Source: Candidatus Jordarchaeales archaeon
GTDB lineage: Archaea > Asgardarchaeota > Jordiarchaeia > Jordiarchaeales > Freyrarchaeaceae
NCBI GenBank assembly: GCA_038889235.1
Contig: JAWAHN010000001.1
Coordinates: 312,403 to 344,402 of the forward strand
Direction of reading: 5' to 3'
DNA length: 32,000 nucleotides
Shown here: positions 1-32,000 of the stretch, in pieces
Layout of the letters: every line of letters begins with the position of its first letter
Numbering within the stretch: the stretch's first letter is position 1
Notes under the pieces: generated by a model
Databases searched by the model: none
What the model was told of the DNA's origin: nothing
Seen by the model: the letters and a program-made list of their open reading frames with translations, nothing else
Translations under genes and position numbers: made by a program

Positions 1-2
1 TT

Positions 3-1196
3 GAGCTTGACGGAGACGAGATGGCCAGGGTTATGTGGGCTCTAGTCAAGGAGAATCTGATACAGCCATACGTTGACCTAAAAACGGAGTACTACGACCT
101 TCACATCAAACGTAGAGATGAAACGAATGACGCGATTACCGTGCGCGCTGCGGAAGCCATAAAGAGGTGGGGCGTCGGCGTCAAGTGCGCCACGATAACA
201 CCTAACGTCGAGAGAGTTAAAGAGTATGGTCTTAAAAGAGAGTGGAGGAGCCCTAACGCGACGATAAGGGAGATACTTGACGGAACCCTGTTCAGGTCGC
301 CGATAATTATCAGGAACATTGCCCCCGCCGTAAGGTTCTGGAGGAAGCCCATAGTCGTCGCCAGACACGCTTACGGAGACATATACTCCGGCGTAGGGCT
401 AAGGTTTGAGGAGGCCGGTGAAGCCGAGATAGTTTACAGGTCTGCTTCCGGCTCAGAAGTCAGAGTAAAGCTTCCACCGCTCAAGGGGCCCGGAGTTCTT
501 CAAGCATACCACAACCTGGATGCATCCATAGAAAGCTTCGCGAGAGCCTCCTTCAAGTACGCTCTCATAAACGGGTTAGACCTCTGGTTCGCAGCGAAAG
601 AAACCATATCAAAAGTCTACGACTCTAGGTTTAAGGAGATTTTCGCCAGGGTCTACGAGGAAGAGTTTAAGGAGGAGTTTCAGAGGAGGGGGCTCAACTA
701 CGAGTACTACTTGATAGACGACGCTTACTCTAGGGCCATGAGGTCGGAGGGGGGCTTCGTCTGGGCGACGAAAAACTATGATGGAGACGTGGTCTCCGAC
801 ATGGTCGCTTCAGCCTTCACTGGAACGCTCGCCTTAATGACCTCCGAGCTACTATCGCCGGAAGGATACTACATGGCTGAGGCGGCCCACGGAACAGTTC
901 AGAAACACTACTACAAGTATTTGAAGGGAGAAAAAACCTCCACGAACCCAACAGCAATAATATTCGCTTGGGCAAGAGGGCTCAAGGAAAGGGGCAGAAG
1001 AGATGGGATAACGGAGCTTGTCGCTTTCTCGGAGAAGCTAGAGGAAGCGGTCAGGAGGACCATAGAAGAGGACAAGGTGATGACCCAAGACGTCGCAAGG
1101 GTAGCAGAGCCTCCAGTAAACGCTGTGGTGACAACAGAGCAGTTCATCGAAGCGGTCAAAAGAAACCTAGAAAAAATACTTGAAAAAACAACGTAG
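3..1196 (+). CDS. icd: NADP-dependent isocitrate dehydrogenase, subfamily II (eukaryote/Thermotoga type); 5' end lies outside the window
   Basis: The frame is open from position 3 (ELDGDEMAR). Motifs VKCATITP, WRSPNATIR, NYDGDV and EAAHGTVQKHY match IDH1-type enzymes. Confidence 0.96.
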   Translation, partial: ELDGDEMARVMWALVKENLIQPYVDLKTEYYDLHIKRRDETNDAITVRAAEAIKRWGVGVKCATITPNVERVKEYGLKREWRSPNATIREILDGTLFRSPIIIRNIAPAVRFWRKPIVVARHAYGDIYSGVGLRFEEAGEAEIVYRSASGSEVRVKLPPLKGPGVLQAYHNLDASIESFARASFKYALINGLDLWFAAKETISKVYDSRFKEIFARVYEEEFKEEFQRRGLNYEYYLIDDAYSRAMRSEGGFVWATKNYDGDVVSDMVASAFTGTLALMTSELLSPEGYYMAEAAHGTVQKHYYKYLKGEKTSTNPTAIIFAWARGLKERGRRDGITELVAFSEKLEEAVRRTIEEDKVMTQDVARVAEPPVNAVVTTEQFIEAVKRNLEKILEKTT

Positions 1197-1730
1197 AACG
1201 TCTCCCTCCCGAAAAGGGCACCCACGTGAAAACAAAACAGAGTCTAAAAAAGAGACGATTTGAACTTAAATTTAAAGCACCCTGAGAAATAGGGCACCAG
1301 CAAGCTTCCTCAGGTAAGAAGGAGGAAGCCTGTCCCCTAGGCACTGCGAGTTAAATCCCACTTCGAGGCTAAGCCTAGCACTATTCGTATTTTAATTTCG
1401 GCAGCACCTTAGAGAAAAGAGGGTAGACAAAGCGAGGGTATACGTGCACCTCTAATTGTATTGCATTTAAAAATTCGAGTTTTATGATTATGCAAAGTTA
1501 ATAAAATAACACTGAAATAAGGAAAGTGTTCTCTTTAATTTCTCTACATTTTTCATATTAATTTTAATTTTGTATTTAGTTTTGTAATGTAAAAACCTTT
1601 ATTAATTTGCGTTTTAATTTTTGTGAAAAATTCAATATTTGGCGTTCACACATGGAAAAAATTTAAAAAATCGTACAACGGTAAGCTATTAATTGGATGT
1701 CCGTTTCGCTTGTTGGGAGGGTGGTGGTTG

Positions 1731-2585
1731 GTGCGGTTTAAAATTAATGCTGAGTGCAGGTATTGTGGTGGCACTATAAGCCATGAGGTGGAGCTTGAAG
1801 GGGAAGTGCTTTCCTGGTTTAAAAGCCAGCTTAATGTTGCCGGTGTTGCCCCTGTTAGCATTGATCACGGTGACCACATCTTTATAGTTTATGTTGATGC
1901 ACATGGCCGCGCGAGGGCAAGTTATGCTTACCCTGTCGTCAGCAAAAAAGTTGAGGGGGAGAAGTGGACTCCTGTGGGCGGCGTTGCCTTAATGGAGACT
2001 AACGTGAACGTGCTTTTTGCCGACTATGACGAGAAAACTTACTGTGCGTCTTACTGGAAGGAGAACCTTGACCCCGGGGAGATTTTACCCTATGCAGATG
2101 AGACAAAATTTGTTAGCTTGGAGGGAAGAGAGTTTTGGATTTTTGCGGCGCAGAGTAACAGGATGATAGTTGCTAGGGAGGTTGGGTGGAGTAGGGGGTT
2201 CTTCCAGTCGCTTCAGGAGTTTTTCTCGCAGGCATCGCATGTTGAGCCAAAAATTGTTAGGAGTGCTACGATTCAGGCTATACTGGTCTCGGTGGTCTCG
2301 AATCCTTCGTCTTATACGCCTAACTCGTCAACCATATTCGCTGATCTAGAGAAGAAGGTTGTTTTAACGAGGGCGGCTAGGATGCTCTTCGCCGGCGAGC
2401 ACGGCTTCGAACGTGAGCTTCTCTCGTTCCTAAACGAGCTTCAGAACTACAATACCCTCGGAGAAGCCATACTTTCGTCCACCCCGAGCCAGGTGGCTCT
2501 GCTGGTTAAGTACTATAGGACATTGAAGAACACTGGGGTCATTAAAGTCGGAGAGGGGGAACGTGAGTCTCGAGGGGAAAGTTAA
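1731..2585 (+). CDS. Hypothetical protein: N-terminal CxxC/His Zn-ribbon-like domain, possible longin-like middle domain, C-terminal winged-helix-like region
   Basis: GTG at 1731 follows GGGAGG/GGTGG. The ORF-track extension to 1623 runs through an AT-rich spacer. CRYCGG...DHGDHIFIVYVDAHGRAR. Overlaps the next gene by 23 nt. Domain calls are pattern inference. Confidence 0.75.
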   Translation: MRFKINAECRYCGGTISHEVELEGEVLSWFKSQLNVAGVAPVSIDHGDHIFIVYVDAHGRARASYAYPVVSKKVEGEKWTPVGGVALMETNVNVLFADYDEKTYCASYWKENLDPGEILPYADETKFVSLEGREFWIFAAQSNRMIVAREVGWSRGFFQSLQEFFSQASHVEPKIVRSATIQAILVSVVSNPSSYTPNSSTIFADLEKKVVLTRAARMLFAGEHGFERELLSFLNELQNYNTLGEAILSSTPSQVALLVKYYRTLKNTGVIKVGEGERESRGES

Positions 2586-3603
2586 GGTTTCGCTCAAAAT
2601 ACTGAGGAGGCTTAGAAAGCTTATTGGCGTTTCGAGAATTACGAACATGCATTTTGCCTTGGCTCTTTCTATAAGTCTGGAAAAGCTTGGAGTCATCGAC
2701 TTTCTAAGGGAGCCAAGAAGTGTAGATGACGTCGCGTCGTTCATAGGGAACGTGAAGAGAGTGGATCTGTTAAGAAAGTTAATGAGTGTGCTTGAAGATG
2801 AAGGTGTGCTCGAGAGGGTTGATGAGCGCTATAAGGTTGACATGGCTCGGTTAGAGGTGCTTAAGGAGATGAGGGTTAAAAACCAGTATTTCAGGGATTT
2901 TGAGCCTTTAACTTCTGGGTTCGAGAGGGTAATGTATGAAGTGATGTTGGACGTGCTTAGGGGAAAGGAGTTTGACTTCGTATCTCCTGAAGTTGCAACA
3001 GTATTCTACTTCCAGAACGCCAGCCCACTGTACGCTTTCGGGAGAGAAATGTTGCTTGAGCTCGGCGGTGGAAAGAAACTTAAGGGAAGCAGAATTCTAG
3101 ATTTGGGCTGCGGCTTCGGAGCTGAACCGATAACCATACTGAACTACCTCGACTTCGACTGTCACCTGATATGCGCAGACTTTTTCCCAAACGTGGTTGA
3201 CGAGTGCATGCACACCATGGTGAAAGTTAACGGGCAGAATAAGCCACTTAAGGAACTGGAAAACGTCGAGTTTGTGATACTCGACCCGTCAATGGAGAAG
3301 AATTTCCCCATACCGGACGAACATGTAGACGCTGTCTTTTGCTTCGCGCTTCTCCACTGGAGTAAGCACCCAGACAAGATACTAAAGGAGTGCGCAAGGG
3401 TGCTAAAGAAAGGCGGGAAACTCATGGTGGTAACTCAGTTGAAGAAGGATGGTAGCCGGGTTACAGCAGCGGACGTAGCGCTTAAACTAATGGGGGGAAA
3501 CAAGTATTACACGAGAGGGGAAATGGAGAAATTCCTGCTGGAAGCCGGTTTCAAAGACTACACGATCTTCCTATCGCACATGATAGTAGCTGAAAAAGCA
3601 TGA
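2563..3603 (+). CDS. Class I SAM-dependent methyltransferase with N-terminal winged-helix/dimerisation domain
   Basis: Motif I ILDLGCGFG, VDAVFC..LLHW, and ARVLKKGGKLMVV. The N-terminal SVDDVA...LRKLMSVLEDEGVL segment is wHTH-like, as in O-methyltransferases. Confidence 0.9.
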   Translation: MSLEGKVKVSLKILRRLRKLIGVSRITNMHFALALSISLEKLGVIDFLREPRSVDDVASFIGNVKRVDLLRKLMSVLEDEGVLERVDERYKVDMARLEVLKEMRVKNQYFRDFEPLTSGFERVMYEVMLDVLRGKEFDFVSPEVATVFYFQNASPLYAFGREMLLELGGGKKLKGSRILDLGCGFGAEPITILNYLDFDCHLICADFFPNVVDECMHTMVKVNGQNKPLKELENVEFVILDPSMEKNFPIPDEHVDAVFCFALLHWSKHPDKILKECARVLKKGGKLMVVTQLKKDGSRVTAADVALKLMGGNKYYTRGEMEKFLLEAGFKDYTIFLSHMIVAEKA

Positions 3604-4108
3604 ATAACCACATTCAACGAGCCGCACTCTCCATCATTCACACTCCGCTAAAAACTGGGGTTTACAGTGGCGTGAAGTCATTGCCAAATGTTAAAGGATG
3701 GTTAACACGGTTAATCTATGAAAGCTGAACATTAAAATTAAAAAAATTAAGTTTTGAATGATGGAAAAGCAGTGTAAACACTGACTGCCTTCCCCACCGT
3801 TCACTTGGGAGGGAAAATATACGTGCCTCACTGTGAACGAGGTGAGTGAGCACTATGGTGCCAGTGATAGCAGTAAAGCTTGAGAGGTGCCTTGAGGGTT
3901 TAACTGAACTTTACCAGCACGCTGCCGTAGAGTTACAGTCTTAAACTGTGGCCTCATAAGAGAGCAGTTTTTCACCGGAGCCCTTTTTACTCATTATAGC
4001 GCTTTACTTTTATCATAGTAACTGAGCAGTAACATCCCTGTCTCTGAAAGAGAGGTTTGGCTTTTAGCCAGATTTAATGTTTTACTAACTTTACAGTCAA
4101 ACCCGGCT

Positions 4109-6512
4109 TTATACTTTGAATTTCACAGGTGGTGACCAGCCGGTGCAACACGTTGTCTTCGCTTGGTCTAGACTGCGTAAGCGTGAGCGGATGGCATAGG
4201 TCCCAGGAGAGAGATCGGTGATGGTGATGCGTAGATCGCGGATACCTTCTCGTATGGTTCTCCAGTCTCCGTCGCCCACTTGAAGTTGGACATCAAAGCC
4301 CACACCGTCAGGTGGAAGCAACGTACCTAGTTCTACTTCTACTTTGGCGCCTGTAATGGATACTATACGGTCAGGTATCTCTATGGTTCCCCGCATCCCG
4401 GAGACCATGTCACGGTATTCAAAGGTGCCGGCCCAAGGTATTTTTGTCCACCAAGTCTCTATGTAGTGTGAGCGCTTCCCTCTTATGAGCTGAGAGTCCC
4501 AAAGGTTTAAGCCGCTGGACTCGGTAACCGAGTGGTAATCTTCACCGACGTTGGTCCACTCGAAGCGGTCACCTATATTGCCCGTCACTCGCTCGGGTAT
4601 GAAGCCGTTATCTTGGATTATTATCTGGTGGGTGGGTGTTGGGTCAGGGGGGATAACTGGTAGTTCCAGCCATGAAAGATAGTCTGGTCCCGTATGGATA
4701 AAGGTATCCTTGCATTTTGGCGAGAACGACTGGTACATGGAACCTCTCAAAATGAGGGATGAAAGGAAAGAAAACAGTCTCCTACGAGAGTAAGCCTCGC
4801 CCTTTCGCTTGTAGGGACCACAGTGGATGGTTAGCCCAATGCGGTGGCCGGCCTTGAAGAGCATTGCTGTGGGCCAGATCTCGACGTCCACGGCCACGGG
4901 CACACCAGGAGTCAACCAATCGTTCCGTTTAAAGAGATAGAAAGGCTGATGAGGCTTAGAGCGCTCCGGGTCTAAAGCCCGCATGGACGCACGCAGCCAA
5001 CCACGGGTGACCGGTTCGTCGGGTGAGTCGGCGAAAACATAGCCAAAGCGCGTTTCACGCCCTTTTTCGTCGAAGTCGCGCACCTCGACTGTGAGATCTA
5101 CATCCTGGGAAAGTGTGGATATCCATAGGTGGGCGACTAATGGTCCTACTACGGCTATGTCTCGAGGTAAAGGTTCGGTTAAGAATGTAACCTGGCGGCT
5201 GCTCCCTGCCACCGGATCCTTGCGCCATTCTGCCTTCACGGAAGCGTTCTCGGTTGGTTCCTCAAATTTCAGAGTTCGGTCCCTGGCGTCCAGATACAGC
5301 TTAACCCACTGCGTATTCTCTAACGGCCAAGTATTCCCATAAACGTGAGTGAAAGTGTTTGACCCAGTGCGCAGGTGCACATCAACTGCTGGTTCCTTAT
5401 CGATGCCGGTGTCTACGCCCTTTAGGTAGTGGTCGAAGAATCTCAGCACCATGCGGTTGGCCCAAGGTTGGTAGGCAGAGCCCCAATGGGTTCCACTATA
5501 CAAGACTAACTTCTTCTTAGGGCTTCGTGCATGAACGAAGGCGTTAACGTTACCGCGGAGGTGTAAATCGGGATCTCCGAGGTTGCCCACTGAAAGCATA
5601 GGCACCTCGATGAGGTGGAGTGCGAGGATTCCTGGATTGTCGGGGCTTCGCCCGGACATGCCATATTCCCAGATCTCGTCGAAGTAAGGATGAGTGAGTA
5701 GCATTTTCAGGTATTTCTTAGCAACAAAGGGGTTGTTAGCGATTAGTTGCAACATAACCCCGAAGAGGAAGCCGAACCTAGAAAGGATTCCGCCCCTGTA
5801 AGCGATATCCCTGTACGGGTCGGTGAGACCCTCCCAAGGAACAATGGCCTTTAGGTGTGGGGGATGTAATCCAGCTACCCAGTACTGGGACATGGCATAC
5901 CAAGAAATGCCAAACAGCCCGACGTTGCCGTTGCTCCACGGTTGGCTGGCCGCCCACTCGATAGCATCATAATAATCTCGGATCTCTTGGAAGTCTAGGG
6001 CACCTGTGCACCCCTGCGAGCCCCCATAGCCACTGGTATTAAAAGAGATATACACATATCCTCGCGGCACCCAGTAGTCTGGATTAGCCTGCTCAAATTG
6101 CTGAAATCTCGTTTTCACGCCCCCGTTATCATCAACGCCGGGCAGTACATTAAGGTAGCGCGGATAGGGAGCCTCAGCCATGATCACTGGAAATTTTCCT
6201 GGTGCATTAGGGCGGAAAATATCCCCACGCAGTTTCCTCCCATCTCGCACGGGGATTTCCACATTCTTTTCAAAAATCACGTCGTAAACTGGTTGGCTTA
6301 ACCCGTAATCATAGCGGCCGTCGTCTGGGCGTATGGAGAGAGGTGGGATAGAGGGGGAAGAAGGAAATCTGGCAGCAAGGAACCATTTGAGAAGCTTAAA
6401 AAAACGGCCACCACAAAAAAGACAGAATGTCTAATCCTAAACATAAAAGGCGTATCTTAACTGGACTGAAAGGGTATCCTTTGCGTTCTCCCCGCGATGC
6501 TTTCTTAAACAT
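4109..6512 (-). CDS. CocE/NonD family (S15-like) hydrolase with C-terminal cupredoxin-like and FN3-like domains; one frameshift near the 5' end (T7 run, 6398-6404)
   Basis: The main ORF 4109-6280 has VRDG..LRGDIFRP, WAASQPWSNGNVGLFGISWYAM and VTRGWLRAS. ATG at 6512 has a GGAGG SD. Removing one T gives a continuous 800-aa frame. Confidence 0.85.
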
Positions 6513-7086
6513 GCCTACCTCCCCCCGACAAAGCGCTCTCTTCCCTCCTTCCACACTTGAAATAAATTTGCACTACCCTCACTATTATATTTCTTTCGAC
6601 TCTTAGGAGGATCCTGTATCTACGTAAGCACATACAGCAAATTGTTTTTGAGAGTGGAGTATGTTTCTCATGTTTTTAATTTGTTCAGTGAAAAACGAAT
6701 CAAACAAGTTCAATATATGATTCGTTAAGGAAGCCATTTAACTTGAAGGAGTAGGCGTGTGTTTTTAAGGCAGAGCCGCGGCGAGTTACTAAGTAGCCCG
6801 GCATTGACGAGTTGCATTACAGCAGATTTTGTGGAATTGTTGCTTCAAGATTGCAGTGAGGAGGAGGGTTAAGGGGGCTTTCAGCGTAGCTGAGAAGTAA
6901 CGTAATTTGTAAGGCCAGCGAGCGATCTCTATGGTTTTTATGTCTGCAGTTAAAACTTGCTCGAACGGCTGAACAGGGGAGAGATTTGAGACATTATACG
7001 TTTAGCCACCGTGACGTTGCTGACAGCGATTATGTTTGAAAAACTATTTCATCTAAAAACTAAGTTTTTAAGTTGTAGATTGCAAG

Positions 7087-7668
7087 TCAGTTGAAGTACT
7101 TTTCGAGTTCGCCCTCTTTTTCAAGCTGGCGGAGCCAGTTTATTCTTCCAACGCGATACCTTTCCCCCATTCCAGAGATTATTTCCAGTACTTCTTTAGC
7201 CGACTCGTCCGGCGTTTTTAGCGTGGTGTCTACTTCGTAAACTTTCTCCCATCCGTATGCTTCGACAGCGTCGTAAGTGCACACCCCCAGTATTTCGGCT
7301 TGCACGTTTTCGCGGATCTTATTTTCGCTCCACCCTCTTTCGGCGAGCCGCCTCCACAACTCCCTTGGGTGCGTTCTCAAAACGACGGCTTCTTCAACCC
7401 AGTCATCCGGCATCACGTCGGCATAGTGTCCCTCAACAATAAGCCGGCCTCCGGCGTCGACCGCTAGGCGCTCTACTTCGGGCACCAGCTTCTCCACGTC
7501 GGCAATAAGGCTGCCCCTCTCCTCGTCGACTCCGAGAAAAAGTCCTTTCTCTTTGACGAGGTCGCCTAGGCTAACCCACCTAACCCCTGTCATCCTGGAA
7601 ACTATGCTGGCAAGCGTGGTTTTCCCCGTCCCCGGTGTGCCGCTGATCACTATTAGCTGTATTTCCAT
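7087..7668 (-). CDS. Adenylate kinase/ATPase, Fap7/AK6 (hCINAP) family
   Basis: P-loop GTPGTGKTT, hhhEGH motif (IVEGHY), LRTHP..L..RL.ERGW...KIRENVQAEILGVC. Confidence 0.92.
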   Translation of the reverse strand: MEIQLIVISGTPGTGKTTLASIVSRMTGVRWVSLGDLVKEKGLFLGVDEERGSLIADVEKLVPEVERLAVDAGGRLIVEGHYADVMPDDWVEEAVVLRTHPRELWRRLAERGWSENKIRENVQAEILGVCTYDAVEAYGWEKVYEVDTTLKTPDESAKEVLEIISGMGERYRVGRINWLRQLEKEGELEKYFN

Positions 7669-7804
7669 GTTAGTAGGCCTCCCGCCAGCGGGTGTGCCGA
7701 CAAGGAGTATGCACGATTATAAATGTTCTTCTCCTGGTGAAAAGATTTAAGGGATGTCTTACTCTTCTTATAAGGAGGTTTGTTTTGCGCGGGGAGGTGG
7801 ATGT

Positions 7805-9691
7805 TTGAATAGTTTCCTGAAAGAATTCTTCAATGTTATCGTTAAAGTGGTTGATGGGTTTTCTGACGAAGGTTATCGCTCCTTTGCTGTCTCTCTCCTG
7901 GTGTCAACCCTTATGCGGAGCGAGGTTGATGCTGCAGTTTTCCCTATGAGTGAGGTTGTGAGCTTAGTTGAAAGGGTGCCTAAGAGGGAGGTTAAAGCGT
8001 TACTTTTAGGGGAGTGTGGTTTGAGGTTTGCGAAGATGGGAAGGTTGGATGAGGCGGAGGAGGCTTTTAGGAGGGCTTTGGAGAACTTGAAAGAGGCTGG
8101 AGAGGAGGCGGTTAGGGAGGTTTTTTCTAGAGTGGCTGTGAGAGTGGCTGAGGCCGCTGTTATCGGCAGGCGGAGGACGCTCTTAGACTTGATTTTCGAG
8201 GGGCTGCCTTACGCTGATGCTTTTAGTAGGGCTGTGGCTGTGGGCGCAGTCGCTGTTAGCTTGTGTGCTTTGAGGAGCGGCGAGCTTGAAGGAGCACTCA
8301 ACATGTTTCTTGAGGCAATAAAGATGCTCGCAACTCCAAGTAAATGTGTTAGGGTGCTTGTTGAGGTTGCAGGGTACCTCGCGAAGATGGGTGAGCAAGG
8401 ATGGGGGAGGGAGCTTTTGAGTGAGGCGCTTAAATGGGCTAGGAGGGGGGCCCGGGACGAGAGAGACATGCTCTTGATGAAAGTTGCCAGAGGATTTTTA
8501 CGGGTTGCTGAGGCCACCAGCTCTGTTGAAGATGTCGAGAGGGCGTGGACTGTTGCTTCAGAGATCGAGGACACTTACAGGAGGGCGTGGGTTGAAAACG
8601 ACGCCGTTACCATGCTGGTTAGAATGCGTGGCGACGGAAATGAAAAAGTGATGAAGGCAAGAGCCCTAGCCGAGAGGATAGTTGAGAAGACTGTTAGAGC
8701 ATGGGCTATGCGGGAAATTGCAGCCTCATTGCTGGGGCAGGGGCTTGTTGAAGACGCCGTGAAGCTCCTCAGTGAGGCTGCTGAAATAGCGAGGGGTATA
8801 CTTTCAGACAAGGACAGGCTGCCCGTCCTCAAAGACATCGTTATAGACCTTGCCAGAATAGGGGGAAGCACGGGCAACGAGAAGTTTATAGAGGAAGCTT
8901 TGGAGCTTAGTGGTGAGGTCAGAGGTGATGCGAGGTATTACTCGTTTGCGCTTCAGAAGATAGCTGTTGAAATGCTCAAAGCCAGGGAGATAAGCGCTGA
9001 GCAGATGGCGAAGGTGATCAAAGTTTTGGAGGGAGCGGAGCCGAGCTTCCAAGAGCTTGCAATGTGTGAGCTGCTGGAGCTCGTTGAGACGAAAGGGGGC
9101 GAGGTCGACGAGGTTTTCGACGTTATTTTAGAGTGGGCCGAAAGTGTTAAGGACCCGTTTTACAGGGCCTGTATAAAGGAGAGGGTTGCGGAGGGTCTCC
9201 TGAACTGTGGGAGAGTCGATAGGGCTGTAGCTCTTGTAAGGAAATTATGTGAAAGCGCAGACGAGCTGGAGGAGCCTATGCGCTCCTCCCTTCTGGGGGG
9301 TTGCGCCATAACGCTAGCCAGGATAGCTGCTATGGGGCGAAGAGAATTTTGGGGGGAGGCGTTAGCATGCCTAAGGAGGCAAGCCGAGGTAAGCCGTAGG
9401 ATCGACTGCACGATCCAAATAGTTGAAATGATGTTTAAGTCGGGGGAAAGTGAGGAGGCATGCAAACTTGTAGACGATGTGGAAAGAGAAGTGGATTCAC
9501 TCGAGAAACCCATTCCGAAGTACCTTCTAGGGAGGGAGCTTGCCCTCATACTCCTTGAGGCAGGATTCGCTCTTAAAAAGTGGAGTCTTGTTGAGAGAGC
9601 GGTGAGTCTCGTGCGGTGCGCTGAAGGGGTGGGCAAAAAAGCCGAGTTCCTTCAAGAGCTGCTCGAGAAAGCTGTTGAGAATTCACGCTGA
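7805..9691 (+). CDS. TPR-like alpha-solenoid repeat protein
   Basis: TTG at 7805 follows GGAGGTGG. Recurring ~38-aa helical units such as A..IA..I.D...R..A...IA..L...G....A. No catalytic motif seen. Confidence 0.8.
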   Translation: MNSFLKEFFNVIVKVVDGFSDEGYRSFAVSLLVSTLMRSEVDAAVFPMSEVVSLVERVPKREVKALLLGECGLRFAKMGRLDEAEEAFRRALENLKEAGEEAVREVFSRVAVRVAEAAVIGRRRTLLDLIFEGLPYADAFSRAVAVGAVAVSLCALRSGELEGALNMFLEAIKMLATPSKCVRVLVEVAGYLAKMGEQGWGRELLSEALKWARRGARDERDMLLMKVARGFLRVAEATSSVEDVERAWTVASEIEDTYRRAWVENDAVTMLVRMRGDGNEKVMKARALAERIVEKTVRAWAMREIAASLLGQGLVEDAVKLLSEAAEIARGILSDKDRLPVLKDIVIDLARIGGSTGNEKFIEEALELSGEVRGDARYYSFALQKIAVEMLKAREISAEQMAKVIKVLEGAEPSFQELAMCELLELVETKGGEVDEVFDVILEWAESVKDPFYRACIKERVAEGLLNCGRVDRAVALVRKLCESADELEEPMRSSLLGGCAITLARIAAMGRREFWGEALACLRRQAEVSRRIDCTIQIVEMMFKSGESEEACKLVDDVEREVDSLEKPIPKYLLGRELALILLEAGFALKKWSLVERAVSLVRCAEGVGKKAEFLQELLEKAVENSR

Positions 9692-9799
9692 AAGTAGAGG
9701 ATTGTAAGGAAACTAAACACTTCGGGGGTTTAAGAAAGGCCAAAAGTACCCGGTAAATTTTATAATCGCATCGCCGTTTTTTCTAACTTTTAGAAGTGG

Positions 9800-11239
9800 A
9801 TGGAGGGGTGTTGGACGAGCGGTCTCACGAGTAGTGTTGAAGTTCTAAAGTCTACTCTTGATAACAGGTTTGTGAGGTTTATGCTTAGGAGGTTTGTTGG
9901 ATGGTGCGAGAAGGATGGAGCAAGAAGGTTAAGGGTTGCGTTAGAGCTGTTTTCTGGTGTGAGGAGGAGCGCTTGTTACACTTGCAGCCATCTCGTGAGG
10001 CCTATTGTGGAGTGGGCTATTAAGAAAGGGGGTGAAGCTTTCGGAGTATCGGACGATGAGTTGAGAAGGCGTTTCCGCAACGCTTACTGGTGCACTGGTT
10101 TGATGGATGTCATTTTGGGGATAGCTAAGTTCGGAGTCAGGAAACCGTTTGTCCCAGGAGCACCTTTCCTAGTCGTTTGGGATTACACTTACGCGTGCAA
10201 CTTGAAGTGCAAGCACTGTTATGCTTCTGCAGGTGTACCATTGGAGGACGAAATGAACTTTGAGGAGAAGCTGCGTGTTGCGAGAAGCTTGGCAAACGCC
10301 GGGGTTACCGCTATAGCGTTCTCCGGCGGTGAGCCGCTTATCAAAAAAGACATATTCACCTTGATGAAGGAGCTAAGGGATATGGGGGTCTTCGTCGCTG
10401 TCGCCACCAATGGTACGCTCATAACAAGGGAGATGGCGAGGATGCTGAAGGAGGCTGGAGTCGGCTTTGTTCAAGTGAGCCTTGACGGCAGCGCACCAGA
10501 AGTGCACGACAACTTCAGGGGCGTGACTGGAGCTTACGAGAAGGCGCTCCAAGGCATAAAGAACTGCATTGAGGAGGGATTGTTCGTCGAAGTTTCAACC
10601 ACAGCGACGAAAATTAACTACGGCGAGATAAGTAGGATCGCAGACCTCTGCGAGGAGCTAGGCGTAAACTGGTACATGGTGTTCAACTTCGTACCGACAG
10701 GGAGAGGACGCTTCATAATCGAGAACGATTTAACTCCAGACGAGAGAGAAGAGCTTCTAACATATCTTTGGAAGAGGATGCGTAAAGGAGGAAAAGTAGA
10801 GTACCTTTCAACGGCCCCACAGTTTGCCAGAGTGGCACTCCAGCAGGAAGGGGATGTGAAGAAGATACCGGGGCATTTCTACAATCCTGAGCTGTACGGG
10901 CAGTTAGAGAGCCTCGGCGAGTTCATAGGTGGGTGTGGAGCCGGACGCATGTACGCGGCCCTAAAGCCGAACGGACTGCTTCAGCCATGCGTCTTTATGC
11001 CACTCACCGTTGGCAACTTGAGAGAAGACTCCTTCGAGGAACTCTGGAGCGAACACCCAGTTTTCGAAACACTCAGGGATAGGGATAGGCTTAAGGAGAA
11101 CTGTAGGTCTTGCCCCTACAGAGATTACTGCGGCGGATGCAGGGCGAGAGCTTATGGTTACTTTGGCGACATAACAGCTCCAGACCCCGGATGCGTAAGG
11201 AACAAGGAATTCTTCGAAGCCGTCAGAAAGATGAACTAA
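9800..11239 (+). CDS. Radical SAM/SPASM domain protein with N-terminal extension
   Basis: CNLKCKHC, FSGGEP, GCGAGR..PC and CRSCPYRDYCGGCRARA...DPGC. TTTATAA about 36 nt upstream. Confidence 0.93.
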   Translation: MEGCWTSGLTSSVEVLKSTLDNRFVRFMLRRFVGWCEKDGARRLRVALELFSGVRRSACYTCSHLVRPIVEWAIKKGGEAFGVSDDELRRRFRNAYWCTGLMDVILGIAKFGVRKPFVPGAPFLVVWDYTYACNLKCKHCYASAGVPLEDEMNFEEKLRVARSLANAGVTAIAFSGGEPLIKKDIFTLMKELRDMGVFVAVATNGTLITREMARMLKEAGVGFVQVSLDGSAPEVHDNFRGVTGAYEKALQGIKNCIEEGLFVEVSTTATKINYGEISRIADLCEELGVNWYMVFNFVPTGRGRFIIENDLTPDEREELLTYLWKRMRKGGKVEYLSTAPQFARVALQQEGDVKKIPGHFYNPELYGQLESLGEFIGGCGAGRMYAALKPNGLLQPCVFMPLTVGNLREDSFEELWSEHPVFETLRDRDRLKENCRSCPYRDYCGGCRARAYGYFGDITAPDPGCVRNKEFFEAVRKMN

Positions 11240-11868
11240 CCAATAGTTTGAGAATCTTTTCCTACTTTAAGTCGCCGAACATTTTTGAGGAAAAACCCCC
11301 GGGGACTGCAGCGACATTCCAAACAGGTTGGTGACACCTCCCATCTTTTAATGAATGAGGCTACAATAACCCTACTTTTATCTAGGCTTGGAGCAGAAGG
11401 GGGGGCGCATTAACAATGCGATGGCTCAGCTCTCAGTACTTCTGATTAACAACACTTAGAAAAGAGGTGTCAGCGAACTTAAATCATTGCCAGCCGAATA
11501 CTCGAATGGCTTCATGCTATCAGTTGTAGCACATACCACGCTTGTTGTGAATGCTGTGAGGAGACTGTATGCTGCCCCAGTAAGGATGAAAAATTAACCC
11601 TTAATTGGCATCTTTGCGCTTTTTTCGCTTAATTGAATGTGCAATTTTTGCGTTCCGGAAATCCCTAAGCCCCTCCCCCGGGAGAGCTGCAAAGGTGCTT
11701 TCTCGTTTCCCAACCCCCTCACTTTCGCTCCCCCCTTTGGGGGTTTTCGTGGATGGAAAAAGTTTTTCTAGCAGACATTACGGCTAGTTCCTTCAAATTC
11801 TCCTAGCACAACAGTCCCCCGGAATCTTCCAAGCGCTGGAATGGTTTAAGAAGGAGTGAAGGTGGTTT

Positions 11869-13209
11869 GTGATGGCATTTAAGGGAACAAAGTTTGTGTT
11901 GACACTCATGATAATTATAGGTACACTGGGCCCTATAGGTGGGAACCTGATTATCCCCATGATTCCTGTCTTGAAGAACGAGTTTTACACTGACATATCT
12001 GTGATAATGCTTTCGGTCACGCTTTTCATGATTCCATCTGCACTCGTCCAGTTTTTCTCGGGCAGCCTGTCGGATGTTTACGGTAGGAGGCCACCTATAG
12101 TAGCTGGACTGGTCACTTATGGTTTAAGTTTTCTCCTTGCATCCGCAACGAGCAACATATGGTGGTTTGTGGCGACGAGAATCCTGCAAGGTGTCGGAAG
12201 TGCGCTTGCAACACCAGTCCTAATAGCCGTTATAGGAGACCTGACGGACGAGACGAACAGAGGGAGGTGGATGGGGTTTTATAGCTCGGCTTTGAGAGCA
12301 GGCATAGCTCTTGCCTCGTTTGTGGGTGGGGTAATGGCATACCAGTGGAGACTGCTATTCGTCGTGATGGGGGTTTTAGGCTTGGTAGTCGCAGCCTGCT
12401 CTTGGATTTGCCTAGGAGGGTTAAAAGGCGAGAGAGGCTCGGGAGGCGAGATGATAAAGAACATGAAGGAAGTTGCGAGGAACAAGGGAGTTCTCGCCCT
12501 GAGCGCTGCCGGGTTTATAACATTTTTCTCCTACGTTGCCCTCATATCTATAACGTCGGACGTGCTCACGAGCTTCCCATACTTCATGGATCCCAGCTCG
12601 GTTGGACTCATACTCTCAGTGAGCGGGATCGCCGGGGTTATCTCTGCCTCTCTAGCAGGGTTCATAGCGGACAAGTTTGGCAGGAAGGCCATTTCATCGG
12701 CGGGCGCTGTCATAGCGTCTCTCTCCCTGCTAGCTCTTGCCGCCGTCACACTATACCCGTCACCTCTCTTCCCATTCTACTACATACCCAACGTACTCGG
12801 ACAAGAGATTGAAAGAGTTGGCTTTCAGATGCTCGTCTCCCTGTCCTTATTCCAGAGCTTTCTAAGGGCGGCCACTGCGGAAGCCTTCATGCACTTCATA
12901 GTTTTGATGAGCATAATGGGGGTCGGAATATCCTTCACCTGGCCAGCCCTGCTCGCCCTCTCCGTAGAAATCATCCCTCCACGTCAAAGAGGGGCTGCAT
13001 CGTCACTCTTTAACGGTATGAGGTTCCTCGGCTACGCCGTAGCGCCGACAATGTTTACGCCTATATATCTCAACGCCGGGCTGGACGCAGCGCTCCTCCT
13101 CAGCTCTCTAATGCTAGGCCTAGTGATCGTGATGGTTCACGTAGCAACAGGCAGCCAAGCTAAACCGGTCGGAGAGACAGAAGACCGCTCGAAGCACACG
13201 CCGCAGTGA
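11869..13209 (+). CDS. MFS transporter (DHA1/Bcr-CflA-like)
   Basis: Motif A GSLSDVYGRR and second-half GFIADKFGRK, RILQGVG, and about 12 hydrophobic segments. Confidence 0.93.
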   Translation: MMAFKGTKFVLTLMIIIGTLGPIGGNLIIPMIPVLKNEFYTDISVIMLSVTLFMIPSALVQFFSGSLSDVYGRRPPIVAGLVTYGLSFLLASATSNIWWFVATRILQGVGSALATPVLIAVIGDLTDETNRGRWMGFYSSALRAGIALASFVGGVMAYQWRLLFVVMGVLGLVVAACSWICLGGLKGERGSGGEMIKNMKEVARNKGVLALSAAGFITFFSYVALISITSDVLTSFPYFMDPSSVGLILSVSGIAGVISASLAGFIADKFGRKAISSAGAVIASLSLLALAAVTLYPSPLFPFYYIPNVLGQEIERVGFQMLVSLSLFQSFLRAATAEAFMHFIVLMSIMGVGISFTWPALLALSVEIIPPRQRGAASSLFNGMRFLGYAVAPTMFTPIYLNAGLDAALLLSSLMLGLVIVMVHVATGSQAKPVGETEDRSKHTPQ

Positions 13210-14287
13210 GCACGCCTCTTTCTTCTCCCCCCGGCGAGGAGCCCCATTTGGGCTTGAAAGTTTAAAGTCGTATCATCGTACGAGCACTTTGCAAGAACTG
13301 CCTCAGAGGGGGGCGGCTTCGAAGTAAGGCGCCGGCAGAGCTAAGAACATGTTAGGCTCAAAATTGCTAGCCATTTGAAGCTACAAGTGCCTTGGTGTAT
13401 TTGGAAGGGCGGTCCTCACCGTTCCCGGGTCAAGACGGGTCAACTCTTTTCACAGTGGGTTGTTCTTATCGAAACACTTGCCCGTCAATGTGACACTCTA
13501 CTTACCTTTGCTTAGCGTGTCATTGTAGCGCAGCATGCATCGAAAGAGGAAAAGACTGGCCGACGTTTATTTCATGAAAAAGCGGGTCTATGTGTTGCTG
13601 GCTTGGTGGGGGGCAGGCTTTTCAATGAGCAGTGGAACCTTGATGGTGAATGAACCTATCTTTAAAGGACGGGCAGAACCCGTCCCCCCTCGAAACGTAA
13701 AAACCATTCTCAGCGGTCACCAGCCTACCATGGAATTAAACCCTTTGTAAGCGTAGAGCGCACTGTTCACGGGGAAGTAATGTCACACAGAAGCTCATTA
13801 ACCCGTCCCGGAAGTCGCCTAATCTTCCCGCCGATTTATGCACACTTCCAGTTCTAAGAGCACACGCCACAGCTATTTTCACATCTTCGTCCCCAGGCTT
13901 TCCGCTTCTCAGCCTCCTTTTCAGTGTGCTCGCTTGGAGCTCTCTCCAGATTGCCACTATTCCTCGAAGGCAATTACCAACGGTTCAATGCTAGGTTTTC
14001 GGCGGATGTTTTACACTTCCGCTAAGACTGCAGGCGTGAATAACCGATATATAGAGTCGTTTTGTGCCACAATAGACCACCCGGTTGGCAGCATACAAGG
14101 CAGTGGACGTTGCGAAAAGCACCACTCTTCGCTCATGCCATTGTACGCCTAAGTCGCAGAAGTGTCTCCACTTCGGCCTGCCCGGACAGAGAAGTTTACA
14201 TTAAAAGCCGGGTGGTATCTTGTCAGGTGCCTACAACTGGAGGCAACAGTGCCCGGGGGAATGGGTGCGGGTTGGGAGACATGAACT

Positions 14288-14296
14288 AAAAAAGGG
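14288..14296 (-). terminator. Probable oligo-T terminator of the thiolase-DUF35 operon
   Basis: CCCTTTTTT on the minus strand about 30 nt after the DUF35 stop codon. Confidence 0.45.
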
Positions 14297-14323
14297 AAGT
14301 TTAAAAGAGTGGTATGCGATTTG

Positions 14324-14788
14324 TTACGCTGGAACGAAGACGTAGTATGGGCTGCCTTCTTTTGGCACTATTGTTTCCACTTTTAGCTTCATGCCGGGCT
14401 TAATTTTTTCTTTGAGCTCTGCTGGGTCTGGCTTTACCCCTTTAAGCCAGCCTACGGCTTTCGGTCCCTCCTTCAGCTTCGCCACAGCAACTATGTACGT
14501 TTCCTCCTGGGCGAATGAGGACGGTTTAACCATGATGGCCGTCGCCGTTACGAGTTCAGCCTCCTTGCTAAGCTCGACCCACTCGACCTCTGAAGAATAG
14601 CAGCTTGGGCAGTCAGCTTGGGGCGGGAAAGTTATCCTGCCGCACTTCTTGCACTTCGTTGTCATGAATTTGCCCTGCTTGAGACCCTCCCAGAAAGGTA
14701 GTGTCTTGCTTATAGGCAGCTTGTAGATCAGGGTGAGAGGCCTTGAAAGTATGTAAGGCTTCTCCTCCTTCTTAGACAAAGCGGACAA
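14324..14788 (-). CDS. DUF35 family Zn-ribbon/OB-fold protein (thiolase partner)
   Basis: FWEGLKQGK...KCKKCG....PP..DCPSC followed by an OB-fold; directly downstream of a thiolase. Confidence 0.93.
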   Translation of the reverse strand: MSALSKKEEKPYILSRPLTLIYKLPISKTLPFWEGLKQGKFMTTKCKKCGRITFPPQADCPSCYSSEVEWVELSKEAELVTATAIMVKPSSFAQEETYIVAVAKLKEGPKAVGWLKGVKPDPAELKEKIKPGMKLKVETIVPKEGSPYYVFVPA

Positions 14789-14798
14789 CCTCCTTCCA

Positions 14799-15959
14799 CT
14801 ACTTCCGGCTTAAGATTGTTATATACGCGTAGTGTCCAGTCCCTCCGACGTTGTGGGCGAGCGCGTAGCCGTGCTTTATCGGGGCCTGGTTGCTCTTTAT
14901 GTACTCTCCTCTCAACTGCTTCGTCAGGCTGTATATCATACTTGTGCCCGTTGCGCCTATCGGGTGCCCTTTAGCTTTGAGGCCGCCGTCAACGTTTATC
15001 GGGATCTTTCCGCCAATGTACGTTTGTCCTTCCTCGACGAGCTTGTAGGCTTCGCCACGCCCACAGAAGCCTATGTCCTCCATGGCCATGAGCTCCGCTA
15101 TCGTGAAGCAGTCGTGGACGTTCGCCACGTCAATCTTGTCCGGCGTTATCTTCGCCCTCTTAAACGCCCTTTCCGCCGCTACTTGAGCCGCCTTGAGCCC
15201 CACGAAGCTCTCCCTCTTGCTTAGATTAGCTGAGCCGGCGCATCCTTCGATAGCTTCTACCCAGACCGGTGTGTCAGTCAGCTTCTTGGCCTGCTCCTCG
15301 GCTGCTAGTATCACTGTGGCTGAACCATCTGTTATCGGGCAGCAGTCGAAGAGCTTCAGAGGCCAGGCTATGTAGGGTGACTTGAGCACTTGCTCTATTG
15401 TTATTTCCTGCCTGAACTGAGCGTACGGGTTGGTCACAGCGTACTTGTGGTTTTTAACGGCGACCATCGCGAGATGTTCTTCCGTTGCACCGTACTGGTT
15501 CATGTAGGCTGTCGCGTGCAACGCGTAGTAGCCGGGGAATGTTAGGCCAAAGTGTTGGAACTCCCAGAAGAAGAAGCCCGACCTCCCTATGAGTTCTACG
15601 ATGTACGGTGTGTCGAGCTCGGTCATCTTCTCACAGCCGACGACCATCGCTATGTCGACCTTCCCGCTTGAGACAGCGTTGTATGCCGCGGCAAGAGCAG
15701 CTGACGAGGTAGCGCATGCGGCTTCAACCCTCATCAGCTCGGCGTTATAGAGTTCAGCATAGTCCGCTATTGCCACCGCGGGGAGCATTTCCTCGCAGAA
15801 GCCAGCGTTGCCGACCACGAGGAGGGGTATGTCCTCGGGCGCTAGTCCGGCATCCTCTAAGGCTGGCTTGATCGACTCGAACGCCAGCTCGCCCAGGTTG
15901 ACGTCGTCCCTTCTACCAAACTTCGAGTGACCTACTCCTACTACAGCTACCCTTCTCAT
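14799..15959 (-). CDS. Thiolase (acetyl-CoA C-acyltransferase), SCP2/HDCF type
   Basis: VEAACATS (catalytic Cys present), VHDCFT, KGHPIGATG and HNVGG. Start at ATG 15959 is preferred; 15977 is possible. Confidence 0.94.
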   Translation of the reverse strand: MRRVAVVGVGHSKFGRRDDVNLGELAFESIKPALEDAGLAPEDIPLLVVGNAGFCEEMLPAVAIADYAELYNAELMRVEAACATSSAALAAAYNAVSSGKVDIAMVVGCEKMTELDTPYIVELIGRSGFFFWEFQHFGLTFPGYYALHATAYMNQYGATEEHLAMVAVKNHKYAVTNPYAQFRQEITIEQVLKSPYIAWPLKLFDCCPITDGSATVILAAEEQAKKLTDTPVWVEAIEGCAGSANLSKRESFVGLKAAQVAAERAFKRAKITPDKIDVANVHDCFTIAELMAMEDIGFCGRGEAYKLVEEGQTYIGGKIPINVDGGLKAKGHPIGATGTSMIYSLTKQLRGEYIKSNQAPIKHGYALAHNVGGTGHYAYITILSRK

Positions 15960-16071
15960 AACCTTACCCCTTTCCATCCGTTTTCCGACAAAAATAGATT
16001 CAAGCTAGATAAAAGAGTTTCTAAAAATCCGTGTGGCGACCGAAAGGGGGTTCCGGAGGGGGCGACCGTTT

Positions 16072-16902
16072 TTATTTATAGTAGAGGTTTTTCAGGAGTA
16101 TGGCGTCCCCTTCTAGGTTCGGGCTTTCGGATATCACTACACCTTTCACGTTGAACTCCTTCCATACCTCGACGAGCTCCAAGTATTTTAGGTCCGACTC
16201 TTGAAGGTTGACGTGGTTCTGCTCCCCCTTCCCAGTGTACTCTATTCCAGACACATGGATGTGCATGTTGCTGAGACACTCTTTTCCGAGCTCACTCTCA
16301 ACATATGAGAGTATCTCTGCGAACTCCTCCCTAGAGTTGTATTTGCCCCCTGTTCTGGCGTGAATGTGGGCGAAGTCTATGCATGGCAGGACCATTTCAA
16401 CCTCCTTGCTCAGCTGCACCAATTCCTGGAGGCTGCCAAACTGCGACGACTTGCCAGTAGTCTCCGGCCTCACCCAGACCTCTACGCCCTCGTCTCTTAG
16501 AGTCTTGACAACGCTTTTAAGGCAGTCCCTAACCTTGTCGTAAACCTTTTCTGGTGGGTCTTTCATGTAGGTGGCGGCGTGGAAGGTTATGGACGAGGCG
16601 CCGGCGGCGTAAGCCACCCTCGCCGTGTCAAGGATCCTCTTAACGCTCGCCTCAACCTTCTCTTTCTCCCTAGAGTTCAAGTTTATGTAGTACGGGCCGT
16701 GCGCGGTGAGCGCGACACCCGCCTCCCTTGCGACCGACCTAACTTCGTCGGCCACTTCCAGGGGCATTTTAACCCCGTAGACGAACTCGAGCTCCATAGC
16801 GTCGAGGCCCAGCTCGACGACCATTCTTACACCGTCGACTACGTTCCTCTTCTTAGTCAAAGCTAAGGGTATCCCCGCTGGGCCGAAGTGCAGCTTGTCC
16901 AA
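16072..16902 (-). CDS. nfo: Endonuclease IV (archaeal AP endonuclease, TIM barrel)
   Basis: HGPYYINLNS, FHAA, PETTGK, DFAHIHAR, HIHVSGI and ESPNLE metal-ligand motifs. Confidence 0.88.
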   Translation of the reverse strand: MDKLHFGPAGIPLALTKKRNVVDGVRMVVELGLDAMELEFVYGVKMPLEVADEVRSVAREAGVALTAHGPYYINLNSREKEKVEASVKRILDTARVAYAAGASSITFHAATYMKDPPEKVYDKVRDCLKSVVKTLRDEGVEVWVRPETTGKSSQFGSLQELVQLSKEVEMVLPCIDFAHIHARTGGKYNSREEFAEILSYVESELGKECLSNMHIHVSGIEYTGKGEQNHVNLQESDLKYLELVEVWKEFNVKGVVISESPNLEGDAILLKNLYYK

Positions 16903-16908
16903 AACATC

Positions 16909-18078
16909 TCACCCCTCCTTCATCGACAGCAAAAGCTCGCGCATCCGCTCCACGCCTTCAAGTATGCTTTCCATGGATGCGGCGTAACTTATCCTCACGT
17001 GTCCCTCGCCACCCAACCCGAACACTTTTCCAGGCGTTACGCAGACGCCTTTCTCCACTAGAAGCCTTTCAGCGAAACGCACGCTGTCTTTGACGTAGGC
17101 TGAAATGTCGGGGAAAACGTAGAAGGCGCCTTTCGGCGTTGGGCAGTGGACGCCGTCTATCTCGTTTAGGGCTTTGACCAGTGCGCGGCGACGCTTGTCG
17201 TACTCCTTCCTCATCTCCTCAACGCACTCCTGTGGTCCTGTAAGAGCTTCCAGGGCGGCCTTTTGGACGAAGCTTGCGGCACACGTGGTTGTGTTCTGTT
17301 GTATCTTGGACATAGCGTTCACCAGATCTTTCGGAGCAACAGCGTAGCCTATCCTCCACCCAGTCATGGCGTAGCTCTTGGAGAACCCGTGTATCAGCAC
17401 AGAGATGTCCCTCGCCTCCTCGAAGCTTAGAATGCTCGTCTGCTTGAAACCGTCGTATGTTAGGTCGTCGTATATTTCATCGGACATTATGTAGAATCCG
17501 TGGTCAACAGCTAAGTCGACTACAGCCTTCATCTCTTCTCCACTTATTACTCCGCCGGTAGGGTTGTTAGGGGAGTTAAGTATGACCATTTTCGTCTTAC
17601 TGGTGATGGCTTCTTTAAGCGCCTCTTCGTTCAAGGAGTAGTCTTCACTTAGTGGGATTTCACGCGGCACCCCGCCGGCGAAGCGCGTTATGTCCTTGTA
17701 CGTGGGCCAGGCGGGGCTTGGAATGACCACCTCTTCGCCCGGTTCGAGTAAGGCCAGGATGGCGCAGAAAATAGCGTGCTTCGCGCCGGGCGTCACAATT
17801 ATCTCTTCCACGTCAACCTCGCACCCGGACTTCTCCATGACCTTGAGCGCTATGGCCTTCCTCAGCTCGAGTATACCTTTGCTCTCAGTGTACTTAACGA
17901 AGCCCTCTTCGAGCGCCCTAACGGCTGCAGCCTTTACGTGGCTAGGGGTGTCGAAGTCGGGCTCCCCCACTTCCAAGTGGATAATTTTTCTCCCTTCTTT
18001 CTCCATGCGCCGCGCAATCTCCAGCATTCCAATAGTTCCTGAAGGGGGGAGGGTGGACATCCTGCTGGCAAGTCTCAA
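16909..18078 (-). CDS. PLP-dependent aminotransferase class I/II (aspartate aminotransferase-like)
   Basis: GEPDF, NSPNNPTG, SDEIY, GFSKSYAMTGWRIGY and GAFY. Confidence 0.95.
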   Translation of the reverse strand: MRLASRMSTLPPSGTIGMLEIARRMEKEGRKIIHLEVGEPDFDTPSHVKAAAVRALEEGFVKYTESKGILELRKAIALKVMEKSGCEVDVEEIIVTPGAKHAIFCAILALLEPGEEVVIPSPAWPTYKDITRFAGGVPREIPLSEDYSLNEEALKEAITSKTKMVILNSPNNPTGGVISGEEMKAVVDLAVDHGFYIMSDEIYDDLTYDGFKQTSILSFEEARDISVLIHGFSKSYAMTGWRIGYAVAPKDLVNAMSKIQQNTTTCAASFVQKAALEALTGPQECVEEMRKEYDKRRRALVKALNEIDGVHCPTPKGAFYVFPDISAYVKDSVRFAERLLVEKGVCVTPGKVFGLGGEGHVRISYAASMESILEGVERMRELLLSMKEG

Positions 18079-18307
18079 TCTTGCTCACCCTCTTTTCGCT
18101 AAAGAGTTTTGAAAAAACCGTAAGATAAGGTTTTGCTTACCAGAAGTACACAACAAAACTAAAAGGGGAGACCATTTTGCTGCGAAAAAAGCAGTTAAAA
18201 AAGCGGATTTTTCCAGAAAAATATACTGTGAATTGGTTTACCACAATTAATATAATAGTTGTATTGCAGAAATATCTAATAGATAAGGGTGATGATGATT
18301 GAGTGGC

Positions 18308-18601
18308 ATGAAGATTTGGGATGTTTTTAAGGAGTTTGACGGCGGGAAGGCTAAGATAAAGGCTCTGGCTCTTAAGAAGGATCTGGCGAAGTGTGGGTTG
18401 ACCTCCGAGGAAGAGGTGAAAAGGATTTGGGAAGAGGTCATAAGAAGGAGTGGCAATGGGGTTCACGTGAAGGTCACAGGCGTGAAGTTTCTTAACGTCT
18501 ACTGCGTGGTTGAAATGGAGGTCCAAGGTGAGGAAGGACCAAGGGACATGGCATGCCTTCAGGTGGCGCCTAGAACTGCTAAGACGGGCTTGGGAATTTG
18601 A
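18308..18601 (+). CDS. Hypothetical protein (3' end uncertain)
   Basis: ATG follows an AT-rich promoter-like spacer. Composition is protein-like but no family was recognised. Confidence 0.5.
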   Translation: MKIWDVFKEFDGGKAKIKALALKKDLAKCGLTSEEEVKRIWEEVIRRSGNGVHVKVTGVKFLNVYCVVEMEVQGEEGPRDMACLQVAPRTAKTGLGI

Positions 18602-18646
18602 GGTAAAAGTTTATGCGTTGTTTTAGCGTTTCTTCACGGTGGTTTC

Positions 18647-19153
18647 TTGATTAAGCTTTTTTGGCGCTGACGAGACTCTGTGGAGTATTGAGAGAGGGCT
18701 ATGCGAGCACAGTTGTGCCCCCATTGAGGAAGGTCGATGACGACGTCGTTGTAGATGCTGCCGGCGTGAGTGGTCAGCTTTTTCCGGGCGTTAGAAGGCT
18801 GCTCGAGGAGTTGAAGAAGAGGGGGTCGTAGTGTCCTTAGCTAGCGCCAACGACGAGGAGTCCAACAAGGTCGAGATGTTACTCTAGCTTTTCGGAATAA
18901 GAGGCTACTTTTCATTTCCGCAGGTCTGCTGGGAGGATGAAGTATGAGAGTGTGAAGAGAATGCTTGAGCTGGTTAGGGGTAGGTGTTGACGTGAGATTT
19001 TCAGAGGTGCTCTTCGTCGACGACTCCGAGTTCAATATACTCGACGTGGAGCAGAAACCTCCCGGCGTTAAGATCCTTCAAGTCGGACGGGACATCGCCA
19101 GCGTCGCCCAGCTACTCGAAGAGCTGGATTCACCCCTTCTGAGCTCTAAGTGA
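18647..19153 (+). pseudogene. Magnesium-dependent phosphatase-1 (HAD subfamily IIIC) pseudogene
   Basis: Reassembled across frames: MIKLF/FGADETLW/YASTVVPPLRKVDDDVVVDAAGVSGQLFPGVRRLLEELKKRG/VVVSLASAN..*LFGIRGYF/KYESVKRML/VRFSEVLFVDDSEFNI..PGVKILQVGRDI. Five frameshifts, TAG at 18885-18887, and motif I DxD changed to GxD. Confidence 0.88.
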
Positions 19154-19222
19154 TAGAAAGAGATTTAACAAAAATATGCTTCCCTTTTTTCTAAAGGCTG
19201 GCTTCCAGAGTGGGAGTGTCTC

Positions 19223-19873
19223 ATGAGAGCACTATCCGAAACAGAAAAAGAGGTCTTTGAGCACTTCAAGCTGCAAAGTGAGGTTATCGTAGCGTGCCTT
19301 CCCGTCGTTGAGGATATTTTCACGGGGGTATTGTCCGGAGTAGATGTCCACGAGAAGGTTAGAGAGCTAGCCTCTCTCAGGGAGAGGGCAACCGGACTTA
19401 AGAGGAGTATAATGGCTAAGCTTTCAAACTGGAGCTCGAGGACCATTGACAGAGACGACCTCATCCATCTCGCCTCGCAAAGCGAAGTCGTGGTGGAGAG
19501 CATAAGCTTCACCGTGAACAACCTGCTTATTCTGAGAAGGGACGTCGCCCAAAGAGTGCTTGGACTTGAGGAGTTCTCGTTGATGCTCAAAGGAGCACTC
19601 GAGTGCGCTAGGATGCTCGGCGAAGCACTACGTCGCTTCGCTGAAAAAGGTAAGGACGCGCTACAGCTGGTTGAAAAAATCAACAGAATGGAGCACGTTG
19701 TCGACGAGAGACATCTGAAGCTTAGGAAGAGACTGCTCGGCAGGGAGTTCGCCGACATCCCCATGAACCTGGCTATAGAAGTGAGCCGAGTCGTGGAGGG
19801 CGTCGAGGGCATCGCAGATAGGTCTGACAACGCTGCGGAAACCCTGAGGATGATACTGACCGAGCTGAGGTGA
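19223..19873 (+). CDS. DUF47 / PhoU-like phosphate transport regulator family protein
   Basis: Two helical repeats with IDRDDLIHLA...VVE and EHVVD...EGIADRSDNAAE. Confidence 0.85.
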   Translation: MRALSETEKEVFEHFKLQSEVIVACLPVVEDIFTGVLSGVDVHEKVRELASLRERATGLKRSIMAKLSNWSSRTIDRDDLIHLASQSEVVVESISFTVNNLLILRRDVAQRVLGLEEFSLMLKGALECARMLGEALRRFAEKGKDALQLVEKINRMEHVVDERHLKLRKRLLGREFADIPMNLAIEVSRVVEGVEGIADRSDNAAETLRMILTELR

Positions 19874-21444
19874 CAGCTGGATTGCACGACACGATAGTCG
19901 TCTTGGACTTCGGGGGACAATACACACACCTCATATCGAGGAGGGTTAGAGAGCTTAGAGTGTACTCTGAGATATTGCCCTTCAACGTTGACTTACGTGA
20001 GCTTGAAGCGAGGAGGGTTAAGGGAATCATACTCTCCGGCGGCCCTAGAAGCGTTTACGAGGAGGGGGGGCCGAAAGTTGGCCCAGAGTTTTTCGAGTGG
20101 TGTGAGAAAAGGGGGGTGCCCGTCCTCGGGATATGTTACGGTCACCAGCTCATAGCCCATGTTCTCGGCGGGGAGGTGGAGAGAGGTGAGAAAAGGGAGT
20201 ACGGCAGAACAATACTCTACGTCGAGGAGGAGGATGAGCTCTTCAAGGGGCTTAATGTGGTTGAAACCGTCTGGATGAGCCACGGTGACAGCGTCGCGAA
20301 ACTTCCCGAAGGGTTCAAGGTGTTGGGGAGGACGGAGAAGACGCCCATCGCCGCCTATGCGAACCCGGAGAAAAGGGTTTTTGGGGTTCAGTTTCACCCC
20401 GAGGTCTCCCACACGTCTAAGGGGTTGAAGATACTTGAGAACTTCGTTTTCGGGATATGTGGATGCAAGCCGACGTGGACTGTTGAAAACTGGGTTGAGG
20501 AGATAGTTAACGGTGTAAGGGAGATGTTGAAGGAGGAGGGGAACATCATAATGGCTGTGAGCGGCGGCGTCGACTCAACGGTTGCAGCAACGATAATACA
20601 TATGGCTGCCGGGGAAAGGCTCCACTGCGTCTTCGTCGACAACGGACTCTTGAGGAGAGGCGAGGCGGAGGAGGTGGTTAAAACATTCAGGGAGAAGCTG
20701 GGGTTCAAAAACTTCCACGTCGTTGACGCGGGCGACCTATTTCTAGAAAGGCTGAAGGGTGTCACAGACCCCGAGGAGAAGAGGAGGATAATAGCGCACA
20801 CATTCATAGAGGTCTTCGAGAAAAAGGCGGCGGAGCTGGAGGAGAAGTACGGCAAGTTCAAGTTCCTGGGACAGGGAACAATATACCCTGACAGGGTGGA
20901 GTCGGCCGCCACGAGCCAGGCCGCCGCCAGAATAAAATCCCACCACAACGTAACCCTCCCGGAGAAGATGACGTTGAAAGTCGTGGAGCCTCTGGCCTCA
21001 CTCTACAAGGACGAGGTTAGGAGGCTGGGGGAGAAGTTGGGGATACCGCGGGAGGTCCTCTGGAGGCACCCCTTCCCCGGTCCAAGCCTAGCGGTGAGAG
21101 TGCTGGGGGAGGTTACTAGGGAGAAGCTTGAGATCGTTAGGGCGGCTGACGCCATAGTGGAGGAGGAAATCAGGAGAGCGGGGGTCTACGAGAAGCTCTG
21201 GCAGGCGTTCGCAGTTCTCCTTCCGGTTAAAGCCGTGGGTGTGATGGGGGACGCCAGGACTTACGAGTATGTCGTGGCCGTTAGGGCTGTCGAGAGCACG
21301 GATGCCATGACGGCGAACTTCGCCAAGTTGGACTGGAACCTACTAGAAAGGATAGCGTCGAGGATAGTCAACGAGGTTAAGGGAGTAAACAGGGTGGTCT
21401 ACGACATAACAAACAAGCCGCCCGCAACCATAGAGTGGGAGTAA
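19870..21444 (+). CDS. guaA: GMP synthase (glutamine-hydrolysing), fused GATase plus synthetase
   Basis: LDFGGQYTHLISRR, GICYGHQ, QFHPEV, SGGVDS, HPFPGP and YDITNKPPATIEWE. GTG start overlaps the DUF47 stop codon. Confidence 0.98.
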   Translation: MTAGLHDTIVVLDFGGQYTHLISRRVRELRVYSEILPFNVDLRELEARRVKGIILSGGPRSVYEEGGPKVGPEFFEWCEKRGVPVLGICYGHQLIAHVLGGEVERGEKREYGRTILYVEEEDELFKGLNVVETVWMSHGDSVAKLPEGFKVLGRTEKTPIAAYANPEKRVFGVQFHPEVSHTSKGLKILENFVFGICGCKPTWTVENWVEEIVNGVREMLKEEGNIIMAVSGGVDSTVAATIIHMAAGERLHCVFVDNGLLRRGEAEEVVKTFREKLGFKNFHVVDAGDLFLERLKGVTDPEEKRRIIAHTFIEVFEKKAAELEEKYGKFKFLGQGTIYPDRVESAATSQAAARIKSHHNVTLPEKMTLKVVEPLASLYKDEVRRLGEKLGIPREVLWRHPFPGPSLAVRVLGEVTREKLEIVRAADAIVEEEIRRAGVYEKLWQAFAVLLPVKAVGVMGDARTYEYVVAVRAVESTDAMTANFAKLDWNLLERIASRIVNEVKGVNRVVYDITNKPPATIEWE

Positions 21445-21456
21445 AAAGAGGAGGGC

Positions 21457-21678
21457 TTAAAAGGGGAGCCCTTGCCTCAATTTCTCGAGCTTCTTCTGCT
21501 TCTTTAACTCCTTCTTAACCTGTTTGTAGTGCTTTTCGCACAGGTAAACCCGTCTCCCGCTCGAGGACAGCGAGAAGCCAGCCTTGGGCGCGACGCCGGC
21601 CACCTCGTCCTGTGGTAAAGACCTAGCAGCGGGGGATTCGCAGCCCGCAACACTGCAGGAGCGCTTCACGAAAACCAT
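21457..21678 (-). CDS. Small conserved-type archaeal Zn-finger-like protein
   Basis: CSVAGC...RRVYLCEKHY then a Lys-rich helix; C-x4-C...C-x2-H ligand set. Confidence 0.75.
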   Translation of the reverse strand: MVFVKRSCSVAGCESPAARSLPQDEVAGVAPKAGFSLSSSGRRVYLCEKHYKQVKKELKKQKKLEKLRQGLPF

Positions 21679-21843
21679 TCCTCCTCAGCCATACATCCTG
21701 AGAAAACCTGGATCCTGATTGGGCTCACGCACTTCCTGGAGGGGCTCAGTAAATCTAATGCGGTAAGACGGCATTTTAAAATTTTGGTAAAAGAAAAAGA
21801 AGTCGGGTCGCGCTGAGAGTTCTGGTTTCACGCCTGTTCCCGT

Positions 21844-22542
21844 TCACCTACCTGGCAGGTTTCTCCGCTCGCGGATGCTTCCAAGCATGTTCTTCAGCTC
21901 GAACCACTTCTTCTCGGCTTCATCGAAGGACATCAGCTTTTCAGCGAACTCCTCTTCACCCTCAAGGTAGAGGGCATAGGCTATAACTGCGACGTCGTAG
22001 CCGCCTAGTAGGTCCCTGTTCTTAGCTGCGGCTTCGTACGCCCCCCGGGGGTGGACGGCCACCATGTCCCTCCAGTTGGTCTCCCTTGTGTAGTCGCAGG
22101 TCAGCGTGAACTCGTATGGTCCACCCGGGTCCGCGAACTCGTGTGCGCTCAGCCAGGGTATCCTGGCGTTAAGCTTGACGGCGAGGTCGAAGAGATGCTT
22201 GTCGGAGAGACGCTTCACCAGGCTGCCGAAGACGTCGAGGAAGGCGCCAGCTTTTTCAGCGACACTGGAGCCCGGGAGGTCTTCATCGCTCGCCTTAACC
22301 AGTTCGTCCACCACCAGCCTACCCAGCTCTTCGGCTAGGGTGAGCACTCTTTCGAACTTCTCTTCTTCCACAGGGTTTCGCTTCCTAAGCTCCTCTAGGT
22401 CAACGGACCTAACGAGGTCGACGATCTCGCCACCGAGAAGCTCCCTAATTCTCTCCTCGTAGTCCTCGTCGACAAACCAGTCCCTGCTAGTCTTCCGCCT
22501 GCCACCTGCACGGCCCTCACTCATGGAAACCAGCCCCTGCAA
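21844..22542 (-). CDS. Hypothetical acidic helical protein
   Basis: 232-aa ORF with coding-like composition. A TATA box about 25 nt upstream of TTG 22542 would allow leaderless initiation; ATG 22524 is an alternative start. Confidence 0.75.
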   Translation of the reverse strand: MQGLVSMSEGRAGGRRKTSRDWFVDEDYEERIRELLGGEIVDLVRSVDLEELRKRNPVEEEKFERVLTLAEELGRLVVDELVKASDEDLPGSSVAEKAGAFLDVFGSLVKRLSDKHLFDLAVKLNARIPWLSAHEFADPGGPYEFTLTCDYTRETNWRDMVAVHPRGAYEAAAKNRDLLGGYDVAVIAYALYLEGEEEFAEKLMSFDEAEKKWFELKNMLGSIRERRNLPGR

Positions 22543-22557
22543 GCTGACCTAGGAGGA

Positions 22558-22581
22558 GGGAAGCTATATAAGTCGCTTCCC
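22558..22581 (-). promoter_or_regulatory. TATA box enclosed in a 7-bp inverted repeat
   Basis: Plus strand GGGAAGC-TATATAAGTC-GCTTCCC; reads CTTATATAG on the minus strand. Confidence 0.5.
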
Positions 22582-22585
22582 CCCT

Positions 22586-23563
22586 TCAACCCGGCTTCCC
22601 GGAGAGGGAGTCCACTCTGAAGTCGAAAACCTCCACCTCGCGCCGTCCATCTGTCAGAAGCAGTTTCTTGCCCGCCGTCACCTCTCCAACCACAGAGGCG
22701 GCCACCCCTCTATCCTCGAATATCTTAACACACTTGCCGGCGTTCTCCTGTCTGGAGGTTAAAACAACTCCGAACCCGGGGTAAGCCCTCACCCACCTCT
22801 CAATTTCAACCCCTCTAGGCGCGGGTATCGCTCTAACGTCGACTACGCCGCCGACGCCGCTCGCCTCAAGCATCATCGCCAGTGTTCCTATGATCCCCGG
22901 GTTGCTCACATCTTTCGCCGCAGTCGCCAGCCCGGCTTCTGCGATAGCCCACATCGAGGAGAGTCTCGCCCTCACCTCCCCAGGCGTCCTCCACAACGTG
23001 GTGTCCCAGGCATAGGGGAACCTCTCGTGGAACCTCCCGTCGACGTCGACGGCGAAGACTATCCTGTCCCCTGGGGAGGCGGTGTCGCTGAACACTACCT
23101 TACTCTTATCGACGAGACCGGCTACGGCGACGGAGAGCTCGTCGGACGGAGCGTCGGGTTGAAGGTGGCCTCCAACCACGGGAACGGAGAACTTCCTGCA
23201 ACCGTAGGAGAGCCCCTTGAGGAGGAGGGATGCTTTACCCCAGTCTCGCACGTTAAGCGAGTCTAGAAGGGCTACGGGGCGTCCCCCCTTAGATACTACG
23301 TCGTTAACGTTGACTAGCACAGAGCAGTAGCCGGCGAAGAACGGGTCGGAGTCCACTAGGACGTGCCACATGCTGTCGACGGCTAGGAGAAGGTACTCTC
23401 CCCACCCGACGTCGAGCACAGCAGCGTCCTCTCCAAAGCCTCGCACCACGAAGCTCGAAAACTCGAGCGTCTCCTTCAGGAGGGATGTAACTTTGCGGAT
23501 GTCCCTCTTGCGCGCCACGCCCTCGAAGCTCCTAACCGAGAGAGCTATAGATTCGATGTCCAA
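22586..23563 (-). CDS. AIR synthase-related (PurM/SelD superfamily) protein, methanogenesis marker 2/Sll0787-like
   Basis: GEDAAV, AGYCSVLVNVNDV..KGGRP, GGH, WDTT, KDVSNPGIIGTL and W...YPGFG. TTG start at 23563 after GGTGG; the longer ORF-track start would lie inside the tRNA. Confidence 0.85.
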   Translation of the reverse strand: MDIESIALSVRSFEGVARKRDIRKVTSLLKETLEFSSFVVRGFGEDAAVLDVGWGEYLLLAVDSMWHVLVDSDPFFAGYCSVLVNVNDVVSKGGRPVALLDSLNVRDWGKASLLLKGLSYGCRKFSVPVVGGHLQPDAPSDELSVAVAGLVDKSKVVFSDTASPGDRIVFAVDVDGRFHERFPYAWDTTLWRTPGEVRARLSSMWAIAEAGLATAAKDVSNPGIIGTLAMMLEASGVGGVVDVRAIPAPRGVEIERWVRAYPGFGVVLTSRQENAGKCVKIFEDRGVAASVVGEVTAGKKLLLTDGRREVEVFDFRVDSLSGKPG

Positions 23564-23592
23564 AAGCCCACCGTCCCTAGTTAGAACGAGAT

Positions 23593-23735
23593 TGGCGGCG
23601 GGCTGGGGGATTGCCGCCCGCAAGGGGCATCGAACCCCGAACCCTCACCGGGTTCCTCGGATCTCTCCTCTAGTTTGAAGTCCGAGGCAGGGGACTGGGC
23701 GGGGAATTAGGCCTCCACCCCCGCTGCAGCCCGCC
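23593..23735 (-). tRNA. selC: tRNA-Sec (anticodon UCA) with three introns (23714-23695, 23674-23663, 23628-23611)
   Basis: Spliced 93-nt product: GGCGGGCTG CA GCGGGGG TGGT CCCCTGC CTCGGA CTTCAAA TCCGAG GAACCC GGTGA GGGTTC GGGG TTCGATT CCCC CAGCCCGCC G CCA. It has a 9-bp acceptor, 7-bp D stem, 6-bp anticodon stem, long variable arm, 4-bp T stem, G73 and encoded CCA. Each intron forms a BHB/BHL motif with consistent cut sites. Confidence 0.93.
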
Positions 23736-23762
23736 ACCAGGAAAAACAACCAGCAAAAACAC

Positions 23763-23776
23763 CTTATAAACCCTTC
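23763..23776 (-). promoter_or_regulatory. BRE/TATA promoter of the tRNA-Sec transcript
   Basis: Minus strand GAAGGG-TTTATAAG ends 28 nt upstream of the mature tRNA 5' end. Confidence 0.7.
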
Positions 23777-23850
23777 AATAACAAGAAGGCAACACAAAAA
23801 GTGAAAAAGGAAAAAGCGGTGAGTGAGGAAGGTAATGGAAGGGTGCTTTC

Positions 23851-25710
23851 TTAGAGTTTTCCGGCCGCTTCGTCCAGGGTTTTCTTCCAGAGTTCGCCGA
23901 CGACGCCCTTGTACCTCTCTTCTTCTTGCTTGTATATGTCTTCAACCGGTTTCCCTTCCATCTTCCTTTTCTCCTCTTCGACTAGTAGGCGTCTCCACGC
24001 CTTGCCCACGTAGGTCTTCGGTATTGAGTCGCGGAATTCGACTATCCTCGGGTACTTGTACGCTGCCAGGCGCTTCTTGCACCACTCTATTATCTCTTCC
24101 TCGGTGACTTTGCCCTTGTACTCGGGACGCAGGACGATGAAGGCCTTTATGTTCTCGCCCACAGCTGGGTCGGGAACGCCTACGACGACCGCTTCTAGGA
24201 CCGCTGGGTGCTGGTAGAGCACCTCTTCAACCTCCCTCGGGAACACCTGGTACCCCTTGTACTTTATCATGTCCTTCTTGCGGTCCACGATGTAGAAGTA
24301 GCCGTCCTCGTCCATCCTGGCGAAGTCACCCGTCCTCAGCCACTTTATGCCGTCAAGCTCGAAGAACACTTTCTTGTTCTCCTCTGGCCTATTCCAGTAA
24401 CCTTTCATAACTTGCGGCCCAGCTACGACTAGCTCTCCGACTTCTCCCATTGGGAGAAGCTTGTTCTCCTCTGGGTCAGCTATTGCAGCGAGGGTTCCGG
24501 GGAGCGGGATGCCTATCGAGCCGATCTTCCTAAGCCCCCTAGGTGGTGGCGTGTTGACGTGTGTCACAGGACATGCTTCGGTCAGCCCGTACCCTTCAAG
24601 TATGGGGACCCCTGTGATGCTCTCAAACTTCCTCGCCACCTCCACTGGGAGGGCGAATGCACCACTCGACACGAACTTCAGCGACGACAAGTCGTACTTG
24701 TTTATATCCGGGTGCTCGACCATGTTAAGGAATATCAATGGGACTGCCGGGAAGACGTTCACCTTGTACTTCTGTATGGCTTTCAAGATCTCCTTTGTTT
24801 CCGGAACGGGTAGGATCACTATGGTTGCCCCGCCGAGCAACGGGAGGTTCATACCAGTGGTCTGCCCGTAAATGTGGAACCAGGGTATCACCGCCAGCGT
24901 AACCAGCTTTGCCCCGCGCATGAAAGCGCTCCTCATCCACTCCTCAAGCTGCCTGCACTGGGATACTATGTTGAAGTGGGTTAGCATGGCTCCCTTAGGG
25001 GTACCTGTGGTGCCTCCAGTGTACTGGATCACTGCGACGTCTTCTTTCGGGTTTATCTCCACCTTTGGGGGTTCTATAGGGCCGCCTGCAAGCGTCTCAA
25101 TATTAAGTAAGTCCATGAAAGTGTACCTGTTCGGGGCGCTTGGCACGCGAACTGAAGGAATGCGCCCTATGAGCTTGCCCAGAGACTTCACTGTTCCCTG
25201 CAACATGTCGCCTACATTTGTTACGACCTCGAACTTTAAGTTCAGTCTGTCGCGCACTGGTAGAACTCTTTCGACGAAAAGCACGTCCATGGATATGAGT
25301 GCGGAAGCGCCGGAGTCGTTGATTTCGAACTCTATCTCGCTCGACGTCAACAGGGGGCTTAGCGGGACAACTGTGCCACCGATAGCCAACGTCGCGTAGT
25401 AGCTTATGACGAACTGAGGCGAGTTAGGCAGCAAGAGCGCTACGCGGTCACCTTTTTCTATGCCCAGGAAGTGCAGCGCCGCAGCCATCTTCCTGACGTA
25501 TTCCCCGAGCTCGGCGTACGTTATCTTCCGTGTGATGAAAATCAACGCATCCCTGTCGGCGAAGTCCTCGCAGCTCCTCCTGAACATCTCATACAACGAC
25601 ACACCCTTTGACCGCATGGCCAGCATCGGATCCATGGGAACGGTCTCGTCTGCGTAGAACTCAACCCAGGGCATGTTTCTAACGTAGTCCGGCAGCTCAC
25701 TCACCACCAT
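23851..25710 (-). CDS. Long-chain-fatty-acid--CoA ligase (FadD-like AMP-binding enzyme)
   Basis: QYTGGTTGTPKG, GYGLTE, WLRTGD, DRKKDMIKYKG and YKYPR motifs. Confidence 0.94.
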   Translation of the reverse strand: MVVSELPDYVRNMPWVEFYADETVPMDPMLAMRSKGVSLYEMFRRSCEDFADRDALIFITRKITYAELGEYVRKMAAALHFLGIEKGDRVALLLPNSPQFVISYYATLAIGGTVVPLSPLLTSSEIEFEINDSGASALISMDVLFVERVLPVRDRLNLKFEVVTNVGDMLQGTVKSLGKLIGRIPSVRVPSAPNRYTFMDLLNIETLAGGPIEPPKVEINPKEDVAVIQYTGGTTGTPKGAMLTHFNIVSQCRQLEEWMRSAFMRGAKLVTLAVIPWFHIYGQTTGMNLPLLGGATIVILPVPETKEILKAIQKYKVNVFPAVPLIFLNMVEHPDINKYDLSSLKFVSSGAFALPVEVARKFESITGVPILEGYGLTEACPVTHVNTPPPRGLRKIGSIGIPLPGTLAAIADPEENKLLPMGEVGELVVAGPQVMKGYWNRPEENKKVFFELDGIKWLRTGDFARMDEDGYFYIVDRKKDMIKYKGYQVFPREVEEVLYQHPAVLEAVVVGVPDPAVGENIKAFIVLRPEYKGKVTEEEIIEWCKKRLAAYKYPRIVEFRDSIPKTYVGKAWRRLLVEEEKRKMEGKPVEDIYKQEEERYKGVVGELWKKTLDEAAGKL

Positions 25711-25751
25711 CCACCTCCTCCCTTTTTTATTTACTTGTGGCTTTGGAGGCT

Positions 25752-26021
25752 TTAGCCTCCCTCCCTTGCTCTAACTTTCCTCCTTAACGTGAATAATTTA
25801 AAGCTTCCGTACCACTCTATGAGTATCCCCAACGCCAGTAGGGCCACTAGAGCCGCATTTATCGATATTCCACTCCCAGTGAGTGTCTCGAAAAGCACTA
25901 CTGGGAGGGAAGTCGTAACTAGGCGATAGAAGAAGAACGCCAGTACAACAATAATCCATATCCACCCTAACACTCTAAGACCCATGTAGTAGCGGAGCAT
26001 GAAAACCTCTTTAGACATCAT
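25752..26021 (-). CDS. Small two-TM membrane protein, hypothetical
   Basis: GGAGGTG SD, two hydrophobic segments and a basic C-terminus; begins 79 nt downstream of the large surface protein. Confidence 0.75.
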   Translation of the reverse strand: MMSKEVFMLRYYMGLRVLGWIWIIVVLAFFFYRLVTTSLPVVLFETLTGSGISINAALVALLALGILIEWYGSFKLFTLRRKVRAREGG

Positions 26022-26100
26022 TTAACACCTCCCATAGGTTGCTTCCGCGAAGACAGCTAAAAACAAAAAAATGGAGGAATAAAAGTGGAGTAAGAGTGCT

Positions 26101-29100
26101 CTAGGAGTTAATCCTTGTTCGCTGCTTCCTGAGTCGTGACATGCGGATTCTTCTGGTTCGTCGCAGCCTCCGCGACAGGAACTTGTCGTGCCATGACTTG
26201 AACCACATCGGCAGCTTCTTTCTTTGCTGTTGTAATGCGAGCTCGACACTTGCCATCCTGCTGGCTGGCCGACTTACGGCGTTGAAAATGCTTTCGCGCG
26301 TCTTCATGGCTGCATATCTCGTTAACGATGCCGTGAGCCTTGCAGCGTTGGAGAGGCGTGTTCTAGTTCTGTAGTAGAGCATGTAGGCTCTGGTCTCAGG
26401 AGCGAAGTACTTCTTCTGCACCCTCCGAGCGGCTCTGCCCGCGGCGAGAGCCACTGGTGGAACGATGATCCTGGCAACTATGGCGCCTATCAACGCGAAC
26501 ATAGCTAGGTTCAGTGGGGAGAGCGCTAAGGCTAAGGATGGTAGGGATAGCGGTCCAGCTGATGTGAGCGCTGAGGCGGACTGCATCGCCACGGTCGAGC
26601 CAACACCTATCAATGGCGCTGTGAAAGCATTCAGTGCACCGACTATCTCCGTCGTCCCCGTTATGATGACATTGTTGGGTGTCACTGTCATAGTTCCCTC
26701 AATGTTTGTCGATCCAACTATCATTGATTGAGCCATCGTCACTTGGCCGAAGGTGAACATCGGGTTTATGAGCATTGACGCTGGGAGCGACTGAGACATT
26801 AAGATCTGCATGAGTCCTCTGACAAGCGTCGCACCGTAAGTTATGGTTGGAGCCATTATAAGCGTGGTTCCGCTTATCCTAGCGTTACTCAGCGTGAGGG
26901 TGCCAGTGGACTCTATGTCACCCATTATCTTCACGCTGCACGCTATCTCTGTGCCCGCCTTGGTCACCTTCAACACGCCGTTAACGACGTCGATCCTGCC
27001 GTCACGTATAACCGTTGAGCCGCTCGTAACCAGGCTGCTGGCAGTGAGCGAAACGGTGCCCGTTAATAGGTTGTTGGTGTTCATACTGCCCGAAAGCTCG
27101 ACATGGCCAGTTATCTTCGATGAGCCAGACATCTCGATGATTTCGCCGTTCATCGTCGCGTTGCCCATAATAGTCAACGTACCGCTAACCCTCAGGCTTC
27201 CATCTACCCTGACACAGCCGTCGATAAGTATGCCGGAGACACCTATATCCGTGGTGCTATCGGTCATTGTTAGGCTGCCGTTTATGAGTTGGCTGCCTTC
27301 GACCTCGATCACTCCTGAAGCAGCCATGACAGCGTTCCTCAGAACGCTCACACCGTTAACATCGGAGTCACCAACAGACATGAGCGAGCCGCTTATCAGG
27401 TTTCTGCCGCTTATTGTAATTACACCGCTGATTACACTGGACTCGCCGCCCATCCTTATGCCGCCACCAGTAACTTCCGAGAAGCCATTTAATGTTTCAA
27501 TAGAACCAGACTCAACCCTCATGGAAGTGGACGGAAGGGCGACTATTTCGATAGTCCCTTCGATGACGTTGCGTGTGCCGTTCATAACGATGCCGCCGCT
27601 TGTGATGACTGAAGAGCCACCCTCCATGCTAATTGAGCCAAGCAGAACCTTCATCGAGGTAAGCGGGGCAACACTTATCTCTATACTGCTACCCCTTATG
27701 ACGCTTGAGTCACCGCCCATCTTAATATAGTCGCCAGCAACCTCCACGTAACCATTCTCGGTTTCAATGGAACCAGACACGATACTCATCGAAGTAGGCA
27801 AAATTTCCATCTTTATACTCTCGCCTTCCATCGTTAGATCCCCAGTCACCTTAAGCCTGCCCTCGATCCTAAGGCCACCAGAAACCTCTGTAGTTCCAGT
27901 CACAAAGATACCCGAAGAGTTAACCTGCATCCCTCCCCCGCTCATGGTTAGGCTGCCGTTTATGAGTTGACTGCCTTCGACCTCGATCACTCCTGAAGCA
28001 GCCATGACAGCGTTCCTCAGAACGCTCACACCGTTAACATCGGAGTCACCAACAGACATGAGCGAGCCCACAATCTTCATCTTGCCGTTTATTGAAACCA
28101 CACCGCTGATAACAGAGTCGCCAGACAACTGGACTAAGTCAGCTGAGATATAAGATGACCCTGAAGGCATACTGATATTACCCTGCACCTCGAAAACATA
28201 CCTCCTACCCGCACCGTAATCCCTCTCCAGCAGGAGAGAACCCGTGAGGTTCATACCGCAAGTACTAATGACTGTTGAAACAGGATACTCTTGGTAACCA
28301 TTAACAGTAACCGTGGCACCACTACTGATTTCTTGGCCATCAGATATAACCTCGGCATTACTCATGGATATGCTGCTCGCATTTCGCACCCACATATAGC
28401 TATTACATCCCCAGGAAGCGGTAAAGACATTCAAAGCTTCAATGTGAACCAGGGGACTGGTAACACTACCGGAACCATTGATTTTAAGTCCAGCTTGGAC
28501 CCCCGTTGAACCACCATAAAAAGTCATCGCAACAGTCGAGTTAGATCTAAGCATGAACCTGCTATTGTTAAGAAGCACCACGCTCCCGTCAAGCAAAATC
28601 ATAGGATTAATCCCCTGACCGGTCCAAGTCTCCCAAGAGGTCCCAGCAGACCACCGCATCAAAGCAATATCAATGTAATAATTATTACCAGTAGCTTTCT
28701 CAATAATAAGATCATCTAAATCTATAGTTTGAATTCCAATACCTAGAACCTCGAATCGGATACTTGGAAGCTTTCCGTCTTCGGCAAGCTTGCTGAAATT
28801 AGCGATTCCATTATAGCTGGTAAGTGAAACTACATTGCTACCAATCCACTCTTCCGATATTATTCCGGGTACTTCGATGTCGAATTTTACATGTGTGCAG
28901 TTAATTGTAATTACTACGTCGGCTGTAGCTCCTATTTGGACTCTAAGGAGTCGACTGAGGAGACTGATCAGCCCGCCTGCTTCATTGTATTCTTTAGTGC
29001 TGATAATTAATGTCCCCTGGAGCACTCGTATAGCAGTTCTGGTGTCTGACCTGATTAGTCTAGTGCTATTTAACAGATCGCCTATGAGTCCACCTGCATT

Positions 29101-29643
29101 ACTAGCTGAAGAGTTTACATACATGTACATGTTGCTTGCTTGCAGACTTAGGCATCCCCTTATGATGCTTCCCTGAGCATCATATACTGCTCCTATCGTT
29201 ATGTTTCCTTCTGCTTCGAATTTCGCTGGATATGCTTCGTTACCTATGAGGTTGACATATGCTACTCCGCCAGGAGTTACTGATTCTGCTTGCGTGAAGC
29301 TTTTAGCGTATATATCTAAGATTGCTGGTTGATTATTGATCCCTCTTATTGTCACACCTGGTCCCATCTTCACGCTTGTTGCTCCACTCGAAGTTATAAT
29401 TATGTTGCCTTTCAGCGTGCTTAGCCCTGTTATGTTAACTGGGCTTTGGACTGCGTGGAGTCCGGTTATTATTGTTTTTCCTGTGGTTGTTGTTTGGAGT
29501 GGTTGAGCTCCGCTCTCCGTCAGTACATATGCTGCTACTACTGGCGTGTTTAGCATTGTTGTTGAGAAAGCTAATGTTGTTATGAGGAAAACTAGCACTA
29601 CTGATATTATAACACGTTTCCAGAGTTTTACACCTCCCTCCAT
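26101..29643 (-). CDS. Large membrane-anchored surface protein (1180 aa): signal peptide, Gly-periodic beta-solenoid-like repeats, C-terminal TM helix and Arg-rich tail
   Basis: N-terminal KLWKR plus hydrophobic stretch; G-x-h-x-h-x periodicity; about 17 N-x-S/T sequons; TM LNLAMFALIGAIVARIIVPPV; basic tail. Confidence 0.88.
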   Translation of the reverse strand: MEGGVKLWKRVIISVVLVFLITTLAFSTTMLNTPVVAAYVLTESGAQPLQTTTTGKTIITGLHAVQSPVNITGLSTLKGNIIITSSGATSVKMGPGVTIRGINNQPAILDIYAKSFTQAESVTPGGVAYVNLIGNEAYPAKFEAEGNITIGAVYDAQGSIIRGCLSLQASNMYMYVNSSASNAGGLIGDLLNSTRLIRSDTRTAIRVLQGTLIISTKEYNEAGGLISLLSRLLRVQIGATADVVITINCTHVKFDIEVPGIISEEWIGSNVVSLTSYNGIANFSKLAEDGKLPSIRFEVLGIGIQTIDLDDLIIEKATGNNYYIDIALMRWSAGTSWETWTGQGINPMILLDGSVVLLNNSRFMLRSNSTVAMTFYGGSTGVQAGLKINGSGSVTSPLVHIEALNVFTASWGCNSYMWVRNASSISMSNAEVISDGQEISSGATVTVNGYQEYPVSTVISTCGMNLTGSLLLERDYGAGRRYVFEVQGNISMPSGSSYISADLVQLSGDSVISGVVSINGKMKIVGSLMSVGDSDVNGVSVLRNAVMAASGVIEVEGSQLINGSLTMSGGGMQVNSSGIFVTGTTEVSGGLRIEGRLKVTGDLTMEGESIKMEILPTSMSIVSGSIETENGYVEVAGDYIKMGGDSSVIRGSSIEISVAPLTSMKVLLGSISMEGGSSVITSGGIVMNGTRNVIEGTIEIVALPSTSMRVESGSIETLNGFSEVTGGGIRMGGESSVISGVITISGRNLISGSLMSVGDSDVNGVSVLRNAVMAASGVIEVEGSQLINGSLTMTDSTTDIGVSGILIDGCVRVDGSLRVSGTLTIMGNATMNGEIIEMSGSSKITGHVELSGSMNTNNLLTGTVSLTASSLVTSGSTVIRDGRIDVVNGVLKVTKAGTEIACSVKIMGDIESTGTLTLSNARISGTTLIMAPTITYGATLVRGLMQILMSQSLPASMLINPMFTFGQVTMAQSMIVGSTNIEGTMTVTPNNVIITGTTEIVGALNAFTAPLIGVGSTVAMQSASALTSAGPLSLPSLALALSPLNLAMFALIGAIVARIIVPPVALAAGRAARRVQKKYFAPETRAYMLYYRTRTRLSNAARLTASLTRYAAMKTRESIFNAVSRPASRMASVELALQQQRKKLPMWFKSWHDKFLSRRLRRTRRIRMSRLRKQRTRINS
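27269..27390. repeat. 122-bp direct repeat, copy 1 (copy 2 at 27947-28068)
   Basis: 121/122 identical; the single mismatch (27292/27970) is synonymous. Offset 678 nt = 226 codons. Confidence 0.97.
27947..28068. repeat. 122-bp direct repeat, copy 2
   Basis: Encodes GSLMSVGDSDVNGVSVLRNAVMAASGVIEVEGSQLINGSLT, the same as copy 1. Confidence 0.97.
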
Positions 29644-29985
29644 TTTCCCTCCTCCGTATTTGATTTTTTGTCGAGCAGTGTAATTTTTGTATGAAAAATG
29701 AAAAATAGATGTTTTAAATGTTTCGTTTGTAATTTTCGCTTTAAATTAATCTCATCTTTTTAAAAAAAGCATTATTCTATTTCGATTATCGAAAAAATAC
29801 ATTTTAATGATTGAAAAATGGTCAGGTATAAGTGTCAAGTTTTCATTCCCAAACATGTATGTATTATATAAAAACTATGTTTGGAAAAGAGGCTTTCACA
29901 ATTCTTTATGCATGTTTTGGGGGATTGAAAAATTAGTAACCAATCGCCGCATAATTTTAAAGTATTTTGAGATTGAAATGCTAGA

Positions 29986-30016
29986 AATAAAAAAATATTT
30001 AAAAATATTTAAAAAT
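29986..30016 (-). terminator. T-rich terminator-like tract after the upstream surface-protein paralog
   Basis: Minus strand ATTTTTAAATATTTTTAAATATTTTTTT, including tandem AAAAATATTT x2 on the plus strand; starts 13 nt after the stop codon. Confidence 0.5.
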
Positions 30017-30028
30017 GATAAGTGTAAG

Positions 30029-32000
30029 TTACTTTGTTCTCTTGATACGCACTCGCGAAAGTATTCGCCTTACCGGCTTCTCTGCGGCTCTTCTCGGAAT
30101 TCTCACGCGCGCTCTTTCACGTATCGCTCTTGCTCTGATTGCCATGCCTCTCTTCAGGAGGTTAACCTTACCGGATAAGAATATTTCTATTGTAGCTACT
30201 TTCGCCACTGCTGACCTGGCTGTGGAGCCTGCACGCCTCGCAACGGCGCTCATCCTGCTGCTAGCCCTTGAAGCTAGGCGTCTGGCTACCTGTATTCTTT
30301 CTGCAAATGGACGAGTGCGGCGTGAAACCCTCTCCTCAATGGACGCGATGGCTAGAGCGATGCGGCGTGAAACCCTGTTCTGTGAAGCCAACATGTATCC
30401 TTTGGCGAGCGGCTTCCTGAGCAGTGAAGCTGTGCGCCGTGCCATCCGTTCGCCGAGCGGCGCTAAGCGGCTTTTGACTCTAACATAGGCTACACGGACT
30501 CTGGTTTCTGGGCCGAGTGCTTTCCTATATGCTTTGCTTGCCATCCTTCCTGAGGCTATGGCGACTGGTGGAATTATGAGTCTTGCCACGATGAGCCCCA
30601 CTAGAGCTAAGGTTAAGAGTATGGGCAACGTGAGCGGGAGAATTACTGATATTAGGGGCACCGTTGCTACCGGCGTAACTGCCACCGCTTGGGAGATAGA
30701 AATAATGGCGTTCTGTCCAAGTGACGGAGTGCTGAGGGCGAGAAGCGAGCCAGAAATATCGGATAGACCCGTTATTACGACTCCGTTCTCGGTTACCGTC
30801 ATTATCCCGTTGACCACTGTTGAGCCAAGGATCAACGACTGCAACATAACGATTTGCCCCATAGTGTCCATTGACGAGGTGAGCAAACCTGCTGGCGGAA
30901 GGTTTCCTGTAAGGAGCTGGAAGAGACCTCTCACCGTGGTCTTGCCTACGGTTATTATCTGTGAAAGGATAACTGTGTTTCCGCTTATTTCAGGGTTCTT
31001 GACTGTCAGGCTACCTGTCGTAGAAACGCTGCCCGTTATCTTCACGCTGCCCGCTATCTCTGTTCCAACCCTAGTTATCTTCAGCAAGCCATCCATAACT
31101 TCGACACGACCGTTAATCACCGTGGTGCCAAGTGTGACCATGCTGTCGGCCCTCAAAGTTATCTCTCCAAACATTATATTGTTCGTATTCACCCTGCCCG
31201 AGAGGGAAACCCTACCACTAATCGTCGAAGCGCCAGTCATAATTATTGTGCCCTCCATGCTCACGTTGCCAGCTATACTCACCAAGCCTGAAACTCCAAG
31301 GTTGCCCAAGACAGCCACGTCTCCAAACATGAACATACCAGAGGAGTTCAAAGTGACGCTTCCCGAACCCATAGACATCAAACCATTGATCAACGATGAA
31401 CCATTTATCAGGACGAGGCCATAAGCATTCATGACGCCGCTAAGCCTCGAAACTCCATTAATGTCCGAAGCACCCGAAGATGAAAGCGAACCGGAAATGA
31501 CGCTCATACCACTAAGAGACACTGAGCCATTAATGCTTGTAGAGCCTTCCAGCACTCGGAGACTAAGCGACCCCCTTCCAACGTCGACGACCACGCCACC
31601 CGAGGACACCCTAATTGACGCACCTGCAAGCAACAATGAACCAACGACGGAAGCATTCGAAATCGCAATGCGCCCATCTAAACTCAAACCACCAGCAGAA
31701 GCACTCAGACTAAGAACACCCGAAACATCAACATTACCACTCATACTCAAGCTACCGTTCATCGACGAAACCCGCACACTACCAGAGCCAAGCCCAACGC
31801 TCACTCCCTCACTGAAAACTCTAAGACTAACAGTAGACAGACTAGCCGAAGCACTCAGGGCGACGTTGAGGAGCTGCAGTGAGCCGTCGAGCGTTATGCT
31901 GCCCGACGGCAGGCTGACAACAGTCCTGCCATCCATGCTCAGGCTGCCGGTCACGCTAAGCACTCCGCTGAGGTTCGCCTGCAGGCTGCTGCCAGCACCC
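30029..32000 (-). CDS. Paralogous large surface protein, 5' end outside the window
   Basis: The frame is open to the window edge (GAGSSLQANLSGVLSVTG...). About 330 aa are collinear with the 1180-aa protein, including NTNN, IVARLIIPPVAIASGR and PETR; the basic tail is longer. Confidence 0.88.
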   Translation of the reverse strand, partial: GAGSSLQANLSGVLSVTGSLSMDGRTVVSLPSGSITLDGSLQLLNVALSASASLSTVSLRVFSEGVSVGLGSGSVRVSSMNGSLSMSGNVDVSGVLSLSASAGGLSLDGRIAISNASVVGSLLLAGASIRVSSGGVVVDVGRGSLSLRVLEGSTSINGSVSLSGMSVISGSLSSSGASDINGVSRLSGVMNAYGLVLINGSSLINGLMSMGSGSVTLNSSGMFMFGDVAVLGNLGVSGLVSIAGNVSMEGTIIMTGASTISGRVSLSGRVNTNNIMFGEITLRADSMVTLGTTVINGRVEVMDGLLKITRVGTEIAGSVKITGSVSTTGSLTVKNPEISGNTVILSQIITVGKTTVRGLFQLLTGNLPPAGLLTSSMDTMGQIVMLQSLILGSTVVNGIMTVTENGVVITGLSDISGSLLALSTPSLGQNAIISISQAVAVTPVATVPLISVILPLTLPILLTLALVGLIVARLIIPPVAIASGRMASKAYRKALGPETRVRVAYVRVKSRLAPLGERMARRTASLLRKPLAKGYMLASQNRVSRRIALAIASIEERVSRRTRPFAERIQVARRLASRASSRMSAVARRAGSTARSAVAKVATIEIFLSGKVNLLKRGMAIRARAIRERARVRIPRRAAEKPVRRILSRVRIKRTK

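Follow-up and report, generated by a model that had tools for sequence, protein, structure and literature searches.

The selenocysteine (Sec) locus of Asgard archaea has been described, in the text available from earlier studies, as comprising genes for EFSec, SepSecS, Sel_Asgard (NF045535) and tRNA-Sec (Mariotti 2016, PMC4989117; Sun 2021, PMC9723677; ISME J 2024, PMC11227280), and these same genes make up the loci analyzed here. The accessible parts of two papers report tRNA-Sec from Jordarchaeum (LHC_1308), Freyarchaeia and Atabeyarchaeia (PMC9723677; PMC11291895). An AIR-synthase-like or marker-2-like gene is not named as part of the locus in the accessible text of PMC4989117, PMC9723677 or PMC11227280, and the last of these (ISME J 2024) mentions, in its available portion, only a single hypothetical protein, specific to Asgard archaea, close to the Sec genes. 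A full-text literature search combining 'AIR synthase', selenocysteine and archaea found no paper, and the link between a marker-2-like gene and the Sec locus reported below is not described in the literature searched. The marker-2-like protein of this study resembles Mmp2 of methanogens (TIGR03267) in its full-length match, AIRS + AIRS_C architecture, length and 19 invariant positions, and the 2026 paper found to discuss Mmp2 gives no function for it (PMC12978539). With SelD (TIGR00476; PDB 2yye, 3u0o) it shares a PurM-superfamily fold and the Asp, His and Asp-x-Ser nucleotide/metal motifs, and both occur in Sec-using genomes; SelD, however, has an N-terminal Sec/Cys-x-x-Lys loop where the marker-2-like protein has Arg18 followed by Lys19. 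The sll0787/MSMEG_0567 family (TIGR04049, TIGR04050) belongs to the same fold class.

The window (the whole stretch of DNA analyzed, 32,000 nt) comes from a Jordarchaeales genome, and the host is a hot-spring Asgard archaeon. The locus in question consists of a genuine tRNA-Sec gene with three introns and, 29 nt behind it, the gene of a marker-2-type PurM-superfamily enzyme. The relevant features are:

23764-23770, minus strand: TATA box TTTATAA, about 30 nt upstream of the tRNA-Sec 5' end, as read from the sequence
23593-23735, minus strand: tRNA-Sec gene, 143 nt, with three introns and an encoded CCA end
23695-23714, minus strand: D-loop intron, 20 nt (its boundary could move by 1-2 nt)
23676-23678, minus strand: tRNA-Sec anticodon TCA
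23663-23674, minus strand: anticodon-loop intron (position 37/38), 12 nt
23611-23628, minus strand: T-loop intron, 18 nt
23564-23592, minus strand: spacer of 29 nt from the CCA end of tRNA-Sec to the start codon of the marker-2-like gene
23569-23572, minus strand: Shine-Dalgarno-like core GGTG, complementary to the 16S 3' end (...GGATCACCTCCT)
23561-23563, minus strand: TTG start codon of the marker-2-like gene
22586-23563, minus strand: marker-2-like PurM-superfamily gene, 325 aa, TTG start
21844-22542, minus strand: ORF of 232 aa and no known family, between the marker-2-like and zinc-finger genes, confined to the genus
21457-21678, minus strand: basic CCCH zinc-finger protein (c1), 73 aa, from neighbour clustering and alignment

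The unspliced tRNA-Sec gene lies below detection, since neither ARAGORN nor an Rfam gathering scan of the window reports it because of the three inserts, and ARAGORN with intron options gave only spurious low-score Gly and Val calls on the raw gene. Once the inserts are taken out, ARAGORN calls the remaining 93-nt RNA tRNA-SeC(tca), and its fold is a 9/4 cloverleaf in which the D stem has 7 bp, the anticodon stem has 6 bp and the variable arm is long, so that the UCA anticodon, 9-bp acceptor and 4-bp T stem of the archaeal/eukaryal type (RF01852) are all present. Excision of the D-loop intron leaves a D-loop TGGT, as in intron-less Asgard tRNA-Sec genes, and excision of the T-loop intron leaves TTCGATT; the anticodon-loop intron is missing from the Freyarchaeia, Atabeyarchaeia and Helarchaeota-type orthologues, in which the CTTCAAA loop is intact, and the Helarchaeota-type genes are entirely insert-free. 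Orthologues were found in seven related Jordarchaeales genomes, and the 9-bp acceptor stem carries compensatory changes among relatives and across lineages. The tRNA-Sec that the first-pass annotation had recognized is therefore real, on the grounds of its spliced fold, the ARAGORN call and comparative support. Multi-intron tRNA genes are found in Thermoproteales too. Those of Freyarchaeia and Atabeyarchaeia resemble the present gene in having several introns per gene at non-canonical D-loop and T-loop positions, according to the accessible text of PMC11291895. Unlike the multi-intron genes of all three groups, the interrupted gene here is that of tRNA-Sec and standard detectors fail on it. 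In practical terms, standard tRNA and Rfam scans do not see this tRNA-Sec gene with its several introns, and automatic annotation would therefore overlook the locus.

The arrangement of TATA box, tRNA-Sec, 29-nt spacer and TTG start with a Shine-Dalgarno element, with no obvious terminator in between, was found on the minus strand exactly as first annotated. The element TTTATAA recurs at equal distance from tRNA-Sec in three relatives (L015-L017), and it probably serves as promoter for tRNA-Sec and also, in this genome, for the marker-2-like gene that follows. A scan of the 29-nt spacer found neither a run of five or more T nor a TATA-like element. The marker-2-like mRNA would then probably arise in this genome from transcripts that start at the tRNA-Sec promoter and run on past the tRNA, to be freed by tRNA end-processing. 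Co-transcription, as claimed at first, is thus plausible in this genome, but it is not supported as a conserved feature: T5-T6 runs lie downstream of tRNA-Sec in two congeneric genomes, and in Freyarchaeia, Atabeyarchaeia and Helarchaeota-type loci tRNA-Sec is on the opposite strand from the marker-2-like gene, with the two reading in the same direction in this family. Co-transcription limited to this genus is a plausible reading of these sequences, and the tandem read-through would appear to be a genus-level accident rather than a conserved trait.

The downstream product matched TIGR03267 just above the curated threshold (370.7 bits; cut-off 365), residues 3-322 aligning to positions 2-322 of the 323 in the profile, and since the match begins at residue 3 the start codon is fixed. 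The margin is small, as one congeneric orthologue scored 361.5 bits and another, a truncated copy, 343.4. The second-best match was TIGR04049 (288 bits), under its cut-off of 321.3, which sets the protein apart from the sll0787/MSMEG_0567 family; a radical SAM gene of the MSMEG_0568 type does not adjoin the marker-2-like gene in the window and stands beside a relative only in L154. Pfam assigned AIRS (PF00586) and AIRS_C (PF02769) with E-values of 7e-20 and 4e-18. An AlphaFold model (mean pLDDT 96.4) gave Foldseek matches at E ~1e-21 to ThiL, PurL, HypE and SelD and ~1e-19 to PurM. As judged from its domains, predicted fold and Asp/His residues, the protein is a member of the PurM/AIR-synthase-related superfamily. 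The motifs NVND (85-88), GGH (131-133) and DVS (218-220) are present, and D46, D88, H133, D173 and D218 are invariant across the family alignment, which has no invariant Cys; no [CU]..K motif occurs anywhere in the protein, Lys19 is invariant, and Arg18 before it is conserved in at least 90% of sequences. The initial description of a marker-2-type PurM-superfamily protein in a non-methanogen, with its nucleotide/Mg motifs kept and the N-terminal (U/C)-x-x-K of SelD missing, agrees with these data, and so does the suggested profile comparison, in which the SelD model (TIGR00476) reached 47 bits over residues 35-170 only, far under its cut-off of 125, as against 370.7 bits for TIGR03267.

The first-pass annotation had gone on to propose a SelD-like, selenium-activating role, and here the evidence went against it. 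The superfamily common to both proteins, the Sec neighbourhood and the co-occurrence with Sec would suit a selenophosphate synthetase of non-canonical type or some other enzyme that activates selenium directly, but we consider this reading very improbable. This genome already encodes a canonical SelD (C1:553189-554101), whose G-U-A-C-K motif is read through an in-frame TGA codon, and a canonical Sec-containing SelD is present in eight of the nine Sec-using families, the ninth being a single 82%-complete genome; there is therefore no gap for the marker-2-like enzyme to fill. The low SelD score and the missing C/U-x-x-K motif and invariant Cys count against it as well, profile and fold place the protein no nearer to SelD than to ThiL, PurL, PurM or HypE, and members of the marker-2 family are likewise found in Asgard families and methanogens that lack Sec. 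The genome with this tRNA-Sec further encodes a PSTK-like protein (192 bits, under the cut-off of 290.5), SepSecS (497.6 bits) and EFSec alongside its UGA-containing SelD, as well as SepCysS of the SepRS/SepCysS route and a Sel_Asgard-like protein (C1:349170-349682).

We then compared the gene order around the Sec locus across Asgard archaea, where EFSec, SepSecS and NF045535 Sel_Asgard were identified by HMM in Freyarchaeia, Atabeyarchaeia and the large family f7. The results showed that the conserved surroundings of the Asgard Sec locus include the marker-2-like gene, in an ancestral order of EFSec - SepSecS - Sel_Asgard - tRNA-Sec (opposite strand) - marker-2-like gene - small zinc-finger gene. 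It lies inside or adjoins the EFSec-SepSecS-Sel_Asgard-tRNA-Sec cluster in Jordarchaeales (in this genome as a pair with tRNA-Sec, 14.5 kb from EFSec-SepSecS), Atabeyarchaeia, Helarchaeales relatives and f7, and clusters directly with Sec genes in Freyarchaeia, Atabeyarchaeia and Helarchaeota-type genomes; two Freyarchaeia genomes that seemingly lack it have contig breaks at exactly that spot. Direct adjacency to tRNA-Sec, which had been put forward as a check, is kept in every informative Jordarchaeales genome (8/8 with a tRNA match) and recurs in other Asgard classes, namely in Atabeyarchaeia and Helarchaeota Hel_GB_A, and also in family f30. Elsewhere the gene is convergent with SepSecS (Hel_GB_B) or separated from it by 3.7-4.0 kb on the same contig (more than 30 genomes of f7), and given these varied arrangements its linkage to Sec has outlived at least three rearrangements. 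The wider conserved synteny in Jordarchaeales takes in the unrelated guaA, and adjacency at the level of the order alone is therefore weak evidence. Neighbour clustering of 64 methanogen/ANME loci revealed no neighbour conserved across orders, and the Asgard Sec locus is the only marker-2 gene neighbourhood conserved across classes.

Co-occurrence was assessed in 30 Asgard families comprising 301 genomes. The marker-2-like gene and SepSecS were both present in 9 families and both absent from 17, with the marker-2-like gene alone in 4 and SepSecS alone in none (Fisher test at family level, p = 5e-5, uncorrected for phylogeny). SelD has the same distribution pattern as SepSecS across the sampled families, so that the proposed comparison with canonical SelD/SepSecS came out in favour of an association, the marker-2-like family being found in 9/9 Sec-using families. 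The four Sec-less families that hold the gene are f8 and f15 of Baldrarchaeia, f12 (19/19 genomes) and f18. Presence of Mch agrees with that of the marker-2-like gene in 23 of the 30 families and presence of HdrB in about 19, and Sec predicts the gene better than either.

On this evidence we favour, with a probability of about 0.4, the reading that the marker-2-like enzyme is a conserved accessory of the Asgard Sec module and not a second selenophosphate synthetase. Its main rival, which we regard as quite possible though short of probable, is that an ancestral Asgard gene block simply remains unbroken beside the Sec genes and that the enzyme has no selenium function but does the same job as Mmp2 does in methanogens, for example by maturing or activating redox enzymes of the Hdr or MCR type or by taking part in a cofactor step. 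Co-occurrence with Sec would then reflect a shared lifestyle, because Asgard selenoproteins are mostly HdrA, MvhD and FrhA. Such passive inheritance is consistent with the presence of Mch and HdrB in every family that has the marker-2-like gene, with the orthologues in the four Sec-less Asgard families and in Sec-less methanogens, with the position of unrelated genes (guaA, ilvC and the zinc-finger gene) in the same conserved block, and with the location of the marker-2-like gene away from Sec genes in f9, f16 and f23. Against it, the Sec linkage has lasted over several Asgard classes in spite of the rearrangements, which is unusual for unrelated archaeal genes, and when the block was split in this family, leaving the pair 14.5 kb away from EFSec-SepSecS, tRNA-Sec remained with the enzyme gene and not with SepSecS. 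The gene is, moreover, missing from seven Mch-positive and about ten HdrB-positive families, yet it is kept together with Sec in f23, where Mch is found in only 2/7 genomes.

The methanogen orthologues bear on the same question. They occur in all sampled methanogens, ANME and alkane oxidisers, including Sec-less methanogens, and adjoin Mmp3, HdrCB or MtxX, as also reported in PMC12978539, which again would suit a role shared with Mmp2. In our tree (quick method, midpoint-rooted) the Asgard clade with this protein (SH-aLRT 94) is sister to a 62-row clade of MCR-type methanogens and ANME, and the protein itself branches outside the latter, within an Asgard type-1 group. TIGR03267 is defined by a phylogenetic profile of organisms with MCR and other marker proteins, a profile that the host does not match, as mcrA, Mmp3 and Mmp17 were not found in its 95%-complete genome and a search for Mmp15 gave only a generic ATPase match (135 bits). 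In contrast to Mmp2, then, the Asgard protein stands in a genome in which these MCR-associated partners were not found, a point against the simple inheritance of an Mmp2-type job, and across Asgard archaea it has Sec genes as neighbours in place of Mmp3, HdrCB or MtxX. Membership of the enzyme in an MCR-activation set of this genome is ruled out on the same grounds.

As to what an accessory of the Sec module might do, none of the family-wide invariant residues of catalytic type is missing from this protein, and it would therefore be expected to spend ATP to phosphorylate, and hence activate, a nucleophile, as ThiL, PurM, PurL, HypE and SelD do. Against the accessory reading, the 19 positions invariant in both Asgard and methanogen sequences argue for one shared chemistry, which could not be Sec-specific. 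The identity of the catalytic-type residues in Sec-less and Sec-using holders, which also accords with inherited synteny, is the reason why, within the accessory reading, ATP-dependent handling of reduced sulfur or selenium species or of their carrier, upstream of SelD and SepSecS, fits best; we nevertheless rate this step as doubtful. That the marker-2 family as a whole consists of ATP-dependent enzymes which activate or pass on sulfide, selenide or a carrier-bound form of these reduced chalcogens we rate as unlikely. If such activation or hand-on were true, the enzyme would add a sixth, so far unrecognised component to the archaeal/eukaryal-type Sec pathway in Asgard archaea, and the retention of an orthologue by every sulfide-assimilating methanogen would be explained. 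The conserved neighbourhood gives an orphan family that is widespread and highly conserved a testable link to selenium biology, although it does not prove a function. The lead runs both ways, to a candidate extra factor of Sec synthesis in archaeal relatives of eukaryotes and to a functional hint for the methanogen protein.

A further reading takes tRNA-Sec or its aminoacylated forms as the substrate, the enzyme using ATP to activate, for example, a base or the Ser/Sep moiety, with the basic zinc-finger protein as a possible RNA-binding partner. The tightest and most widespread neighbour of the enzyme gene is indeed that of tRNA-Sec, head-to-head or in tandem; phosphorylation of a carbonyl oxygen of the PurM type might suit nucleobase modification; and the orthologue of the small Lys-rich CCCH zinc-finger gene comes directly after the enzyme gene in Freyarchaeia, Atabeyarchaeia and f7. 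We nonetheless hold this reading to be quite improbable, as organisms without tRNA-Sec have orthologues with identical invariant residues and no recognisable RNA-binding domain was seen in the enzyme by Pfam or in the AlphaFold model. The zinc-finger protein, for its part, is present in 214 of the 301 Asgard genomes, including those of the Sec-less families f3, f4 and f21, which excludes it as a Sec-specific partner. The 232-aa ORF between the two genes had no match in Pfam or NCBIfam and is ruled out as the Sel_Asgard protein; it is found in the window and in L081, with other genes in its place in L083.

The first-pass annotation had described, in order of transcription, a TATA element, a tRNA-Sec gene, a 29-nt spacer and a TTG start codon with a Shine-Dalgarno sequence ahead of a marker-2-like enzyme gene of the PurM superfamily, and all of these were found again together with two genes further downstream:

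23764-23770, minus strand, TATA box TTTATAA upstream of tRNA-Sec
23593-23735, minus strand, tRNA-Sec gene of 143 nt, called by ARAGORN after insert removal, 9/4 fold
23695-23714, minus strand, D-loop insert of 20 nt, intron of tRNA-Sec
23663-23674, minus strand, insert of 12 nt at position 37/38, intron of tRNA-Sec
23611-23628, minus strand, T-loop insert of 18 nt, intron of tRNA-Sec
23564-23592, minus strand, 29-nt spacer from the CCA end of tRNA-Sec to the start codon
23569-23572, minus strand, GGTG core that could pair with the 16S 3' end ...GGATCACCTCCT
22586-23563, minus strand, marker-2-like gene of 325 codons (TTG at 23561-23563, end at 22586), TIGR03267 match
21844-22542, minus strand, 232-aa ORF of this genus only, between the marker-2-like and zinc-finger genes
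21457-21678, minus strand, basic CCCH zinc-finger gene, past the 232-aa ORF from the enzyme gene

In the unspliced gene, no tRNA-Sec was reported at 23593-23735 by ARAGORN or by the Rfam gathering scan, and the intron mode of ARAGORN gave spurious calls only. The gene ends pair perfectly over the 9 bp of the acceptor stem, after which comes G-CCA, and removal of the three inserts left 93 nt that ARAGORN called as tRNA-SeC(tca). At minimum energy this RNA folds into the 9/4 cloverleaf of archaea and eukaryotes: the D stem has 7 bp, the D-loop has TGGT, the anticodon stem has 6 bp, the variable arm is long and the T stem has 4 bp. The acceptor stem showed compensatory changes between the window (GGCGGGCTG/CAGCCCGCC), Freyarchaeia (GGCGGACTG/CAGTCCGCC), Atabeyarchaeia (GGCGCCCGA/TCGGGCGCC) and Helarchaeota (GGCGACCTG/CAGGTCGCC), the CTTCAAA anticodon loop was intact in the Freyarchaeia, Atabeyarchaeia and Helarchaeota-type genes, and the Helarchaeota-type genes carried no insert at all and were called directly by ARAGORN. 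These relatives confirm the three-insert reading of the window gene. A pattern search also located Atabeyarchaeia tRNA-Sec genes of 178-179 nt at two loci (L075 5758-5936 and L078 5287-5464, both plus strand), with inserts in the D-loop, variable arm and T-loop and in head-to-head arrangement with the marker-2-like gene. Earlier papers report tRNA-Sec from the congeneric MAG Jordarchaeum LHC_1308 (PMC9723677) and from Freyarchaeia and Atabeyarchaeia, in which 92-95% of tRNA genes have introns (PMC11291895); thus, the tRNA itself is not new.

The TTG start of the marker-2-like gene is fixed by the family profile, whose alignment begins at residue 3, and orthologues have GTG or TTG at the equivalent position. 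The protein has AIRS and AIRS_C domains and belongs, as had been proposed, to the marker-2-like family, since it scored 370.7 bits with the TIGR03267 (methanogenesis marker 2) HMM (cut-off 365) against 288 with the sll0787-family HMM (below its cut-off of 321.3), 89.7 with ThiL and 47 with SelD (cut-off 125). The nucleotide and Mg motifs read from the sequence were located as NVND (85-88), GGH (131-133) and DVS (218-220), and the Cys/Sec-x-x-Lys motif of the SelD N-terminus is indeed absent. An alignment of 60 sequences gave 19 invariant positions, including K19, D46, D88, H133, D173, K217, D218 and S220, with no Cys among them. The AlphaFold model was of very high confidence (pLDDT 96.4); a PDB profile search placed ThiL first (78 bits), followed by PurM and PurL (~70-75), SelD (~54) and HypE (~46), Foldseek matched ThiL, PurL, HypE and SelD at ~E 1e-21 and PurM at ~1e-19, and no marker-2 family member is known to have a solved structure.

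The host, with a genome of 2.14 Mb at 95% completeness, is a member of the Asgard order Jordarchaeales and most closely related to Candidatus Jordarchaeales archaeon JZ-1 bins_29 and to Jordarchaeum sp. LHC_1308; its sister family includes the complete Freyarchaeota chromosome CP147778. The host is not a methanogen; mcrA and the methanogenesis marker proteins Mmp3 and Mmp17 were not found in the 95% complete genome. It uses selenocysteine, as shown by its genes for SepSecS (497.6 bits), EFSec directly upstream of SepSecS, a PSTK-like protein, a Sel_Asgard-like protein and a canonical SelD with the N-terminus G-U(TGA)-A-C-K. Since this SelD is present, the marker-2-like protein fills no SelD gap, and the presence of SelD, together with the low SelD HMM score of the marker-2-like protein, argues against the SelD-like selenium activator that had been suggested; we regard such a role, or one directed at tRNA-Sec, as unlikely. 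The host SelD lies outside the window (G000:C1:553189-554101), has its in-frame TGA in G-U-A-C-K and is broken into two frames by a ~31-nt hairpin insert immediately behind ...SDVY (ACACAGCC...GGCTGTGT). This insert resembles the tRNA-type introns described in other host protein genes; the SelD genes of Jordarchaeales relatives have internally "1 TGA, 1 TAA", which suggests that the insert is conserved. The Sel_Asgard-like gene (G000:C1:349170-349682, minus strand, divergent from EFSec) reached 84.6 bits where the cut-off is 132 and contains a single in-frame TGA; it may encode a selenoprotein or else be interrupted.

The pairing of the two genes proved widely conserved. The enzyme gene adjoins tRNA-Sec in 8/8 Jordarchaeales genomes with a tRNA-Sec match, and in two Freyarchaeia genomes that seemingly had no enzyme gene the contig ends exactly at that place. 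In the three other checkable genomes of the host family tRNA-Sec precedes the enzyme gene on the same strand at a distance of ~40-170 nt; in Freyarchaeia the two genes occupy opposite strands head-to-head, and the ~150-250 nt between them are AT-rich and contain TATA-like elements. The head-to-head pair recurs in Atabeyarchaeia, the Helarchaeota genome Hel_GB_A and one further GTDB family (f30), and the order in these lineages is EFSec, SepSecS, Sel_Asgard (NF045535), tRNA-Sec, marker-2-like gene. In the Helarchaeota genome Hel_GB_B, SepSecS and the enzyme gene are convergent. In family f7 the order is marker-2-like, zinc-finger gene, ModE-like, two opposite-strand genes, EFSec, SepSecS, Sel_Asgard, tRNA-Sec, with the enzyme gene 3.7-4.0 kb from SepSecS in more than 30 genomes. 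One f7 locus (L072, G015:C4, 5819-7723 and 9748-10326) has genes for a ModE-like HTH protein, a NapH-like 4Fe-4S membrane protein and an unknown 138-aa protein between the marker-2-like gene and EFSec, and in f7 the marker-2-like gene is preceded at 0.7 kb by endA (tRNA-splicing endonuclease). In the host genome EFSec-SepSecS is 14.5 kb from the tRNA-Sec/enzyme pair, and when the block broke up tRNA-Sec remained with the enzyme gene.

Co-transcription is plausible for the host genome. Between tRNA-Sec and the marker-2-like ORF there is no T5 run and no TATA-like element within reach, so that read-through from the tRNA-Sec promoter would be the simplest route of expression, with tRNA 3' processing then separating tRNA-Sec from the marker-2-like transcript. 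However, co-transcription is not a conserved design: in the two congeneric genomes the CCA end is followed at 4-9 nt by a T run (T6 and T5), the spacer of the sister genus measures 170 nt, and in all other lineages the tRNA is on the other strand.

Distribution was determined across 301 Asgard genomes in 30 GTDB families (marker-2-like E <= 1e-40; SepSecS E <= 1e-60). Both genes occurred in nine families (f1, f2, f7, f9, f13, f16, f23, f28, f30), neither in 17, the marker-2-like gene only in four (f8 and f15 of Baldrarchaeia, f12 in 19/19 genomes, and f18) and SepSecS only in none; the family-level Fisher test (p = 5e-5) overstates the association because shared ancestry was not corrected for. 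Canonical SelD tracked SepSecS exactly, the sole exception being a single f30 genome, and its gene nearly always carried an in-frame TGA. Mch is a marker of the H4MPT Wood-Ljungdahl route. Its presence agreed with that of the enzyme gene in 23/30 families, the other seven having Mch but no enzyme gene; in f23, where the enzyme gene and Sec both occur, Mch was present in only 2/7 genomes. HdrB agreed in ~19/30. Sec is the best predictor of the enzyme gene among the three, but the distributions are nested: Sec falls inside marker-2-like, and marker-2-like inside Mch. Neither of two outcomes named beforehand as refuting, an adjacency lost in relatives and a distribution unrelated to Sec machinery, was observed, so that it is reasonable to hypothesise a link to the Sec system, and we tentatively give a probability of about 40% that the enzyme is a genuine accessory of the Sec module. 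Within the accessory reading, the methanogen orthologues are best accommodated by ATP-dependent handling of a reduced species of sulfur or selenium.

The synteny could instead be inherited, around an enzyme serving a process common to Asgard archaea and methanogens. The family occurs in the four Sec-less Asgard families and all sampled methanogens with identical catalytic residues, and in three Sec-using families (f9, f16, f23) the enzyme gene is unlinked from Sec genes; these observations keep a purely historical explanation alive, and we consider it only slightly less probable than the accessory role. Maximum-likelihood analysis of 105 sequences (quick method, rooted at the midpoint) gave an Asgard type-1 clade (SH-aLRT 94) of Jordarchaeales, Atabeyarchaeia with f18, Baldrarchaeia and Helarchaeota-type sequences, whose sister under this rooting is a clade (62 rows) from methanogens, ANME and alkane oxidisers, and a more divergent type-2 clade of f7, f9, f23, f12 and the second f16 copy; Sec-linked members fall in both. 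No cross-order conserved neighbour of methanogen mmp2 was found; local neighbours were Mmp3 (Methanobacteriales), HdrC/HdrB (Methanothermococcus and others) and MtxX (Methanomicrobiales), in agreement with a published account (PMC12978539), which adds that mmp2 often clusters with MMPs 3, 5, 6, 15 and 17. Sec-less or unlinked Asgard families had mixed neighbours (Nuo/Mbh-like, luciferase-like, MtrH-like). Two Methanothermococcus genomes have a PSTK homologue at 4.5-6 kb from mmp2 (L104 2773-3525, L115 1154-1900), where two other Methanothermococcus loci have HdrCB; this is probably a coincidence. The portions consulted of the Asgard selenocysteine papers (PMC4989117, PMC9723677, PMC11227280) name no AIR-synthase-like gene in the locus, and searching full texts for "AIR synthase" together with selenocysteine and archaea returned no paper.

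Downstream, the 232-aa ORF matched no Pfam or NCBIfam family, and the zinc-finger protein (72-90 aa, basic, invariant C8, C13, C47 and H50, Lys-rich tail) is a member of no known family and may bind nucleic acid. Its gene is directly 3' of the enzyme gene in Freyarchaeia, Atabeyarchaeia and f7 (copies in relatives at L074:7716-8132, L072:7776-7997 and L075:4247-4519). A Sec-specific protein was ruled out by its presence in 214/301 Asgard genomes, including those of the Sec-less families f3, f4 and f21; its adjacency to the enzyme gene is confined to Sec-using lineages. The enzyme gene of f9 has relocated, and all four listed f9 copies of the zinc-finger gene are 1.8-4.6 kb from SepSecS. Lastly, the titles of four records (L098, DATKTP010000192.1; L083, JAPDJY010000019.1; L100, DYFG01000100.1; L084, JAGGSW010000076.1) mismatch their content: Asgard Sec loci stand in records titled "Deferrimicrobium sp." and "Thermoproteota archaeon", a Methanophagales-type mmp2 in a "Nitrosotalea sp." record, and an "Odinarchaeota" MAG groups with Baldrarchaeia, which are probably binning or naming errors.

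Follow-up and report, generated by a model that had tools for sequence, protein, structure and literature searches.

Sun et al. 2021 (ISME Commun, PMC9723677, Fig. 3d) reported a tRNAsec, identified with Secmarker, in the Jordarchaeia MAG LHC_bin_1308 together with selenocysteine (Sec) machinery; the sizes given for Asgard tRNAsec in its supplementary text range between 86 and 142 nt, and the word "intron" is absent from the main text. Valentin-Alvarado et al. 2024 (Nat Commun, PMC11291895, Supp. Data 4) list tRNA-SeC genes with three introns in Atabeyarchaeia-1 and -2 (R2DT), and a tRNA-SeC with one intron in Freyarchaeia. Mariotti et al. 2016 (PMC4989117) described a Lokiarchaeota tRNAsec with one 31-nt intron in the T-loop, a group for which the original prediction for the locus studied here also names intron-containing tRNA-Sec, and in a 2022 review (PMC9499178) it is still cited as the only archaeal tRNAsec with an intron. 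Multi-intron tRNA genes are moreover known from Thermoproteales (Sugahara et al. 2008, as cited in PMC11291895).

Here we provide an explicit and comparatively supported exon-intron map of a Jordiarchaeaceae tRNA-Sec gene, which had until now appeared in the literature only as a Secmarker hit of excessive length; we found no text in the literature that lays out a three-intron map for this family. The source is a hot-spring Asgard archaeon that is Jordarchaeum-like. The stretch of DNA analysed, referred to as the window, is 32,000 nt long (G000:C1:312403-344402) and belongs to an assembly of 2.14 Mb in 8 contigs that is 95% complete.

The tRNA-Sec gene is located on the minus strand of the window at positions 23593-23735 (5' end at 23735, 3' end at 23593), as given by alignment to the Rfam tRNA-Sec model RF01852 and by ARAGORN after removal of the inserts. 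The pre-tRNA body is 143 nt including G73 and a genomic CCA; it starts with GGCGGGCTG and finishes with CAGCCCGCC-G-CCA. Exon 1 (23715-23735, 21 nt) comprises the 5' strand of the 9-bp acceptor stem, a 2-nt linker, the 5' strand of the 7-bp D-stem and D-loop bases 1-3, and is followed by predicted intron 1 (23695-23714, 20 nt) between bases 3 and 4 of the 4-nt D-loop. Exon 2 (23675-23694, 20 nt) carries the last D-loop base, the 3' strand of the D-stem, the 5' strand of the 6-bp anticodon stem and the loop to position 37 with the UCA anticodon, and predicted intron 2 (23663-23674, 12 nt) occupies the canonical 37/38 site. Exon 3 (23629-23662, 34 nt) begins at position 38 and holds the 3' strand of the anticodon stem, the variable arm (5-6 bp stem), the 5' strand of the T-stem (4 bp) and positions 54-59 of the T-loop. 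Predicted intron 3 (23611-23628, 18 nt) lies at 59/60 in the T-loop, and exon 4 (23593-23610, 18 nt) completes the gene with T-loop position 60, the 3' strands of the T-stem and the acceptor stem, G73 and CCA.

Removal of the 20-, 12- and 18-nt inserts leaves 93 nt, corresponding to a 90-nt tRNA and the encoded CCA. The original prediction had described this product as a 9/4 tRNA with anticodon UCA and had named a long D-stem, G73 and a long variable arm as further hallmarks of archaeal/eukaryal tRNA-Sec, and each of these features was recovered. Specifically, the unconstrained minimum-free-energy fold of the spliced sequence is a 9/4 cloverleaf (-59.8 kcal/mol), ARAGORN classifies it as tRNA-SeC(tca), and the 9-bp acceptor stem and the 4-bp T-stem, i.e. 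a 13-bp acceptor/T helix, are present in this fold and also in a consensus fold that includes five further tRNA-Sec sequences of Asgard archaea and shows compensatory changes. The D-stem has 7 bp (one G:U), the usual length in most archaea, and a 4-nt loop, UGGU, which forms only once intron 1 is out, and after removal of intron 2 the anticodon arm has a 6-bp stem and the 7-nt loop CUUCAAA. The variable arm is long with a stem of 5-6 bp (6 bp in the minimum-free-energy fold), the T-arm has a 4-bp stem and the loop UUCGAUU, and the discriminator G73 is followed by the encoded CCA.

It had also been anticipated that standard scanners would miss the gene, and this was the case: ARAGORN predicted no tRNA in the whole 32,000-nt window and Rfam at the gathering score gave no match in it. 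In a permissive search of positions 23450-23900 (451 nt) the unspliced gene was the sole match to RF01852, with 27.8 bits (E=0.0018) versus a gathering threshold of 47 bits. The model nevertheless aligned end to end on 23598-23734 (minus strand), and large insertions were seen only at the three intron sites (26 vs 4 nt in the D-arm, 13 vs 1 in the anticodon loop and 19 vs 1 in the T-loop). In the whole genome ARAGORN predicted only 14 tRNA genes. According to a 2026 preprint (10.64898/2026.10.13.758758), a Jordiarchaeaceae tRNA gene contains ~2.0 intervening sequences on average, and the low number fits with nearly all tRNA genes in the lineage being interrupted. The best whole-genome match to RF01852 (30.7 bits; G000:C2:40794-40901), which was considered as a second tRNA-Sec candidate, is actually a tRNA-Leu(UAA), whose acceptor stem has 7 bp and whose D-loop carries an insert of ~30 nt; the window gene is therefore the sole tRNA-Sec candidate found in the genome.

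The bulge-helix-bulge (BHB) motifs quoted in the original prediction are all present. For intron 1 the central helix is GGGT:GCCC (4/4 pairs) with the bulges GG^A and AG^T, for intron 2 it is CTTC:GGAG (4/4) with AA^A and AG^A, and for intron 3 it is TTCG:CGGC (3/4, i.e. one mismatch) with AT^G and AA^T. The flanking outer and inner helices have 2 and 2 bp (intron 1), 7 and 0 bp (intron 2) and 4 and 3 bp (intron 3), and the three predicted introns are hence relaxed forms and not strict hBHBh' motifs. In the case of intron 2 the anticodon stem serves as outer helix, the inner helix is lacking and bulge 1 runs into the terminal loop; for intron 3 the outer helix is the 4-bp T-stem. The central helix of intron 1 takes in the first base of the D-loop and three bases of the D-stem, and its outer helix is out of register with the D-stem of the mature tRNA. 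When the precursor is folded to minimum free energy, an intact D-stem with an internal loop is favoured over this BHB, which implies that intron 1 would be excised after a conformational switch or be recognised as an HBh'-type substrate. As a check against chance, every combination of position and length was tried within the 143-nt stretch; 0.5% gave a 4/4 central helix together with an outer helix of 2 bp or more, and 4.2% gave at least 3/4.

For comparison we used the orthologues in two genomes of the same genus as the window genome (G002, which is LHC_bin_1308, and G003) and in one of another genus in the same family (G004). No tRNA-Sec orthologue was found in G001, where absence is not implied given that this genome is 73% complete. 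Across the window gene and the three orthologues the exons are 91-93/93 identical. Exon 1 has the same sequence in all three relatives and exon 2 is the same in 4/4 orthologues, while the sole changes are a G>A in the variable loop of exon 3 in G004 and a C>T in exon 4 of G002 and G003, which converts a T-stem G:C into G:U. Identity among the introns is 49-74%, and their lengths range between 16 and 20 nt for intron 1 (18, 16 and 17 nt in the relatives, with different sequence), 12 and 24 nt for intron 2 (15, 13 and 24 nt in the relatives) and 17 and 18 nt for intron 3. All 12 orthologous introns keep the BHB rule, with a 4-bp central helix (4/4 in 11, 3/4 in one), in which four bases 5' of the first cut pair with the four that precede the 3' bulge, and two 3-nt bulges on opposite strands, and in 12/12 each of the two cuts lies between the second and third bulge bases. 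The single mismatch is that of intron 3 in the window gene; in G002, G003 and G004 this helix is 4/4, and the intron-side strand varies (CGGC, CGAA, CGGA) while pairing with TTCG is kept. Together these data support a tRNA-Sec gene that is predicted to be split by three archaeal BHB introns.

The junctions could also be placed without use of the BHB motif. Four intron-less tRNA-Sec genes from other Asgard families, which score 59.8-62.6 bits against RF01852, are colinear with the spliced product and read UGGU, CUUCAAA and UUCGAUU at the three junction points, and all three junctions fixed in this independent way have BHB geometry. In the joint alignment with these genes 19/28 base pairs show double-sided (compensatory) changes and 2/168 cells are unpaired. 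An exact pattern scan with exon 3 in public genomes gave matches in "Candidatus Jordarchaeum sp. LHC_1308", "Candidatus Jordarchaeales archaeon JZ-1_202007_bins_29", "Candidatus Jordarchaeia archaeon QZM_A3", two "Candidatus Freyarchaeota" records (of which one is the complete chromosome CP147778.1) and two other MAGs.

A spliced tRNA-Sec in which at least one junction lies elsewhere, e.g. with the T-loop cut at 58/59 to give UUCGAAU or with the D-arm intron removed via a non-BHB structure, is very improbable. At junctions 1 and 2 a shift by one base is possible in each case and leaves the product unchanged, and the outer helix of the D-arm BHB is weak, with another conformer as minimum-free-energy fold. 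However, UUCGAAU is found in no intron-less relative, as all of those compared have UUCGAUU, and the 58/59 cut was therefore ruled out; moreover, the bulge rule applies at the same cuts in the 12/12 Jordiarchaeaceae introns and in the D-loop and T-loop introns of Freyrarchaeaceae.

The gene may instead be a decaying relic, i.e. a former tRNA-Sec gene that has been disrupted by insertions and is out of use, which we regard as very improbable. At first sight selD is frameshifted in the assembly, and this could suggest a degrading pathway. Its coding sequence is broken by a 31-nt frame-shifting insert, which lies outside the window (G000:C1:553441-553471). The insert has a 4/4 central helix, GTGT:GCAT, flanked by AC^A and AA^G as bulges, contains an inner hairpin of 8 bp, and is kept with compensatory changes in G002, G003 and G004 (30-34 nt). 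Its removal results in a 334-aa SelD in which the matches to Pfam AIRS (48|49) and NCBIfam NF010705 (90|91) are contiguous exactly across the junction. As judged by these features, the selD insert is a predicted, conserved BHB intron, and a frameshifted pseudogene was rejected. Against a relic also stands the comparison of the tRNA-Sec exons, 91-93/93 identical across two genera, with the selD coding DNA of the same genomes, which is 70-76% identical; this indicates strong purifying selection on the exons.

The remaining Sec machinery is likewise in place. The genes that the original prediction named as a check, SelD, PSTK, SepSecS, SelB and in-frame-UGA selenoprotein genes, were all found in the genome: intact genes for SepSecS (412 bits), SelB/EFSec (306 bits, above the cut-off and directly upstream of SepSecS) and PSTK (192 bits, E=8e-57, which is under the curated cut-off of 290.5 bits), and SelD with U in its HGUACK active site. 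Two genes of the MvhD/FlpD family (G000:C1:748885-749253 and G000:C1:441260-441607) give full-length profile matches, retain two in-frame TGA codons each and are both likely to encode selenoproteins.

We also observed that the Sec genes are loosely grouped within one 40-kb stretch, with the adjacent SelB/EFSec and SepSecS genes (G000:C1:350598-353293) ~14.5 kb and PSTK (C1:374773-375516) 39 kb from tRNA-Sec. An AIR-synthase-related ORF (window 22586-23623, minus strand) is present directly downstream of tRNA-Sec in this non-methanogen lineage. It belongs to the "methanogenesis marker 2" family TIGR03267 (370 bits); with this match and no Sec link evident, a SelD paralogue tied to the tRNA was rejected. 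Its overlap with the tRNA is an artefact of the longest-ORF rule, since the likely start is a TTG near 23563, downstream of the tRNA. For two other ORFs on the minus strand of the window, of 1180 aa (26101-29643) and 232 aa (21844-22542), there was no Pfam match at E<=0.001.

Finally, retention of the inserts in a mature tRNA-Sec that is ~140 nt long and has enlarged D, anticodon and T loops would agree with the 86-142 nt given for Asgard tRNAsec by Sun et al. 2021, whose main text makes no mention of introns, but is extremely improbable, since an anticodon loop of 19 nt and a T-loop of 25 nt would, by established tRNA knowledge, be unfit for decoding and for the T-loop/D-loop contact, insert sequence and length evolve freely while the BHB geometry persists, the anticodon-loop insert is wholly missing in Freyrarchaeaceae, and EndA and RtcB are encoded.

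We consider it highly likely that the locus is a functional tRNA-Sec gene, whose precursor, interrupted by three BHB introns (D-loop, 37/38 and 59/60), is processed by EndA and RtcB into a Sec-decoding product. Transcription would start from a promoter with a probable archaeal TATA box, TTTATAA, at 23764-23770 (minus strand), which lies upstream of the gene at a distance of ~30 nt from its 5' end. The 5' flanks of the four orthologues have diverged except for a single conserved block, TTTATAAG (TTAATAAG in G002). A scan for sigma-70 promoters and intrinsic terminators found nothing, as expected for an archaeon. EndA would then cut the six bulges, each after the second base. The genome encodes two EndA paralogues with 33% identity. 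In one of them the "DHAP" motif has the catalytic His, and in the other Val is at the aligned place, a pair that resembles the catalytic and structural make-up of the broad-specificity (alpha-beta)2 enzymes and that may have the corresponding subunit roles. According to PMC5829648, relaxed, non-canonical introns are cleaved only by (alpha-beta)2 or epsilon2 EndA, (alpha-beta)2 being one of only two EndA types able to cut them. The four exons would be ligated by RtcB (600 bits) to give the 90-nt tRNA with its encoded CCA in the archaeal 9/4 fold. This tRNA would be charged with Ser by SerRS, phosphorylated by PSTK and converted by SepSecS to Sec-tRNA with selenophosphate from SelD, and SelB would carry Sec-tRNA to in-frame UGA codons.

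The Sec pathway would on these grounds place a splicing demand of three excisions in tRNA-Sec and one in the selD mRNA. It is conceivable, although we think it rather unlikely, that the Sec pathway in Jordiarchaeaceae hangs on EndA and RtcB such that splicing could gate or regulate decoding, and, separately, that the D-loop and 59/60 introns are ancient, predating the split between Jordiarchaeia and Atabeyarchaeia and perhaps Lokiarchaeia. The 2026 preprint (10.64898/2026.10.13.758758) argues that shared intron positions generally need at least two events, and the present gene adds one more locus to the question of whether such positions reflect common descent or repeated gain. In practical terms, general scanners such as ARAGORN and Rfam at the gathering score overlook this gene, and the map should help Sec annotation in intron-rich Asgard genomes.

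With respect to known systems, the original prediction knew of no three-intron tRNA-Sec and suggested that Sec usage may be under-called in this lineage. Neither view stands: the Atabeyarchaeia genes in PMC11291895 and the tRNAsec and Sec machinery of Jordarchaeia in PMC9723677 mean that the window gene is not the first three-intron tRNA-Sec and that Sec use in the lineage had not been overlooked, and the picture of its distribution is unchanged. The parallel drawn with the multi-intron tRNAs of Thermoproteales applies to the mechanism, as their genes likewise carry up to three BHB introns each, located at non-canonical sites and cut by a broad-specificity EndA, but not to the lineage, since the window genome is an Asgard (Jordarchaeum) and Thermoproteales belong to a different phylum. 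We know of no tRNA-Sec or Sec pathway on record in Thermoproteales. The Lokiarchaeota tRNAsec resembles the window gene in being an Asgard tRNA with the archaeal fold and a non-canonical T-loop intron, but differs in having one intron only. The congeneric LHC_bin_1308 gene is an orthologue with 92/93 identical exon positions and three inserts at the same sites, whereas the inserts differ in sequence and in length (16, 13 and 17 nt vs 20, 12 and 18 nt).

On the Freyarchaeia chromosome CP147778.1 (G006, 3,576,204 nt) we located the tRNA-Sec within G006:C1:810300-810650, with a length of ~153 nt and introns of 28 and 32 nt; the published tRNA-SeC with one intron (810415-810536) appears to end inside the T-loop intron.

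Freyrarchaeaceae, from the same GTDB order, have tRNA-SeC genes with near-identical exons and with D-loop and 59/60 introns that have 4/4 central helices, but in the four genomes there are two introns (28 nt in the D-loop and 32-33 nt at 59/60) and none at 37/38, where 4/4 orthologues are uninterrupted and read CTTCAAATCCG, which equals the predicted junction of intron 2. The Atabeyarchaeia-1 and -2 genes, which were found only by Secmarker, have three introns like the window gene, but belong to a different Asgard class, are ~175 nt long and have longer introns. By our own reading, the Atabeyarchaeia-1 introns in the D-loop (…GGTGG^A … AA^T…) and at 59/60 (TTCGAT^G … AA^T) are at the same positions as in the window gene, and the same two positions are seen at the published tRNA-SeC coordinates in both complete Atabeyarchaeia genomes (G021 and G031), while the presumed third intron was placed by eye in the oversized variable loop/arm and not at 37/38. 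The D-loop and 59/60 positions are thus common to two Asgard classes, being shared by the tRNA-Sec genes of Jordiarchaeaceae, Freyrarchaeaceae and Atabeyarchaeia, whereas the 37/38 intron, lacking in the latter two, is specific to Jordiarchaeaceae among the genomes searched.
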